A stretch of DNA of 64,000 nucleotides from Minisyncoccota bacterium (GTDB taxonomy: Bacteria > Patescibacteriota > Minisyncoccia > Phycocordibacterales > UBA9973), in assembly GCA_041659785.1 (NCBI GenBank), contig JBAZXO010000002.1, positions 55,479-119,478 on the forward strand. The letters run 5' to 3'. A model generated the notes under the pieces. It ran no database searches, was not told where the DNA came from, and saw nothing but the letters and a program-made list of their open reading frames with translations. This document shows, piece after piece, positions 1-64,000 of the stretch. A program made the position numbers and the translations under genes. The stretch's first letter is position 1; each line of letters opens with the position of its first letter.

Positions 1-2506
1 TTAGTAATTTAAATATTTTTCCTATTCCACCCTCGTTATGTTCAAATTTAAGAGTTTCATTAGGTAAATTATTTACTGTGGGAACAGCTTCTGTCTCTAA
101 GGGAGCATGCATAGATTCTGCTATTTTTGCTCCGTGTGAAATATTCCCCCCAGGAACGCTAGAAGCCAAAACTTCATGTGCATCATGAAAGTGGTTCCAA
201 ATATTTGATATCGTTTCTGCCGCTTTTTCTACCGATAAAAGCAATGTTTCTACTGTTGTCGCTGCCACCACTGTTTTTCCAATTGTCTGTCCATAGCGAC
301 CATACATAGCAAGCTTGTCTACTGTACCGTATTGCGTGACGATACGATCATAGTCTTCCAAATTTTTTCTTTGTCCCAATAAAAGTGCTTCTATTTTTTT
401 TGTTTTTTCTTCCTGTGAAAGTTTCTCGTTTTCTTCTATTTTTTCTATTTTATTATTTAATCTAGCTATTGCATTTTCAAGGTCTGTTTTTATTATTCTT
501 TGCATAAGATCGTTTGCTGCTGAAGGATTTCTTACTATTCTTTCTTGTAAATCTTTAGGCATTTCCATTAAATATGCATTTTTAAGAGTTTCAGAAGAAA
601 CAGTATTACCATCTTCTTTATTTCCACCAACTTTTTTCAACGCTCTTTCATATATACGCATAGCTTCATCATATGCTTTTTCTACATCTTGGATTCTGGT
701 TTGCTCTATAACTTCTTCGTTTTTCAATCGTGCTTCTTTTCCAGCTTCAGCTAAGCGAGCGGTTGCCATGCCCCCCATCATTACATAACGTAGTGGTGAA
801 GCTAGAGATGCCCCTGTTAGATCTGTAATCATTCTTCCATATTTAACTATGTTCCCCCAACCAGAAAGTTTAGACATTAAATGGCGGGCTTTACCGCTTG
901 TAGCTTCTTTGGCTTTTTGTTCTGCAGTTTTTGCATCACGGGCAAAAGAATCTTTCATTTCTTTACAAAATCTTCCGAGGGCTCCTTTTTTATCTAATTT
1001 AGATAGTGGTTTATCAAAAGCACTAGCAAAAAAATCATTTTTTGCTTTTTCAATTCTAAGACCAATTACACCCAATCCCCAGCCGATTTTCTCTTTTTCA
1101 GCCTCTGGCATTTTTTTATATTCTGCCTCTACTTTTTGTTCTTCTGGAGTCATTGGTAGTGGTGGTGGTATGGGTTCTCCTTTTTCATTGTAATGTACTT
1201 CCCTTTCATCAGGAAACATTTTTGTAGTAAGTTTTCCTTCTGTATAAAGTTCCATTGTTCCATCTTTTAAACTTCGCAAGGTAAGTTCACCATTTGTGCG
1301 ATGTTCAATTGTTCCATCAGGAAGTGTTTCTGACGTTTTTAATTCTTTAGGTTCGATTGGCATCGGCTGTGTAATAGTAGAAGAATCGGCTAGATTTTCA
1401 GATTCAAGCATATTTTTTAAGATATTTTCTATATCTTTATTGTATTGTGTGTATACAGATATTTCTTCTGGAGATAGGGGTGCCCCAACCTTAAATTTTT
1501 TAGCAATTTCATTTAACACACCCTCTGAAGCTTTTCCTGTTTTAACAAATTCTTCCCAAGCATCTGGGGATAAAATAGGGGTAGTTTCTGGTAAGGGAGT
1601 TTCTGTTGCGTTAGGGACCGTTTTTACTTTTTCTTCTCTTGGTTTTTTGGTTGAAGATTTTTTCTTTGGGATTCTTGTTTCTGTTGTGTTGTCTTTAAAA
1701 AATTCTATTTCAGTTCCATCTGGAAGGGTTTTTTTCCATAGTTTTCCATCAAAATAATGCTCTGTACTTCCATCAACAGGATTAACATGATCTCCATCTT
1801 TTTTTTGTCCTTCAAAAAGTCCTTTCAAGGAAGATACTTCTGTCTCTGACACAGATGGTTCTGTAGACATTCTTTCTGTCAGTTCTGACGCTCCCATTAT
1901 TTGTGTTTCTTTTGATGCCTCTTCACTAGGAACTGTTTCAGTTTGTTCTGTATTCGAGGATCCTTTCCATCCTGCTGTAAGTGTATTCCAATCCCCTACG
2001 TGTTCAGCAGGCGCTCCAAAAACTTTTTCTATTGCCTCCTTTTTTTCTTTGTGTGCGTTCTTTTTAGAAGAACCTGGTTTTGTTTCAAGGACTTGCGTTG
2101 ATTGTGACCCTAAGGGTATTCGAGTTGTAGGCGTGTCAGATGGTTTGGGTGTATCTACAATGGTTCCATCTTGTAGTGTAGTTTTTCCTTTTAGGGGACC
2201 AAAATAGTGTTCTGTTCTTCCGTCATCAAAAAAGCTTTTTTTTAATATTCCAGTTCCACTGAAAGTGTCTTCCCTGTCTTTTTGGGGTACTATCATTTCT
2301 TTTAGCTTTTCGTTTTCATCAAAATATTCTGTTTTGTCAGGATATTTTCTTCGTAGTATTTTCCCTTTTTTATCATAATCCTCGACAATTTCTCCCGGAA
2401 ACACCTTTTTGATAAGTATTCCTTTTCCATCTCTGTATTCCTTGCTTCCATCAGGAAATTTTTTTATGGTTAACCCACCATCCAAAATGGTTTTTTCTTC
2501 TTGCAT
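1..2506 (-). CDS. Large hypothetical protein, 5' complete and 3' running off the window edge; N-terminal MORN/YwqK-like G-x-x-Y/F-x-DG repeats
   Basis: Own translation of the minus strand gives a continuous frame from ATG at 2506 (MQEEKTILDGG...FPDGSKEYRDGKG...YFGPLKGKTTLQDGT...) to position 1 with no stop. Pieces were checked at 877, 238 and 4. The ORF track omits edge-truncated ORFs. The plus ORFs 849..1193 and 1296..1757 are low-complexity antisense artefacts. Confidence 0.5.
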   Translation of the reverse strand, partial: MQEEKTILDGGLTIKKFPDGSKEYRDGKGILIKKVFPGEIVEDYDKKGKILRRKYPDKTEYFDENEKLKEMIVPQKDREDTFSGTGILKKSFFDDGRTEHYFGPLKGKTTLQDGTIVDTPKPSDTPTTRIPLGSQSTQVLETKPGSSKKNAHKEKKEAIEKVFGAPAEHVGDWNTLTAGWKGSSNTEQTETVPSEEASKETQIMGASELTERMSTEPSVSETEVSSLKGLFEGQKKDGDHVNPVDGSTEHYFDGKLWKKTLPDGTEIEFFKDNTTETRIPKKKSSTKKPREEKVKTVPNATETPLPETTPILSPDAWEEFVKTGKASEGVLNEIAKKFKVGAPLSPEEISVYTQYNKDIENILKNMLESENLADSSTITQPMPIEPKELKTSETLPDGTIEHRTNGELTLRSLKDGTMELYTEGKLTTKMFPDEREVHYNEKGEPIPPPLPMTPEEQKVEAEYKKMPEAEKEKIGWGLGVIGLRIEKAKNDFFASAFDKPLSKLDKKGALGRFCKEMKDSFARDAKTAEQKAKEATSGKARHLMSKLSGWGNIVKYGRMITDLTGASLASPLRYVMMGGMATARLAEAGKEARLKNEEVIEQTRIQDVEKAYDEAMRIYERALKKVGGNKEDGNTVSSETLKNAYLMEMPKDLQERIVRNPSAANDLMQRIIKTDLENAIARLNNKIEKIEENEKLSQEEKTKKIEALLLGQRKNLEDYDRIVTQYGTVDKLAMYGRYGQTIGKTVVAATTVETLLLSVEKAAETISNIWNHFHDAHEVLASSVPGGNISHGAKIAESMHAPLETEAVPTVNNLPNETLKFEHNEGGIGKIFKLL

Positions 2507-2551
2507 AGTATTTATATTATATAGTTTTTCATTTTTAAACCTAATTTTTTA

Positions 2552-2580
2552 TTGAAAAGTATCATAATTATGCTAAATAT
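2552..2580 (+). promoter_or_regulatory. Candidate sigma70-like promoter (TTGAAA-16/17-TAAATAT) for the long leader of the LysM/M23 gene
   Basis: Hexamers read directly; the spacing fits. Confidence 0.3.
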
Positions 2581-2587
2581 TGTATGT

Positions 2588-2816
2588 TTTGTCAATCTTA
2601 GGGTTTTCCACAGGAGGTACTGGTCAGATTGACTTTTGGCCATTTTTGAGCTATCTTGAAGGGGTAGTTCCGAAGAGAGGTATGGAGCAAATTGACCGAA
2701 AGATAGAGCCGACAGTAACCATCGTGAGAACCTTTTGTTTGCAGAACCTATTGGTCGTCCTGTGATTCTATCCTTACCTTAAAAGGCTAGAAAAGGAAAT
2801 CTCGCGACATTTAGTT
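2588..2816 (+). promoter_or_regulatory. Long GC-richer 5' leader, candidate cis-regulatory RNA/riboswitch upstream of a cell-wall hydrolase gene
   Basis: About 230 nt that are locally GC-rich and non-coding (only a 61-aa junk ORF). It sits between divergent genes. ydaO-type leaders commonly precede LysM/M23 hydrolases, but no class motif could be verified by eye. Confidence 0.2.
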
Positions 2817-2870
2817 TGTTTTATAAAACCTCAAAATAAAATTTTAAGATCTTCTCTCGCATTTTCCCTG

Positions 2871-3977
2871 TTGTTTGGGACTCTTTTAGTACCTACTCGG
2901 GCAGTAGAGGCAAGCCTATTCTCTTCCATCTCCTCTATGTTCGTCGGGGATCCAGCTTATGCAGAAACGAGCCCTAATACAGTAAGTTTACCTCAAATTG
3001 GTAGCAACTCTCAAAACATTGCCCTTCTTCAGGCCAATGTTTCTTCTGTTTCAATTTTAGATGATAAAAAAAGTAATACCAACGCTAATGCAAGTGATAA
3101 TAATATTGTTTCTGGTAATTCCCTTCTCCCAGCAACTGGACCATTGGGTACGTCTGACGGTAAAAACACAGACAATCTTTCCCCAGAGGACACCAGTGTC
3201 TATGTTGTCAGAAAAGGAGATACAGTGGCGGGCATAGCAAAACTTTTTGATGTTTCCGCAAGCACTATTTTATCAGCCAATGATTTAAAGAAAGGGGCGA
3301 AGCTTACAGAAGGCGACGTCCTTTTAATTTTACCTGTTTCTGGTACTGAACATACAGTCAAAAAAGGTCAAACACTAAAAGGCCTCGCTAGTCTTTATAA
3401 AGTAGATATTTCAGATATTGCTCAATTTAACGGCTTAGATGAAGATTCCAAGCTTGCTATCGGAGACAAGATTATGATTCCAGGGGGAGAAATGCTTGAC
3501 GAAGGAGGTGATAAGCCTGCAGCAAACTTGGGTTCAGCCGTAGCAAAAGATAAAAATTATTACGATATTCACCCAATACAAAATCTTCTTGGATATTTTA
3601 TAGATCCTGTTCCTACTGGCCACAAGACTCAAGGTCTCCATGGTCCAGGACATCGCGGAATAGATATCGGTGCGCCAACTGGTACACCTATTTATGCTTC
3701 TGCTTCCGGAGTTGTATTAGCTGTAAAAACTGGTTGTGTTGTGGGTAGAAAAAGCTGTGGTGGCGGTTATGGAAACATGGCTATCGTTCAACATCCTAAT
3801 GGAACAAAAACTCTTTATGGTCATATGTATAAATTAAATACCAGTACTGGTGCAGAAGTAACTCAAGGCCAACTCATAGGTTTCGTAGGTTCTACTGGCC
3901 GCTCCACTGGTCCTCATGTTCACTTCGAAGTCTTTGGTGCTAAAAATCCCGGATCTGATTGGAGCTGGGCAAATTAA
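2871..3977 (+). CDS. Secreted LysM-LysM-peptidase M23 (cell wall endopeptidase); the start may be TTG at 2817, which adds a signal peptide
   Basis: Two LysM motifs (YVVRKGDTVAGIAKLF..., HTVKKGQTLKGLASLY...). C-terminal M23 signature HRGIDIGAPTGTPIYA...GYGNMAIVQH...GSTGRSTGPHVHFEV. Confidence 0.85.
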   Translation: MFGTLLVPTRAVEASLFSSISSMFVGDPAYAETSPNTVSLPQIGSNSQNIALLQANVSSVSILDDKKSNTNANASDNNIVSGNSLLPATGPLGTSDGKNTDNLSPEDTSVYVVRKGDTVAGIAKLFDVSASTILSANDLKKGAKLTEGDVLLILPVSGTEHTVKKGQTLKGLASLYKVDISDIAQFNGLDEDSKLAIGDKIMIPGGEMLDEGGDKPAANLGSAVAKDKNYYDIHPIQNLLGYFIDPVPTGHKTQGLHGPGHRGIDIGAPTGTPIYASASGVVLAVKTGCVVGRKSCGGGYGNMAIVQHPNGTKTLYGHMYKLNTSTGAEVTQGQLIGFVGSTGRSTGPHVHFEVFGAKNPGSDWSWAN

Positions 3978-3980
3978 AAT

Positions 3981-4026
3981 TTACAAACTAAAAACTCCGC
4001 TTGAGGCGGAATTTTTAGTTTGTAAA
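3981..4026. terminator. Bidirectional hairpin terminator between convergent genes
   Basis: ttacaaactaaaaactccgc-ttga-ggcggaatttttagtttgtaa, a near-perfect ~20-bp stem with a T/A run on both sides. Confidence 0.6.
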
Positions 4027-4030
4027 ATAT

Positions 4031-4762
4031 TTAAATCCCAGCGAGTTTGATTGCTCCGAACAAGACAGCGACACCGAGGACGGTGGCGAAGGTAGTCCAC
4101 ATTGTTGGATGATTGTGATGGCTTTCTGGAAGAAGATCTGAGGCTCCAATATATAAGAAAAACCCTGTAAATACAGCTAGAATTATACCTAAAGTAGCTT
4201 CAGAAACTGAGAAAAACAAAGTAGAAGTTATGCCGAGTACTGGAGCGATAGCATCAACTAAGAGCCATTTGAAAGCTTGTTTCTGCGTGCCGGAATTTTT
4301 TAAAACCATATTCACAGTATTTATTCCATCAGAAAAATCATGCACAAGTACGGCTATGGCAACAATGATTCCAATAGCTGGGGAAACTTTAAACGCGAGA
4401 CCTATAGCTGTACCATCGATGAAGCTATGCATAGACAAACTTCCTGCTCCTAGTACTCCCCTATTATTTAAATCATGTTGTTCATTTTCGTGTTCATGGG
4501 TACCATGCGAATGAAAAAAAACAAATCTATCCAAGATCATATATACGATGAAACCGAGAGCTACGATAGAAGTTATGAAGACAGCATCATAATTATTTTT
4601 ACCTAAATTTAATGCTTCTGGAAGTAAATCAAAAAAAGCTACACCGATTACAGCACCAGCTGAAAAGCCCAAAATTAAGTGTAGTTTATCTTTAAAACGT
4701 AAAGCGAACATTCCACCCAAGAAAGTGGATATCAACGTCATTATGCTTATCCAAATTATCAT
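4031..4762 (-). CDS. zupT: ZIP-family zinc/metal transporter (ZupT-like)
   Basis: Multi-TM protein with an HEHENEQH His-rich loop and the HDFSDG...ESHHN ZIP motifs. Confidence 0.8.
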   Translation of the reverse strand: MIIWISIMTLISTFLGGMFALRFKDKLHLILGFSAGAVIGVAFFDLLPEALNLGKNNYDAVFITSIVALGFIVYMILDRFVFFHSHGTHEHENEQHDLNNRGVLGAGSLSMHSFIDGTAIGLAFKVSPAIGIIVAIAVLVHDFSDGINTVNMVLKNSGTQKQAFKWLLVDAIAPVLGITSTLFFSVSEATLGIILAVFTGFFLYIGASDLLPESHHNHPTMWTTFATVLGVAVLFGAIKLAGI

Positions 4763-4763
4763 G

Positions 4764-4834
4764 TGCGGGATGGGAGAATCGAACTCCCAACCTCAGTTTG
4801 GAAAACTGACGTTTTACCATTAAACTAATCCCGC
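4764..4834 (-). tRNA. tRNA-Gly (anticodon TCC), no encoded CCA
   Basis: Folded by hand: acceptor GCGGGAT/ATCCCGC, anticodon stem TCAGT/ACTGA with loop TTTCCAA, T-loop GGGAGTTCGATTCTCCC. Confidence 0.85.
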
Positions 4835-4838
4835 AATG

Positions 4839-4909
4839 TCGGGCCGCTGGGAATTGAACCCAGTCTAAATGCTCCCAAAGCACTTGTACTACCGGTATAC
4901 TACGGCCCG
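4839..4909 (-). tRNA. tRNA-Pro (anticodon TGG), C1-G72 start, 3-bp D-stem, no encoded CCA
   Basis: Acceptor CGGGCCG/CGGCCCG, anticodon loop TTTGGGA, T-arm CTGGGTTCAATTCCCAG. It lies 4 nt from tRNA-Gly. Confidence 0.75.
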
Positions 4910-4965
4910 CCTTCGCTAAAGCTTCGGCGGGCAAGCCCGCTTCAACTTAAAGCTAACACAGCATA

Positions 4966-5394
4966 TCATAAAATAATATCACTTACCACTTTTATTTTTG
5001 CTTTTTTGTTTTTTATATCAATAAAGACTACCAATAAATCCACTTGCCATTCTTTTTCATCTGGGACTTTTTCAGACAAAAGATAGGTTTGAATTGTCCG
5101 TGACAGACGTTTAAGCTTCCAGGGATGCATGTTGTCTTCAGGTCTATGTTGGTATCGCTCATCAGAATCATTATAAGATTTCGGTATAAAAGTATTTAAT
5201 GTTTCACGCGAAACACTTTTTACTTCTACAAAGTATATTTTATTAGCTTTTTCGGCGACTATATCTATTTCACCCCATTTCTTGGTGTAATTTCGATCTA
5301 ATACTGAAAAACCATGTTTCACAAGGAACTTTACAGCTATATTTTCTCCAATTTCTCCTATTTTTTGTGTGTTTGATGTAAAAACCTTAGGCAT
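4966..5394 (-). CDS. yraN: YraN-family (UPF0102) endonuclease
   Basis: GEIGENIAVKFLVKHGFSVLDRNYTKKWGEIDIVA is the typical YraN N-terminus. Confidence 0.75.
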   Translation of the reverse strand: MPKVFTSNTQKIGEIGENIAVKFLVKHGFSVLDRNYTKKWGEIDIVAEKANKIYFVEVKSVSRETLNTFIPKSYNDSDERYQHRPEDNMHPWKLKRLSRTIQTYLLSEKVPDEKEWQVDLLVVFIDIKNKKAKIKVVSDIIL

Positions 5395-5620
5395 ATAATA
5401 AGTTTCACATGGAACATAGTCTAATTGTGTTTCACGTGAAACGTTTAGCTAAATTTTTGTGTCTTTTATAAAAATATCCTTATTTTATAAGGTTTTATTG
5501 ACAAAAATAGACTTAAAAGACAACTTTTTTTACTGTCCTTTATAAACAGTACCCACATAGTTATCCACATATTTCAATAAAATCCTTGTGTTGCAAAGCT
5601 TTACTAAAGGACAGATTTTG

Positions 5621-5691
5621 TGCGGCTAGGGAGAATCGAACTCCCGTCTCATCCTTGGCAAGGACGTGTTCTACCACTAAACCATAACCGC
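5621..5691 (-). tRNA. tRNA-Gly (anticodon GCC)
   Basis: Acceptor GCGGTTA/TAGCCGC, anticodon stem CGTCC/GGATG with loop TTGCCAA, T-loop GGGAGTTCGATTCTCCC. The 71-aa ORF 5561..5776 overlying it is spurious. Confidence 0.85.
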
Positions 5692-5852
5692 AATAGTATT
5701 TTATAATTTTTTTCGTTTTTAAATTAAAAAATACTATATGATTATAGTATTTTATTGAAACTAATGCAATTGCCATATTAGCTTATAAAATAAGCATTAT
5801 TTGCCAATATTCCAATAATAGTGTAAAATATTGATATTATTAAATTAATTAT

Positions 5853-5924
5853 GCACCCGTAGTGAAATGGATATCACAACAGTCTTCGGAACTGTCGTTG
5901 GGGGTTCGAATCCCTCCGGGTGCA
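5853..5924 (+). tRNA. tRNA-Arg (anticodon TCG)
   Basis: Acceptor GCACCCG/CGGGTGC, D-stem GTGA/TCAC, anticodon stem ACAGT/ACTGT with loop CTTCGGA, T-loop GGGGGTTCGAATCCCTC. Confidence 0.85.
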
Positions 5925-5931
5925 CAAAGTC

Positions 5932-7659
5932 GTGGAACAAAACACTAAAAATTTAATAGCAAAAATACCCAAAGAGGTTTCACATGTAACAGATACATTA
6001 GAAAAGTACGGCTTTGAAGTGTACCTTGTTGGTGGATGTGTCCGTGATCTTTTAATGGGCAAAGAGCCAAAAGACTGGGACATTACAACTAACGCTAAAC
6101 CAGAACAAATTATTCCTCTTTTTAAAAAAACTGTTTATGAAAATACTTTTGGAACGGTAGGTGTGGTTCTCCCCTTTAATAAGGGGGAGTGGCCAAAGGT
6201 CGAGGGGGTGGTTTCACATGTAACAGACCCCTCCTCAATCCTCCCCTTAGCAGGGGAGGAAAATATGATTATTGAGGTTACGCCATACAGAATTGAGGCA
6301 AAATATAGTGATTTTAGGCATCCTGACGAGGTAAAATTCAGTGATAAGCTAGAAGATGACCTTAAAAGGCGTGATTTTACAGTTAACGCCCTGGCCTTAA
6401 GTCCCTCCAATTCGGCGGGCAAGCCTAAAGGACAACTGGTGGATTTGTTTGATGGTATAAAGGACATTAAAGACAAGACGTTAAAAGCAGTAGGGAACCC
6501 AGATGACCGTTTTGCAGAAGATGCGCTTCGAATGTTGCGTGCTGTCCGTTTCTCTTGCCAATTAAATTTTTCTGTGTCGTATGAAACTACAGAAAGTATT
6601 TTAAAAAATTCAGAGTTAATAAAAAAAATATCTGAAGAAAGAATTCGTGATGAGTTTGTAAAAATAATTATGTCAGAAAATCCTGCGAGCGGAATTGTGA
6701 TGTTACAAAAATTTAATTTGTTAAAAAATATTATTCCTGAATTAGAAGAGGGTATTGGTTGTGAACAATTAGGTGAACATATTTATGATGTGTGGGATCA
6801 TTTACTTCATGCACTCTCACATGCCGCAGACAAGAATTGGCCTTTAGAAATAAGGCTCGCAGCACTGTTCCATGATATCGGAAAGCCGAGGGCAAGAAGG
6901 TTAGCCGTACCTGATGCTTTTGCTCGGGATATCCTGGCAGGCCAACGTCACCACTCACAAAAGTATACAGGTTCGGCTAACCAAGAAGATTTCTCTGAGG
7001 CTTTTTCGAATGGTGACGTTGCGAAGCAGGACATTCCTGAGAAAAAGAACTCAGAGAAATCTTCAAAGAAAAAATATACTTTTTACGGTCATGAAGTTAT
7101 CGGCGCAAGGATGGCGAAAAAAATAATGGAGAGATTAAAATTTCCTAAAAAAGAAATTGATCTTGTGGAAAAACTCGTACGCAACCATATGTTTTTCTCA
7201 GACACTGAATTGATTACACTTTCTGCTGTTCGAAGAATTGTTGTGAAAGTTGGTAAAGAAAATATTTGGCCACTTATGAATGTCCGTGAGTGTGATAGAG
7301 TGGGGATGAATAAAAAAGAAGCACCCTATCGGCTTCGAAAATACTTCGCGATGATAGAAGAAGCTCTTCGTGACCCTATTTCTGTAGGACAACTAAAGAT
7401 TAATGGAGAATATATGATAAAAGAGCTTGGGATTACTCCTGGACCCAGAATGGGATGGATTTTAAATGCTTTATTGGAAGAAGTTTTAGACGCGCCAGAG
7501 AAGAATACCGTAAGTCATTTATCTGGATTGGTAAAATCATTAAATATGCTTGGTGATGCTGAGCTTAAAGTCCTCGGTTTGCGAGGAAAAGAAAAGAAAG
7601 AAGAGCTTGAAGAAGAAGAAGTCGCGAAACTTCACGAAAAGCATGGAGTGAGAAAGTAA
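5932..7659 (+). CDS. cca: CCA-adding enzyme / poly(A) polymerase family nucleotidyltransferase with HD domain; likely GTG start at 5932, just after tRNA-Arg
   Basis: YLVGGCVRDLLMGKEPKDWDITT head motif and an HD-domain region (LFHDIGKP). The track start at 5920 overlaps the tRNA 3' end. Confidence 0.8.
   Translation: MEQNTKNLIAKIPKEVSHVTDTLEKYGFEVYLVGGCVRDLLMGKEPKDWDITTNAKPEQIIPLFKKTVYENTFGTVGVVLPFNKGEWPKVEGVVSHVTDPSSILPLAGEENMIIEVTPYRIEAKYSDFRHPDEVKFSDKLEDDLKRRDFTVNALALSPSNSAGKPKGQLVDLFDGIKDIKDKTLKAVGNPDDRFAEDALRMLRAVRFSCQLNFSVSYETTESILKNSELIKKISEERIRDEFVKIIMSENPASGIVMLQKFNLLKNIIPELEEGIGCEQLGEHIYDVWDHLLHALSHAADKNWPLEIRLAALFHDIGKPRARRLAVPDAFARDILAGQRHHSQKYTGSANQEDFSEAFSNGDVAKQDIPEKKNSEKSSKKKYTFYGHEVIGARMAKKIMERLKFPKKEIDLVEKLVRNHMFFSDTELITLSAVRRIVVKVGKENIWPLMNVRECDRVGMNKKEAPYRLRKYFAMIEEALRDPISVGQLKINGEYMIKELGITPGPRMGWILNALLEEVLDAPEKNTVSHLSGLVKSLNMLGDAELKVLGLRGKEKKEELEEEEVAKLHEKHGVRK
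6168..6263. repeat. GC-rich composite palindromic insertion inside cca, read in-frame; contains an 18-nt direct repeat of 5976..5993
   Basis: ctcccctttaataagggggag hairpin, then tggccaaaggtcgagggggtgg, then ggtttcacatgtaacaga (identical to 5976..5993), then cctcccc-ttagca-ggggagg hairpin. Related to the family-B elements at 30945 and 58931. Confidence 0.45.
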
Positions 7660-7751
7660 AAAACAAATCTAGCAAAATTTTATCAGGTCCTCGGTTCTCT
7701 GGGTCCCTGTCCCAGCCAGACCATGCTAAAATTTTCTAGATTTGTTTTTTT
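7658..7751. repeat. MITE-like palindromic element, family A (core caggtcctcgg...ccagcc; TIRs aaaaacaaatctagcaaaatttt / aaaattttctagatttgttttttt). Probably also the cca/TMEM175 terminator
   Basis: The inverted termini and GC core were read directly. Homologous copies lie at 29772 (inside comM) and 57507, with a fragment at 40395. Confidence 0.5.
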
Positions 7752-7759
7752 ATATCTTT

Positions 7760-8422
7760 TTAATCTGCGAAGTGGCCTTTTTTGTCTTCGCCGAAAAACA
7801 TATGATGAAGTGTTTTTAGAAAATTTTCGAAAAGTTTTGTGCTATAAGAGGAAAGGTTGAAAATCACAGCTAATGTAAACAAAACCAAGGAAAGTTTTAT
7901 ATTATAAAAAGAAAGGGGAATAGCAATAAGAGCAAAAACAACAGGAACTAATGTGCGTATGGTGCTGCCACGGATTTCTCTTTTTGTTATTTCTGGATTT
8001 TTTATATGTTCAGAAAAAAGCACGTATCTTCTCATCCAATACAGAGTAAGCCCTATCAACATGATGTGAATAGCGAAAAGTATTATAGATAATTCATTGC
8101 TGCTGAAACTTCCAAGGACGCTCGCTGAAAAAGGAACTAAGCTTATAAGCATAAAAAATAAAGCATTTATATTTGTGAGCCTAGAGTCTATATTTTTTGC
8201 ATAAATAGAGACAAAAAAATGGTGCGCTCTCCAATAAGTGAAAAGTAATGAAAAACTCAAAACATAACTGAGCATTAATGGTAATAATTTTTTGATCTCA
8301 AGCCAGAGGCCGTAGTTGTCTATTGGTCCCCAAATGGTGGGTAATTTAATTTGAAAAACTAACACCGTCATCACTATCGCAAAAATTCCATCGGATAATT
8401 GTTCTAATCTATTGTGGCTCAT
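7760..8422 (-). CDS. TMEM175/DUF1211-family membrane protein (putative K+ channel)
   Basis: NRLEQLSDGIFAIVMTVLV matches the R-x-x-x-FSDGVFAI signature. Multi-TM. Confidence 0.65.
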   Translation of the reverse strand: MSHNRLEQLSDGIFAIVMTVLVFQIKLPTIWGPIDNYGLWLEIKKLLPLMLSYVLSFSLLFTYWRAHHFFVSIYAKNIDSRLTNINALFFMLISLVPFSASVLGSFSSNELSIILFAIHIMLIGLTLYWMRRYVLFSEHIKNPEITKREIRGSTIRTLVPVVFALIAIPLSFYNIKLSLVLFTLAVIFNLSSYSTKLFENFLKTLHHMFFGEDKKGHFAD

Positions 8423-8450
8423 AAAAATATTATAGCATAATTTTTATTGA

Positions 8451-9218
8451 CTATATCTCTAGCCATATGGGGCAATGATCTGAGCCGTAATAGTCAGAGA
8501 GCATTCCAGCACTTTTCACTTTTGGAATAATCTTTGAATCAGCAAAAAAATAATCAATTCTCCAGCCAACGTTTCTGTCTCGAGCTCGTGTTTTTATATC
8601 CCAATATGTATAAACATCTTTTTTATTTGGATTAAGATTCCTCCACACATCTATAAAATTATTTTTAACAACTTTATCTAGCCAGGCACGCTCTATGGGC
8701 AAAAAGCCTGTATTTTCTTCATTTGCTTTTGGACGAGCTAGGTCTATGGGGGTGTGGGCCGTGTTTACATCACCACAAAAAATTACTTTTTCACCATTTT
8801 TGCGAAGTTTTAAGATAAATTTTAAAAATGCCTCATAAAATTCTAGTTTATATTTCAATCTGTCGGGACCTTGGCCACCATTTGGATAGTAGCCGTTTAT
8901 AAGTGTAAAGTTTTTAAATTTAGCACCTATCAGTCTGCCTTCATCGTCGAGTTTTTTTATACCCATTCCATAAAAAACTTCTTTTGGTTTTTCTTTTGTG
9001 TAAATAGCGACTCCGCTATAACCTTTTTTAACTTTTGGATGTGAAAAAAATGAATAATAGCCTTTTACATTGCGTACATCTTCGGGAAGTTGATCTGGTT
9101 CGACTTTTGTTTCTTGTAAACATAAAATATCAGGTTTTTCATCTCTGAAAAGGGGAGCAAAAAAGCCTTGTTTCGCTGTCGCCCTTAAACCATTTGTGTT
9201 CCAACTTATAATTTTCAT
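8451..9218 (-). CDS. xth: Exodeoxyribonuclease III (AP endonuclease)
   Basis: MKIISWNTNGLRA...LCLQETKV...GSDHCPIWLEI. The likely ATG is at 9218; the track uses an upstream GTG at 9236. Confidence 0.9.
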   Translation of the reverse strand: MKIISWNTNGLRATAKQGFFAPLFRDEKPDILCLQETKVEPDQLPEDVRNVKGYYSFFSHPKVKKGYSGVAIYTKEKPKEVFYGMGIKKLDDEGRLIGAKFKNFTLINGYYPNGGQGPDRLKYKLEFYEAFLKFILKLRKNGEKVIFCGDVNTAHTPIDLARPKANEENTGFLPIERAWLDKVVKNNFIDVWRNLNPNKKDVYTYWDIKTRARDRNVGWRIDYFFADSKIIPKVKSAGMLSDYYGSDHCPIWLEI

Positions 9219-9275
9219 GATAATTAATAATAACACGATTTACGAAGGTCTGTCCTTCGTAAATCTTTATTTTTA

Positions 9276-10232
9276 TTATCCTTTGTTGTGAAACTTTTTG
9301 TGTATATCACGCAAATGTTTGTCTGTGACGTGAGTATAGATTTGAGTAGTCGCGATATTGGAGTGCCCGAGCATAGCCTGGACGGAACGTATATCTGCAC
9401 CATTCGAGAGTAGGTCAGTAGCGAAAACATGACGAATGACGTGTGGGGTTACTTTTTTTGAGATGCCGGCTATTGTAGCGTATCTTTTTACAATTCTTTC
9501 CACTGAACGGCGAGTGAGGCCATCATCCTCTTGAGAATTTTTTTCTTTCTTTTTATCTAAATTTTTCTTTGACGATACTTCATCATTTATTTTTACAAAA
9601 AGAGCATCTGACATATTTTTCCTTATAGCCAAATAATTTTTTACTGCCTTTTTTGCTTCATCAGACAGGAAAACCACGCGTACCTTACCACCCTTGCCAC
9701 GTATAGAAAATTCATCTAAATGCAAATCAAGGTCATTTCGTAAAGAACAAAGTTCTGATACACGTAGGCCAGTAGAAAAAAGCATTTCTAAAATTGCTTT
9801 GTCTCTGTATTTCCTCTCTAAATTTTTTTCGTTATTGGGTGCATCTAGAAGTCTCTTGAGTTCTTCTTGGGAAATAACGTCAATTTGTCTTTCTCCAATT
9901 TTTGCTAGCTCTATGTGGTCAGAGGGGAGAGATGTAATATTTCTTCTTGTTAAAAATTTAAGAAAAGTTCGAAGAGCTATTAAATAGTAATTTTGAGTTT
10001 TCTTTTTTATCGTTTCCCCAGTGGCTCTGTTGTTGCCAGTGGTCTGGCGATTGAGCCAAATACGAAAATCTCGAACTTTTGTATCTGTGATATCTTTTGG
10101 ATCAGTGATTTTTGTTTGGTTAAAAAAGACAGTCAGATAATGATCATAGTTTTCGACTGTTCTTATAGCTCGCCCTTTCTCTATTTCGATATATTCCAAA
10201 AATTGAGTTTTAAGTTGTTGCATGGAAGCCAT
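9276..10232 (-). CDS. Tyrosine recombinase (XerC/XerD-like)
   Basis: C-terminal HVIRHVFATDLLSNGADIRSVQAMLGHSNIATTQIYTHV carries the R..H..R..Y catalytic motif. N-terminal SAM-like domain. Confidence 0.8.
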   Translation of the reverse strand: MASMQQLKTQFLEYIEIEKGRAIRTVENYDHYLTVFFNQTKITDPKDITDTKVRDFRIWLNRQTTGNNRATGETIKKKTQNYYLIALRTFLKFLTRRNITSLPSDHIELAKIGERQIDVISQEELKRLLDAPNNEKNLERKYRDKAILEMLFSTGLRVSELCSLRNDLDLHLDEFSIRGKGGKVRVVFLSDEAKKAVKNYLAIRKNMSDALFVKINDEVSSKKNLDKKKEKNSQEDDGLTRRSVERIVKRYATIAGISKKVTPHVIRHVFATDLLSNGADIRSVQAMLGHSNIATTQIYTHVTDKHLRDIHKKFHNKG

Positions 10233-10280
10233 GGGTATATTTTAGCATGTCGCACAATATTTTCTAAGGGAACTTGCAAT

Positions 10281-10305
10281 TTTCGAGGTTTATGCTAATA
10301 TAACA
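10281..10305 (+). promoter_or_regulatory. rpsO promoter (TTGCAA-16-TAATAT) about 7 nt before the ATG; possibly a leaderless transcript
   Basis: Hexamers read directly. Confidence 0.35.
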
Positions 10306-10308
10306 AGC

Positions 10309-10572
10309 ATGTTAGCAACAAAGAAAAAACAAGCAGTTATAAAGAAAAATCAAATTCATGAGACAGATACTGGCTCTCCGGAAGTTCAGGTTGCCGTTTT
10401 GTCTACTCAGATTGATGCTCTTGCCAAACACCTTAAAAAGCATAAAAAAGATAATCATTCTCGCCGGGGGCTTATCAAGATGGTGGCCGATCGCCGAACT
10501 CATTTGAAATATTTGGAACGAAAAAGCAAGCCTCGTTATGCTGCTTTGATGAAGAAAATGGATCTTGCATAA
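10309..10572 (+). CDS. rpsO: 30S ribosomal protein S15
   Basis: LSTQIDALAKHLKKHKKDNHSRRGLIKMVADRRTHLKYL is the canonical S15 sequence. Confidence 0.9.
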   Translation: MLATKKKQAVIKKNQIHETDTGSPEVQVAVLSTQIDALAKHLKKHKKDNHSRRGLIKMVADRRTHLKYLERKSKPRYAALMKKMDLA

Positions 10573-10595
10573 TAGGAAGATTTTTTAACTATTCT

Positions 10596-10689
10596 CGGCA
10601 TGCTTTTTATAAAGCAATCTATCTGGCGTTGCTACGGGAGCGTTCTGCTCGGCGCTCCCGCTTGCGCAAGGCTTTCTAAAAAGCATGCC
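10596..10689. repeat. Palindromic element / terminator after rpsO (TIRs cggcatgctttttataaagc and gctttctaaaaagcatgcc; inner hairpin gggagcg...cgctccc)
   Basis: Read directly. The right arm covers the track ATG of the next ORF, which argues that ORF really starts at 10724. Confidence 0.4.
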
Positions 10690-10723
10690 TTCAACTAGTT
10701 TAAAAATCTGCTATAATATATAC

Positions 10724-11233
10724 ATGACAGTAATAAAACATAAAGAACAGAGGGTTGGGGTTTTTATTGATACTCAAAATTTATACCATTCAGCTCGCAA
10801 CTTATATCAGGCACGAGTTAACTTCGGTGCGGTTTTGAAAGATGCAGTTGCTGGGCGTAAGCTCGTGCGAGCAGTCGCTTATGTCATCACTACTGAAGCA
10901 GGGGATGAGAAAAACTTTTTTGAAGCACTTTCTAAACTTGGGATTGAAACTAAAACAAAAGATTTACAAATATTTGCTGGAGGTGCCAAGAAAGCAGATT
11001 GGGATGTAGGGCTCGCAGTCGATGCTATTAAAATGTCACCACGCTTAGACTCTGTGGTTATCGTTTCTGGGGACGGAGACTTTATTCCCCTTGTAGAATA
11101 TTTACAAACCATAGGAGTGCAAGTCGAAGTCGTATCATTTGGTAAATCAACTTCTGGTAAACTTCGCGAAGCGGTAGATGACTTCGTAGACTTATCTGAG
11201 AATCCAAGAAAATATTTAATGACTACAAAATAG
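10724..11233 (+). CDS. NYN/LabA-like (DUF88) domain protein
   Basis: VGVFIDTQNLYHSAR...VIVSGDGDFIPLVEYLQTIGVQVEVV. The ATG at 10724 lies directly behind a TATAAT (10712-10717), suggesting a leaderless transcript; the track start is 10685. Confidence 0.7.
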   Translation: MTVIKHKEQRVGVFIDTQNLYHSARNLYQARVNFGAVLKDAVAGRKLVRAVAYVITTEAGDEKNFFEALSKLGIETKTKDLQIFAGGAKKADWDVGLAVDAIKMSPRLDSVVIVSGDGDFIPLVEYLQTIGVQVEVVSFGKSTSGKLREAVDDFVDLSENPRKYLMTTK

Positions 11234-11256
11234 AATTTCTATTTTAGAAAATAAAA

Positions 11257-12147
11257 ATGGAAGGATTAGCACCAAAAACTCCGGAGAAAAATTTTTCCAA
11301 CAAGGAAGCCTTAAAAATTTCGTTTGGGTTTTTCAGTGTTGCTAGTGAAATGCATCCAGGGGTGAATGAAGATGCTATTCTTGTTGATGATGAAGAAAAA
11401 ACATTTGGAGTCTTTGACGGTCTAGGGGGACGGGCAGCGGGAGACGTAGCTTCTAGAACAGCATGTGGATTTATTTTAAATCGTATTGAGAAACTTATTC
11501 CCTCAGGTATATCTGTAGAACAAGCTGAAAACATTCTCTTAAACCTTGCTAGACAAACAAAAGAAGCGTTAATAGAAAAAGAACATTCTGATCCTAAATA
11601 TGAAGGCATGGGGACCACATTGTCTTTAGTCAAAATTCATAAAAATGAGAATGGAGAATTATTTGCAATTGTTTTGAATATTGGAGATAGTAGAACATAT
11701 AAATTTAATAAAAAACAAGAAGAGGGAAAAGAGTTGGAGCAAGTTTCTTTTGACGACGACGAGCTTTCAGAGAAAAAAAATATTTTACCTGAAGAAAAAA
11801 AAGTAATAAGAGAACACCTTGCTCAGGCAAAGACACCAGATGATTTGAATTATTTTGAGCAAGACCTTTTTAATTCTAGGCATAAGGTGGCTCAAGAATT
11901 ATTAGGATCTACTCATTGTTTTTCTTCTGTAATTAAAATTAATGCAGGAGATAAATTTGTGATAATTTCTGATGGCATACATGACAATTTAACTTTTGAG
12001 GAAATAAAAAATGTTCTTGCTGAGTCTGGAAGTGATGAAGATCTAGCAAAGAGATTAGTTCAAGAAGCAACGAAGAGAAGTAATGAAAAAATAATGCGAT
12101 CAAAATATGATGATATGACAGCCGTAGTAATTTCATTTAATGAATAA
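11257..12147 (+). CDS. PP2C-family Ser/Thr protein phosphatase
   Basis: FGVFDGLGGRAAGDVAS...NIGDSRTY...VIISDGIHDNL. Confidence 0.85.
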   Translation: MEGLAPKTPEKNFSNKEALKISFGFFSVASEMHPGVNEDAILVDDEEKTFGVFDGLGGRAAGDVASRTACGFILNRIEKLIPSGISVEQAENILLNLARQTKEALIEKEHSDPKYEGMGTTLSLVKIHKNENGELFAIVLNIGDSRTYKFNKKQEEGKELEQVSFDDDELSEKKNILPEEKKVIREHLAQAKTPDDLNYFEQDLFNSRHKVAQELLGSTHCFSSVIKINAGDKFVIISDGIHDNLTFEEIKNVLAESGSDEDLAKRLVQEATKRSNEKIMRSKYDDMTAVVISFNE

Positions 12148-12216
12148 AATTTTCAGATTTTTGCATTTTAGCCTATAAATGCTAAGATAAATCAAGATAT
12201 TATAAGTTAATCCGTT

Positions 12217-12282
12217 CGTCTTCAGACATGCAGTTTTGTTCTTATTTGTGTTAATCAAGAACAATACTTTAGTCTGAAGAGG
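12217..12282 (+). promoter_or_regulatory. pnp 5' leader stem-loop (cgtcttcagac...gtctgaagagg with inner gttctt/aagaac hairpin), overlapping the RBS
   Basis: Inverted repeats read directly. This resembles the RNase III-processed autoregulatory pnp leader hairpin. Confidence 0.35.
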
Positions 12283-12293
12283 AGCCTATAATT

Positions 12294-14429
12294 ATGCAAA
12301 AGAAAGAATATAGTGTAGAAATTGGAGGAAAAAAATTAACCGCCATTTTTACTGATTTAGCAGATCAAGCACAAGGTAGTGTGATGCTCAAATATGGTGA
12401 GACGATTGTACTCGCTACTGCTTGTATGTCTCACGACAAACAAGCTGGTTTAGGATTTTTTAATTTAACTGTGGACTATGGAGAAAAGTTTTATGCTACG
12501 GGGAAAATTTTAGGTTCTCAATATGTCAGGAGAGAAGGTAAAGCATCTACTGAAGCAGTTTTAGCAAGTAGAGTTATTGACCGAACTATTCGTCCACTTT
12601 TCGACCAACACTTGCGACATGCTGTGCAAGTTATCGTGACGGTCATCGCTTGTGATGACAACGATCCAGCGATGCTTGCGGTGAATGCAGCCTCTCTAGC
12701 TCTTGTCGTTTCAAATATTCCATGGAGGGGGCCAATCGGTTGTGTGCGTATCGGAAAATATGATGATGAAACTTTAAAGATAAATCCATCTACGGTTTTG
12801 AGAGCAGAAGAGTATCCATATAAATTTGACCTAACAGTGTGCGGAAGAGAGGGACATGTGAACATGATCGAAGCTGCCGCTAGACAAGTAAAAGAAGAAG
12901 AACTCGTAGAAGCTCTTGAGAGAGCCAGTGTTGAGATTTCTAAATTAGAAGAATTCCAGAAAAATATTGCAAAAGAAATCGGTAAAGAAAAAAGAATTAT
13001 TCCTAAAGAAGTTATAAATCCTGAGGCTGTAACTTTGTTTAAAGAAAACATTTTACCAAAAATGGAAGAAGCTATTTTCGCCACCGCCACGGCGGGGCAA
13101 GCAGTAGCAGGTAAAGCAAAAATTGATGCATTACATACAGAGTGGAATAATTTAGTGAAAGAAAAATTCCCTGATAACGCAGACTATGAGCTCGAAGATG
13201 ACTTGTTTGATAATACTGAAAATGAAATGTTGCATGAGAAAGCAATCAAAGAAGGGAAACGTGCGGACGGACGAGCGATGGATGAAGTACGTGATCTTTA
13301 TGCGCAGGCTGGAGGATTGTCAAAAATATTACACGGCTCTGGAATTTTTTATCGTGGAGGGACACATGTCTTCTCTGCATTGACTCTAGGTGGGCCTGGA
13401 GACAAGCAAGCTGTAAACGGAATGGACGTGACTTCCGAAAGAAGATTTATGCATCACTATAATTTTCCTCCCTTTTCTGCTGGAGAAGCTGGACGTTATG
13501 GTTTTACAAATCGTCGAGAGGTAGGACACGGAGCGCTTGCCGAAAAGGCACTAGCAATGGTATTACCCACTCCTTTAGAATTCCCTTATACGATTCGAAT
13601 AGTCTCTGAATCTATGGCATCCAATGGATCAACTTCCCAAGCTTCTATTTGTGCTTCAACTTTGGCATTGATGGATGGTGGAGTACCAATCAAAGCTCCT
13701 GTCGCTGGTATCGCGATGGGCTTAATGTTTGAGAGTGAAAATAACTATAAAATTTTAACTGATATCCAAGGGCCTGAAGATCACCATGGTGATATGGATT
13801 TCAAGGTTGCTGGGACGAGGAATGGTGTCACCGCTATTCAACTCGACGTGAAAGTAGACGGTGTGCCAATAAAAATATTAGCGGAAGCAATGAAACAATC
13901 TAGGAAAGCACACTTCCATATTTTGGATGTAATGGAAAAAGAAATTTCTGCACCGCGTCCTAATATATCTGCTAATGCACCAAAGATTTTGATTATAAAA
14001 ATTAATCCAGACAAGATCGGCATGGTCATCGGTGGCGGTGGAAAAACTATTAAAGATATTAAAGAGAGATCCGGTGCAGAAATAACTATCGAAGACGATG
14101 GAACAGTATATCTAACTGGTAAAGATGGATCTGCCGAAAAAGCTAGAGAGATAGTTGAAGAAATGACTCATGAATTTAAAGTTGGGGAAGTATTGAAAGG
14201 GGAAGTGGTAAAGCTTGCAGATTTTGGAGTCTTTGTCGCCCTTAATCCTTTTACTGATGGTATGGTGCATATTTCTGAGATGGCCCCATTTCGTGTTGAA
14301 CGAGTTAGCGATATAATAAAGGAAGGTACTATCGTACCAGTGAAAATCATCAGTGTTGATGCAGAGAGGGGCAAGATTGGTTTATCTATTAAAGAAGCTG
14401 ATAAAGATTTCTTTAAACCAAAGGCATAA
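12294..14429 (+). CDS. pnp: Polynucleotide phosphorylase
   Basis: 711 aa with two RNase PH domains, KH and S1 (GMVHISEMAPFRVERVSDIIKEG). Confidence 0.95.
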   Translation: MQKKEYSVEIGGKKLTAIFTDLADQAQGSVMLKYGETIVLATACMSHDKQAGLGFFNLTVDYGEKFYATGKILGSQYVRREGKASTEAVLASRVIDRTIRPLFDQHLRHAVQVIVTVIACDDNDPAMLAVNAASLALVVSNIPWRGPIGCVRIGKYDDETLKINPSTVLRAEEYPYKFDLTVCGREGHVNMIEAAARQVKEEELVEALERASVEISKLEEFQKNIAKEIGKEKRIIPKEVINPEAVTLFKENILPKMEEAIFATATAGQAVAGKAKIDALHTEWNNLVKEKFPDNADYELEDDLFDNTENEMLHEKAIKEGKRADGRAMDEVRDLYAQAGGLSKILHGSGIFYRGGTHVFSALTLGGPGDKQAVNGMDVTSERRFMHHYNFPPFSAGEAGRYGFTNRREVGHGALAEKALAMVLPTPLEFPYTIRIVSESMASNGSTSQASICASTLALMDGGVPIKAPVAGIAMGLMFESENNYKILTDIQGPEDHHGDMDFKVAGTRNGVTAIQLDVKVDGVPIKILAEAMKQSRKAHFHILDVMEKEISAPRPNISANAPKILIIKINPDKIGMVIGGGGKTIKDIKERSGAEITIEDDGTVYLTGKDGSAEKAREIVEEMTHEFKVGEVLKGEVVKLADFGVFVALNPFTDGMVHISEMAPFRVERVSDIIKEGTIVPVKIISVDAERGKIGLSIKEADKDFFKPKA

Positions 14430-14431
14430 TA

Positions 14432-15304
14432 ATGGATAAAGATAAAATAATAAAAAAAGTACTAGTAGAAACTTATGCTGAAGACATGGCGAAGGTTCTT
14501 GAGAGTGACAAAGAAGGTCTAATAAAAAAAATAATACATGGAGAAGAAGAGCATGAAGCAGAAAAGAAGAATTTGTCTCCAGAATCACAGAAAAATAAAC
14601 TGTTTATGTTTATTAGCTTTTTGTTGATATTTCTAGCTTTGGTAACTTTATCTTTTTTTCTTCTTAAAAAAGATAGCAATACAGTACCTGTAGAAAAACA
14701 GTTTGTGCCTATCATTTTCAACGAACAGAGCACCTTCTTAGAAGTTGCGGGGCTCAAGAAAGAAGAAGTGGCACAGACGGTATTAAGTGAAATAAACAAT
14801 ACAAAAGTAAAAGTTGGAGGGATAGAGGGTATTTATCTTACAGAAAACAAAGAGATCGTATGGCTTAGAAGATTTATCACCTTAATTAAGAGTAGTTTTG
14901 TTCCTAATAGCAATAATCTTTTTGTCAGTGATAATTTTTTAATGGGAGCATTTCTTTCTGGTTTAAAATCTTCGTCACCCACATATGGAGACTTTTTTAT
15001 GATATTAAAAGTTCGTTCTACGGCTGATATCTTCGATGCATTGCGTGCGTGGGAGGGAACGATGCTGACGGATCTACACGGATTTTTAGGTGTTAGTTTG
15101 TCGAGTGAGACAAACTATCTTTTCACGAAGGAGTTTCAAAATGATATCGTGGATAATAAAAATGCACGTATTCTTTATGACAAAGATGGTAAAATAGCCC
15201 TCATGTATATTTTTGCCGATGATAATTCTGTAATTATCACTACTTCTCAAGAAGCAGCACATGAGATAATGCTTCGTCTAGCATCTAGCCAGAAGAAACA
15301 ATAA
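14432..15304 (+). CDS. Hypothetical membrane-anchored protein
   Basis: Single TM helix (LFMFISFLLIFLALVTLSFFLL). No recognisable family. Confidence 0.5.
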   Translation: MDKDKIIKKVLVETYAEDMAKVLESDKEGLIKKIIHGEEEHEAEKKNLSPESQKNKLFMFISFLLIFLALVTLSFFLLKKDSNTVPVEKQFVPIIFNEQSTFLEVAGLKKEEVAQTVLSEINNTKVKVGGIEGIYLTENKEIVWLRRFITLIKSSFVPNSNNLFVSDNFLMGAFLSGLKSSSPTYGDFFMILKVRSTADIFDALRAWEGTMLTDLHGFLGVSLSSETNYLFTKEFQNDIVDNKNARILYDKDGKIALMYIFADDNSVIITTSQEAAHEIMLRLASSQKKQ

Positions 15305-15314
15305 ACCTCGTTGT

Positions 15315-16913
15315 TTATACTGCAGATAATTCTATGTGGAAAGTAGAGCCTTTTCCTGCACCTTCAGACTCGGCGGAGACTGTGCCTTTGTGAGCCTCTA
15401 TTATTAGTTTTACAGTATAAAGTCCATAGCCAGTGCTGTCCACATTTATCCTTACAGAATCTTTACCTCGTCCGCCTTCGGTAAATAGATTTTGTTTATC
15501 TTCTTCTGTAATACCTATGCCTGAGTCTTTAACTGAAAGTTTAATTTTTCCATTACCGTCTTCGAGTTTTACTAATATGGTTCCTTCTTTTGTATATTTG
15601 ATAGAGTTTTCAATTAAATTATTTACCGCTTCTTTGAGCCAGAATATATCACCATTTGTATTATAAATGCCGTCTTTAATATCTGTCTCTATTTTGAGTC
15701 CTTTTGCTTCAGCTCCAATTTTCTTTTCCTCAACAGTTTTTATGACGATGTCTTTGAAATCAACAACCTTCATATCATATTTGATAATTCCATTTTGCAA
15801 ATTAGCCACATTTAAGACTAAATCAACCGTCTGTATGCCGTTGTTGTCGAATTCTAGACCTTGTTCAGCTCTCTTTTTAATTTCAGGAGTTATTGGCCCA
15901 AATGTTCCATCTAGTATTCCAGCGAAGAGGAACTTGGTACGGGTAAACGATCCTTTAACCTTATGAGTGACAAGGTGAACCAGACTTTCCCTTTGCTTGA
16001 TTGAAAGCTGAAGTTCCATATTTAGTTTAGCCAATTTTTCCTTTTGTTCTACTTCTCTAAGAACGCTTCTGATCAAATTAATACCAAAAATAAGTACTAG
16101 TAAGAATATGCTACTTCTGAAAATAATAAGTACTAATGAATCCGCAAATATTATTTCTAGAAACAAAACTATAGATAATAAAAAAACTAAAATTGAAGTT
16201 GAAAAAACTTTTATATTAAAAAGTCGATTATATAATATCGCATAAGTTGTTAAAATAACAAATGGGAAAGTAAACAAGGCTCCAAAAGGTAAGTATTTTG
16301 AATTTTCAAAAACAGCAGGAAGTATAAAGTTGAAAGTTATAATCATCCCAAACATTAGAGCTGTTCCAATAAGTATTTTAATATATGCTCTGATGAGCTG
16401 TTTGTTTTTTGCACGATGAAGATTTCTTATAAATATAAACAAAGCTGAGAACACTAATGCTATACTCACCATTCCAAAAAGGGGAATAGCTGGACCATTG
16501 GTTATTTTTGTTATATTGCCTGCAGCTGACACCTCTTTTATTTTAGAAAGAACCAAGGGTGATGCTGATATGGCTGCTGTTAGTAATACAAATGGTATTA
16601 AAAAGTATTTAAATACTTTAGGAAAAATTATCGTTGCGTTTGGAAAAACATAAAAGAGTTGAAAAATAGAAAAAGCTTGCAGTATAGCCAAAAACATAAC
16701 TAACCTTAATAATAGAAATGCAACATTGGAATCTGTAAGTCTATATCCAAAAAAGTTTACCAATCCCCATACTCCAGTAATTAAAGAGAATAAAAGAAAT
16801 GACTTGTTCGTAATACTTTTTCTGTCAGTAAAAAATATAGTAAAACCAAGAACAAAAGTTCCTGCCACCGCTACAGCAACTGACAGTATGTCTAAATTTT
16901 CTATTACGTTCAT
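15315..16913 (-). CDS. Sensor histidine kinase with a multi-TM N-terminus; no adjacent response regulator
   Basis: H-box LVTHKVKGSFTR. HATPase_c with N, G1 and G2 boxes (NLIENSIKYT, DSGIGI, GYGLY). Confidence 0.8.
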   Translation of the reverse strand: MNVIENLDILSVAVAVAGTFVLGFTIFFTDRKSITNKSFLLFSLITGVWGLVNFFGYRLTDSNVAFLLLRLVMFLAILQAFSIFQLFYVFPNATIIFPKVFKYFLIPFVLLTAAISASPLVLSKIKEVSAAGNITKITNGPAIPLFGMVSIALVFSALFIFIRNLHRAKNKQLIRAYIKILIGTALMFGMIITFNFILPAVFENSKYLPFGALFTFPFVILTTYAILYNRLFNIKVFSTSILVFLLSIVLFLEIIFADSLVLIIFRSSIFLLVLIFGINLIRSVLREVEQKEKLAKLNMELQLSIKQRESLVHLVTHKVKGSFTRTKFLFAGILDGTFGPITPEIKKRAEQGLEFDNNGIQTVDLVLNVANLQNGIIKYDMKVVDFKDIVIKTVEEKKIGAEAKGLKIETDIKDGIYNTNGDIFWLKEAVNNLIENSIKYTKEGTILVKLEDGNGKIKLSVKDSGIGITEEDKQNLFTEGGRGKDSVRINVDSTGYGLYTVKLIIEAHKGTVSAESEGAGKGSTFHIELSAV

Positions 16914-16938
16914 AGCTTATATTATTATAACTTAATAT

Positions 16939-18003
16939 TTATATATTTTCTATTATCGGTTCTTTCCTACTACTGCGAGCTGACGGGTCTTTTGCATGAC
17001 CAATACGAAACATCATTAAAGGTGTTTCATCTGAATCTAGATTGAATGTTGAAAAAGTATCTTGATAAGATTTAAGTGCCATATTTATATGTTTATTCTT
17101 CAGTGTTTGATCATTTGGATTACTTTTTAATTTAAAACCTAAAAATAAAATGGCAGAGATCGGTTGAAACGCAAGACCTAATGATGTTGTTTTAAGCCAT
17201 ATTTCCTGCATTTTCATTCCAAGTTTAACAAAATTTTCCGGAGATATTTTTTTTAAAGTTAATAATCCTATAGCCGAACCACTGGAATACAGGGTAGCAT
17301 CTTGCTTTGCAATAAAATACGGCAGACCTATTTTTATCGCAATACGCATTAATGTTTTATTGCTTGCAAGTTTAAAAAGAAATTGTTGTATAGGATTAAA
17401 TTCCATGGTCTTTATATAAAGACCATGACGCTCTCTTCTTTCTTGTTCAGTAGACCACATGACGTCTTTAAAAAGATATTCATGCAGTAATTTATTTTCT
17501 AAAATAATTATTTCAGCTGAACTACCTATTATTCCAGCCTGTTTTTTTTCTTTTGGGTCAATTATGAAATGCAAGATTACGTCTTCAAAAGCCCTTGCTT
17601 CTTTTAAAAGTACATTTTCTTCTTCAGAAAGTGGGTTATTTTTATAAGGACGCCTATTCGTTGCACGTTTTGAGATAAATTCAAACAACGGATCAACCTG
17701 TTGTGCCGAAGATGCTTCTTCAAAAGATATTTCTGCTATTAGATTAGAGTCGTTTGGTGTTGGGAATAATTTTATTTTTGATATTAAGCCTATTTTAGAA
17801 GAAGCTATCTCTATGTTTTTTAGAAGAGCTCCGTGAGCAATCAAAGAACCGCTCTGCATAAAATTTAAATACGGGTTATCTTTGTCTGGAAGATTATATA
17901 TTTTAAGTTTTGTACCAGAGAGAACAAATTTCCATGGTTGGGAATTATCACCCGAGGGGGCCATTACTCCATATTTTAATATTTCTTTTATTTTTTTATC
18001 CAT
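16939..18003 (-). CDS. Nitroreductase-superfamily protein (two-lobed, SagB/McbC-like size)
   Basis: APSGDNSQPWKF near the N-terminus and a second RATNRRPY-type motif mid-protein. The length of 354 aa suggests a tandem nitroreductase fold. Confidence 0.55.
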   Translation of the reverse strand: MDKKIKEILKYGVMAPSGDNSQPWKFVLSGTKLKIYNLPDKDNPYLNFMQSGSLIAHGALLKNIEIASSKIGLISKIKLFPTPNDSNLIAEISFEEASSAQQVDPLFEFISKRATNRRPYKNNPLSEEENVLLKEARAFEDVILHFIIDPKEKKQAGIIGSSAEIIILENKLLHEYLFKDVMWSTEQERRERHGLYIKTMEFNPIQQFLFKLASNKTLMRIAIKIGLPYFIAKQDATLYSSGSAIGLLTLKKISPENFVKLGMKMQEIWLKTTSLGLAFQPISAILFLGFKLKSNPNDQTLKNKHINMALKSYQDTFSTFNLDSDETPLMMFRIGHAKDPSARSSRKEPIIENI

Positions 18004-19493
18004 TTTTGTTTTGTTCCAGATTTAAAGTGTTCCGAACTTCCATTTTTCCAAAGTATAACCGAAACATGTGCTCTAGGTCCAAATTTATTTATTGTTTCTT
18101 TGTACTCTGAATGTGTTTCAATGAGTTGTTTATGGATAATTTCTTTTGTTTCCTTTGAAATTTTTTCTGAAGGGGTTATACCCTTTTTAAGTTCTACGTG
18201 AACGATAAGATTAGGTTCTTGTCTTTCAGAAAAACTAGATTCAAGTGTAAATTTTCCGGTAACTTTTTTCTGTATGTTCCCCTCAAGAAGAATTTTCCTT
18301 ATAGGACCAGGATATACTTGAAAAGCGTAATAACTTACAGAGAAATCACTTCTTTCAAAAACATATACAAAAGGTAACTCCCAAATACTTTTTTGTATAT
18401 TGTTTTTTTTTGCTTCTTTTAAAAGATCAATGTTAAACTTTTTAAACAGAGATTTCATTTCATTAAAACCAATAATATTGCCTTTATCTTCTAGGTTATA
18501 TCTCACAAGAGGAATCGCACTTTCACTAGTGCAGATAAGGTTATTATCAATTGATTCAAAATAAAATAATTCTGGTAAATACTGAGTTAATGTTGGTGTT
18601 TTTATAATATCGCCAAATATCTTTTTATATAAAGTTTTGTTTTTTTCAGCCAATTTTCTTATCAAAATACAAATGGGTGTTTCATACGACATGGTACCAA
18701 GGTCAACGGTGCCATAGTGATTAAGGGTGTCTAAAAAAATATTTTTACTTCCGACGATATTGCCAATATAGTCCCGAAATGATTCAGGAAATGCTTCTGC
18801 TGAGAATATAAATTTTATATTATATTTTTTCCAATTAATTTTTTCATGTAATCCAGTATCAAGGATATCTTTGGTAAATGGACCATATGATCCAATAATT
18901 ATTTGGTCATAATATTGACCCATTTTTTCTATTGTCTTTATTATTGAAGAAGTATCAATACCTGTGGTTATGATACTTAAAGGATATTGTGACTCCCTGG
19001 CAATTCGTGTGATCACTTCATATGTGAAAACCCCACCAATCCAAGGCCCCATAGGAAATGCGTCAATATATAAGGTTTTTTTCTTATGAATACTAAAATT
19101 AGTTCTTAAGTAAAGCTCAGCGTAGAGCTGATATTGTTCGTCTTGCGTTTCTGTTCGAGGAAAATAAAATGGTTCTCCTGTTGATCCAGATGTCACAGAA
19201 AAAACACGAGGGAGATGAGTCAATTTATTTTTTATAAAAAGTTTTTCAAAAGGATAAGAACACAAATAATTATTTTTACTTAATGTTGGCAACTTTTCAA
19301 AATCTTGTACCGTTTTTACGGTGGGGATTTTACTATTTTGTTTTTTATAAAAATCTATATATGCTGGAACTTGTTTTGTTTCATTGAAACGTTTCAATAC
19401 AACTTTCCCTCCACGCTTAATCCAGAAAGATTCTTTTTTAATTTTAAGTAATTTTTCTAATTCAAGAACTTTTTTATGAATGGAATGCTTCAT
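17988..19493 (-). CDS. PaaK/F390-synthetase-like adenylate-forming enzyme (phenylacetate-CoA ligase family)
   Basis: TSGSTGEPFYFP matches the (S/T)SG(S/T)TGxP AMP-binding motif. Overlaps the downstream gene by 16 nt. Confidence 0.65.
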   Translation of the reverse strand: MKHSIHKKVLELEKLLKIKKESFWIKRGGKVVLKRFNETKQVPAYIDFYKKQNSKIPTVKTVQDFEKLPTLSKNNYLCSYPFEKLFIKNKLTHLPRVFSVTSGSTGEPFYFPRTETQDEQYQLYAELYLRTNFSIHKKKTLYIDAFPMGPWIGGVFTYEVITRIARESQYPLSIITTGIDTSSIIKTIEKMGQYYDQIIIGSYGPFTKDILDTGLHEKINWKKYNIKFIFSAEAFPESFRDYIGNIVGSKNIFLDTLNHYGTVDLGTMSYETPICILIRKLAEKNKTLYKKIFGDIIKTPTLTQYLPELFYFESIDNNLICTSESAIPLVRYNLEDKGNIIGFNEMKSLFKKFNIDLLKEAKKNNIQKSIWELPFVYVFERSDFSVSYYAFQVYPGPIRKILLEGNIQKKVTGKFTLESSFSERQEPNLIVHVELKKGITPSEKISKETKEIIHKQLIETHSEYKETINKFGPRAHVSVILWKNGSSEHFKSGTKQKWIKK

Positions 19494-19509
19494 GAGAACT
19501 TATTATTTG

Positions 19510-20565
19510 TTAATTTTTTAATTTATTTATAATTTTTTCCGCCATCCTGTCTGCAACTCTGGCAGGAGATATTTTTTCTTTGTCACTCCCTTCCATTATC
19601 TTTTCCAATGTTTTCTTTATTTTTTTAACCTTTCCTTCTATTCTATCTGCATCAAAATTTTTATTTTCATATTCATCTACCACGCTTATCAGGCCTCCAG
19701 CATTTACCACATAGTCTGGACCATAAAATATACCTTTTTCATATATTTTGTCGGCAATATCCTTACTCTCAAGTTGGTTGTTCGCAGAACCCGTTATTAT
19801 TTTACAATTCAATTCCCCAATAGTTTTTTTATTTAGAGCGTATGAAAGTGCACATGGCATATAGACATCAACTTTCTGTTTTTGAATTTTATCCGGAGCT
19901 ACTATCTTTACTTTTGGGAAAAGTTTTTGTATAAATTTTAATCGATCAATATTTGTGTCTGATATATAAATTTTCCCTGCATTTTTATAAACTATTTTTA
20001 AAAATTCATGGCCAACTTTCCCTACTCCCTGTATGGCAAACGTTCTGTCTTTAAAACTTTCATTTCCAAATATTTTTTTGCAAGCTACTTCAATAGAGAA
20101 AAATAATCCGACGGCCGTATATTTTTCTGGATTTGATTTTAATCCGACAAAATACTCACTTTCTCTTTTCATTTTCTTTAAATCAGTCAAATCTAGCCCC
20201 ACATCTGTACCAGTTATAAATTTACCAGAAAGTTCATTTAATTTTTGCGCATACGCTTTTAAGATTTTGTCTTTTGGAAATTCATCATTTCTTATAATTA
20301 CAGCTTTTGCTCCACCGTATTTAAAGCCAGCCATGGCGCTTTTATAAGACATTAATCTAGAAAGTCGAAGTGCGTCCCTGAGGGCATCATCTTCAGTTTT
20401 ATATTCTAAAAAGCGAGTTGCACCGAAAGAGGGGACTCTTTTTTGGTTTTTGTGAAAAGCAATAAAACCCTTTAAACCTGTTGCTTCGTCATCTAAACGA
20501 AAAACTGATTGGTGATTATCAAATTCTGTAAATTTTTCTAATAGTTTATTTTCTATTTGATTCAT
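19510..20565 (-). CDS. Glu/Leu/Phe/Val-type amino acid dehydrogenase
   Basis: N-terminal substrate domain with the AGFKYGGAKAVII catalytic-Lys region. C-terminal Rossmann fold (FAIQGVGKVGHEF). Confidence 0.75.
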   Translation of the reverse strand: MNQIENKLLEKFTEFDNHQSVFRLDDEATGLKGFIAFHKNQKRVPSFGATRFLEYKTEDDALRDALRLSRLMSYKSAMAGFKYGGAKAVIIRNDEFPKDKILKAYAQKLNELSGKFITGTDVGLDLTDLKKMKRESEYFVGLKSNPEKYTAVGLFFSIEVACKKIFGNESFKDRTFAIQGVGKVGHEFLKIVYKNAGKIYISDTNIDRLKFIQKLFPKVKIVAPDKIQKQKVDVYMPCALSYALNKKTIGELNCKIITGSANNQLESKDIADKIYEKGIFYGPDYVVNAGGLISVVDEYENKNFDADRIEGKVKKIKKTLEKIMEGSDKEKISPARVADRMAEKIINKLKN

Positions 20566-21614
20566 AATACGAATATATTTTTTACTATATATTTATTATT
20601 GTCTTCTTTGTTTATAATTTTTTTAAGCATCACTGTCGCGACTACTCCACCTAAAATGGCAGCAGAGCCAAGCTGAGACCATGATACCAATTCTTTTTTT
20701 AATACTTTTTCAACTGATCTTAATGTTCTTGGGTCAATATTTTTAATACCACCGACGATGTCGTTCATTATAACATTTCCCATCATCTCCATGCTTGGAG
20801 GCTGTGAAAGAATATTTTTCCAATATGAGATATCTTTATCAAATATTTTTTTATATCCTAAGTCATATCGTTCTACATGCAGGACCACTCCGTCACCATT
20901 GTCGGTAATCATAATCACTGGTACTTTGTATTTAATTGCGAGCTCTCTGGCCTCTATTTTGAAAGGTAAACTATCTACTTCCTCTATTATTAAATCAATT
21001 TTCTTTGCCTTTAAGAGTTTTTCAATGTTTTCTTTAGAAGCACCATCAGGTAAAGTTGTTACTTTTGCAAAAGGATTATCCTCATAGATTCTTCTTGCTG
21101 CTATGATTGTCTTATTTAATCCAATTTGGTGTGCTCCCGCTATTATTCTATTTAAATTTGTTGTATCAAGATCGTCAAAATCAGCAATGATAATTTCGTT
21201 TGAAATACCAGCTTGAGTGAGAACAAGAGAAATATTGCTTCCTACACTCATGCCGAAAACAGCTACTTTTGTGTTTCGTAGTCTTTCTTGCTCTTCTTTT
21301 GTTATAAGGTCTCTATTTCTGTTAGTCTTTAATTCTAAGTAGTCTTCTTTTTTTACTGTTTTTACAAGAGAAAAATTCCATGGATAAAATACGTATGTGT
21401 ATTTATTTTCCATCTTTTTTGAAAAATTTGTGAATTCTTTAGTTTTATATCCTTCTGTTTTCTTTGGGCCAGCGTATAGAGGATTTTTAATTATGAAAAG
21501 TTCTTTAAGTTGATGAGAAAAAGCATCTACAAAATTGATGTGTTTTTGCTTCATCAATTTTTCAGCTTCTTTTTTATTCAGTATCTTAGGCCTGTATTCG
21601 TTTTTTTGTTCCAT
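20562..21614 (-). CDS. ThiF/MoeB/E1-like adenylyltransferase with an ~110-aa N-terminal extension
   Basis: VAVFGMSVGSNISLVLTQAGISNEIIIADFDDLDTTNLNRI fits the E1 Rossmann and DxD...NLNRQ pattern. 4-nt overlap with the dehydrogenase gene. Confidence 0.6.
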   Translation of the reverse strand: MEQKNEYRPKILNKKEAEKLMKQKHINFVDAFSHQLKELFIIKNPLYAGPKKTEGYKTKEFTNFSKKMENKYTYVFYPWNFSLVKTVKKEDYLELKTNRNRDLITKEEQERLRNTKVAVFGMSVGSNISLVLTQAGISNEIIIADFDDLDTTNLNRIIAGAHQIGLNKTIIAARRIYEDNPFAKVTTLPDGASKENIEKLLKAKKIDLIIEEVDSLPFKIEARELAIKYKVPVIMITDNGDGVVLHVERYDLGYKKIFDKDISYWKNILSQPPSMEMMGNVIMNDIVGGIKNIDPRTLRSVEKVLKKELVSWSQLGSAAILGGVVATVMLKKIINKEDNNKYIVKNIFVL

Positions 21615-21695
21615 TTTTCTTAAATGAATTCCGTTACGTTAGGGTTACTTATTTTAACATAAAAAAACCCAGCAAGAAAGATACGGGTATCAATT

Positions 21696-22253
21696 TTATT
21701 GATTATTCTTTAGCCACACCATACTGTCGTAGCCGATTAGTATTCTATCCTCATCTTTTATCCCCAATTTTTTTAGAAAATCAAATAGTTCTTTTTGTAC
21801 CTTTTCTCCATCTTCTTCTGACATTTTTTCTACTTCTATAAATGAACCTAGATCATCTACTTCATCAAGGCAAATCTCATAATCATTATATTTACCCCGG
21901 CGTCTCTTTTTATGAACTTCTACTGTTTTTTTGAAATCAAGCAGTTCTATTATTTCTTCTAATTTATTTTTATCACTGACATCAACTTCTTTTTCAATGC
22001 AATCAAGTTCGTTGCTACGATTCTTTTTTAATGTAAAAGTAATTCTTCCATTTTGCTCTCGTATTCTTAAAACTGGAGTACCATGATTGTGGTCCTTAGG
22101 ATTTATTCCTTTTTTGTTATATACACAATCATCTTGAGCGACTGGTTGATTTAAAATACAACCAATTTCTTCTAATTTAGAAATTATACTATCAAGATCT
22201 TTTACCTTAGCTTTTACTTCTATTTCGTTTTTCATATCATTAAAGTATAACAA
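21696..22253 (-). CDS. CYTH-domain protein (CyaB/thiamine-triphosphatase-like)
   Basis: N-terminal EIEVKAKV matches the CYTH ExExK signature. 185 aa. Confidence 0.65.
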   Translation of the reverse strand: MLYFNDMKNEIEVKAKVKDLDSIISKLEEIGCILNQPVAQDDCVYNKKGINPKDHNHGTPVLRIREQNGRITFTLKKNRSNELDCIEKEVDVSDKNKLEEIIELLDFKKTVEVHKKRRRGKYNDYEICLDEVDDLGSFIEVEKMSEEDGEKVQKELFDFLKKLGIKDEDRILIGYDSMVWLKNNQ

Positions 22254-22297
22254 AATTTAGTTTAAAATAATTATTATTTTTTTGTATTTATCTTGAG

Positions 22298-22328
22298 GGT
22301 TGACAAGGCACAAAAGGTATTCTAATAT
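22298..22328 (+). promoter_or_regulatory. Strong sigma70-like promoter (TTGACA-17-TAATAT) for the peptide/radical-SAM locus
   Basis: Read directly. Confidence 0.45.
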
Positions 22329-22403
22329 TTTAACAAGCCTTATTCTTTGACATAAAACAAAAAAGTCCTACTTTTTTGTTGCCATTTGGGTCAATAAAGT
22401 TAA

Positions 22404-22428
22404 TTGAAAATCCATAATGGATTTTCAA
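22404..22428. promoter_or_regulatory. Perfect 12-1-12 palindrome ttgaaaatccat-a-atggattttcaa; operator-like site
   Basis: Read directly. It lies between the promoter and the first mini-ORF. Confidence 0.35.
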
Positions 22429-22474
22429 CCCAACTGACAGCAGAAGATTATAGGCAAGAAAGGAGGAAAATATC

Positions 22475-22555
22475 ATGCGATGCAAAACCAAGAAGTCGAC
22501 GAAGAAGCGTATCAGGGTCCGTATTGGCAAAGGCAGTTGCAGCATCTGCGACTAG
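22475..22555 (+). CDS. Mini-ORF A, 26 aa, MRCKTKKSTKKRIRVRIGKGSCSICD. Candidate leader or precursor peptide
   Basis: Perfect AGGAGG sits 8 nt upstream of the ATG. Cys3 and a C-terminal CSIC motif. GC-rich codons. The 88-aa track ORF from 22480 is an alternative reading through the G10 tract. Confidence 0.35.
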   Translation: MRCKTKKSTKKRIRVRIGKGSCSICD

Positions 22556-22567
22556 TCTGTCGAAAAC

Positions 22568-22608
22568 CTGAGGGGGGGGGGATACTGCGTATCCGCCCCC
22601 TCTTTTTA
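22568..22608 (+). terminator. Hairpin holding a G10 homopolymer (gagggggggggggata-ctgcg-tatccgccccctc) followed by TCTTTTT; terminator/attenuator-like
   Basis: Inverted repeat and T-run read directly. Ten consecutive G at 22572..22581. Confidence 0.45.
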
Positions 22609-22620
22609 AAAGAGGACAAT

Positions 22621-22746
22621 ATGAAGATCAAGAGAAATCTTTCAAAAAAAATTTGTAGGTTTTTCTTTAAAATTGGGAAATTCCTAATTTATCTACCTAG
22701 AGGATTTCCAGTAGATTCTTACATTACTGGTATTTTCAACATATAA
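22621..22746 (+). CDS. Mini-ORF B, 42 aa, MKIKRNLSKKICRFFFKIGKFLIYLPRGFPVDSYITGIFNI. Candidate precursor peptide
   Basis: AGAGGA RBS 5 nt before the ATG. It ends 15 nt before the radical-SAM gene. Confidence 0.35.
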   Translation: MKIKRNLSKKICRFFFKIGKFLIYLPRGFPVDSYITGIFNI

Positions 22747-22761
22747 GGAAAGGACATCGCC

Positions 22762-23841
22762 ATGGAATGTAATTCTGAAATTCCTCGCCTAGAAGTTGAA
22801 ACTGAAGATGCAATTTACGAGATTGAATTCGGACAAGTTCAGATCGAGATTACTGGTCGATGCAACATGAGCTGTTTGCACTGCAGAGCTGCCAATCAAC
22901 TTAAGCAAGATATGCCAGTCGAACAAATTGCTAAAATCATTAAATTCGCTCGGCAGTTTAGTCCAAACTACAAAGAAATTATACTTTCTGGTGGTGAACC
23001 GCTTATGCACCATGATTTTGCTAAGGTGTTGAGACGGGTTCATGATAGCGGTGGTGAATTCATCACTTTAACGACTAACGGTTCACTGCTCACCGATGAA
23101 CACCTTTCACTTATTAGCAAACTTTCTTTTCAGCGTTTTGTTCTTTCTGTGAGTCTAGACAATCTCAACCCCACGAAGCACGACAAGTTTCGTGTTTACA
23201 ACGGAGCATTTACCAAGGCTATTTCTGCTTTACGTCGGGTGGCGGAAAGTAATTTACCAAACGTTATTGCTTCAATGCGATCCACTATTCAGGCTTCCCA
23301 GATTAATGAAATGGAAAGCATGGTGGATTTTGCAAAAAATCTTGGGTGCAAGCGAGTTAGCTTCTCAGCAATACATCCAGCTGGAAGAGCTATCGAGCGT
23401 AACGACCTTTGGATGACCCGTGAACAAAAACGGGAATTTGTAAAAGAGGTTTATCGGCTCAAGGAATTGTTTCCTGATCTTAACGTTACAACGAACGATC
23501 CGCTTAAGTGTTTACTTCGTCAGAAGAATGATTTAGGAAAAGAAGGGGAATTAGTTTTTGATGGTTGTGGCGCTGCTGCTATTACCTTCAACGTTAATTC
23601 CAACGGCACAATGACTCCGTGCGCCTTGCTCGATATTCCGATGATGAATGTTTTCCCTCTTTCTATCGAAGAGATGAACGAGCATTATCAACAAAGTCCA
23701 ATTGTCAGAAGCATGTTGGATATGAACCTTAAGGGTAAATGTGGTGCATGCCACATGAAATATCAATGTGGGGGATGTCGTGCTCGTGCTTTAATCCAGA
23801 ATGGGGATTTTTTAGGGGAGGATCCTCATTGCTGGCTATAA
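22762..23841 (+). CDS. Radical SAM enzyme with a C-terminal SPASM/twitch domain (peptide-modifying-maturase type)
   Basis: CNMSCLHC is a CX3CX2C cluster. GGEPLM. C-terminal Cys cluster CGAAAITF...PCALL...CGACHMKYQCGGCRARA. The gene is GC-richer than its flanks. Confidence 0.85.
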   Translation: MECNSEIPRLEVETEDAIYEIEFGQVQIEITGRCNMSCLHCRAANQLKQDMPVEQIAKIIKFARQFSPNYKEIILSGGEPLMHHDFAKVLRRVHDSGGEFITLTTNGSLLTDEHLSLISKLSFQRFVLSVSLDNLNPTKHDKFRVYNGAFTKAISALRRVAESNLPNVIASMRSTIQASQINEMESMVDFAKNLGCKRVSFSAIHPAGRAIERNDLWMTREQKREFVKEVYRLKELFPDLNVTTNDPLKCLLRQKNDLGKEGELVFDGCGAAAITFNVNSNGTMTPCALLDIPMMNVFPLSIEEMNEHYQQSPIVRSMLDMNLKGKCGACHMKYQCGGCRARALIQNGDFLGEDPHCWL

Positions 23842-23864
23842 TGACCTACACCTCGAAACAATCA

Positions 23865-23908
23865 AACCGCTTTTCAACGAGAACCGTTAGGAGGGCGGTT
23901 TTCTTTTT
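23865..23908 (+). terminator. Hairpin (aaaccgc...gcggttt) plus T-run after the radical-SAM gene
   Basis: Read directly. Confidence 0.4.
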
Positions 23909-23920
23909 ATATAACCTTTT

Positions 23921-24403
23921 TTGTTATACAATAAAATCATGAATACTTATTTGAAAAAATTTATAGATGGAAAATTTAAAAAACCAGGCAAAGCCCTAGA
24001 CTTAGGAGCTGGTGATTTTTTTGATGTTGCTTGTTTAAAACAATTAGGGTGGAAAAGTGAAGGCGTTGATATAAAAATGGGTATTAATTTGGAAAAAACT
24101 TACGAATCAAAAAATAAACCTTTTGACTTGGTTTATTCAAATTATGTACTACATAAGCTAAAAAATAAAAAACAATTCATTCAAACAATTTTTAATAATT
24201 TAAAAAATGAAGGATGGTTTTTTATTCATACCTTTGATCAATCTGATAAAAATAGTAAATCTAATTTATCACGAATTTATTTAAAAAAACTATTATCCGA
24301 ACAAGGATTAAAAAATATTAAAATAAAATTATTTAGTTTTTATGATAATGATGAGGGGCACAAACATTGGCATAAAATTTTAGAAGCAACGGGGCAAAAA
24401 TAG
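23921..24403 (+). CDS. Class I SAM-dependent methyltransferase (small, very AT-rich)
   Basis: Motif I ALDLGAGDFFDVACL. 160 aa. Confidence 0.6.
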   Translation: MLYNKIMNTYLKKFIDGKFKKPGKALDLGAGDFFDVACLKQLGWKSEGVDIKMGINLEKTYESKNKPFDLVYSNYVLHKLKNKKQFIQTIFNNLKNEGWFFIHTFDQSDKNSKSNLSRIYLKKLLSEQGLKNIKIKLFSFYDNDEGHKHWHKILEATGQK

Positions 24404-24414
24404 ACAGCCATTTT

Positions 24415-25491
24415 TTATTTTATCTTCTCAATTTTTTCCCAAGGGAGATTTGGTTTTCCGAAGTGGCCATAGGTGGATGTTTGGCTGTATATTGGGTTGC
24501 GAAGGCCGAGAGTTTCGATGATTGCAAGTGGTTTGAAATCGAAATTTTTGCGAACGATTTCTGCCAAGTTTTCTCCTTTTTCATTAATTGCTTCTATCAT
24601 TAATGGTTCAGCCATACCTATGGCATAAGCTACAGATACGAGCACCTCTTTACCATAACCACCCGCAACGAGGCTTTTCGCAACAAAGCGAGCCATATAG
24701 GCGCCTGAACGGTCTACCTTTGTGGCATCTTTTCCTGAGAAACATCCACCACCGTGGGGGATGAGTCCTCCATAAGTATCTACCATTATTTTTCTTCCCG
24801 TTAATCCTGTATCTGCCTCGAAACCACCTTGGATAAATTTTCCCGTAGGGTTTACCAATATCTTCACCACACTTTTTTCCTCAGAAGAAAGAAGAGGATT
24901 TATTATTTTTTCAGTAATTTCTTTTTTAATTTCTTCTAACGTCACTTCTGGTGTGTGTTGCGTACTTACAAGTACGGTATTCAGTTCGCCGTTCGTATAA
25001 GTGACTTGTGTTTTGCCATCTGGGCGCAACCATTCTATTCTTTTAGTCTCATCTGCACTGTTCCTCAATTCTTCTAAACGTTTTGCAAGTTTGTGTGCGA
25101 GCACTACACCCTTAGGTAAAAATTCTGGAGTTTCATCTGTAGCAAAGCCGTACATTATTCCTTGGTCTCCAGCTCCGCCTGTATCTACGCCTTGAGCGAT
25201 GTCAGGGGATTGGGTGACGATATGTGCAGAGATCTCGAGTTCGTCTGTGTAGCCAATTTTTCTATAAACATCACGAGCAATTTTTATATAATCTACTTTT
25301 CCCGTCGAGGTGACTTCTCCACCAATCACAAGCTTGCCATGGCCACCAAAGGTTTCCACAGCCACACGACTCTTTGGGTCTAAAGTTAAATATGCATCTA
25401 AAATAGCATCTGATATTTGGTCACAGATTTTGTCCGGATGGCCTCCCGTGACGCTCTCGACTGTGTAGTTGTCATTGTGTTTGTAAAACAT
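24415..25491 (-). CDS. metK: S-adenosylmethionine synthetase
   Basis: GGHPDKICDQISDAILDAYL and GGAGDQGIMYGFA signatures. Confidence 0.9.
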   Translation of the reverse strand: MFYKHNDNYTVESVTGGHPDKICDQISDAILDAYLTLDPKSRVAVETFGGHGKLVIGGEVTSTGKVDYIKIARDVYRKIGYTDELEISAHIVTQSPDIAQGVDTGGAGDQGIMYGFATDETPEFLPKGVVLAHKLAKRLEELRNSADETKRIEWLRPDGKTQVTYTNGELNTVLVSTQHTPEVTLEEIKKEITEKIINPLLSSEEKSVVKILVNPTGKFIQGGFEADTGLTGRKIMVDTYGGLIPHGGGCFSGKDATKVDRSGAYMARFVAKSLVAGGYGKEVLVSVAYAIGMAEPLMIEAINEKGENLAEIVRKNFDFKPLAIIETLGLRNPIYSQTSTYGHFGKPNLPWEKIEKIK

Positions 25492-25548
25492 TAACTGACT
25501 ATATCACTATAGTGGATAAAAATAAAACTGATATAATGTAGTTTACAT

Positions 25549-26109
25549 ATGAACATTGAAGTTGAGATAAAAGTAAAAATAGATAATTTTGAAGAAATAA
25601 AGGAAAAGGTTTCCAAACTCGGGAGGCTTGTAAAAGCAGTAAAACAGATAGACGAATATTATGTACCAATACATAGGGATTTCTTTGATCACAAGCCACG
25701 GCCTGTAGAACATTTAAGAATAAGGACCAATCCTGATAAAACTGTTTTTGAATATACTAGAACGATAGGATTGCAAGCAGGTGGAGATTATGATTACGCA
25801 GAAGAGTATGAGACAGGTATTTCTAACGTGGAAGAATTCAAGAAGACTTTGGAATTTTTGGATTTTAAAAAAGTTGTGATTGTGGAAAAAGAAAGAGAGT
25901 ACTGGATGTGCGGAGGGATAGAAGTCGCACTCGATAAAGTGAAGGACTTAGGAACATTTATGGAAGCAGAAGCAAAAGGAGATTTTAAGGATGAAAAAGA
26001 AGCCAAGCAGGCCTGCATAGATTTTTTAGAAAATCTTGGAATTAAAGATGTTGAAAATACGCAAATAAGGCACGGTTATCCGCAATTCTTTTTAGAAAAG
26101 AAAAGTTAA
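25549..26109 (+). CDS. CYTH-domain protein, a paralog of the one at 21696..22253
   Basis: MNIEVEIKVKIDN ExExK motif. C-terminal acidic motifs. Confidence 0.65.
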   Translation: MNIEVEIKVKIDNFEEIKEKVSKLGRLVKAVKQIDEYYVPIHRDFFDHKPRPVEHLRIRTNPDKTVFEYTRTIGLQAGGDYDYAEEYETGISNVEEFKKTLEFLDFKKVVIVEKEREYWMCGGIEVALDKVKDLGTFMEAEAKGDFKDEKEAKQACIDFLENLGIKDVENTQIRHGYPQFFLEKKS

Positions 26110-26208
26110 TTTTTTGTTCCAAGTGTCGGACACCTGGGAATTATTGATCCATAAAAACATAAATTGATGAGTTTTTAGAGTCTTTGTAAATAAGTTATAC
26201 TGTTTTAT

Positions 26209-26706
26209 ATGAATATTATAGAAAAATACAAAGGAAAAAGCGGAGTTGATTATATTTTTGAATATTCAGATGCGGATTCTTTTGATGATTTAAATAAAAC
26301 AAAATGTACACAAGTATATGCGGTGTGCTTTTGTAATGGGAAAATGGTGATAGTTTTAAATGTACATAGTAAAACGTGGGGACTTGTTGGAGGAACTATT
26401 GAAAAAGGAGAAAGTTTTGAGGAAACCCTAAAGAGAGAAATACAAGAAGAATCAAACATGGAAGTTGTTTCATTTTTACCAGTTGGATACCAAAAAGTCA
26501 TAGATACTCGAAATAGTGATGTTGTATATCAGCTTCGTTATCTTTGCACCGCAAAACCATACGGTGAATTTATTTCAGATCCAGCAGGGCATGTTACAGA
26601 AATTAAGTTGATTGACCCCAAAGATTACAAACAATATTTTGATTGGGGAGAAATAGGTGAACGTATTATAAGAAGAGCAGAAGAATTATTGGTTAAATCA
26701 GTATAA
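26209..26706 (+). CDS. Nudix hydrolase
   Basis: Nudix box GGTIEKGESFEETLKREIQEESNME. Confidence 0.8.
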   Translation: MNIIEKYKGKSGVDYIFEYSDADSFDDLNKTKCTQVYAVCFCNGKMVIVLNVHSKTWGLVGGTIEKGESFEETLKREIQEESNMEVVSFLPVGYQKVIDTRNSDVVYQLRYLCTAKPYGEFISDPAGHVTEIKLIDPKDYKQYFDWGEIGERIIRRAEELLVKSV

Positions 26707-26712
26707 TATTTT

Positions 26713-27129
26713 ATGAAAAAATTTTACTCGGTTATTGTAAATAGTGTAATTGTAAACGATGAAGGCAAGGTATTAATTGCTCAAAGAAGTCCAGATGAAG
26801 GTCATGAAGGGGGGAAATGGAGCATTCCTGGTGGAAAGATAGAATCTGTGGGCGAAGAGCATGATGTTTTAATAAAAAATATTAAAAAAGAAATTCTTGA
26901 AGAAGTGGGGGTTGAAATATTTGATGATATCGTTTTAGTCCATGATAATACTTTTACTAGAAGTAACGGTGATGATGTTTTGGCTTTGATATTCGTGTGT
27001 AGGTATAAATCAGGAGAAGCGAAGCCATTAGAAGATACAATCGACGTAAAATGGATAAGAAAAGGTGAAGTTGATAATTATGAATTTCCTCCTAACGTGA
27101 AAGAATACGTGTTAAAAGGTTTTAAATAA
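26713..27129 (+). CDS. Nudix hydrolase
   Basis: Nudix box GGKIESVGEEHDVLIKNIKKEILEEVGVE. Confidence 0.8.
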   Translation: MKKFYSVIVNSVIVNDEGKVLIAQRSPDEGHEGGKWSIPGGKIESVGEEHDVLIKNIKKEILEEVGVEIFDDIVLVHDNTFTRSNGDDVLALIFVCRYKSGEAKPLEDTIDVKWIRKGEVDNYEFPPNVKEYVLKGFK

Positions 27130-27136
27130 TTTACCT

Positions 27137-27580
27137 TTAGTTTATTTTTTGTAAATAATTCACGATTGTTGTTCGTCCTTTTGGATTAAAGCCATCATTA
27201 TATTCTCCGTCTGAGATGTAATCATTTTTTGATACCCAGCGCCATTCTGAAAATTTTTCTGGCTCCATGAGTTTAGCATCTTCTTTTGTTGTACAAAAAA
27301 ATATGAAGATGGTGTCATTTTCTGTTACTGCTGGAACTTCTCCAATATAATCAATTATTTCGAATTCAGTAATGCCGACTTCTTCTTGCACCTCTCTTTT
27401 TAAGGTATCCTTTAGGGTTTCTCCGTCTTCACATCTACCACCTGGAATAGTCCAGACAGAAATATCTTTCCATTTATCTTTTGTGTAATTACGATAGCCA
27501 GTTAGTATTTTTTCATCCCGCATTATCACCGCTAAAGCAACTTTATTTTTATTTCCTATTTCTTTTAATTTTGTTTCCAT
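27137..27580 (-). CDS. Nudix hydrolase
   Basis: Nudix box GGRCEDGETLKDTLKREVQEEVGI. Confidence 0.8.
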   Translation of the reverse strand: METKLKEIGNKNKVALAVIMRDEKILTGYRNYTKDKWKDISVWTIPGGRCEDGETLKDTLKREVQEEVGITEFEIIDYIGEVPAVTENDTIFIFFCTTKEDAKLMEPEKFSEWRWVSKNDYISDGEYNDGFNPKGRTTIVNYLQKIN

Positions 27581-27584
27581 AATT

Positions 27585-28022
27585 TTATTTCAAAAAAATC
27601 CACCTTTTCATTAATTTATTTGCCTCTTTGGTGAATTCTTCTGGGTCTAGGTTATATTTTTTAGCGATAAATTTTAATTTTTCTATCTTTTTAGGATTAC
27701 GGACTTCCTTTAGTTTTGCATTTTTGTCTATTTTCTTTCCTAGGGTTCTATAAAATCCATAACGCAAAGAATATTTGGGGAACATATACAAAAGTCCAAT
27801 ATAAAAATCAATTTTTTTGAGTGGATATTTTATATCAGTGTGTCCAGACCAATGTGCTCGGGTGTAAGTATATGTAACGTCCGACAATTCACTCCATTTA
27901 TTTATTAATCCCTTAGCTTCTTCTAACTCCCTCAGCTCTTCTAAAACATCAGCTAGGTGCCAATAGTAATCCTTTTTCGGCATATCTAATATTGAGTGCC
28001 AATAGTTAATTATTTTTTTCAT
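27585..28022 (-). CDS. Hypothetical protein
   Basis: 145-aa ORF 5 nt downstream of the Nudix gene on the same strand. No motif recognised. Confidence 0.45.
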   Translation of the reverse strand: MKKIINYWHSILDMPKKDYYWHLADVLEELRELEEAKGLINKWSELSDVTYTYTRAHWSGHTDIKYPLKKIDFYIGLLYMFPKYSLRYGFYRTLGKKIDKNAKLKEVRNPKKIEKLKFIAKKYNLDPEEFTKEANKLMKRWIFLK

Positions 28023-28069
28023 AATATAGATATTGGTATTTTATCATAAAAATCAATAAAACTGATATA

Positions 28070-28585
28070 ATGGTAAAGACAATGATTAATTCACAAATTG
28101 AAACAACTGCAGAAATAAATAATTTAATTAAAGATATCAAATACCCAATTACTTTAAGTACGCTTATTCAATTAAGAGACTTAATATATTCAAAAATTAA
28201 AATACACACATATGATGATTCCACAAAAGAGCATGAAAAATCAATAAGATGGAAAAGAACAGCTGCTGAAATCATCAAAGATGGATATGTATATAGTGGT
28301 AAGGCTTGTACAGATTTAACTGTACTATTTATCGCTTTATGCAGAGCACTTGGACTAGATACAAATTTTGTGAAAGTTAAAAAAGAAAATTCAGTTCATT
28401 CTGTTGCAGAAATAAAATTAGATAATGGTTGGTACATTTTTGATGTTTCAAATATAAACAATATTCCAATAAACGGGATCATCACAGAGAATACACCATA
28501 TAAAGATTGGCAGTTATGGAAAAAAGGAAGAGATGCTTGGGATTTAGGGCTTAGTGAGCTTAAAGATATTGATAAGATTTTTTAA
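28070..28585 (+). CDS. Transglutaminase-like cysteine-protease-fold protein
   Basis: GKACTDLTVLFIALCRALG (Cys), HSVAEIKLDNGWYIFD (His/Asp), arranged as in the TGase core. Confidence 0.55.
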   Translation: MVKTMINSQIETTAEINNLIKDIKYPITLSTLIQLRDLIYSKIKIHTYDDSTKEHEKSIRWKRTAAEIIKDGYVYSGKACTDLTVLFIALCRALGLDTNFVKVKKENSVHSVAEIKLDNGWYIFDVSNINNIPINGIITENTPYKDWQLWKKGRDAWDLGLSELKDIDKIF

Positions 28586-28594
28586 ATTAAGTGT

Positions 28595-28677
28595 GCGAGC
28601 TTGCCCGGTTAGTAGAACTTGGCAATGCGCAAAGCGCGTCTTTTAAAGACTTTGCCAAGTCTCACTACCGGGCTTGC
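28595..28677. other. Long imperfect inverted repeat (~27-nt arms) enclosing two small GC hairpins (gcgc-aaa-gcgc; gtcttt-taa-agac); structured RNA or terminator
   Basis: Read directly. Confidence 0.3.
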
Positions 28678-28790
28678 TACAAAAAATTAACATGCTATGA
28701 TGAACTAGTTAAAAGTTATCAAGTTCCTAAAGTTATAAAGAGAAATACTTTACAAACTTTATAACATTATAAACTTTAAGAACTAAATTC

Positions 28791-29147
28791 ATGTTAGATA
28801 AGAAAAAAATTAAAGAGAAATTAGAAAAAGAGAGAGACCTTTTATTAGAACAGATGAAAGGTATGGGTAAATTTGATAAAGAAACAGGTGAATGGGAAAC
28901 TACGCCTGAGGAATTGGAGTTTCCAGAGTCAGATGAGAATGATAAAGCTGACCGCTTTGAAGACTTTGAAGCAAGAACTTCCACAATGAGAACCCTTGAA
29001 CCTAGACTTAATAATATTTTGAAGGCTTTGAAAGGAATAAACAGAGAGTCATTCGGTAAATGTGAAGTTTGTAAAAAGGATATTGAGATGACCCGCTTGG
29101 AAGCAAATCCCGCTGCCCGAACCTGTAAAAAACATTTAGAAAGTTAA
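28791..29147 (+). CDS. DksA/TraR-family C4 zinc-finger protein
   Basis: Coiled-coil N-terminus. C-terminal CEVCKKDI...ARTCKKH zinc ribbon. Confidence 0.7.
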   Translation: MLDKKKIKEKLEKERDLLLEQMKGMGKFDKETGEWETTPEELEFPESDENDKADRFEDFEARTSTMRTLEPRLNNILKALKGINRESFGKCEVCKKDIEMTRLEANPAARTCKKHLES

Positions 29148-29150
29148 CAT

Positions 29151-29243
29151 AATCACAAAAATTCAAAAAATTTTGGCGCCTTCGCCCTCGGAGACATAGT
29201 GCAGGTGACCCACGACGCTTTAAATTTTTTAATTTTTGTGATT
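29151..29243. repeat. Palindromic element (TIRs aatcacaaaaattcaaaaaatttt and aaattttttaatttttgtgatt) with a GC-rich core ggcgccttcgccctcggagaca...
   Basis: Read directly. The aaaatttt termini and the ccctcgg core resemble family A. Confidence 0.35.
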
Positions 29244-29257
29244 TAAAAGCAATCATT

Positions 29258-30877
29258 ATGAGTTTTGCAAAAGTCTACTCTGCACAAGTTAATTTACTTA
29301 AGGGTTCTATCGTGACAATTGAAGTGGACCTCTCGCGAGGTCTTCATTCTTTTAGTTTGGTTGGTCTGCCTGATAAAGCGGTGGATGAGTCTAAAGACAG
29401 AGTAAGCGGAGCGATAAAGAATTCTGGTTTTAAGTCACCGAAAGCAAAAAATCAAAAGATAATCGTCTCACTTTCACCAGCTGATTTAAAAAAAGAAGGA
29501 CCATTTTTTGATCTTGGGATTGCACTATCTTATATGCTCGCCGCAGGAGATGTGAAGTTTGATTCAGAGAAAAAGATTTTCTTAGGAGAACTTGGGCTCG
29601 ATGGCACTCTGCGTAGAATTCGTGGAGCATTGCCTCTCGCCCAAGAAGCGAAGAGGCTTGGCTTCGAAGAAATATATTTACCAAAAGAGAATGCAGTCGA
29701 GGCGGCACTCGTGGAGGGCGTCACAATTTTCGGAGCAAATAGTTTAAAAGAAGTTGTTGAGCACCTCAGTTTCCGTGAGTCTAGCAAAATTTCTTCGGGT
29801 CCTCGGTCCTCCGGGGCCCCACACCCCGGCCAGACCACTCAGAAATTTTCTAGTCTCACGGAAACCGGGAAGCTTATTTTGTCTCAGCCACAAACTAAAA
29901 TAAATTATAAAAAAGAAGTTTCACGCACAGACTTTTCTGATATTCGTGGACAAGAAGGAGCAAAACGAGGACTGGAGATTGCAGCAGCTGGCGGGCACAA
30001 TATTGCTATGTACGGTCCGCCAGGCACAGGCAAGACGATGCTTGCACGAGCATTCTCACAACTTCTGCCAGATTTAAATATTGAAGAAGTGTTAGAGATT
30101 ACAGGTATCCATTCTGTGGCGGGGAGTACAATGGGGGAGCTCGTTTGTTTTGCTCCATTTCGAGCGCCACACCACACGTCGTCTTATGTCTCTATCATTG
30201 GTGGAGGAACATACCCAAAGCCAGGGGAAGTGACCCTCGCGCATCGCGGGGTTTTATTTTTAGACGAATTTCCAGAATTTGAAAAGAGAGTTATCGAATC
30301 TTTGCGTCAGCCCCTCGAAGACAACATCGTCTCGATCTCTCGCGCTAAAGGCACAGCCGTATTTCCTTCAAATTTTATTTTAGTAGCAGCGATGAACCCT
30401 TGCCCTTGCGGGAATGCGACTTCAAAACAAAAAGCCTGCATTTGCAAACCTTCAGACCTGGATAGATATAAAAGAAAACTTTCTGGTCCAATAATTGACC
30501 GTATTGATCTATGGGTTTCCGTAGGGAATGTGGATTATAAAAAGTTGGGAGGGGAGGGCAACGGAGAGAAGAGTGAGAAGATAAAAGAGAGAGTTACAAA
30601 AGCGCGAGAAATTCAAAAAGATAGATTTAAAAAATTTGGAAAGAGCATAATTACAAATAGCGAAATGAATGTGAAAGATTTAGGAGCGATGATAAACCTC
30701 TCTGGCAAGGTGCGAGACTTATTGGATGACAGCGCAGAGCGTTTATCACTGTCGGCTCGTGCGTATCATCGAGTTATTAAAATAGCTCAAACTATCGCAG
30801 ATCTGGAATCTTCTCCCAATATCGAAGAACACCATATTCTAGAAGCCATACAATATAGGCCTAAAGTTAATAATTAA
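29258..30877 (+). CDS. comM: YifB/ComM Mg-chelatase-like AAA+ ATPase
   Basis: N-terminal Lon-like domain. Walker A MYGPPGTGKTML. C-terminal ChlI-type domain. Confidence 0.9.
   Translation: MSFAKVYSAQVNLLKGSIVTIEVDLSRGLHSFSLVGLPDKAVDESKDRVSGAIKNSGFKSPKAKNQKIIVSLSPADLKKEGPFFDLGIALSYMLAAGDVKFDSEKKIFLGELGLDGTLRRIRGALPLAQEAKRLGFEEIYLPKENAVEAALVEGVTIFGANSLKEVVEHLSFRESSKISSGPRSSGAPHPGQTTQKFSSLTETGKLILSQPQTKINYKKEVSRTDFSDIRGQEGAKRGLEIAAAGGHNIAMYGPPGTGKTMLARAFSQLLPDLNIEEVLEITGIHSVAGSTMGELVCFAPFRAPHHTSSYVSIIGGGTYPKPGEVTLAHRGVLFLDEFPEFEKRVIESLRQPLEDNIVSISRAKGTAVFPSNFILVAAMNPCPCGNATSKQKACICKPSDLDRYKRKLSGPIIDRIDLWVSVGNVDYKKLGGEGNGEKSEKIKERVTKAREIQKDRFKKFGKSIITNSEMNVKDLGAMINLSGKVRDLLDDSAERLSLSARAYHRVIKIAQTIADLESSPNIEEHHILEAIQYRPKVNN
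29772..29862. repeat. Family-A palindromic element inserted in-frame inside comM (encodes ...FRESSKISSGPRSSGAPHPGQTTQKFSSLTETG...)
   Basis: TIRs tccgtgagtctagcaaaatttct and agaaattttctagtctcacgga. Core cgggtcctcggtcctccggggccccacaccccggccagacc aligns with the 7658 copy. Confidence 0.5.
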
Positions 30878-30896
30878 GTTATCCACAGGTAGTGTG

Positions 30897-30926
30897 TTGA
30901 CAGGTGAACGCTCGTTCACTTATACT
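30897..30926 (+). promoter_or_regulatory. lexA-operon promoter (TTGACA-17-TATACT) with a Cheo-type LexA box tGAACgctcGTTCa (30905..30918) in the spacer
   Basis: Read directly; the GAAC-N4-GTTC palindrome is perfect. Confidence 0.6.
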
Positions 30927-30944
30927 ATTTAGGTAGGTCGTTTA

Positions 30945-31005
30945 AATACCCCTACCCAGCCTCCCCCTATGTAGGGGGAGGTGCCAAAGGCGGAGGGGGA
31001 AAATT
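30945..31005. repeat. Family-B GC palindromic element (aatacccc...cctccccctatgtagggggagg...tgccaaaggcggagggggaaaatt) in the 5' UTR of the lexA operon
   Basis: The 22-nt perfect hairpin at 30960..30981 is identical to 58957..58978. Confidence 0.5.
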
Positions 31006-31027
31006 ATTAAAGTAAATTAAAAATTTT

Positions 31028-31234
31028 ATGTCACAATCACAATATTTAAAAATGTTAGAAAGGGAGATACAAAAGATCAATAAGAAAATTGACTTAAAGA
31101 TTTTAGAAGGAGCAAAGTATGCCAAAGAGGCTAGAGAGCATAAATTACTCTTGAGGAAAGTTCGTTATCATACTAGAAGGAGTTTCTTTAGTAGATTTTT
31201 TCCCACATTTTTTAACTCCAGACTTCAATTCTAA
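31028..31234 (+). CDS. Small hypothetical protein (68 aa, C-terminal hydrophobic/aromatic tail) co-transcribed with lexA
   Basis: Its stop abuts the lexA start (31234/31235). It is the first gene behind the LexA-box promoter. Confidence 0.45.
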   Translation: MSQSQYLKMLEREIQKINKKIDLKILEGAKYAKEAREHKLLLRKVRYHTRRSFFSRFFPTFFNSRLQF

Positions 31235-31801
31235 ATGAAAAATGTTTATCAAACAAAACTAGAATCTTTTTACGGCGACAACAAAAGGATGCCTACGTAT
31301 TCTGAGATGATGAAGCTCTTTGGTTTTAAATCAAAGAATGCCGTTTTTCGCGTGGTGGAGAAATTAATAGAAGCTGGACTCGTAGCAAAAGACCACTTGG
31401 GTAGACTTGTCCCAGCTGAAACTTTTGGAGAAGTACCAATGCTTGGTTTTGTAACTGCGGGGTTTCCAGCTACCGTAGAAGAAGAGTTAGCAGACACTAT
31501 AAAATTAGACGATCTTTTAATAAAAAATAAATCTTTAACATATATGCTCGAAGTCGATGGTGACTCTATGATCGATGCTCACATCGAGCGGGGAGACATG
31601 GTGCTCGTAGAGAAGGCAACTGTCGCGAAAGATGGGCAGATAGTCATAGCTGAAGTAGATGGAGAGTTTACGATGAAATATTTTCGTAAAGATGGAGCAA
31701 AGGTCTGGCTCGAACCAGCTAATAAAAAATATAAACCAATCTATCCAGAACACTCTTTAAATATAAATGCAGTTTTAAAAGCAGTAATAAGAAAATATTA
31801 A
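31235..31801 (+). CDS. lexA: LexA repressor
   Basis: wHTH N-terminus. Ala-Gly cleavage site (VTAGFPA). S24 peptidase motifs VDGDSM...GDMVLV...GEFTMKYF. Confidence 0.85.
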   Translation: MKNVYQTKLESFYGDNKRMPTYSEMMKLFGFKSKNAVFRVVEKLIEAGLVAKDHLGRLVPAETFGEVPMLGFVTAGFPATVEEELADTIKLDDLLIKNKSLTYMLEVDGDSMIDAHIERGDMVLVEKATVAKDGQIVIAEVDGEFTMKYFRKDGAKVWLEPANKKYKPIYPEHSLNINAVLKAVIRKY

Positions 31802-31804
31802 AAT

Positions 31805-31843
31805 AAACTAAAAAATCCCCCAGAAGGGGATTTTTTAGTTTAT
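31805..31843. terminator. Bidirectional terminator aaactaaaaaatcccc-cagaa-ggggattttttagttt
   Basis: Read directly. Confidence 0.6.
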
Positions 31844-31859
31844 CTCGAGATAAAATGAA

Positions 31860-32132
31860 TTAGGCAACCATGTCTTTCAAACCTTTTGCAGCTCGGAATT
31901 TTGGAACTTTCTTTGCAGCTACTTTTACTTGCTCTCCAGTCTTTGGATTGCGAGCCATTCTTGCAGCTCTTGCCTTTACAGAAAAGATACCAAAACCTGC
32001 GATTGAAACTTCACCTCCTTTTTTCAAAGTTCCGATGATAGCATCAAATATTGAGTCTACGATTTCCTCAGCTTGTACTTTTGTACCACCGAGCTTTCCA
32101 TGTACTAATTCAGCTAATGCTTGTTTATTCAT
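31860..32132 (-). CDS. hup: HU-family DNA-binding protein
   Basis: GFGIFSVKARAARMARNPKTGEQV arm motif. Confidence 0.9.
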   Translation of the reverse strand: MNKQALAELVHGKLGGTKVQAEEIVDSIFDAIIGTLKKGGEVSIAGFGIFSVKARAARMARNPKTGEQVKVAAKKVPKFRAAKGLKDMVA

Positions 32133-32292
32133 ATTTTTTTAAAATTAATATATTTTATAATCAGCTCGACCTGCCCCGCTAATAGCGGTAGCCATTTAAC
32201 CCTTATTTTTAATACCTATACATTATATATCAAGGGTTTTTTAAGGCAAGTGTTTGTATGTTTTAGAAAAATTGTTACAAATATTAACTTTT

Positions 32293-33822
32293 TTATCTAG
32301 CGTATTCAATAATTCTTGTTTCACGAATCATTGTGACCTTGATTTCTCCTGGATATTTGAGTTCTTGTTCAATTTTAATAGCAATATCACGAGCCATAAG
32401 CTTCGCTTCAGCATCAGAAATCTTTTCTGGGGTAACAAATATACGGATTTCACGTCCAGCTTGCAAGGCGTATGATTTTTCGACAGCAGGGAAGCCATTT
32501 ACTAAGGCTTCAAGCTCCTGGAGTCTCTTTAAGTAGTTCTCTACTGAGTCACGACGAGCTCCAGGGCGTCCGCCAGAGATGGCGTCAGCTGTCTGAACGA
32601 TAATTGATTCGATAGTTTCATAAGGATAATCTTCGTGGTGACTTTTCATTGCTGTAACGATACGTTCATCAGCGCCGAACTTCTGTAAGATACGCATACC
32701 TATTTCAATATGTGTACCTTGTACTTCGTGGTCGAGAGCTTTACCGATATCGTGTACCAACGCTCCAGCTTTCGCTATAGCAACGTCTGCGCCGAGTTCT
32801 TCAGCGAGCATTCCTGCTATGTGTGCCATCTCGATAGAGTGCTGTAGAACGTTTTGTCCATAACTTGTACGGAAATACAATCTTCCGATGATTGCGATGA
32901 TACGTGGATCGAAATTGAATATTCCACACTCGTAGACTGCCTGTTCACCTTTTTCTTTAATGATTTTATTTATTTCTTCTTTTGCCTTATCTACTAATTC
33001 TTCGATTTTAGCTGGTTGAATGCGTCCATCGAGAATTAAATTCTCAAGTGCGAGTCTTGCGACCTGTCTTCGAATAGGGTCAAATGAAGAGATAACGATT
33101 GAGCCAGGTGTATCATCCACAATGAGCTCAACTCCAGAAGCTCTTTCGAATGCTCGGATGTTTCGTCCTTCTTTTCCGATGATTTTACCCTTGATTTCGT
33201 TGTTGGGAATAGAAACCACTGTAGTCATGAGTTCAGACGCAGTACTTGAGGCTAGACGCTGAATAGAAGTAGCCAAAATGTCTTTTGCCCTACGGTCTAA
33301 CTTCTCCTCATTAGAATTCTCTAATTTTTGAATCCTAATTAAGATATCTTCCTCGTATTTTTTCTCGACATCTTTTAGAAGCTCTTCTTTTGCTTCTACC
33401 TCAGTCAACTTTGCCACTCTTTCCAACTCAACTATTTTTTCTGCTTCTATTTTTGATACTTTTTCTTGGATTCTTTTTATCTCTTCTACCTTGAGCTTTA
33501 TGCTCTCGACTTCTTTATTTACTTCAACTTGTCTTGAGTCTAGAAATTCGTCCTTTTTGATAAGTCTTTTTTCTGTCTCCTTAAATTCATTTTCTTTCTT
33601 TTTCTCTTCTTCTTTTAAATAAGCGAGCTGTTCTTCAGACTTCTTCTTTGCTTCGTCGGTTATTTTCTGTGCTTCTTCTTTTGCACCGACCATCATTTGC
33701 TTGATGTCTATTTCAATGGATCTTCTTTTCCCTAACGCGATGATTAAGCGAAGATAGTATCCTATCCCCACGCCTAAAAGGAGTACAGCGACTCCGAGTA
33801 GAATTATTATTGTTATACTCAT
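32293..33822 (-). CDS. rny: Ribonuclease Y
   Basis: N-terminal TM, coiled coil, KH domain, HD domain (HSIEMAHIAGMLAEELG...VHDIGKA). Confidence 0.9.
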   Translation of the reverse strand: MSITIIILLGVAVLLLGVGIGYYLRLIIALGKRRSIEIDIKQMMVGAKEEAQKITDEAKKKSEEQLAYLKEEEKKKENEFKETEKRLIKKDEFLDSRQVEVNKEVESIKLKVEEIKRIQEKVSKIEAEKIVELERVAKLTEVEAKEELLKDVEKKYEEDILIRIQKLENSNEEKLDRRAKDILATSIQRLASSTASELMTTVVSIPNNEIKGKIIGKEGRNIRAFERASGVELIVDDTPGSIVISSFDPIRRQVARLALENLILDGRIQPAKIEELVDKAKEEINKIIKEKGEQAVYECGIFNFDPRIIAIIGRLYFRTSYGQNVLQHSIEMAHIAGMLAEELGADVAIAKAGALVHDIGKALDHEVQGTHIEIGMRILQKFGADERIVTAMKSHHEDYPYETIESIIVQTADAISGGRPGARRDSVENYLKRLQELEALVNGFPAVEKSYALQAGREIRIFVTPEKISDAEAKLMARDIAIKIEQELKYPGEIKVTMIRETRIIEYAR

Positions 33823-34025
33823 AAGCTTTGAGCGAGCTTACAAGAACAAACCACTATATTTTTGGTTTTATTTCCTTGCTGGAAAAAACTCTAGTAAAGG
33901 TTTCCAAATTTTTCTTTAAAAACTTCATAATATATGGGATATTCCTGCGAACCAACTATAAATTAAACGAAATAAAAATTTTTAAAATTCAACGTTTAAA
34001 GTATAACAAACAAACGAGCATATGT

Positions 34026-34655
34026 CTAGTTGCTTTCTTTCTCTCCTTGGTTTTTAGATTTGGTCACTATTTCGTCAATAATGCCGTATTTTTTAGCCTC
34101 AATTGCATCCATAAAGAAATCCCTTTCTACGTCTTTTTCTAATTGTGCGAGAGATTTACCAGTATTTTTGGCGAGTAGTTTATTTAAATTGTCTCTTGTT
34201 TTCAAGATATGCCTTGCAGTGATCTCTATGTCTGTCGCTTGACCCTCTACTCCGCCGAGTGGCTGATGAATCATAACTTCAGCATTTGGAAGGATATAAC
34301 GTTTGCCTTTTTTACCAGCGGACAAGATGATAGCTGCACCCGAAGCGGCGAGCCCTACGCAAAAAGTAGAAATATCTGGACGAACGTGATTCATCGTGTC
34401 TACGATAGCCATCGTGGAGGTGACTGAACCACCAGGAGAATTTATATAAAGGAAGATGTCCTTTTTCGCATCTTCGGATTCAAGAAAGAGGAGCTGGGCA
34501 ATAACGATATTTGCAGTGTGGTCATCGATTGGTCCAGCTAAAAAGATAATACGTTCACGTAAAAGGCGAGAATATATATCATAAGCTCTCTCTCCAAACT
34601 GTGATTTTTCTATAACTGTAGGTATAAGCATACCCTTATAATATATCTTTTTCAT
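34026..34655 (-). CDS. clpP: ATP-dependent Clp protease proteolytic subunit
   Basis: [18 protein letters not shown] and MIHQPLGG catalytic motifs. Confidence 0.95.
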
Positions 34656-34749
34656 TATTTTTCAAGTTTCTAATATTTTGCTATCTTTTTTATGATTTCA
34701 GTATGTTATAATAAATCTATTATAAGTATGTTTTAAAAAATTTCATTTT

Positions 34750-35880
34750 ATGTCTATAAAAATATTCAATACTCTTAAAATATTTCTTTTATCCTTAATT
34801 GTTTTATTGAGTGCAGGATATATGTCTGTTACTGTTATTCATGCGCAAGTTGCTTCTCAGTCAATGCCTACTATCACTATTACTGCGCCCACAATAAATA
34901 GTATTTGGGATTTCGGAAATACTAAAACTATTGCTTGGCAAACAACAAAACTTTTAAGCAGTGTTAAGGGTCAAATATTCCTTACCAAAAAAGATGCAAC
35001 TTCTCTTACCAGTGGGGCCCTAACAAGATATCTTGTTGTAAATAATTTACCAAATACAGGAAGCTACGTGTGGAGCTCTGTAGGGAATGTGTATGCTCTC
35101 AATAAGAGTGGTTTTACTTCTTTAAACGAAACCTGCAATCAAACTATGCCTCCAGTAGAATGCTATACCATAGCGACAAAAATTCCTGCCGGAATTTACG
35201 TTATGAATATATGGTTTAGCGCTGACCCAGCAGATATTTTCCCTACTAACCCCCTTGGTCAATTCATTGTAAATGGCAGCCTCTCGAATATTGTGGGAAT
35301 GATGACTGTTGCTAGTCCTGGAGTGTCATTACAAATAGGAACCATTGTGGCCACAACTACTACTACCACAACAACTTCTACTACTCTGACTCCAGGATGT
35401 ACTGGAGGAAATTTATTTGACCCGATAACGGGTAAATCCTGTTCAGTCGTTACACTTCCTCAAGGTTGTAGAGTAGGGGACTTATTTAATGGTAAAACAG
35501 GTAAACCTTGTGTTGCAGGAGTAACTCCAATAAATCCAGTGACTCCAGGTTGTCCGGTGGGCGCACTTTATAATGGGATAACAGGTAAACCTTGTGTGGC
35601 AGGAGTACATTCAGTAACTAGCTCACAAAATATTTCAACAAATACGTCTACTTCTTATTACAATTTTGGTACTCTCATTTTAAAAAGAGGAAGTAGTGGG
35701 ATAGCAGTAACAGAACTTCAAAGATTCCTTAATGATAAAGAAAGTTTTAGTCTAGTATTAGATGGTAAATTTGGCCCAAAAACGCAAACAGCAGTAATAC
35801 AATTTCAACAACAAAATGGACTCAAGCCAGATGGGATTGCGGGACCAAAAACAAAAGCGAAAATGAATACTGTTCTTTAG
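34750..35880 (+). CDS. Secreted protein with a Thr-rich linker, three G-C-x-G-x-L-F/Y-x-G-x-TGK-x-C repeats and a C-terminal peptidoglycan-binding (PG_binding_1) domain
   Basis: Signal peptide, T9 linker, repeats PGCTGGNLFDPITGKSC / QGCRVGDLFNGKTGKPC / PGCPVGALYNGITGKPC, and SSGIAVTELQRFLN...DGKFGPKTQTAVIQFQQQNGLKPDGIAGPKT. Confidence 0.65.
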   Translation: MSIKIFNTLKIFLLSLIVLLSAGYMSVTVIHAQVASQSMPTITITAPTINSIWDFGNTKTIAWQTTKLLSSVKGQIFLTKKDATSLTSGALTRYLVVNNLPNTGSYVWSSVGNVYALNKSGFTSLNETCNQTMPPVECYTIATKIPAGIYVMNIWFSADPADIFPTNPLGQFIVNGSLSNIVGMMTVASPGVSLQIGTIVATTTTTTTTSTTLTPGCTGGNLFDPITGKSCSVVTLPQGCRVGDLFNGKTGKPCVAGVTPINPVTPGCPVGALYNGITGKPCVAGVHSVTSSQNISTNTSTSYYNFGTLILKRGSSGIAVTELQRFLNDKESFSLVLDGKFGPKTQTAVIQFQQQNGLKPDGIAGPKTKAKMNTVL

Positions 35881-35881
35881 A

Positions 35882-36946
35882 TTATTTTTGATTCTCTAGA
35901 AACTGAAAGATTTTCTCGTTAGTTAGAACATTTTCTGCATGCATTCGAGCTCTCTCGGGGTCGGCATCTTTGTAATGTTCTAATATAGCTGCGACTTCTC
36001 TCGCGATTTGTTCTTCATCTGCAGTTATTTTTTCTATTTTAGCTATTTCATTTAAGATCAGAGCAAATTTAGCTTTTTTCTCCGCATCCGTTCTGAATTC
36101 TTTCCTCAGATCCTCTACTGTTTTGTTTAAATGTTTTAGATAATCTTCAAATTTCAATCCCATCTGAGTGATATCAGATTCCATTTTATACAATATTTTA
36201 TCTAGCTCAATTTCAACTAAAATATTAGGTAAGTCTATCTCACTATCATCTATTATCTTTTCGATTATTTTTAATCGAGTTTTTTCTTTTAATTGATTTT
36301 CTTTTTCTAGTTTTATATTTTCTTTTAATTTAGCCTTGAAATCTGCCACATCCTTAAAGGGTCCCAAGCCTTTCACAAATTCATCATTGAATTCTGGAAG
36401 TTCTGGTTCTGGATGGACGTGTTCCTCACCCTCTTTGTGTTCATGCTCTTCCGCCATATGTATTTTCGGAGCACGGGATTTCCTGATATCCATTATGGTG
36501 TTTTCTAAGTCCTCGGGGGATACCTCAGTATTTTTTTCAGCGTCTGTTATTTTTGAGATTATTTTTTTAGCATCTTCTTTATAGTCTGGAAGCTTAATTG
36601 TGGGCAATATTGCAGTTTTGATTTTAAAACCTAAAGGATTCTTGCGTGCCAATTTTGTGATAGAAATTTCTGGACGACTTATTGCATCAATTTTTTCTTC
36701 TTCAATTATTTTAGTATAGTGTTCAGACAATGCCATTTCGGCCATCTCTTCCAAGATGCTGATTTCTGGTATTTTAGAAAGCAAAACATTCTCTGGCACT
36801 TTGCCTTTTCTAAAACCATCTATTTTTATATTTTCGCCGAGTTTTTTTAGCGCCTTTTCAAAATAAGATTCGAATACTTCGGAATCTATTTCTCCTTCTA
36901 TTTCCACTTCGCTTTTAGGTAGTTTTTTTACGTTTATTTTAGACAT
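35882..36946 (-). CDS. tig: Trigger factor (short form, apparently lacking the PPIase domain)
   Basis: N-terminal ribosome-binding motif GFRKGKVP. 354 aa against ~430 aa for the typical protein. Confidence 0.75.
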   Translation of the reverse strand: MSKINVKKLPKSEVEIEGEIDSEVFESYFEKALKKLGENIKIDGFRKGKVPENVLLSKIPEISILEEMAEMALSEHYTKIIEEEKIDAISRPEISITKLARKNPLGFKIKTAILPTIKLPDYKEDAKKIISKITDAEKNTEVSPEDLENTIMDIRKSRAPKIHMAEEHEHKEGEEHVHPEPELPEFNDEFVKGLGPFKDVADFKAKLKENIKLEKENQLKEKTRLKIIEKIIDDSEIDLPNILVEIELDKILYKMESDITQMGLKFEDYLKHLNKTVEDLRKEFRTDAEKKAKFALILNEIAKIEKITADEEQIAREVAAILEHYKDADPERARMHAENVLTNEKIFQFLENQK

Positions 36947-36981
36947 AGGTCTATACTATATTTAAGAGTGCCTTTTGTCAA

Positions 36982-37013
36982 AAAGCCCCGCCACTTGCAA
37001 GTGGCGGGGCTTT
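36982..37013. terminator. Hairpin aaagccccgccacttgcaagtggcggggcttt
   Basis: Perfect 11-bp GC stem, read directly. Confidence 0.6.
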
Positions 37014-37036
37014 AAGAAGAGAACCATGGAATGGTT

Positions 37037-37297
37037 TTATTTTATAGTTTTTACATCAACACCAACATTGGTATCTGTAGCGTTGATAGTTTTATCTAAA
37101 GCATTTAATGCATTTGTGTCCGCAGGTGTCACAGGACCTGATGGAATTTTATTTTGTTCAAGTGTGTTTTTTACTTTTGATTGCCAAATATATATTCCAC
37201 CAAGTATAAGGATAACAACAATAACGATTAATCCAACAAGGGCTCCATTTGATTTTTTTTCTGGTTCCATATTTTTTCCCCGCCGTAGCGTGGGCAA
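37037..37297 (-). CDS. Small membrane protein (hypothetical)
   Basis: Single TM helix ALVGLIVIVVILILGGIYIW. Confidence 0.4.
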   Translation of the reverse strand: MPTLRRGKNMEPEKKSNGALVGLIVIVVILILGGIYIWQSKVKNTLEQNKIPSGPVTPADTNALNALDKTINATDTNVGVDVKTIK

Positions 37298-37322
37298 GTA
37301 ATTTTATAATAGTTTTTAAAAC

Positions 37323-38207
37323 TTATTGATTAGTTCCTGTTGTCGTAGGGGTCGTATTTGTTGATGTAGTACTTGTGCTAGCTTTTAGATCAGCTTCTAT
37401 TTTTAGTTGTACCGCATTCTTTAAGGATTTTACAGCATTGTTTAGGGCAAGATGGGCATCTCTTATAAGAGTTTGAATCTCTTGCGCTAGAGTTATTAAC
37501 TTTGCTTTATTTTCAGACGTTAATTCGTTAATTGATACTGCGAGTAAAACGTGAGCTTCCGCAATCTTTACTTCGGCATTAGTTAAATCTGTATCAGCTG
37601 TAAGTGTGAAAGTTTTAGCTTCTGTAACTACTACTCCTTTTGCTTCAAGTGCCACTATTGCAGCGTTAACTCTGTCTTTCAATTCGCTAATTCTTTCTAC
37701 CGCATTATCAAATTTTTCTAATGCATTTTCTCGTCCAGTTATGCGGTCTTCTTTCTCTTTAGCTTTCACCTCATCTTTCTCATTTTTGATTTCAGCCTTC
37801 AGATCTTCCATTTTTTGTTTTGCTTGTTCTCGAGCGTTTTCATTTTCTTTTTGCTTTGCTTCAATTTTTATTTCTAATTCATTCTGAGATGCTTCTATTT
37901 GGTCTTTTGTTTTGCCCTTTATTTCAATCTTTATCTCATTATCATCACTCTCTCTTAATCTTATGAGCGGTGAGTTCTTTGATTTTTCTGTGTCTTTTGT
38001 ATCCCCTGAATCAGGACATTCTGCAAATTCACAATCTGGACCTGTTCTACTGACAAAAGACCCGTCGTCACACTGCTTAGCTTCTGTGGTGCATGCTTTT
38101 ACATTAGCACCTACATTTAACTTAATAGAGTCTTCTGCTTTGGTGACATTAGTGCTAAAGACAAATGCCATTATTAAAACAATAAACAAACTTAAATATT
38201 TTTTCAT
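37323..38207 (-). CDS. Secreted coiled-coil protein with a Cys-rich N-terminal module and a Thr-rich tail
   Basis: Signal peptide, CTTEAKQCDDGSF...CEFAEC, long K/E-rich coiled coil, C-terminal TSTTSTNTTPTTTGTNQ. Confidence 0.5.
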   Translation of the reverse strand: MKKYLSLFIVLIMAFVFSTNVTKAEDSIKLNVGANVKACTTEAKQCDDGSFVSRTGPDCEFAECPDSGDTKDTEKSKNSPLIRLRESDDNEIKIEIKGKTKDQIEASQNELEIKIEAKQKENENAREQAKQKMEDLKAEIKNEKDEVKAKEKEDRITGRENALEKFDNAVERISELKDRVNAAIVALEAKGVVVTEAKTFTLTADTDLTNAEVKIAEAHVLLAVSINELTSENKAKLITLAQEIQTLIRDAHLALNNAVKSLKNAVQLKIEADLKASTSTTSTNTTPTTTGTNQ

Positions 38208-38329
38208 ATTTCTCTTATGGCCACGCCTTGGCGGGGCAAATTAATTTAGTAAATTAGTAATAATAAATAGGTTCGACACCTATTCATTATACACCAATTA
38301 TGACGTTGTAAAGACCAAGAATATTACAA

Positions 38330-40360
38330 CTAGATCAAGAAAACGACCAAAAGTAAGGCAACGATGTTTAAGATCTTTATCATTGGGTTTATGGCAGGAC
38401 CAGCTGTGTCTTTATAAGGGTCTCCGACGGTATCACCCGTAACTGCAGCTTTGTGGGCATCGCTACCCTTGCCACCGTGGTTGCCTTGTTCAATGTGTTT
38501 CTTAGCATTGTCCCAAGCGCCTCCACCGGAGGTCATTGAAATAGCCACGAAGAGTCCAGTGACGATAGATCCAACGAGGAGTCCTCCTAGAACTATTAAA
38601 CCATTATTTTTTCCAAAAACTAGAACTACAACTATCGGCGCAAGCACAGGGATGAGTGCTGGCAAAATCATTTGTTTGATAGCTGCACCAGTGATGATGG
38701 AAACTGCTTTAGCGTAATCAGGTTTTGCCGTACCTTCCATGATTCCTTTTATTTCTCTGAATTGTCTGCGGATTTCTTCTACAACTTTTCCTGCAGTTTT
38801 TCCTACAGCTTCCATGCAAAGTGCACCGAAATAATATGGTAGAAGTCCTCCCAAGAATAGACCGATGATTACGTAAGGATTAGTTAAATCGAAAGTGATA
38901 GCTTTTCCAGCTTTTATAATTTCTTCTGTGTAAGAAGCGAATAGTACAAGTGCAGCGAGGCCTGCAGAGCCGATAGCATAACCCTTCGTGACAGCCTTTG
39001 TGGTATTTCCAACAGCATCGAGGGGGTCAGTGACATTTCGAACTGATTCTGGAAGTTCTGCCATCTCTGCGATTCCTCCGGCATTGTCAGTAATAGGACC
39101 ATAAGCATCTATCGCAACAATGATTCCTGTCATTGAGAGCATAGACATTGCAGCGACGGCTATACCGTAAAGTCCAGCTGCATTGTAACTAACAAATATT
39201 CCTAGGACGATTGTGATCAAGGGTAAAGCAGTAGCTTTCATAGAGATAGCTAAACCTTGAATAACATTTGTGCCGTGACCAGAGACGGATGCTTCTGCAA
39301 TTGATTTTACTGGATAGTATTTTGTAGAAGTGAAATATTCTGTAATGACGACGAGAGCTCCAGTAACAAAGAGTCCAACAAGAGAAGAAATAAATAAAGA
39401 CATTACTGAATATTTACCATTACCTTCCATTAATAATTTTGTAACAGGATAAAAGAGGACTGCGGCAATAACGCCAGAAGCAATGAGACCCTTGTATAGG
39501 GCACCCATGATGTTTTGTTTTTTACCCAAACGTACGAACCATGTACCGATGATAGATGCAAAAATTGCTATTCCACCTATTACGAGAGGGAAGATAATAG
39601 CGTTTTCAAAACCTACAAAAAGAAGTGAACCTAGAAGCATCGTAGCGACTGAGGTAACAGCATAAGTTTCAAATAAATCAGCGGCCATACCAGCACAGTC
39701 TCCAACATTGTCTCCGACATTGTCTGCGATAACTCCAGGATTTCTTGGATCATCTTCTGGAATGCCTGCTTCTAGTTTGCCTACGAGGTCAGCACCCACG
39801 TCTGCAGCTTTAGTAAAAATTCCTCCACCGAGTCTTGCGAAAATAGAAATGAGAGATGCACCGAAGCCAAGTCCAACGAGAGCAGTGACATCTTTTGTAA
39901 TTGCATAAAAAGCAGTAACACCGAGAAGGGCAAGACCGACTACAAGGAGTCCAGTAACTGTGCCACCTTTAAAAGCGAGAGAAAGAGCTTCGTTGATTCC
40001 ACTTCGGGCAGCTTCTGTCGTTCGGACATTTGCTCTAACGGATACATTCATACCGATATATCCTGCAAGTCCAGAAAAAACAGCCCCAACAAGGAAACCC
40101 ATTGCCATTGTAAAACCGAGCTTCGGAGTGAGTGCAATGACAAGGAAAAGTATCACAGCGATAAAGCCGATAGTTTTGTATTGTTTATTTAAATAAGCAG
40201 AGGCTCCCTCTTGGATTGCTTTAGCTATCTCCTGCATGCGTTCATTGCCGGGGCTCTTTTTTAATATTATTTTAGCGAGAAATAAACCGTAAACGATAGC
40301 GATAAACGAACTGATGATTGCGAACAATAAAAATTGATTCATATCTTTTTTGCCAAACAA
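38330..40360 (-). CDS. hppA: Membrane-bound proton/sodium-translocating pyrophosphatase
   Basis: [18 protein letters not shown] and [19 protein letters not shown] signature motifs. 676 aa, multi-TM. Confidence 0.95.
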
Positions 40361-40394
40361 ATTATTTTACTTCTGAATGGTCTGGGGATTTTTT

Positions 40395-40408
40395 CCGAGG
40401 ACCTGAAG
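40395..40408. repeat. Fragment of the family-A element (ccgaggacctgaag, reverse orientation) between hppA and nusA
   Basis: It is the reverse complement of the cttcaggtcctcgg/cttcgggtcctcgg cores at 7686 and 29795. Confidence 0.3.
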
Positions 40409-40466
40409 AAAAAAAGATAATTTATTTGGCCTACGTTAAATTACTAATATTAATAATAAATTTACT

Positions 40467-41651
40467 TTATTTTTCCTCAATTATTTCAACTTTTTCACCG
40501 TCTGTACTTGCTACTTCTTTATCATCACCTTTGATATCTATTCTCCAGCCTGTAAGTTTCGCGGCGAGACGGACATTTTGTCCACCTTTACCAATAGCAA
40601 GAGAAAGCTGATCATTTGCTACTTCTACTGTTGCTTTGTGTTCTTTCTCATCTATATCGATAGAAATAACTTTCGCTGGGGAAAGAGCATTAGAAACAAA
40701 TTGTGTAGGATTTTCAGACCAAGGAATTATATCAATTTTTTCTCCAGAAAGTTCTGTGGTAATAGTATTTACTCGAGTACCTTTTTGTCCGACGCATGAG
40801 CCGACAGCGTCTATATGCTCATCGTTTGAATAAACTGCGATTTTAGAACGCGCACCTGCTTCACGAGCAACTGATTTTATTTCCACTACTCCATTTTCTA
40901 TTTCTGGTGCTTCCATTGCGAAAAGTTTCTCTATAAATTTAGGATGGGTACGAGAAAGGCGCAAATTTATACCTCTTGGTGTATCTTCTACGCTGTAGAG
41001 ATAAGCTCGGACTCTGCGGCCACGTTCCCAATATTCTCCGGGAATTTGTTCTTCGGCAGGGAGGATACCAGTAGCTCTGTTGAAATCAACGTAGACATTT
41101 CCACGTTCTACTTTTTGTACGATACCAGAAATTATTTCTCCTTCCTTTGTACCATATTCGTCTATGATGGATGTGCGTTCTGCTTCACGAATTTTCTGAA
41201 CAATGACTTGCTTGGCTGTTTGAGCAGCGATACGTCCGTAATCATCTTTCGCTTCCAATGGGAAAATAATCTCATCATTGAGTTCTACTCCCTTTTTTAT
41301 TTTTTTTGCATCTTCGAGGAGAATATGGTGTTCGCTATTGAAGTGTACGCGTTCGTCACCTTCTGTTTTTAAAGAATATTCAACCTCATCCCCCGCCTTC
41401 CCCTGAGAGGGTTGGGGTGAGGTGTCCAAGATTGCAATACTTTCGTCGACTACAATTTTTACTTGGAAGAAATCTGTTTTACCAGTTTCCATGTCGAATT
41501 TAGCTCGAACGATTTGTCCTTTCTTGCCGTAATCTTTTTTATAAGCGGCGGCCATCGCTTGTTCTATCGCTTCTAGAATTTTTTCCTTTGGAATTTTTCT
41601 CTCTTCCTCTAACTGCTCGAGTGCTGATTTGAATGTTTTTATATCTAACAT
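40467..41651 (-). CDS. nusA: Transcription termination/antitermination factor NusA
   Basis: N-terminal domain, S1, and two KH domains (GxxG loops). Confidence 0.9.
   Translation of the reverse strand: MLDIKTFKSALEQLEEERKIPKEKILEAIEQAMAAAYKKDYGKKGQIVRAKFDMETGKTDFFQVKIVVDESIAILDTSPQPSQGKAGDEVEYSLKTEGDERVHFNSEHHILLEDAKKIKKGVELNDEIIFPLEAKDDYGRIAAQTAKQVIVQKIREAERTSIIDEYGTKEGEIISGIVQKVERGNVYVDFNRATGILPAEEQIPGEYWERGRRVRAYLYSVEDTPRGINLRLSRTHPKFIEKLFAMEAPEIENGVVEIKSVAREAGARSKIAVYSNDEHIDAVGSCVGQKGTRVNTITTELSGEKIDIIPWSENPTQFVSNALSPAKVISIDIDEKEHKATVEVANDQLSLAIGKGGQNVRLAAKLTGWRIDIKGDDKEVASTDGEKVEIIEEK
41383..41428. repeat. GC-rich near-palindromic insertion inside nusA (cctcatcccccgccttcccctgagagggttggggtgagg), read in-frame as LDTSPQPSQGKAGDE
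   Basis: Outer arms cctcatcccc / ggggtgagg. It is a GC island in an AT-rich gene. Confidence 0.35.
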
Positions 41652-41982
41652 AATTGATTTTCTTGAGCGAAGCGATTTAACATGGTTTTTAAAATATATT
41701 CGCCTTGCTCATTATTTTAATAAAAAAGCCCTGTTTCTGACAGGACTTATATGGGAAGAATATACCATAAAACATATTTAAATGCAAATTACACAACAAA
41801 CAGAGTTAAATTTTGTACATTTGTATTTTCATGTTTAATTATTGACATACTAACGTTAGTATTGCGAAATTTAAAAATGTGTGTTATAGCTATAAAAAAG
41901 ATTGTTCATTGTTAATTAAATAAACTCAATGGGAATCCTCCCATAACTTCAGGCTTAAATGCCAATCGAAAGGAGTAATACA

Positions 41983-43140
41983 ATGGAAAAGATTAGATAT
42001 TTCGGGGAATGGGCTTGTGTAAATGGCTATGCCTTTAATACACAAACTAAACAGTTAATTGATTTAAAAGATCATCTTATCTCTAGAGAGTTTCTCAGCT
42101 CAAAGATTTTTAAGGATATAGTTAATTCTGATTTAAGTAAAGTATACGAGAAAAGAAAAGCTAATCAAATATTAGCCCTAGAGATAACTGAAAGATGTAA
42201 CTACGAATGCCGTTATTGTTTTGAAGGTAATAGTAGTCAAATCAAAAACAATTCTCTTAGTTTTCAAAAAGCATGTAATGCTATTGATAAATTACCAAAT
42301 GGCAGTAAGTTAAGATTTTTTGGTGGTGAACCATTACTGGAATTTGATTTGATAAAAGATATGGTTGCGAAATATCCACAACACATATATTCAATAGTTA
42401 CTAATGGTAGTCTAGTAACATCTGAAATTGCCAGCTTTCTTGCTGAGCACAAATTTTCTGTTGGTCTTTCTTATGATGGTTATGGATGGCAAAAAAGAAA
42501 TAGAATATGCCGAAATCATGATTCACAGCATGATTTTGAAAATGCTATCAAGCTTTTATCAGAAGCCGGTGTTTATGTAGGGATTTCAACAGTAGTAACA
42601 AAAGAAAGCATACCTAGTTTATATGATATTCATCTTGAAGTATTTGATGATTATCCGATTAGTGGTTGGGCTTATTTGATTGGCTATACAAGCGATATGA
42701 CTTTTTTAGATTTAGATATATTTAGAAATAATTTAATGGGAATCATTGAAGATTTTCCAGCAAGACATTTACTTAAAATAAATGATCTCAGAAGATGGTC
42801 TATGAAAGTTACAGGAGAGTGGCCCATTGATGGATTTTGTGGGGCTGGTGCTTGTTATAAAGCAATAACAAGTCAAGGAGAAGAAAGATTCTGCCCATTT
42901 TTCCTTAGAGAGCCATCTTGTTATGGGCCAAGTATTGGGTTAGTTGAAGTTAATTGCAAAAAATGCCAAATTTGGAATTTTTGCAAAGGCGGATGTTTAG
43001 CATTGAATTTATATGGTTCTGGGTCAACAAACAAAAGTCATCCATTTTCATGTAAGAAAAACCATATTTATTTCGAAGCTGGATTAAGAACTAGAATAAA
43101 AATAAGAGAAGAAATTGAAAATCCAGCCAAAATGCGATAA
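41983..43140 (+). CDS. Radical SAM/SPASM maturase (ranthipeptide/sactipeptide-maturase type)
   Basis: ITERCNYECRYC is a CX3CX2C cluster. GGEPLL. C-terminal SPASM cysteines CGAGACYKAI...CPFF...CYGP...CKKCQIWNFCKGGC. An AAGGAG RBS sits before the ATG at 41983; the track uses 41959. Confidence 0.85.
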   Translation: MEKIRYFGEWACVNGYAFNTQTKQLIDLKDHLISREFLSSKIFKDIVNSDLSKVYEKRKANQILALEITERCNYECRYCFEGNSSQIKNNSLSFQKACNAIDKLPNGSKLRFFGGEPLLEFDLIKDMVAKYPQHIYSIVTNGSLVTSEIASFLAEHKFSVGLSYDGYGWQKRNRICRNHDSQHDFENAIKLLSEAGVYVGISTVVTKESIPSLYDIHLEVFDDYPISGWAYLIGYTSDMTFLDLDIFRNNLMGIIEDFPARHLLKINDLRRWSMKVTGEWPIDGFCGAGACYKAITSQGEERFCPFFLREPSCYGPSIGLVEVNCKKCQIWNFCKGGCLALNLYGSGSTNKSHPFSCKKNHIYFEAGLRTRIKIREEIENPAKMR

Positions 43141-43254
43141 ACAATAAACTAACCAAAATAATTACAAGTCCAAAGGAGGTGGTGTTTATGATTGTATGAT
43201 GGGCATAGTTTCAGTTTGTTAACTTCAAATGATCAAAACCCAAGGGAGGTATGC

Positions 43255-43416
43255 ATGACTCGCGCAAAGCAGTACTCTGAACTGGAGAGAGGAGAGAAAA
43301 GAAGAAGAATTCTTTCCAGGTACGGCGCAAAGACACAAAGTCAAGGTTGTGACACGCCGTGCGATACACCATGTGACACGCCATGTGACACGCCGTGCGA
43401 TACACCGTGTGGGTAA
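43255..43416 (+). CDS. RiPP precursor peptide, 53 aa: MTRAKQYSELERGEKRRRILSRYGAKTQSQG-(CDTP)5-CG, with six Cys in the last 22 residues
   Basis: GGAGG RBS 5 nt before the ATG. The 12-nt tandem repeats vary only at synonymous positions (tgt/tgc, gac/gat, acg/aca, ccg/cca). A terminator hairpin follows immediately. The longer 74-aa track ORF from 43192 has no RBS. Confidence 0.6.
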   Translation: MTRAKQYSELERGEKRRRILSRYGAKTQSQGCDTPCDTPCDTPCDTPCDTPCG

Positions 43417-43434
43417 CACCCTAATGTGAACATG

Positions 43435-43468
43435 GAGGTGGTAATTAATTTACCACCTCTTTTTTATA
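43435..43468. terminator. Hairpin gaggtggtaa-ttaat-ttaccacctc plus T6 after the precursor gene; shared with the convergent gene
   Basis: Read directly. Confidence 0.55.
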
Positions 43469-44071
43469 TATTTTTATAACCTCCGCTACCCATTCATCAA
43501 AATTAATATTTTCTTTTATCCATAAGTTGAAAATTTTTTCACGAATATTTTTATGATTTGGATATCCTTCGTCAAGTCTGTCAATAATATTAGCAAATTC
43601 CTTATTTATGATTACAGTTATTATTTCCTTCAGCTCATTTCTTTCTTTTTCCGAAATTAAATCAGAGGTTTTTGAAATGTTGTTAAATTTTAAGAATTTT
43701 TTGCTATTTATATAATTATAAAAATAAATGTGGCTAATTTCATGAATGATTACTGCAGGATATTTATTAAATGAATGATATTGGCTTATTGATATATATG
43801 ATTTCTTGCTGTTATGAAGAGAGACTGGTGTGTTGTTAATATAATAATCGAAATCATTTATTTTATAAGATAAGCTTGTTAGTTTATTAAATCTCGCGAA
43901 TATTTTTTTTCCGTACTTATTAAAATATCTATTTAAATAAATAATTAAAAAAGGAGATGTTAAGGATTTTGAATTATTTTTATTTTTTGGTATTTTATTA
44001 CCCCAAACTTTGTCTAGATTTTTAATCATCTTTTTAGACCAAATATCAATTTTTTTATCATACTTAAACAT
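43445..44071 (-). CDS. Hypothetical protein with an HExxH motif (HEISH); candidate zinc metallopeptidase / leader peptidase
   Basis: AVIIHEISHIYFYNY. Very AT-rich, with no other recognisable domain. Confidence 0.4.
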   Translation of the reverse strand: MFKYDKKIDIWSKKMIKNLDKVWGNKIPKNKNNSKSLTSPFLIIYLNRYFNKYGKKIFARFNKLTSLSYKINDFDYYINNTPVSLHNSKKSYISISQYHSFNKYPAVIIHEISHIYFYNYINSKKFLKFNNISKTSDLISEKERNELKEIITVIINKEFANIIDRLDEGYPNHKNIREKIFNLWIKENINFDEWVAEVIKIYKKEVVN

Positions 44072-44206
44072 AGTTTTAGTTTAAAACAAGTATTGTTTCA
44101 TTATAACAATAATAATCAACAAAATATAGCTCTATTTAGACATCGGACGTCCAGGTGACAGTTGTATATAGAAATATGAGGAGTATAATAAGGGGGAATA
44201 GGTGGT

Positions 44207-44240
44207 TGCAATTTTGGCGAGAACATGGTATAATAGCCAT
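44207..44240 (+). promoter_or_regulatory. Strong promoter TTGCAA-17-TGGTATAAT (extended -10) with a ~130-nt leader upstream of the lipoprotein gene
   Basis: Read directly. Confidence 0.45.
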
Positions 44241-44376
44241 GAGTAAAGTATAAATCCTGAACTTTGTCATTTTAATAGGAGAAGTAAAAAATATTAAATT
44301 AGTTCTTGAAATTAGAAATATGGCAATTTCGCCAATTTCTTTCCGCACGATTGCGGACATCCCATAGGAGGGGATC

Positions 44377-45609
44377 ATGTTTAAGTTCATGCAAGTTCTT
44401 CGTAATACCTTGGTGTTGTCCGGAGTCCTGACTCTCGGGTTTAACATCAGCTGTTCTGGAGGAGGTGGGGACCCAAAACCAAACCCACCACCTGTCGTGA
44501 CTTACGTCACGACGATTGATCCGAAGGAGGGGACGCATTCTAGTCCTCTCTCTACAACTACAGAAGCGGGGAAACCCACTTCGTTCGGTATTACTCTTGA
44601 TGCGGGGTATTCGAACCCCGTACTTACCCCCATGGTGGGAACAATTGCGCCTGGTGTGACTACGGGAACGTATGTTTACACCATTCCATCCGTCAATGCG
44701 ACTTCAACAATCGTCTTGACGGCGACAAAAGATCCGACGCTTTACAAGGTTTCGGGAAAGGTGACCGGTGTCAACATCAGTGGCCTAACTATGACCTTGC
44801 AGTCAACAGGCAAGTCTGTGTTGACAGATGCCAACGGGAACTACACCTTTTACGGTGTGCCTACTGGCAACGACGTTATAACACCCAGTGGGCCTGTGAA
44901 ATTCTCTCCCACATATCGCAATGTCGGCATTAACAATGCCGATTCCGTCGGTAATGACTTCACGACGACGTTGGTGGAAGGTTCTCCGGAAATGGCGATT
45001 TCCATCATTTACAGAGATTATGGAGATGGACGAGTGACTACTGTGATAGCACAGTCTATGACTCCATTGGTTCTAGGGGATGTTCTTACTTTCTGGGGGA
45101 AAAAACCTGGTGAAAGTATTTCTACCCAGTGGCATGATCCTGTTATAATAGACTCCAATCTTGCTGGGAGATACATGACGTTTTACTTTTACGACGGCAA
45201 GGACTTTTTCGACGTCCTCCCTGACGGCACCAAGAAGTTCTGGCTGCCCGGGTCTGCTGTCTTCGAAGTAAGGGACAAAAAATTGTCAGGATTGACGACG
45301 TTTGTGCTAGCAGAAGTACCTGTACCAGGGGATCCTAATCGAACATTCGGCCCTCTTGTAAGGGTTGATGTTTCCCCAGATGGAAAGAGCGCTCAGCTCT
45401 TCGGTGAAGGGTTAGCTGGAACGGTGGTCGAACTTTACCAAATGGTAGGTACGGCTTTTCGGTCAGTTACTTTGGTACCCCAGAACGGAATCATCACCAT
45501 TCCGTCCGATTTCTACGGTCTCAAATCTCCAGTAACGGTTGTGTTCAGAAAGCAGGATGGGAGTTATCTGTGCTCCACTGCTTATCCTGACATACCCAAG
45601 CAACAATAA
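44377..45609 (+). CDS. Secreted/lipoprotein-like protein with a CarboxypepD_reg-like beta-sandwich segment; GC-rich relative to the rest of the window
   Basis: Signal peptide ending ...LTLGFNISC. YKVSGKVTGVNISGLTMTLQSTGKSVLTDANGNYTFYGVP motif. Confidence 0.55.
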   Translation: MFKFMQVLRNTLVLSGVLTLGFNISCSGGGGDPKPNPPPVVTYVTTIDPKEGTHSSPLSTTTEAGKPTSFGITLDAGYSNPVLTPMVGTIAPGVTTGTYVYTIPSVNATSTIVLTATKDPTLYKVSGKVTGVNISGLTMTLQSTGKSVLTDANGNYTFYGVPTGNDVITPSGPVKFSPTYRNVGINNADSVGNDFTTTLVEGSPEMAISIIYRDYGDGRVTTVIAQSMTPLVLGDVLTFWGKKPGESISTQWHDPVIIDSNLAGRYMTFYFYDGKDFFDVLPDGTKKFWLPGSAVFEVRDKKLSGLTTFVLAEVPVPGDPNRTFGPLVRVDVSPDGKSAQLFGEGLAGTVVELYQMVGTAFRSVTLVPQNGIITIPSDFYGLKSPVTVVFRKQDGSYLCSTAYPDIPKQQ

Positions 45610-45617
45610 TCTCAAAG

Positions 45618-45660
45618 TGCTGATACGTCAGCCCGCCGACAGAAATGCCGGCGGTTTTTT
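45618..45660 (+). terminator. Hairpin gcccgccg...cggcggttttttat
   Basis: Read directly. Confidence 0.4.
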
Positions 45661-45794
45661 ATTTTAATTGTACTATTCACTTGTTTTTTATTTTGTAGTA
45701 TAATCAAGTAGTTATAAAGTTGAAAATTATAAGGCTATTTTTGATTATTATTTAATTTAAGTAAAAGTAATAAATATCTTTTACTTCTAATGGG

Positions 45795-48314
45795 ATGAAA
45801 TACAAATCTTTTAAAATTATTATTTTGGCAGTTTTTGTTTTATTAATGGCTGGTACTTTTGTTCAAAAAGCAAAAGCAATTGGTGGTGGATCAGGCGTCG
45901 CGTCAGTATGGGCACCTAGCTTTACCGTAAATTACAATCTATCAGGTGACCAAAATACTATGACATACTCTACAGTTGGAACTCGTTCTGGAAGTATTCG
46001 GGTAAATTGTGGAGCTTTTACTCCATTTTGGTACGATAATACAAGCGGTTATAACTGGGGTGGATACATTGGTGGTTATTATGTTGATACTCCGTATCTA
46101 ATGGATAATGGAACTGCTTCTGTTGTTAGCACAAGCGTTTCAGGAAGTATTTCTTCGGGTGAAATAATTCAACAAACTCCTGGAAGAGCTGGTGATGCAC
46201 TTTGTAATGACTCAAGAAGATATTCTTATTATGATAGTGATCCACCTATTGATAATGGAACTCAAGGCACATTTATTACAGTATCAAAGTCTTTGAATGT
46301 TTCTAGTCTTCCAAGTGGCACCTATACTCTTTCTGTTACTCTATGTGCGGAAAATACAAGTACAAGTGGTTCTCCAAATTGTGGCGTTCGAACCCAGTCT
46401 TTTACAATCTCAAGAGCTGCCACCCCTTACACCGTTTCCGCAGCCATTGATCCTGCTAGTGCGAGCCATGGTACTGTTGACCCAACTACAACCCCTCGAA
46501 CAGGCTTAGCCTCTGATGGTACTGCCACTACTACCTTCAAACTTATACCAGATACAGCTAATAATTATGTTGTAGACACATTGATTACTAATGTTACCGG
46601 CGGTAACTGTCTTAAAGATAAATTTCTTGCTGATAACGTTACTTACCAAACCGGTCCAATCACTGCTAATAATTGTGTTTACACTTTTGGATTTAAGTTA
46701 GCTCCAGCTGGTGTTCCCGTCGTTACTCTAACAGCAAATCCAACTTCTGGTACAGTAAATGTTGTTAATCCAGGGCTTACTTGGAGCGCAACAAATTCTC
46801 CTACATCATGTACGGCTAGTGGTGATTGGTCAGGATCAAAAGCAACAAGTGGAACAAACGTATCTCAAGGAGTGTTGACACAGGTAAAGACATATACATA
46901 CAACCTAAGTTGTTCTAATGCTAGTGGCACGAGCGCTTTAGCGACTGCCACAGTCGATGTCATCGCTGCCGCTCCCCCCATGTCCGGCACGCTCACTGCC
47001 TCCGACTGTCAAATCACAGCAGGGAATAACAGCTGTCTTTCTTCTTTAAGTTGGACAACTACAAACCCCGAAGGTGTCTCTAATGTTACTTCCAACACTC
47101 CTGTTGCGAATACCGTCGTCGGTGGTCCTGCAAATAATGGAACTAGTTCAGCGAGTGTTTCTTACGGTACTAGAACATTCTTTTTAAACAATAATGCAAA
47201 GTCACTTGTTCCTGCTTCTGAATCTCCAGCTGGCTCTGGAGTTATAGCTACTGCTACTTGTGCTTCTGGAACTACATGGAACGGAAGTATTTGTATTTCT
47301 GCAGGTGGAATGACCGGTACTCTAACCCCAGCCTCTTCTACTTGTACGATTAGTTCTGGAGCAAGTACTTGTACCAGGATTCTAGCTTGGACTACTACAA
47401 ATCCTGTCGCTGTTTCTGCTGTCACCAATGCTGACGGAGCCACACCTAACCCAAGCGCAAGCAACAACAACACTTCTCAAGTTTTCACAATTCATTACAA
47501 TCTCGGATCTCCTTCAACCTTCTATCTCTACAACAATATGCAAAATCTCGCGACTGCTACCGTCACTCCAGTCTGTACTGCTGGTACCACTTGGAATGGA
47601 ACAACATGCGCTCCTTCTACAGCCATGACGGGCACTCTGACTTCTCTAACGAATACTTGTACAATAGCTTCTGGAGCAAGTACTTGTCTTAATAAAGTTC
47701 TATCTTGGACGACTACAAATCCTGTTGCTACTTCTTCTGTTTCTAATTCAAATGGAGCTACTCCCAACCCAGGCCCAAGTGCAAACAATGGTTCTCAAGG
47801 GTTCACTATTCAATACAATAACAGCGTTGCTACGACATTCTGGCTTTACAACAATGGAGTTCCTCTTGCTTCGAAAGCTATCACTCCAGTCTGTGCTTCT
47901 GGAAGTGGCTGGGATGGAACGAAATGTTTAGCAGGTTTGTGTAGTAATGGCGCTAACAATCCTCCAACCTGTAATACCTGTACTCCTCCAGCGACATATT
48001 CTTTATTAGATAATAAATGTGTTAATTTGGGTCTTTGTTTAAACGGTGCAACTAATCCTCCTGCTTGTACGACCAATAGTGGAGGTACATGTCTAAACGG
48101 TGCAACTAATCCTCCTGCTTGTGACAACTTTGGTGCTGGCACGGCTGGAGTCTGCGCGCCAACACACTACAATTGTTCTGTAGGAACGGTAAATGCAGCA
48201 AGTAAGAAAAGTAATACTTCTAACTTTACTTGGACTTGTGATGGAGTAAGTGGTGGAGCTTCAAGTCCACAGTGCTTAGAGTTAAAAAAGAAACCTATAT
48301 TTATTGAGAATTAG
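45795..48314 (+). CDS. Giant secreted Ser/Thr/Asn-rich repeat protein (adhesin or pilus-associated); three ~105-aa tandem modules and three CLNGATNPPAC-type Cys repeats
   Basis: Signal peptide. Repeats GTLT..S.C.I..G.S.C...L.WTTTNP.. occur three times (about 46990..47930). C-terminal Cys-rich repeats. Confidence 0.65.
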   Translation: MKYKSFKIIILAVFVLLMAGTFVQKAKAIGGGSGVASVWAPSFTVNYNLSGDQNTMTYSTVGTRSGSIRVNCGAFTPFWYDNTSGYNWGGYIGGYYVDTPYLMDNGTASVVSTSVSGSISSGEIIQQTPGRAGDALCNDSRRYSYYDSDPPIDNGTQGTFITVSKSLNVSSLPSGTYTLSVTLCAENTSTSGSPNCGVRTQSFTISRAATPYTVSAAIDPASASHGTVDPTTTPRTGLASDGTATTTFKLIPDTANNYVVDTLITNVTGGNCLKDKFLADNVTYQTGPITANNCVYTFGFKLAPAGVPVVTLTANPTSGTVNVVNPGLTWSATNSPTSCTASGDWSGSKATSGTNVSQGVLTQVKTYTYNLSCSNASGTSALATATVDVIAAAPPMSGTLTASDCQITAGNNSCLSSLSWTTTNPEGVSNVTSNTPVANTVVGGPANNGTSSASVSYGTRTFFLNNNAKSLVPASESPAGSGVIATATCASGTTWNGSICISAGGMTGTLTPASSTCTISSGASTCTRILAWTTTNPVAVSAVTNADGATPNPSASNNNTSQVFTIHYNLGSPSTFYLYNNMQNLATATVTPVCTAGTTWNGTTCAPSTAMTGTLTSLTNTCTIASGASTCLNKVLSWTTTNPVATSSVSNSNGATPNPGPSANNGSQGFTIQYNNSVATTFWLYNNGVPLASKAITPVCASGSGWDGTKCLAGLCSNGANNPPTCNTCTPPATYSLLDNKCVNLGLCLNGATNPPACTTNSGGTCLNGATNPPACDNFGAGTAGVCAPTHYNCSVGTVNAASKKSNTSNFTWTCDGVSGGASSPQCLELKKKPIFIEN

Positions 48315-48324
48315 AAAAGATATT

Positions 48325-48353
48325 AAAAAACCTCCCATTTGGGAGGTTTTTTT
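48325..48353 (+). terminator. Hairpin aaaaaacctccc-attt-gggaggttttttt
   Basis: Read directly. Confidence 0.6.
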
Positions 48354-48368
48354 GTTATAATAAATATA

Positions 48369-50147
48369 ATGCAAATAAATGAAGAACAGCTAAAGAAATC
48401 TATTCTAGAATCAAAGCTTGTTTCTAAGTCTGACTTTGAAGATGCTTTTAAAAAAGCTGAAGCTAAAAAGCAAAAAGTCGGGGATGTTTTACTTTCTCTC
48501 GGAAAAATATCTGAAATAGATTTGAAAAAAATAGAAGCTTTTGTTTTGGGGATACCATTTATTAATTTAAACAATCAGAAAATAGATTTCTCTGTGCTCT
48601 CTCTCATTCCCGAACCCATCGCACGCAATTACAATATCGTTGCTTATAAAAAAAGCGATAATAGTTTAGAGGTTGCTATGCTTGATGCTGATGACCTGCC
48701 AGTAATTGATTTTATAAAGAAACGTTCAGGCTTGAAAATATTACCCAGGCTTACTGATGCTACTTCCATCAGATCTGTCTTGGTGCAATACAGGCAGAGT
48801 TTGAAATCCGAATTTCAAGATATTATTCAAAAAGAAGCTACGGCGTTTAGTACTTCCTCTGAAGAAAGTTTGTCTACGCAGGCAGGGGGTGAAAAGATTG
48901 GCGAAAAATCTGAATCAGAATTAAAAGAAATGGCTGAAGATTTGCCAGTGGTAAAAATAGTCGACTCTCTTATTTTCCATGCAATTTTACAAAACGCATC
49001 TGATGTCCATATCGAACCAGGAGAGAAGGAGCTCACTGTGCGTTATCGAATAGACGGCATCTTGCACGATGCGATGGTCTTGGACAAGAATGCCGGTGCT
49101 GGAATAACCGCCCGCATAAAAGTATTGTCTAATTTAAAACTAGATGAAAAGAGATTGCCGCAAGATGGCAGATTTAAAATAGAACAAAATGGAGAAAAGA
49201 TTTCTTTTCGTGTTTCTACCTTGCCGACTTTCTTTGGAGAAAAGACAGTTATCAGAATTTTAAAAGAAAATGCTCATGGTTTTTCTCTAGAGAAACTTGG
49301 CTTTCATGGAGAAGGACTAGAGAGAATTCATGATTCATTAAAACAAAAAACAGGAATGGTGCTCGCGACAGGTCCGACCGGTAGCGGAAAGACGACTACG
49401 CTTTACACCCTGCTCGACCTTTTAAATAAACCAGAAGTTAATATTTCAACGGTGGAAGATCCTATCGAATATCAAATGCCAAGGGTTAATCAAACCCAGG
49501 TCAAGCCTGAGATTGGTTTGACCTTCGCAAACGGACTTCGTTCACTCTTACGTCAGGATCCAGATATCGTGATGGTAGGAGAGATTCGTGATGGAGAGAC
49601 AGCAGGGCTCGCCATCAATGCATCTCTCACGGGGCACCTTGTTCTATCTACTATACATACGAATTCCGCGGCTGGTGCGATACCTAGACTTATGGATATG
49701 GGAGTTGAGCCCTTTTTAATAACTGCAACTGTTAAGACAATCATCGCGCAAAGACTCGTTCGTAGGCTCACTCCAAACAAAGAAAAGTATTTTCTTTCTT
49801 CTGCTGAAATAAAAAATTTAGAAAAGATTGTAGATTTAAATAGAGTGTCTGAGTTTCTGAAAGTCGAGAATGTGATAGGTAAAAATGATACATGGGATAA
49901 AATTCCTTTTTATAAAGCAGTCAAGAGTGCTGAATTTGAAGATGGGTATTCAAGTCGTGTCGGCATGCATGAAGTTTTGAAAGTCACAGCCACGATAAGG
50001 GAGATGATCATCAAGGGTAGTTCTCAGGATGAGATAGAAGCTCAAGCCAAGAAAGAGGGCATGATGACGATGATCGAAGATGGGGTTTTCCAGGCAGTTT
50101 TGGGAGTGACAACATTAGAAGAAGTCTTTCGTGTTGTTTCCGAATAA
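48369..50147 (+). CDS. pilB: Type IV pilus assembly ATPase PilB (GspE family)
   Basis: N-terminal GSPII_E_N domain. Walker A ATGPTGSGKTTTLY. Asp box and His box. The ATG at 48369 sits directly behind TATAAT; the track start is 48339. Confidence 0.9.
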   Translation: MQINEEQLKKSILESKLVSKSDFEDAFKKAEAKKQKVGDVLLSLGKISEIDLKKIEAFVLGIPFINLNNQKIDFSVLSLIPEPIARNYNIVAYKKSDNSLEVAMLDADDLPVIDFIKKRSGLKILPRLTDATSIRSVLVQYRQSLKSEFQDIIQKEATAFSTSSEESLSTQAGGEKIGEKSESELKEMAEDLPVVKIVDSLIFHAILQNASDVHIEPGEKELTVRYRIDGILHDAMVLDKNAGAGITARIKVLSNLKLDEKRLPQDGRFKIEQNGEKISFRVSTLPTFFGEKTVIRILKENAHGFSLEKLGFHGEGLERIHDSLKQKTGMVLATGPTGSGKTTTLYTLLDLLNKPEVNISTVEDPIEYQMPRVNQTQVKPEIGLTFANGLRSLLRQDPDIVMVGEIRDGETAGLAINASLTGHLVLSTIHTNSAAGAIPRLMDMGVEPFLITATVKTIIAQRLVRRLTPNKEKYFLSSAEIKNLEKIVDLNRVSEFLKVENVIGKNDTWDKIPFYKAVKSAEFEDGYSSRVGMHEVLKVTATIREMIIKGSSQDEIEAQAKKEGMMTMIEDGVFQAVLGVTTLEEVFRVVSE

Positions 50148-50150
50148 ATC

Positions 50151-51368
50151 ATGCTTTTTTCTTACAAAGCAAAATCAAAAACAGGAGAAATTTTAGAAAA
50201 TGTATTAGAAGCTACAGATCGTTTTGCCCTTTCTCGTGAATTGCGTTCCCGTGGATTTATCCCTTTGTCAATCTCAGAAAAGAATAAGAATTTTTTTGAT
50301 AAATTCTCCCCAATATCCAACATTTTTTCTAGAATAAAAATTGCAGAACAAATTCTTCTTACAAAAAATCTAAGCGGAATGATCAAGGCTGGCCTCTCGC
50401 TCTCTAGGGCATTGTCAGTTTTAAAGAAACAAGCAAAAAATCCCAAACTTGATAAAATTTTAACTTCAATAATGGGTGACATAAATTCAGGTGAAACTTT
50501 TTCTTCTGCACTTTCAAAATTTCCAGATGTTTTTTCGAAACTTTTTGTATCAATGACGCGTGCTGGTGAAGAATCTGGGAATCTTGCTGGAGCATTGTCT
50601 GATATTGGATTGAACTTAGAGAAATCAAATTCTCTGACTAAAAAGATTAAAGGAGCGCTTATTTATCCGGGTGTTATTTTGTCAGCAATGATCGTCATTG
50701 GTGTTTTGATGTTTGCTTTTGTTGTGCCCACATTGGCTGGGACGTTTAAAGAGCTAGGTGTTGTCTTGCCTCTATCCACCAGAATTATTATCTTTCTTGG
50801 AAATTTCTTTTCAAATAATTTAATATTAACTTTTGCAATCATTCTTGGTGTCGGTTTTATTTTATACACAGCTTTTCGGTCTAAATTTATGGCCCCATAT
50901 ATTGATTTTACAATTATTAAAATTCCGGTTGTCGGTAATTTATCAAAAGAATTAAATACTGCCCGTACTGCTCGCACCATTTCTTCACTTTTACTTTCTG
51001 GTGTTTCTTTAACACGGGCAATTGAGATCACAGAAGATGTGGTACAAAATATTTATTTTAAAAAAGTTTTAAATGAAGCGAAAGTCGGGATAGAAAAAGG
51101 AGCTCCGTTTTCAGCAGCCTTCGAAGCTCATTCTGATTTGTATCCTATAATGATGTCAGAAATGATCCAGGTTGGAGAAGAAACAGGAAAATTATCCGAT
51201 ATGCTTCTCGAGATTGCTTTGTTTTATGAAGAGGAAATTGAAAATAAAACAAAAAATCTCTCAACGATTATTGAACCAGTGTTAATGATTATTATAGGTG
51301 CTGCCGTCGGGTTTTTTGCAATCTCGATGATATCACCACTTTATTCAATTCTTGGAAGCATAAATTAA
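50151..51368 (+). CDS. pilC: Type IV pilus platform protein PilC (GspF family)
   Basis: Two T2SSF repeats and three TM segments. Confidence 0.9.
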   Translation: MLFSYKAKSKTGEILENVLEATDRFALSRELRSRGFIPLSISEKNKNFFDKFSPISNIFSRIKIAEQILLTKNLSGMIKAGLSLSRALSVLKKQAKNPKLDKILTSIMGDINSGETFSSALSKFPDVFSKLFVSMTRAGEESGNLAGALSDIGLNLEKSNSLTKKIKGALIYPGVILSAMIVIGVLMFAFVVPTLAGTFKELGVVLPLSTRIIIFLGNFFSNNLILTFAIILGVGFILYTAFRSKFMAPYIDFTIIKIPVVGNLSKELNTARTARTISSLLLSGVSLTRAIEITEDVVQNIYFKKVLNEAKVGIEKGAPFSAAFEAHSDLYPIMMSEMIQVGEETGKLSDMLLEIALFYEEEIENKTKNLSTIIEPVLMIIIGAAVGFFAISMISPLYSILGSIN

Positions 51369-51373
51369 AATTT

Positions 51374-51838
51374 ATGATAAACTTTTATAAAAAAGGATTT
51401 ACCGTTGTAGAATTATTAATTGTTTTAGCTGTTATCGGAATTATTTTTTCAATCGTACTTCCACAATTTTCAGCAATCAGAGAAAACCAAGTATTGAAGG
51501 GAGCGGTAAATGATATAATATCCAGCTTAAACAAGGCACAATCACAGACTTTGTCCTCGGTTAACTCTTCATCTTATGGCGTGCATTTTCAGTCGGATAA
51601 AGTTATAATTTTTTTAGGTACAACTTTTTTAGTCAATGATATGAATGAAACAATAAACATTATATCTCCTGCAAATATTTCCAATGTTACCCTCTCTGGA
51701 GTTAGTGGAAATTCTGGAGATATATATTTTAATCGCCTTTCTGGAATACCTAGTAAAACTGGCACGATCACTGTTTCAACTCCCTCCTATTCTAAAATTA
51801 TTACAATCTCTACTACAGGTGTTATTAGCGTAAACTAA
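51374..51838 (+). CDS. Type IV pilin (major pilin candidate)
   Basis: KKGFTVVELLIVLAVIGII prepilin-peptidase motif (G/FTxxE). Confidence 0.8.
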   Translation: MINFYKKGFTVVELLIVLAVIGIIFSIVLPQFSAIRENQVLKGAVNDIISSLNKAQSQTLSSVNSSSYGVHFQSDKVIIFLGTTFLVNDMNETINIISPANISNVTLSGVSGNSGDIYFNRLSGIPSKTGTITVSTPSYSKIITISTTGVISVN

Positions 51839-52330
51839 ATGAAAAATTTTTTTAAAAATGAAATAAAATTGACTACCGGATTTATGATAGTTGAGATATT
51901 AGTAGCAATATCTATTATTACAGTTTCTCTTTTAGCTGCGATGGCAGTAACTCAAAAATCCGTTTCTGTTTCTCATCAAGCCTTTCGTTCGGCACAAGCG
52001 GCGTTTTTATTGGAAGAAGGGGCTGAAGCAGTTAGAACACTTCGAGATAATGCATGGACGAACATTTCTTCTCTAACTGTAAATACAAATTATTATCCAA
52101 TTTTTTCCGCAGGAACTTGGACACTTTCAACTACACCAAACACAATAGATGTTTTTACTCGTACAGTCAGTATCACGAGTGTGAATAGAGATAACACAAC
52201 AAAAGATATTGCAAGTGTGGGCACAGATGATCCTGGAACAAAGTTGATTACAGTTACAGTGTCTTGGGTCGAGGGGGGTGTCACAGTGACCAAGACCTTA
52301 CAGTTTTATATAATGGATATTTTTTCTTAA
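51839..52330 (+). CDS. Pilin-like / pseudopilin
   Basis: LTTGFMIVEILVAISIITV N-terminal pilin helix. Confidence 0.7.
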   Translation: MKNFFKNEIKLTTGFMIVEILVAISIITVSLLAAMAVTQKSVSVSHQAFRSAQAAFLLEEGAEAVRTLRDNAWTNISSLTVNTNYYPIFSAGTWTLSTTPNTIDVFTRTVSITSVNRDNTTKDIASVGTDDPGTKLITVTVSWVEGGVTVTKTLQFYIMDIFS

Positions 52331-52338
52331 ATATAATT

Positions 52339-52851
52339 ATGAAAAATTTTTTCAAAAATAATAATAAAAAAAAGTCGGGCTATTCTGTAGTAGAACTTAT
52401 TTTTTATATCGCTATTTTTTCCGTTGTTTCCATAGTCGTTATCGATGCGATGATTGTAATGGCGAGGTCTTTAAAAGAAACTTCTTTACAGAATGAATTT
52501 ATTCAAAATGGAACAATAATGGAAAGGGTTTCAAGAGAGATAAGAGCATCTTACGCTATAGGTTCTATCGGTCCGACTGATTTAGTATTAAATACTAAAG
52601 ATAATTCTGGAGCGAACAAAACTGTAGAATTTTTACTTTCTGGCTCCAATTTACAACTTCTAGAGAATGGTACCCTTACGGGTAACTTGAACGCGCCAAG
52701 TATTTCTATCTCAAACCTTATATTTACACAAATAACTACAGCAAAAGGAAAAGCAGTTAAAGTATCTTTTTCTATTCAATCCAGTAATGATTTATCTGGT
52801 CGTATTCAGAATTTTTATGACACGGTCGTTCTAAGGGGTTATTATAGATAA
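52339..52851 (+). CDS. Pilin-like / pseudopilin
   Basis: KSGYSVVELIFYIAIFSVV. The ATG at 52339 is preferred over the upstream track start at 52264. Confidence 0.65.
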   Translation: MKNFFKNNNKKKSGYSVVELIFYIAIFSVVSIVVIDAMIVMARSLKETSLQNEFIQNGTIMERVSREIRASYAIGSIGPTDLVLNTKDNSGANKTVEFLLSGSNLQLLENGTLTGNLNAPSISISNLIFTQITTAKGKAVKVSFSIQSSNDLSGRIQNFYDTVVLRGYYR

Positions 52852-52852
52852 T

Positions 52853-54589
52853 ATGAAAAAAGATTTTAGAAAAATAAAAAGAAATGGTGGTGCAGCGATG
52901 CTTATATCTGTAATATTTTTTCTTTTTATTTCTCTGGCAATAATTTCTGGTCTTGTTTCTCCAACAGTGCGTGAATTTAGAATATCTAACGATTTAATAA
53001 AGTCTCGTCAAAGTCTCATTTTGTCTGAGTCTGGAGGAGAAGATGCTTATTTTAGATTAAAAAATGCGAAACCAATAGGTTCTTCAACTACTTTAACTTT
53101 AAATAACAACACAGCTACAACGCAGATTGTTGATTCTGGTTATAATGAAAAAACAATAACTACCTTAGGAAATGTTTCTTCTTTGCAAAGAACAAATCAG
53201 CTAGTATTGTCTACTGGAACTGGCGTTTCTTTCAGCTATGGAGTGCAGTCAGGAGTAGGGGGATTTAATATGGAAAATGGCTCTTCCGTCACAGGAAGTG
53301 TATATTCAAATGGAAACATTACTGGCTCCGGAACAATAAGTGGCTCCGCATTATCTGCAAATTCCCCAGCATTGACCGCTGATCAATCAAATGGTTCCGG
53401 TATACCACCTTACGATGTGATTTTTGGGAATGCAGATGCTACTCAAGATTTCGCACAAAGTTTCCAAGTGAGCACCACATCAGTAGTTAATAAAGTTGAT
53501 TTATATCTTAAAAAATTCAGTACTCCTTCGAATTTAACAGTAAGAATTGTCACAGATGGAGGAGGAAAACCTAGCTCCTCTACTCTTGCATCTGGCTCTC
53601 TTTCAGCCTCTCTTGTATCTACCAACTATGGTTGGGTTAATGTTCCATTTTCTTCAAACCCAGAATTAATAATGGGGACAACTTATTGGATTGTGATAGA
53701 TAGTGTTACAAACTCTTCTCGTTATTATTCAATTGGTGCCAATAATGATGGATATATAAATGGAATTAGTAAAATTGGCCGATACACAGTAACTTGGAAC
53801 AATACTAGCCCTTCTACTCTCGATGGATTTTTCAAACTTTATCTCGGAGGTTTGACTGGTCTTATACGTGGGGTGACTGTCGGTACTGGCAGTACTGGTA
53901 ATGCTTATGCTCATACAGTAAACAATACTACTGTTGCTGGTACAAATTATTGCCAAACAGGAACTGGCAACAATAAAGCTTGCAACACTTCGCTCGCTGA
54001 TCCTACTCAAGTTGCTATGCCGATTTCTGATCAAAATATCTTAGACTGGAAGGCTGAAGCAGAAGCGGGAGGTACTTATACTGGAAATTTTACAGTAAAT
54101 AGTACTTCAGCTTCTTTAGGACCTCAAAAAATTACCGGAAATCTTAGCGTTACGAATAATGCTCATCTTACCGTCACAGGGACACTATGGGTGCAAGGCA
54201 ATATAACAATAAGCAACAACGCTACAGTAAGTCTTTCCCCTAGTTATGGATCAGGAGATGGCGTGATAGTTGCAGACGGCCTTGTAAATATAGGGAATAA
54301 TTCTGTTTTTTCTGGTTCGGGCACTGCCGGGAGTTATTTGATGATACTTTCTACTTCTACTTCTATACAGGCTATAATATTGTCAAATAATGGCGGAGCA
54401 GTTTTACTTTATGCTGCTAATGGCACCGTAGAATTGGACAATAATGCCAGCGCAAAAGCCTTAAATGGCAAATATATTGAGCTAGGAAATAATTCTACGG
54501 TAGTTTATGATTCTGGATTAGTAAATTCTAATTTTGTGAATGGCCCTTCGGGAGGATGGAGCATAACGTCTTGGAAGGAAACTCAATAA
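52853..54589 (+). CDS. Large minor pilin / PilX-like pilus-tip protein
   Basis: N-terminal GGAAMLISVIFFLFISLAIISGL pilin-like helix, followed by a long Ser/Thr/Gly/Asn-rich beta-rich region. Confidence 0.55.
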   Translation: MKKDFRKIKRNGGAAMLISVIFFLFISLAIISGLVSPTVREFRISNDLIKSRQSLILSESGGEDAYFRLKNAKPIGSSTTLTLNNNTATTQIVDSGYNEKTITTLGNVSSLQRTNQLVLSTGTGVSFSYGVQSGVGGFNMENGSSVTGSVYSNGNITGSGTISGSALSANSPALTADQSNGSGIPPYDVIFGNADATQDFAQSFQVSTTSVVNKVDLYLKKFSTPSNLTVRIVTDGGGKPSSSTLASGSLSASLVSTNYGWVNVPFSSNPELIMGTTYWIVIDSVTNSSRYYSIGANNDGYINGISKIGRYTVTWNNTSPSTLDGFFKLYLGGLTGLIRGVTVGTGSTGNAYAHTVNNTTVAGTNYCQTGTGNNKACNTSLADPTQVAMPISDQNILDWKAEAEAGGTYTGNFTVNSTSASLGPQKITGNLSVTNNAHLTVTGTLWVQGNITISNNATVSLSPSYGSGDGVIVADGLVNIGNNSVFSGSGTAGSYLMILSTSTSIQAIILSNNGGAVLLYAANGTVELDNNASAKALNGKYIELGNNSTVVYDSGLVNSNFVNGPSGGWSITSWKETQ

Positions 54590-54623
54590 AATTTAATTTT
54601 TCTAAATGTGATATAATTTCCTT

Positions 54624-55409
54624 ATGTCTAAAAAGATTATTATAGGAAATTGGAAAATGAACCCGCTTGTATTAAAAGAAGCAGAAAAGCTTTTTTTTCT
54701 TGTAGCGAAAGGCATTTATGGCGTTAAAAAAACAGAAATAGTTATTTGTCCGCCATTTTTATATATAGAAAAATTAAAATCCGCCAGCTGGCGGACTAAA
54801 AAAATATCATTAGGTGCACAGAATGCTTTTGCTGGGGACGTGGGAGCCTTTACAGGAGAAGTCTCTGTAGAAATGCTTTATGAAATTGGTGCAAGATATG
54901 TGATATTGGGCCATTCTGAAAGACGAGAGATGCCTGTCCGTCTGGGCGGAGGGGAAACGAATGAAATAATAAATAAAAAAATAAAAAGTGCACTTGTCGC
55001 GGGGCTCATTCCTATCTTATGTGTTGGAGAAAGTTCTAGAGATGAGAATCATGGATATTTTAATTTTGTAAAAAATCAATTAGAAGAATGCCTAAATGGT
55101 GTTTCTAAAAATTCAATAGCTAAAATAATTATTGCCTATGAGCCAATTTGGGCTATCTCTAGTACGCCAGATCGCCGGGATGCTACGCCAGACGATTGTA
55201 GAGAGATGGTTATTTTTATTCGTAAAATTCTCTCTGATAAATTTGGTAAAGATGCAATAGGAATGAGGATTATGTATGGCGGTTCAGTTAATGAAAAAGA
55301 CGCAGAAAGTTTCTTAAAAAATGGCAGTGTCGAAGGGTTACTCGTCGGGCGCGCATCACTCGACCCTAAAAAGTTTGTGGAAATTTTAAAAATAGCAGAA
55401 AAGATATGA
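54624..55409 (+). CDS. tpiA: Triosephosphate isomerase
   Basis: IIGNWKMNP...ILGHSERR...YEPIWAI. Confidence 0.9.
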   Translation: MSKKIIIGNWKMNPLVLKEAEKLFFLVAKGIYGVKKTEIVICPPFLYIEKLKSASWRTKKISLGAQNAFAGDVGAFTGEVSVEMLYEIGARYVILGHSERREMPVRLGGGETNEIINKKIKSALVAGLIPILCVGESSRDENHGYFNFVKNQLEECLNGVSKNSIAKIIIAYEPIWAISSTPDRRDATPDDCREMVIFIRKILSDKFGKDAIGMRIMYGGSVNEKDAESFLKNGSVEGLLVGRASLDPKKFVEILKIAEKI

Positions 55410-56620
55410 AGCTAAAAACTTTAGAAAGTGTAAATTTAGAAGGTAAAACCATTCTCTATCGAGCGCCTTATGATATTGATGTTAAAGAGGTGAGTGGCGG
55501 ATTAGAAGTAAAAGATGACTTGCGCATTAGGGCAACACTTTCAACACTTCAATATTTATTGCAAAAAAATTGTAAAATTATAATTCTCACATATGTTGGG
55601 CGTCCAGATGGAAAAGTCGTGGAAAATCTTCGCACTGCTCCTCATGCAAAAAAACTCTCTGAACTTTTAAATCATTCGGTTGAAAAAGTCGATGATTGTA
55701 TTGGTCCACTAGTTGATAAAAAAATCTCAAAGATGCAGGTGGGTGATATTTTAATGCTTGAAAATGTGCGATTTTATAAGGAAGAAATGGAAGATGATGA
55801 TGAGTTTGCAAAAAAACTTTGTAAGGGGAAAGATTTAATTGTTTTTGATGGTTTCCCTCAGGCAATGAGAATACATGCTTCCACGACCGGGATTGAAAGA
55901 CATTTGCCGGCAGTAGCAGGCTTATATTTACAACATGAAGTTGAAATGCTATCAAACTTACTGGATAATCCAGCGCGACTTTTTACAGTAATTATCGGTG
56001 GAGCAAAGGTTTCTGACAAAGTTGATGCGGTAAATAATTTATTAAAATTAGCTGATAAGGTTTTAGTTGGCGGTGCGGTGGCAAGTGTTTTTTTGAAAGC
56101 ACAAGGGAAAGAACTAGGGGATTCTTTTGTTGAAGATGTTTTTGTAGATGAAAAAAGACGTGAGAAAAAAGACTGGGTTGTTTATGCGAAAGAAATTCTA
56201 CAAAAATATAAAGAAAAAATTGCGTATCCAGAAGATGTTGTAATTTCTGATGGTGTTACAATTAAAACTATTAATATTTTGACCGAAGAAGTTCCAGAAA
56301 AATGGATGGCGCTTGATATTGGTCCTAAAACACAAAAAGTCTTTTCTGAAATAATAGAAAATTCCAAAACAGTTTTTCTAGGTGGTCCAATGGGGAAATT
56401 CGAAGATGAAAAATTTGCTCAAGGGTCAAAAGCCATACTTGAAGCAATAAAAAATACGCAAGGGAAAACAATTATTGCTGGTGGAGATACGATTGATATG
56501 GCACGCAGATATGGCAATCTAAACGACTATTCTCATGTCAGTCTTGCTGGGGGAGCAACATTAGATTTCCTTGCTGGCAAAGAACTTCCGGCGCTTCAGG
56601 CACTTTTAGAAAAAGATTAA
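55406..56620 (+). CDS. pgk: Phosphoglycerate kinase
   Basis: RAPYDIDV...GRPDGK N-terminal motifs, hinge, and C-terminal nucleotide domain. 4-nt overlap with tpiA. Confidence 0.95.
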   Translation: MKLKTLESVNLEGKTILYRAPYDIDVKEVSGGLEVKDDLRIRATLSTLQYLLQKNCKIIILTYVGRPDGKVVENLRTAPHAKKLSELLNHSVEKVDDCIGPLVDKKISKMQVGDILMLENVRFYKEEMEDDDEFAKKLCKGKDLIVFDGFPQAMRIHASTTGIERHLPAVAGLYLQHEVEMLSNLLDNPARLFTVIIGGAKVSDKVDAVNNLLKLADKVLVGGAVASVFLKAQGKELGDSFVEDVFVDEKRREKKDWVVYAKEILQKYKEKIAYPEDVVISDGVTIKTINILTEEVPEKWMALDIGPKTQKVFSEIIENSKTVFLGGPMGKFEDEKFAQGSKAILEAIKNTQGKTIIAGGDTIDMARRYGNLNDYSHVSLAGGATLDFLAGKELPALQALLEKD

Positions 56621-56644
56621 ATAAATTTATTAAACCAAATTCAC

Positions 56645-56664
56645 ATCTACGCTATAGCGTAGAT
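56645..56664. repeat. Perfect 20-bp palindrome atctacgctatagcgtagat (copy 1), 24 nt upstream of the Cas2-like gene
   Basis: Read directly. Identical to 57066..57085. Confidence 0.7.
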
Positions 56665-56688
56665 TTAGAAAAGAGGTATAATAGGAAT

Positions 56689-57060
56689 ATGGAAAATAGA
56701 AGGCGTCGTTATAAAGGCATGTCAGTAAATCTTTTGGGTTTGCCGAGTTTTGATAGTTTTGAAAAAGCCAAAGTAAACACACGCAAAGTACCTAAACGAT
56801 TTTATCTTAAATCTTTTGTTTCTGATTTTCACAAAAATGCGCCCAAAAACTTGCTTCTTATTTATGATATACCCGAAGGGAGAAAAAAAGAAAGAGATTG
56901 GTTTCGTAGGCAACTTAAGAATTTTGATTTTGTGATGATCCAAAGAAGTGTCTGGGTTGGACCAGCACCTTTACCGGCAGACTTTCTTTCTTATTTGAAA
57001 AGAATAGGTTTACGAAAAGAATTCAAAACATTTAAATTAGCTAAATCATATAATAGTTAA
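56689..57060 (+). CDS. Cas2-like (Cas2/VapD-superfamily) small protein with a ~55-aa basic N-terminal extension. Orphan: no cas genes or CRISPR array in the window
   Basis: LLLIYDIPEGRKKERDWFRRQLKNFDFVMIQRSVWVG fits the Cas2 pattern h-h-YD-h..R.+..L...G.R.Q.SVF. Confidence 0.4.
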   Translation: MENRRRRYKGMSVNLLGLPSFDSFEKAKVNTRKVPKRFYLKSFVSDFHKNAPKNLLLIYDIPEGRKKERDWFRRQLKNFDFVMIQRSVWVGPAPLPADFLSYLKRIGLRKEFKTFKLAKSYNS

Positions 57061-57065
57061 TGTTA

Positions 57066-57085
57066 ATCTACGCTATAGCGTAGAT
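57066..57085. repeat. Perfect 20-bp palindrome atctacgctatagcgtagat (copy 2), 5 nt after the Cas2-like stop
   Basis: Read directly. Confidence 0.7.
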
Positions 57086-57112
57086 ATGAATATTGGGGTA
57101 GTTGTTTTAAAA

Positions 57113-57505
57113 TTAAAATGCTTGAAGAATTTTTTCTAGAATTTTTTTCTCTTGATCTCCTTTGTATTCCTTTGTTGGAAAATTTGCTAAATTATCACCC
57201 TTGTATCTTGGTATTAAATGAATATGAAAATGTGGAACTTCGTTACCTACTACGGATTCTTGCACATAGTCACAAGCAAATGTCTTTTTTAACACAAGCA
57301 TTAATTTTTTTGTTAGTTTAAATATTTCGGAAATTGTTTCATCATCCACGTCTTGCATCCAAACTGTATGTTTTCTAGGAATTATTACAAGATGACCATA
57401 GGAAACTGGTTTGATATCAAGAAAAACCAAAAATTTTTCATCTTGGTAAACAAATTCTTTTGGAATTTCTCCATTTGCAATTTTACAAAAAATACAGTTT
57501 TCCAT
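57113..57505 (-). CDS. HIT-family (histidine triad) nucleotide hydrolase
   Basis: CIFCKI zinc motif and HFHIHLIP histidine triad. Confidence 0.85.
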   Translation of the reverse strand: MENCIFCKIANGEIPKEFVYQDEKFLVFLDIKPVSYGHLVIIPRKHTVWMQDVDDETISEIFKLTKKLMLVLKKTFACDYVQESVVGNEVPHFHIHLIPRYKGDNLANFPTKEYKGDQEKKILEKILQAF

Positions 57506-57506
57506 A

Positions 57507-57590
57507 GAAATTGAAATAAATCAAATTTTTTTTCGGGTCCTCGGAAAAAATCCGGAGATTAGCTCAAAAAATTTATTTATTTCAATTTCT
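57507..57590. repeat. Family-A palindromic element (TIRs agaaattgaaataaatcaaatttttttt and aaaaaatttatttatttcaatttct; core cgggtcctcggaaaaaatccggag) between the HIT gene and recJ
   Basis: Read directly. Its core start matches the comM and 7686 copies. Confidence 0.45.
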
Positions 57591-57623
57591 ATATTGTACT
57601 CCATTTATGCTAAAATTCAATTC

Positions 57624-59339
57624 ATGCAAAAGTATGGTGAATTATTGCGGACATTGTTAGAAAAAAGAGGCATTACTGATTCAGCACAGGCTGAGGTTTT
57701 TTTAAACCCCGACTACGAAAGAGATTTCAATAACCCATTCCTGATGAAGGATATGGAGCGTGCCTGTGTGCGTATATTTGAGGCCATAGAAGCAAAAGAA
57801 AAGATAGTTATCTATGCGGATTATGATTGTGATGGTATCCCCGGAGCTGTAATTTTAAATGACCTATTTAAATTATTAGAATACAAAAATTATGAGGTAT
57901 ATATACCCCAGAGAAACTCTGAGGGATATGGCCTAAATTTAGAAGCAATAGAACAATTTGCACAAAACGAAGTAAAGCTTTTAATAACCATTGACTTAGG
58001 CATCACCGCGGTAGCTGAAGTAGCTCAAGCAGAAGTTGATGGTATTGATGTCATAATTACTGACCACCACATTCCTCATGCAGTTTTACCTCGCGCTTAT
58101 GCTATTTTAAATCCTAAAGTAGATGACCCCGCCAAGGCCGGGGCAAGTTACCCAGAGAAAATGCTTTGTGGGGCAGGTGTTGCGTTCAAGCTTGCGCAAG
58201 GATTTATAAAAAAATACGGAGAGTATTTCAAAATAAAAGACGGGCAGGAAAAATGGATGCTCGACATGGCAGGGCTCGCCACACTTTCGGATATGGTCCC
58301 ACTAACTGGTGAGAACAGGGCGATGGTTTATTTCGGGATGAAAGTTTTGAGAAAATCTCCACGTCCAGGCTTACAGAAACTTCTTGCGAAAATGAAAATT
58401 GAGCAGAAATATTTATCTGAAGATGATGTTGGTTTTATGATAACCCCACGCTTAAATGCTGCTTCTCGTATGGATGACCCGATGCGAGCTTATGAACTTC
58501 TTTCTACAAATGATGAAAGAGAAGCTGGTGTCCTTGCAGATCATTTGTCGAAAATAAATGATGACAGGAAAACTATCGTGAAGAGTATTATGCGTGAAGT
58601 GAATAAAAAATTTGAAGAGAGAGAAATGAGAGAAGTAATAGTGATAGGGAATCCAAGCTGGCGAGTCGGTATTTTAGGATTAGTTGCGGGGAAAATATCT
58701 GATGAATACAAAAAACCCGTTTTCGTTTGGGGTAAAGATGAGAATGATTGCATCAAGGGTTCTTGTAGGAGTGATGGTTCAGTGTCTGTGGTAGAGCTAA
58801 TGACCGAAACGACTGAATCATTTATAGATTTCGGTGGGCATGAGCTTGCGGGCGGCTTTTCTGTACATAATGATAAGATTCATTTCTTGGAAGAGGCTTT
58901 ATCTCTTTCTTATAAAAAAATTACTACTTTAAAAAATACCCCCTCCACTGATGGCACCTCCCCCTATGTAGGGGGAGGACAGGTGGGGGTAAATTTTGAT
59001 ATAAAATTTACGCTAGATATGGTAAACATGAAAAATTGGCGAGAGATAGAGAAGCTAGCACCATTTGGTCTGGGAAATCCAAAACCAGTTTTTCTCTTTG
59101 ATAATGTAAAAATAGAAAAAATAAAAAAGTTTGGTAAAAATGGTTCAGGAGAGCATTTAGAAATTAAATTTTCAGATATGAACAATCATAAAGCTACTGC
59201 AATTTCCTTTTTCTCCAACCACGATTCCTTCGAAAAGACTTTATCTGAAGGTATTAATGTAAATTTGCTAGCCACCTTTGACTTATCGAGGTTCCGAGGT
59301 AGAGAAGAGCTAAGATTGAGGATTATTGGTATATGCTGA
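57624..59339 (+). CDS. recJ: Single-stranded-DNA-specific exonuclease RecJ
   Basis: DHH motifs (IYADYDCDGIPGA, ITDHH) and a DHHA1 domain. The ATG at 57624 is preferred; the track TTG start is 57594. Confidence 0.9.
   Translation: MQKYGELLRTLLEKRGITDSAQAEVFLNPDYERDFNNPFLMKDMERACVRIFEAIEAKEKIVIYADYDCDGIPGAVILNDLFKLLEYKNYEVYIPQRNSEGYGLNLEAIEQFAQNEVKLLITIDLGITAVAEVAQAEVDGIDVIITDHHIPHAVLPRAYAILNPKVDDPAKAGASYPEKMLCGAGVAFKLAQGFIKKYGEYFKIKDGQEKWMLDMAGLATLSDMVPLTGENRAMVYFGMKVLRKSPRPGLQKLLAKMKIEQKYLSEDDVGFMITPRLNAASRMDDPMRAYELLSTNDEREAGVLADHLSKINDDRKTIVKSIMREVNKKFEEREMREVIVIGNPSWRVGILGLVAGKISDEYKKPVFVWGKDENDCIKGSCRSDGSVSVVELMTETTESFIDFGGHELAGGFSVHNDKIHFLEEALSLSYKKITTLKNTPSTDGTSPYVGGGQVGVNFDIKFTLDMVNMKNWREIEKLAPFGLGNPKPVFLFDNVKIEKIKKFGKNGSGEHLEIKFSDMNNHKATAISFFSNHDSFEKTLSEGINVNLLATFDLSRFRGREELRLRIIGIC
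58931..58995. repeat. Family-B GC palindromic element inserted in-frame inside recJ (encodes KNTPSTDGTSPYVGGGQVGVNFD)
   Basis: The 22-nt hairpin at 58957..58978 equals 30960..30981. Flanks aaaaaatacccc and gggggtaaatttt mirror the lexA-UTR copy. Confidence 0.5.
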
Positions 59340-59415
59340 GCATATACCAACGGCACTCGGACATTGAACAAATAAATTTGTTCATGCTCCTCGTTTGTTG
59401 GTATAATGTAATCAT

Positions 59416-59919
59416 ATGTTAAAAGATAAGATCCAAATCTATACTGATGGTGCCGCAAAAGGTAATCCAGGGCCTGCTGGGTGGGGAGCCGTCATCATAT
59501 TTTATGATGACAAGTTAAAAGTTGAAAGTAAAAAGTTAAAAGTAATAGAGATTGGAGGAAGGAGTGACCATGCCACTAATAATCAAATGGAATTAACGGG
59601 GCCAATAGAAGCATTGAAGTATTTAAAACATAAAAAGATGCATGGTTCTTCTGTGGAAATTGTTTCAGACTCAAAATATGTGATTTTAGGAATTACGGAA
59701 TGGATTTTTAATTGGCAGAAGAATAATTGGCGCAATGCTGCCAAGAAACCAGTTATGAATAAAGAACTCTGGGAAGAGCTTTTTACGCTTACCGAAGAAT
59801 TAAAACCTAAATGGACTTATGTGAAGGGTCACAACGGAGATAAATGGAACGAACGAGCAGACATCATCGCGACTAGTTTCGCGGATGATGATCCGGTGGA
59901 GCTTAAAAATAAAAAATAA
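59416..59919 (+). CDS. rnhA: Ribonuclease HI
   Basis: IYTDGAAKGNPGPAGWGAVI...NNQMEL...GHNGDKWNERAD. Confidence 0.9.
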   Translation: MLKDKIQIYTDGAAKGNPGPAGWGAVIIFYDDKLKVESKKLKVIEIGGRSDHATNNQMELTGPIEALKYLKHKKMHGSSVEIVSDSKYVILGITEWIFNWQKNNWRNAAKKPVMNKELWEELFTLTEELKPKWTYVKGHNGDKWNERADIIATSFADDDPVELKNKK

Positions 59920-59930
59920 AATATTTTTAA

Positions 59931-61433
59931 ATGCGGGATAGAGTTTTTTATACAATATGTTTTGGATTTTTGTTTGGGGTGCTGTTGCGCTCTTTTTTAT
60001 TTGTAAATTTATATTTTGTTATTTTATTTAGTGTAATTGCATTGGCTTTATTATTATTCTTTACACTTATCTCGAAAAATAATTGGGGAATATTAGCTTC
60101 TCTTTTTATTTTGATTTTTTGTTTTGGAATTTTTAGATTTAATATGGTGGACGTTACTAACCCTACTGTTTTTGAGTCCTGTGTTGGGCAAAAGATTACT
60201 TTAAGAGGGGAAATTGTAGATGAACCAAGTATTAAAGAAAATAATCAGCAGCTAATTGTACTTGCCACCACTCGAAGTTGGACATTGGGTTCTTTTGATG
60301 TCCAACCTCAGGAAACAGAAATTTTATTGTCAGTTAATTTAGATGAAAATTACAAATACGGAGATGAAATAAATTTCACAGGTGTTTTAAAAAAGCCGGA
60401 GAATTTTATTACAGATACGGGTAAGGTTTTTGATTATGTAAATTATCTCCGCAAAGACGGCATTTTGTATGTGATGAGTTATCCTAAAGTTGAGATCATT
60501 TCACGAGGAAATGGCAACAGCATTCAAAATGCCTTATTTTCCGCTAAGGAAAAGTTTTTAGAAAAAATGAATTTGGCTATAACCGGACCCGAGAGTCTGC
60601 TCATGGGTGGGCTCATTTTAGGAGAGAAGTCTTCTTTCAGCCAAGCTTTAAGGGCTAGCTTCGTGAATACTGGAACGATACATATAGTAGCGCTTTCTGG
60701 ATACAATGTGACGATTGTCGCAGAATGGATAATGAAACTATTTGCTCGAATATCTTTTGTTTCCTTAAATTTTAGTATTGGAATGGGTATTTTGACTATT
60801 ATTTTATTTATTTTAATGACGGGTGGAAGTTCTACAGCTATTCGGGCGGGGATAATGGCGACTCTCGCGCTTATTGCCCGCGCGACCGGCAGAAATTATG
60901 ATGTCGCGCGGGCTCTTGTTCTGGCCGGAGTATCTATGATAATCCTCAATCCATTTTTACTTGTGTATGATGTTTCTTTTCAGCTTTCTTTTATTGCGAC
61001 AGTGGCGGTGATATTCCTTGCCCCTAGAATTGAGAAATATTTTATGTGGGTACCAGAGCGTTTTCAATTACGAGACATTGTGTCTGTCACGTCTGCAGCA
61101 TATATTTTTGTTTTTCCATTTATTCTTTATAAAATGGGGAATTTCTCACTTGTCGCTTTACCCGCGAACGTTTTAATTCTTCCCTTTATTCCATTTACGA
61201 TGATGCTTGGTTTTATTACCGGTTTTGCAGGACTTATTTATTATGTATTTGCTATACCTTTTGGTTATGTTTCTTATTTATTTTTACACTATGAGCTCAG
61301 TGTGATTAATTTCTTCTCACATCTTCCTTTCGCAGCTTTTTCTTTTCCAGATTTTCCACTTTTCCTCACAATAGCAATATACATATATTTTATTTACAAA
61401 CTTTTTTGGAGGAGTATAAAAGAAAATATATGA
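59931..61433 (+). CDS. comEC: ComEC/Rec2 competence channel, membrane part (DUF4131 plus competence domain). Lacks the beta-lactamase-like domain
   Basis: Multi-TM protein. LLMGGLILGEKSSFSQALRASFVNTGTIHIVALSGYNV competence-domain motif. Confidence 0.8.
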   Translation: MRDRVFYTICFGFLFGVLLRSFLFVNLYFVILFSVIALALLLFFTLISKNNWGILASLFILIFCFGIFRFNMVDVTNPTVFESCVGQKITLRGEIVDEPSIKENNQQLIVLATTRSWTLGSFDVQPQETEILLSVNLDENYKYGDEINFTGVLKKPENFITDTGKVFDYVNYLRKDGILYVMSYPKVEIISRGNGNSIQNALFSAKEKFLEKMNLAITGPESLLMGGLILGEKSSFSQALRASFVNTGTIHIVALSGYNVTIVAEWIMKLFARISFVSLNFSIGMGILTIILFILMTGGSSTAIRAGIMATLALIARATGRNYDVARALVLAGVSMIILNPFLLVYDVSFQLSFIATVAVIFLAPRIEKYFMWVPERFQLRDIVSVTSAAYIFVFPFILYKMGNFSLVALPANVLILPFIPFTMMLGFITGFAGLIYYVFAIPFGYVSYLFLHYELSVINFFSHLPFAAFSFPDFPLFLTIAIYIYFIYKLFWRSIKENI

Positions 61434-61491
61434 AAATTTTCTTACGGGCAATGCAGTAGCCTCCCGTGGCGAAAACCTTCATATATTTTCT

Positions 61492-62088
61492 TTATAAAGC
61501 CCCAACAAAATTCTTTTCTATTACCTCCCAGTTTAGATTTTCAAAGAAGTCCTCAACATATTGTTTTTTACCACTTGGTTGATAGTCTGCGACGAAAGCA
61601 TGTTCCCACATATCAAGCATAAGTATTGGTGTCGCGCCATTTAGTTGTCCCAAATGTTGTTCATCAATCCAATAAGCAAGAAGACGTTTGTCTTTTTTGT
61701 CATACCAAAGCACAGCCCAGCCGATACCACGAGTTGTTACTGCCATATTTTTAAAAGCTGAAAGAAAATTATCAAAAGATCCTGACGCATCTTCTATTGC
61801 TTTTTTGAGCATGCTTTCTGCTGCAAGTGGTTTTGGTCCACCCTCGAGCGAAGAAAAATATATTTCATGATTGCGCATTCCGTTGTACTCAAAACTAAAT
61901 CGGCGGTGAAGTTCTCCAATCACGTAAGAGTTTGCTACTATGTCAGTATTGTATTTTTCAAACAAGTCAAAAATGCTATTTGCATTTTTGACGTATCCCG
62001 CATATAGCTTCAAGTGTTCTTCGACATTTTTAGCTGAAATACCCTTCAGCTCTCCTATATTAAATTTTTTCTCTTCAAATTTTTTCAT
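61492..62088 (-). CDS. sod: Fe/Mn superoxide dismutase
   Basis: HEIYFSSL...DMWEHAFVADYQ motifs. Confidence 0.9.
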   Translation of the reverse strand: MKKFEEKKFNIGELKGISAKNVEEHLKLYAGYVKNANSIFDLFEKYNTDIVANSYVIGELHRRFSFEYNGMRNHEIYFSSLEGGPKPLAAESMLKKAIEDASGSFDNFLSAFKNMAVTTRGIGWAVLWYDKKDKRLLAYWIDEQHLGQLNGATPILMLDMWEHAFVADYQPSGKKQYVEDFFENLNWEVIEKNFVGAL

Positions 62089-62130
62089 AATGTTTTTATT
62101 TTCACCCCGACTTATGTCGAAGCAAGTTAA

Positions 62131-63015
62131 TTGATATACTATAAGTATATCATGTTAGAAAAACAGATAAAATATAGTCTGTTATTGTTCACTTTTTTGC
62201 TTTTAGTGGCAAATTTTTTTCTTTTTTACACAGATTGGAAGAATTCTCATAAACAGCTTACTTTTGCAATGCTTGATGTCGGCCAAGGCGACGGCTTTTT
62301 TATAGAATCTCCGACAGGTATACAGGTTATGTTCGATGCTGGGCCACCCCGTAAAGTTTTAGGCCCACTTACGCATGTGATGTCCCCATTTGATAAAAGT
62401 ATTGATGCAGTTGTTATTACAAATCCTGACGCAGATCATATTGGTGGGTTATTAGATATTTTGAAAAACTATAAAGTGGGTCGTGTTCTAGAATCTGGCA
62501 CTTTGACTGATTCGAAAACTTATCAAAGTTTGAGGGATGAAATGAAGAGACAAAATATTCCTGATATCTTAGCTAAAAGGGGAATGAAGTTAGACATGGG
62601 TGGTGGAGTGGTGATAGATATTTTATTTCCTGATCGTGACGTATCTTCTTGGGCGACGAATGATGGATCTGTCGTGGCGCGTCTGAGTTATGGCAAGACG
62701 TCAATAATGTTAACTGGTGATGCACCGATAAAAACTGAACAAATAATATTGAAAGAAAATTCGATAGCACAGTTAGCCAGTACTATTTTAAAAGTTGGGC
62801 ACCATGGTTCACGTACTTCTACTTCTAATAATTTCTTAAAAGCTGTTTTTCCTAGTTATGCATTAATCTCTGATGGTAAAGATAATAAATACGGCCATCC
62901 CCACAAAGAAACTCTCAATGCTCTTGCCCAGTTGGGTGTAAAAATTTTAAGAACTGACCTATTGGGTACGATATTTATTAAATGTGATACAATATTGCCA
63001 TGCGAGATAAACTAA
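62131..63015 (+). CDS. ComEC-type metallo-beta-lactamase domain protein, encoded separately from the channel part
   Basis: MLDVGQGDGFFIE...ITNPDADHIGG...TGDAP...VGHHGS, the ComEC C-terminal domain pattern. N-terminal TM anchor. Confidence 0.75.
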   Translation: MIYYKYIMLEKQIKYSLLLFTFLLLVANFFLFYTDWKNSHKQLTFAMLDVGQGDGFFIESPTGIQVMFDAGPPRKVLGPLTHVMSPFDKSIDAVVITNPDADHIGGLLDILKNYKVGRVLESGTLTDSKTYQSLRDEMKRQNIPDILAKRGMKLDMGGGVVIDILFPDRDVSSWATNDGSVVARLSYGKTSIMLTGDAPIKTEQIILKENSIAQLASTILKVGHHGSRTSTSNNFLKAVFPSYALISDGKDNKYGHPHKETLNALAQLGVKILRTDLLGTIFIKCDTILPCEIN

Positions 63016-64000
63016 TAGAAAAACTAATAAAAAGCGAGGAAAAGAGGCAAAGAGAGGGTTTGGAATTAATACCTTCTGAGAATTATGTGTCAGAAGATGT
63101 TTTAAAAGCTAATGGTTCTGTTTTTACAAATAAATATTCTGAAGGTTATCCAGGACGCAGATATTATGGCGGGCAAGATTTCACTGATGCAGTCGAGAGA
63201 TTAGCTATAGAGCGTGTCTGTAAATTATTCAAATGTAAATTTGCCAATGTTCAGCCGCACTCTGGAGCTCCTGCGAACCTTGCCGTATACGCAGCACTTC
63301 TTCAGCCAGGGGATACTGTGCTCGGTATGGATTTGTCTCATGGAGGACATCTCACTCACGGACACCCCATGACTCTTCCTGCAAAGATTTATAAATTTGT
63401 CACTTATAAGATGAAAGATCCTGAGACAGGAGAAATAGATTATGAAGATCTTGCTCGTGTGGCGAGAGAACACAAGCCCAAAATCATCCTTGCAGGATTT
63501 TCTGCTTATCCCAGAACACTGGATTATAAAAAGTTCGTAGACATTGCTCATGAAGTAGGAGCTATCACTGTGGCAGACATGGCACACATAGCAGGCCTCA
63601 TAGCAGCAGGCGCATTGCGGAATCCATTTGATGATGGTTTTGATGTTATTACTTCTACTACACATAAGACCTTGCGTGGTCCGCGTGGAGGAATAATTTT
63701 AACCAGAGAGAATGAAGAGATAGCAAAGAAAATTGATAAATCTATTTTCCCAGGTATTCAAGGTGGCCCTCATATGCACACTATCGCTGCGAAGGCTGTG
63801 GCTTTCGGAGAAGCGTTGACACCCAAATATAAAAAGTACGCAAAACAGATATTAAAAAATGCGAAAGCAATGGAAAAAGTTTTCCATAAAAACAAAGTTC
63901 GCATGATTGGCGGAGGCACTGACAATCACCTCATCTTAGCTGATGTTTTCGGCTCATTAGGAGTTACAGGTAAAGAAGCGCAGACGGTGCTTGATGAAGT
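63000..64000 (+). CDS. glyA: Serine hydroxymethyltransferase (3' end beyond the window)
   Basis: Own translation: MRDKLIEKLIKSEEKRQREGLELIPSENYVSEDV...PLTLPAKIY...TTHKTLRGPRGG. Not in the ORF track because it is edge-truncated. The minus ORF 63225..63665 is antisense junk. Confidence 0.9.
   Translation, partial: MRDKLIEKLIKSEEKRQREGLELIPSENYVSEDVLKANGSVFTNKYSEGYPGRRYYGGQDFTDAVERLAIERVCKLFKCKFANVQPHSGAPANLAVYAALLQPGDTVLGMDLSHGGHLTHGHPMTLPAKIYKFVTYKMKDPETGEIDYEDLARVAREHKPKIILAGFSAYPRTLDYKKFVDIAHEVGAITVADMAHIAGLIAAGALRNPFDDGFDVITSTTHKTLRGPRGGIILTRENEEIAKKIDKSIFPGIQGGPHMHTIAAKAVAFGEALTPKYKKYAKQILKNAKAMEKVFHKNKVRMIGGGTDNHLILADVFGSLGVTGKEAQTVLDE

Follow-up and report, generated by a model that had tools for sequence, protein, structure and literature searches.

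A GC-rich palindromic repeat family dispersed at low copy number in Nomurabacteria/Paceibacterota genomes and probably tolerated in protein loops

Two copies of a short GC-rich palindromic repeat, here designated family B, were characterized in a 64,000-nucleotide stretch of a Minisyncoccota bacterium genome (the window), one in the leader of lexA and the other in frame within recJ. The repeat is not restricted to the stretch in which it was noticed: a census extending beyond the window found it in 29 assemblies, one of them that of the window itself, with 81 copies distributed over 35 distinct sites. We regard family B as probably being an RPE-, MITE-, or REP-like palindromic repeat family of the Nomurabacteria/Paceibacterota that is dispersed at low copy number and tolerated in protein loops. 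Filled and empty alleles coexist among close relatives, with element-bearing patches of approximately 100 nt exchanged by homologous recombination. No paper describing family B was found in the literature, in line with the suggestion in a preliminary description of this DNA that the phenomenon had not been reported for genomes of this kind.

Anatomy and predicted fold of the family B unit

The 22-nt perfect hairpin CCTCCCCCTATGTAGGGGGAGG, which the preliminary description had reported as common to both loci, was recovered as exact matches at positions 30960-30981 and 58957-58978, with none expected by chance (0 in 100 shuffles). Each hairpin forms the center of a 55-nt unit, copy 1 at 30947..31001 on the + strand (nhmmer E = 2e-17; covariance model, 79 bits) and copy 2 at 58937..58991 on the - strand (nhmmer E = 3e-16; covariance model, 73.4 bits). 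The flanks had also been described as similar, and the similarity is real, but the best alignment between the two loci is inverted (64 nt, 77%). The unit is arranged as TACCCC(T/C)ACC-NNN-(CCTCCCCC TAYRTA GGGGGAGG)-linker or small hairpin-GGAGGGGGTA, and across all variants from the assemblies it is a GC-rich nested imperfect palindrome of 48 to 69 bp. Its outer stem is formed by TACCCCYACC paired with GGAGGGGGTA, with a conserved A.A mismatch, and its inner stem by eight invariant base pairs (CCTCCCCC/GGGGGAGG) closed by the cap TAYRTA; a third hairpin is optional and varies in length and sequence while its hairpin form is kept. The inverted-repeat ends pair in 96.7% of cells, and TA is present at both ends of nearly all copies. 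The stretch GGGGGAGG-N-GGAGGGGG was considered as one that may form a triplex or G-quadruplex.

Copy 1, in which the outer stem consists of TACCCCTACC and GGAGGGGGAA and the mini hairpin is GCC-AAA-GGC, is predicted to fold into a three-way junction (-33.1 kcal/mol, z = -3.15). A covariation test on 30 distinct 55-nt copies, an input too conserved to give a signal, found 98.5% of cells paired and double changes at only one pair, with shuffles reaching the score in 106 of 500 cases. As there is so little covariation, the fold draws its support from sequence conservation and the variability of the third hairpin, not from covariation statistics. Rfam returned only tRNAs across the whole window at the gathering threshold, and at E ≤ 10 the matches over the element were noise, the best of them (E-value 0.26) falling far below gathering.

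Four of the six reading frames are free of stop codons in 66 of the 81 copies, so that a copy that keeps the frame would add a Pro/Gly-rich coil of 16 to 22 residues to its host protein. Read in four frames, the same DNA gives the unrelated peptides YPYPASPYVGGGAKGGGG, TPSASGTSPYVGGGQVGV, PLPSLPLYRGRRKEGV, and PPPFSSPYVGGGWVGV.

The copy within recJ

Copy 2 lies antisense to recJ, an intact gene at 57594..59339 (+) encoding DHH, DHHA1, and RecJ_OB domains (Pfam), with a 100% identical homologue (P0001) annotated as RecJ. As had been read from the letters, the copy is translated in frame (...KNTPSTDGTSPYVGGGQVGVNFD...) within an intact ORF of 581 codons. Its translation, (N)TPSTDGTSPYVGGGQVGV, covers approximately residues 448 to 466 and falls between the end of the DHHA1 domain (residue 434) and the start of the OB domain (residue 469). 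The insert is modeled by AF2 as a coil with pLDDT below 50 in this interdomain linker (moderate model, mean pLDDT 73), and solved (PDB) homologues are shorter at the insert sites of both RecJ and Cca and carry neither insert, consistent with the surface loops for which a structural check had been proposed.

Among 120 RecJ homologues at 75 to 100% identity, approximately 27 had an intact SP[YH]VGG signature and approximately 15 (15/120) were flagged as degenerate or frameshifted at the insert, the remainder being empty. Filled, empty, and degenerate states were interspersed in UPGMA clustering. The nearest backbone to the RecJ of the window (P0008, 7% distance) is empty, and empty alleles exist at 87% identity. 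Sliding identity and alignment delimited a patch at 58906..59010 (+) over which identity to the otherwise closest allele, which is empty (L094), drops to 10 to 31%; filled alleles of more distant genomes match the same patch at 63 to 98%, with a peak of 96 to 98% over the element. Judged from these comparisons, the recJ patch of approximately 100 nt that carries the element has been swapped in by recombination.

The copy in the lexA leader

Copy 1 lies in the leader of a transcript that comprises a small ORF and lexA, and it starts approximately 20 nt past a LexA-box promoter. The placement originally given, between this promoter and the first ORF, holds: a sigma-70-type promoter, TTGACA-18-TATACT, is found at 30897..30926 (+) with a LexA (Cheo-type) box, GAACGCTCGTTC, at 30906-30917, and the element is followed by a conserved 68-codon ORF with no Pfam match (31028-31234, +) that directly abuts lexA (31235-31801, +; Peptidase_S24). 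Of 80 related lexA loci, 68 retained the promoter and its box, and most of the other 12 had truncated upstream sequence. In these 80 loci, which were sampled via LexA and not via the hairpin, nine intact elements and no degenerate ones were identified. Many of the leaders were empty or held other hairpin families, with at least eight unrelated hairpins at this leader. In L095, a relative at 97% identity, the leader is entirely different. Where the element occupies a lexA leader, the LexA box lies 34 to 41 nt upstream of it, and the element has a single orientation in the window and 15 further genomes. No LexA box was found within 200 nt of copies elsewhere, save one at 121 nt (L029), and on this basis a link of the other copies to the SOS regulon was rejected. 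A possible TA duplication was seen when the empty leader of L121 (GTCGG-TA-TTTAG) was compared with the filled leaders of L154 and L137 (GTCGGG-TA[...]TA-AAATT), which do not form a clean pair.

Distribution of family B

Besides the window's assembly, the carriers are 28 assemblies of Nomurabacteria/Paceibacterota with one to six exact-hairpin copies each, and the copy number is estimated at roughly 5 to 10 per genome, far short of the numbers usual for REP or MITE families. Nineteen of the 35 sites are common to two or more copies, and neither the recJ nor the lexA copy is present in the window's closest relatives. The element occupies leaders, intergenic spacers, and, in frame, the loops or linkers of housekeeping proteins. 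In-frame copies are found in at least 12 distinct housekeeping genes, all intact, and the possibility raised earlier that the hosts might be pseudogenes was not borne out. RecJ was checked with Pfam, and the other hosts were named from ORF translations (PolA, UvrC, RecG, FtsK, PurH, KsgA, Fmt, LepA, IleS, and MurI); in most of these genes, the ORF extends for hundreds of codons to either side of the insert. Eight coding sites hold the element in the sense and six in the antisense orientation, and the peptide SPYVGGG recurs in many proteins.

A test for enrichment of copies with lengths divisible by three at coding sites had been proposed. The length of the element is not a multiple of three; instead, it is the variants at any one coding site that differ by 12 nt, as all six heterogeneous coding-site groups mixed only 55- and 67-nt variants. 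All four heterogeneous noncoding groups included length differences that are not multiples of three.

Matches in Thermomicrobiales and Dehalococcoidia genomes (GC, 0.61 to 0.73) reproduced the hairpin together with a portion of the left arm, with neither the right arm nor the TA ends, and were set aside as a separate REP-like family, possibly a coincidence. The exact hairpin was absent from IMG/VR, and a looser arm pattern used in the phage search returned unrelated matches and one B-like copy in a 174-kb contig. No transposase or RAYT (PF01797-type) was present among the 57 window ORFs scanned, in which the only recombinase was a XerC/D-type integrase (9276-10232).

Constraint on the nucleotide sequence

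Within genes, third-codon-position identity between species was 0.875 in the element arms versus 0.476 in the flanks, for copies picked by their perfect central hairpin, which favors well-preserved ones, and with the scored arms lying outside the search pattern. The boundary of conservation at the element edge was sharp. This difference points to constraint on the nucleotide sequence of family B itself, beside flanks that are saturated at synonymous positions, and a reading as a simple decaying junk repeat was therefore abandoned. Copies differed at 4.16 positions per 25 nt within genomes and 3.99 between genomes, with 2.97 for copies at the same site; as copies from one genome were no more alike than those from different genomes, concerted evolution within genomes was rejected as the cause of conservation. 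Recent co-conversion was also rejected as a general cause, being seen at recJ only and absent in polA, uvrC, and recG. Such strong conservation at old orthologous sites is unlike what simple selfish DNA would be expected to show and would fit a host function equally well.

Mobility and alternative explanations

If family B is a tolerated repeat of the MITE or REP type, as we think probable, its first arrival at each new site would have been an insertion catalyzed in trans by an enzyme recognizing the folded strand, and the sequence constraint would stem from recognition by that enzyme or from a host factor binding the same fold. The TA at both ends may represent a target duplication. The recJ element would then be passenger DNA tolerated as a surface linker, and the lexA-leader element would add a stable stem-loop near the mRNA 5' end. 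The proposal of mobile repeats that tolerate insertion into proteins thus stands with regard to dispersal, in-frame placement, and presence/absence polymorphism, but the window ORFs and the filled and empty alleles compared revealed neither a transposition event nor a transposase nor a clear target-site duplication, and the mobility documented is instead the replacement of patches of approximately 100 nt by recombination. A TA duplication would make the net insertion 53 or 65 nt for the 55- and 67-nt classes, precisely those found in frame, and is a poor fit.

The same observations could be accounted for by a host-maintained cis-acting site, in which a cellular protein (for example, of DNA repair, recombination, or chromosome organization) recognizes the cruciform or folded strand and the site is spread by host selection and not by selfish transposition; with almost no spacer DNA in these genomes, it would be lodged in whatever positions tolerate it, protein loops among them. 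We judge this explanation possible but rather unlikely. It draws on the nucleotide constraint with a sharp boundary at old orthologous sites, stems that are invariant in sequence instead of covarying, a low and stable copy number, the absence of degenerate copies among the nine in lexA leaders that were found without reference to the hairpin, and a precedent within the window, where parS-like sites lie in frame in a cca loop. Many of the hosts (recJ, polA, uvrC, recG, ftsK, and the lexA leader) function in DNA metabolism, which may amount to an excess of such genes. However, close relatives manage without the element at recJ and lexA, the copies of some 15 RecJ alleles have decayed or are frameshifted, unrelated hairpin families occupy the same permissive sites in other lineages, the element can run either way with respect to its host gene (sense at 8 coding sites, antisense at 6), and no candidate binding protein is known. 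We give slightly less credence again to family B being a conserved cis-acting site that is active in a folded form (cruciform or three-way junction), embedded in frame in loops and leaders as the parS-like cca sites are, and read by a dedicated protein whose link to DNA repair or recombination would follow from the hosts just named. On that view, filled alleles might even be spread by a homing-like bias during recombination.

It is improbable that the copy in the lexA leader serves the SOS operon as a dedicated regulatory RNA structure, a leader hairpin controlling mRNA stability or translation, with the recJ copy being incidental: its constant distance from the LexA box, its single orientation in the window and 15 other genomes, and its very stable fold would suit such a role, but it occupies just 9 of the 80 lexA loci, the 97%-identical L095 has another leader, at least eight unrelated hairpins use the leader in other lineages, copies occur inside ORFs in both orientations and, except in L029, without a nearby LexA box, and there is no Rfam match. 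Selection on the peptide and not on the DNA, as a Pro/Gly-rich module conferring some new property on its host proteins, might explain why SPYVGGG recurs and why inserts lie in exposed linkers; with synonymous positions conserved within the element and many copies noncoding, this is already contradicted, and the use of four frames encoding unrelated peptides also makes it very improbable. Almost no probability attaches to the two window copies being chance GC-rich hairpins or intrinsic terminators of no common origin, a reading that is contradicted and was rejected. GC-rich hairpins are frequent in the window, but no matches were expected in shuffles, the two copies are similar over 64 nt, 55 of which are the element proper, and the 81 copies in 29 assemblies have identical ends; for a terminator, there is no T-run after the hairpin, and one copy lies mid-ORF in recJ. 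A terminator scan of 30800-31300 did not call the element.

Relation to known repeat families

Selfish palindromes carried in frame within genes appear in textbooks mainly as a peculiarity of Rickettsia, whose palindromic elements (RPEs) were reportedly described by Ogata et al. in 2000 and are summarized in PMC10969869. As with RPEs, family B elements are dispersed palindromes of a reduced genome, often inserted in frame into mutually unrelated housekeeping genes that survive the insertion and gain a peptide at an exposed position, with several families coexisting and no element-encoded transposase. RPEs are about 150 bp long (PMC10969869), compared with 48 to 69 bp for family B, and their hosts are Alphaproteobacteria and not Patescibacteria; the likeness drawn here to the ten RPE families on record is one of features. 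Unlike RPEs, family B elements are GC-rich against an AT-rich genomic background, form a predicted three-way junction, are low in copy number, and at orthologous sites are strongly conserved in nucleotide sequence between species.

The Neisseria Correia elements and derivatives of IS630/Tc1-mariner are examples of MITEs whose insertion duplicates a TA. Family B has MITE-like inverted-repeat ends (TACCCC...GGGGTA) with TA on both sides, no coding capacity, and a dispersed distribution, but it is two to five times shorter and low in copy number, and its TA duplication is only putative and misfits the in-frame 55- and 67-nt copies. We know of no parent IS with ends matching those of family B. Similarly to the REP/REPIN (RAYT) system, it consists of short imperfect palindromes in which a conserved mismatch gives polarity, the folded single strand is likely the recognized form, and copies persist long at orthologous positions with their sequence conserved. 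REPs, however, are extragenic, whereas many family B copies lie inside ORFs, and family B lacks a tetranucleotide of the GTAG type at its 5' end, is accompanied by no gene for a RAYT (a Y1 HUH transposase) in the window ORFs scanned, and numbers tens of copies rather than hundreds. Yeast mitochondrial GC clusters and "byp" elements are also GC-rich palindromic mobile inserts within coding genes of AT-rich compact genomes; their hosts are organelles and not bacteria, and byp elements are skipped by the ribosome, whereas the frame rule (55 versus 67 nt per site) and the lack of stop codons argue that the family B insert is translated.

These findings extend a Rickettsia-type phenomenon, apparently undescribed for Nomurabacteria, to the candidate phyla radiation (CPR), where what stands out is a much smaller and sharply defined unit, several coexisting families, and hot-spot sites. 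They bear on loop acquisition by proteins in extremely reduced genomes, on the extent of recombination among uncultured CPR lineages, and on the handling of CPR proteins by gene callers and aligners. Strong conservation beside synonymous-saturated flanks is unexpected for junk DNA and raises the question of which protein recognizes the fold.

Palindromic blocks in cca and nusA

The cca block, listed in the preliminary description as a degenerate relative, scored weakly against family B (E = 0.025 and 0.27) and is related to it through a sister subfamily, B2. One partial B2 copy, at 6169..6209 (+; nhmmer E = 0.025; 12.9 bits), has the hairpin CTCCCC-TTTAATAA-GGGGGAG, the mini hairpin GGCC-AAA-GGTC, and the right arm GAGGGGGT and lacks the left arm; a second, at 6227..6259 (+; nhmmer E = 0.27; 16 bits, E about 0.09), has the left arm ACCCCTCC, the junction, and the hairpin CCTCCCC-TTAGCA-GGGGAGG and lacks the right arm. 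The two are separated by a parS-like 16-mer. As the L175 genome carries a full B2 element of family B architecture at the same cca loop (nhmmer E = 1.7e-6), the window block is taken to be two partial B2 copies around the parS-like site. The parS-like sites sit in frame within this same loop.

The nusA block (41383..41423, -) had likewise been grouped with the hairpins in recJ and the lexA leader. It was rejected as family B, as its scores were not significant (nhmmer E = 6.4; covariance model, 13.4 bits, E about 0.4) and it matched a different nested-palindrome family, D (ACCTCACCCCAACCCTCTCC...CGGGGGATGAGGT), of which it is an internally deleted member read in frame within the N-terminal domain of NusA (TSPQPSQGKAGDEV). 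Another supposed relative, the G10 hairpin (22568), was rejected, with no match at E ≤ 10 to the HMM or the covariance model. The permissive sites (the cca loop, the nusA loop, and the lexA leader) hold different combinations of modules according to lineage.

The family B element and its two copies in the window

A GC-rich hairpin repeated at two loci with similar flanks had been noted in the preliminary description, and the repeat was confirmed. The 22-nt sequence CCTCCCCCTATGTAGGGGGAGG is present exactly at 30960-30981 and 58957-58978, with no occurrence in dinucleotide-preserving shuffles, and the likeness of the two loci extends far past the hairpin, the best alignment being inverted and covering 64 nt at 77% identity. 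Both are among the few GC-rich islands of the window, which has a G+C content of 36%. Unit boundaries were set using a profile built on related copies (nhmmer) together with a covariance model, placing one copy of the element, designated family B, in the lexA leader at 30947-31001 on the plus strand (E = 2e-17; 79 bits) and the other in recJ at 58937-58991 on the minus strand (E = 3e-16; 73 bits). The recJ host ORF is intact, with 581 codons and the three expected domains (DHH, DHHA1, and RecJ_OB), and the copy is, as had been proposed, translated in frame as ...KNTPSTDGTSPYVGGGQVGVNFD....

GTDB representatives (one genome per species) were scanned for CCTCCCCCTAYRTAGGGGGAGG, identifying 93 stretches, 79 of which are in low-GC contigs labeled Nomurabacteria, Paceibacterota, Minisyncoccia, or Patescibacteria. 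Odd labels among the carriers include some "Saccharibacteria" (third-party assemblies) and one 3-kb contig in a Syntrophales bin; the flanks are identical in kind across all low-GC family B stretches, whatever the contig label. The unit reads TACCCC(T/C)ACC-NNN-[CCTCCCCC-TAYRTA-GGGGGAGG]-X-GGAGGGGGTA, where X is a 5-nt linker, AGAAA or AGTAA (class of ~50 nt), a mini hairpin, TGCC-AAA-GGC (55 nt), or a longer hairpin, TGCCCTGA-N5-TCGAAGGGC (67 nt). Both strands are predicted to fold, whether as RNA or as DNA, into a three-way junction (-33.1 kcal/mol as RNA; z = -3.15) composed of an outer stem in which an A.A (or T.T) mismatch is conserved, an invariant inner hairpin, and an optional third hairpin, which is kept while its length and sequence vary. 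Across 30 distinct 55-nt copies, 98.5% of cells were paired with compensatory change in one pair only; thus, the fold is based on conservation and the third arm, not on covariation statistics. The element has no match in Rfam.

Similar sequences were observed in other settings. The high-GC Thermomicrobiales genome SMAG_U3822 contains at least 10 copies of GGCCCCCACCCCCGGCC-CCTCCCCCTACGTAGGGGGAGG-GGAG (loci L015, L028, L036, L045, L053, L055, L068, L075, L079, and L086), in which the 22-nt hairpin of family B and a comparable left arm are present but the right arm and the TA ends are missing; the resemblance may be coincidental, or the repeat may be an unrelated REP family. A single B-like element (CCTCCCCC-13-nt loop-GGGGGAGG-TGCGCGTAGCGCG-GAGGGGGTA; nhmmer E = 5e-5) was located at 10959-11011 of L185, a 173,593-nt IMG/VR contig filed as viral that may be a misfiled fragment of a candidate phyla radiation (CPR) genome or a phage of these bacteria.

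Distribution and in-frame tolerance

The suggestion that the repeat has spread beyond one locus and tolerates insertion into proteins was borne out by 81 copies at 35 sites in 29 assemblies, with coding copies in at least 12 host genes. Nineteen of the 35 sites are common to two or more copies, from different genomes in 18 cases. Copies with the exact hairpin number one to six per assembly (29 assemblies), and since only ~4 extra copies were recovered when 562 kb surrounding the known ones was searched with the covariance model, we estimate ~5 to 10 copies per genome. Coding copies occur in the genes for RecJ, DNA polymerase I, UvrC, RecG, FtsK, PurH, KsgA, Fmt, LepA, IleS, MurI, an oxidoreductase, and a small secreted protein (names read off ORF translations, RecJ alone being Pfam based), and in most of these genes hundreds of codons are open on either side of the insert. 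Orientation relative to the host gene is mixed (eight sense and six antisense coding sites). As a raw count, 6 of the ~15 identified host loci (recJ, polA, uvrC, recG, ftsK, and the lexA leader) relate to DNA replication, repair, or recombination.

Four of the six reading frames are free of stops in 66 of the 81 copies, and four peptides recur: YPYPASPYVGGGAKGGGG, TPSASGTSPYVGGGQVGV, PLPSLPLYRGRRKEGV, and PPPFSSPYVGGGWVGV. At any single coding site the length variants were 55 and 67 nt only, 12 nt apart (6/6 heterogeneous groups), whereas at noncoding sites variants of 48 to 67 nt were intermixed and differed by nonmultiples of three (4/4 heterogeneous groups), as predicted if the coding copies are translated. 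Structure modeling of RecJ, proposed in the preliminary description, was performed with AlphaFold2 (mean pLDDT of 73); the insert is predicted to be an interdomain coil of low confidence (pLDDT of <50) that follows the final helix of DHHA1 and precedes the OB domain. At the positions of the inserts, solved structures of RecJ and of CCA-adding enzymes are shorter. Elsewhere in recJ, a GC-rich palindromic block at 58124-58157 (VDDPAKAGASYPEK) is also in frame; this segment has low AlphaFold2 confidence and is five residues longer than solved RecJ.

Exchange at recJ and in the lexA leader

Among the 120 closest RecJ homologues (75 to 100% identity), the insert signature is intact in ~27 and decayed or frameshifted in 15 (for example, SPLARGRMGGG), the rest being empty. 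These states are interspersed when proteins are clustered with the insert region left out, and the nearest backbone to that of the window, the homologue P0008 (7% distance), is empty. Window recJ shares 80 to 94% DNA identity with this empty allele (locus L094) everywhere but 58906-59010, where identity falls to 10 to 31% and that to filled alleles of remoter genomes rises to 63 to 98%, peaking at 96 to 98% over the element. A patch of ~100 nt, comprising the element and 20 to 30 nt per side, has therefore been swapped into recJ through recombination. Genes for ComEC and for a type IV pilus-like ATPase and platform protein are present in the window, making DNA uptake followed by recombination a plausible route.

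The lexA leader is likewise subject to exchange. As previously described, its copy lies between a LexA-box promoter and the first ORF, starting 20 nt past the -10 box of TTGACA-18-TATACT (30897-30926), within which is a Cheo-type LexA box, GAACGCTCGTTC (30906-30917). A conserved 68-codon ORF (31028-31234) follows and abuts lexA (31235-31801). The related locus L095 is ~97% identical on both sides of the leader, yet its leader is wholly different and lacks the element. Of 80 lexA loci sampled without a hairpin criterion, nine had intact elements, identically positioned and oriented, and decayed copies were absent; the remainder were empty or carried at least eight other hairpin families.

The leader (window 30927-31027; loci L095 to L174) is a hot spot, different lineages carrying hairpins or palindromes of at least eight unrelated families, examples being GACCAAGTCGGGTC, CCGCCTTCGCTAAAGCTTCGGCGG, the AT-rich CCCTGTTAAAT..., GCTAATCAGCTAG..., and, in L165, the separate nested-palindrome family D. 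A short (A/G)GTCG motif ~10 to 20 nt past the -10 box is retained in most leaders. The 68-codon ORF begins MSQSQYLKMLEREIQKINKK... and has no Pfam match; its start region, ATGTCACAA.CACAATATTTAAAAATG, is kept in most related loci where visible. Directly after comM, L095 (~900-930) has a 28-nt hairpin, TTTACGAAGG-TCTGT-CCTTCGTAAA, that is absent from the window (30870), another small palindrome indel between relatives whose contigs are 97% identical.

Nucleotide-level constraint and relationship to known repeats

For eight groups of coding sites, pairwise third-codon-position identity was 0.875 in the element arms versus 0.476 in the flanks (180 nt per side, 960 columns), with the arms scored lying outside the search pattern and the copies picked by a perfect central hairpin, which favors well-preserved ones. 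The lexA set, chosen independently of the hairpin, agrees with this constraint. The boundary is sharp, as flank third-position identity, 0.58 over the nearest 15 nt, was 0.44 to 0.52 farther out, and the near-element rise was clear in recJ alone (0.79 and 0.62), with none in polA, uvrC, or recG. Homogenization within genomes was rejected as the cause of conservation, as copies from the same genome (4.16 differences per 25 nt) were no closer than those from different genomes (3.99); copies at the same site across genomes differed by 2.97. Taken with the variable spacing of the right arm, the constraint indicates that it is the folded strand that counts. The reader of this fold may be a mobilizing enzyme or a host factor; that a host function maintains family B we consider less likely.

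Family B, which exchanges alleles through recombination, is tolerated in frame, and is constrained at the nucleotide level, fits a palindromic repeat that is mobile in evolution and tolerated in protein loops. Rickettsia palindromic elements (RPEs) are the nearest analogy, although family B is two to three times shorter. It resembles MITEs in its inverted ends and the TA on both sides, but no clear target duplication was seen and no parent element is known; as no transposase was found within the window either, its mode of insertion is inferred. With REPs and REPINs it shares an imperfect palindrome, a mismatch conferring polarity, and long persistence at a site, but it is not extragenic. Family B is therefore outside all three classes as defined. 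A full-text literature search returned no account of such repeats for the CPR, Parcubacteria, Patescibacteria, or Nomurabacteria.

Proposed relatives and other repeats

Relatives of the hairpin had also been proposed in cca and nusA and at 22568. The cca loop bounded by YENTFGTVGV and IIEVTPYR is hypervariable, ranging from ~4 to 55 residues in 120 homologues, and is assembled from recurrent modules. One of these, TPSLILPLTKGEMPKAEGV, corresponds in the DNA to a complete element with family B architecture and another hairpin, as in L175 (TACCCCCTCTTTGAT-TCTCCCCC-TTACCAA-GGGGGAGA-TGCCGAAGGCA-GAAGGGGTCA; nhmmer E = 1.7e-6). Window cca contains two partial copies of this sister subfamily, B2, at 6169-6209 and 6227-6259, one on each side of GGTTTCACATGTAACA, and the proposed kinship is thus partly confirmed; cca of a sister genome (L176) has none of the window's block. 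The nusA block (41383-41423) is instead an internally deleted member of family D, ACCTCACCCCAACCCTCTCC...GGAGAGGG...CGGGGGATGAGGT, for which 14 pattern matches were found among the retrieved loci plus the window, that at 10750 being a chance core match with no element. The nusA loop is also a hot spot, carrying family D, B-like or other modules, or nothing, depending on the genome. The G10 hairpin at 22568 had no link to family B detectable by HMM or covariance model.

Six matches to the parS-like 16-mer TGTTTCACGTGAAACA with one to three mismatches were found (0.42 expected): 5200-5215, 5401-5416, 5428-5443, 5976-5991, and 6210-6225, with a further one at 12427-12442. The cluster sits at the cumulative GC skew minimum (~5 to 6 kb), suggesting a putative centromere-like region beside the replication origin. 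Two sites are in frame within cca, and the VSRET/VSHET/VPCET modules, present at one to four per cca loop in related genomes, are the same palindrome. A GC-rich palindromic block at 4902-4933 (CCCGCCTTCGCTAAAGCTTCGGCGGG) adjoins tRNA-Pro, and its family also occurs in lexA leaders. The second repeat, family A (core GGGTCCTCGG), is found at 7668-7707, 29780-29844, 40381-40413, and 57526-57558; the copy at 29780-29844 is inside the ComM (Mg-chelatase-like) ORF, between the ChlI and ATPase domains, and the others are intergenic, one being directly upstream of recJ.
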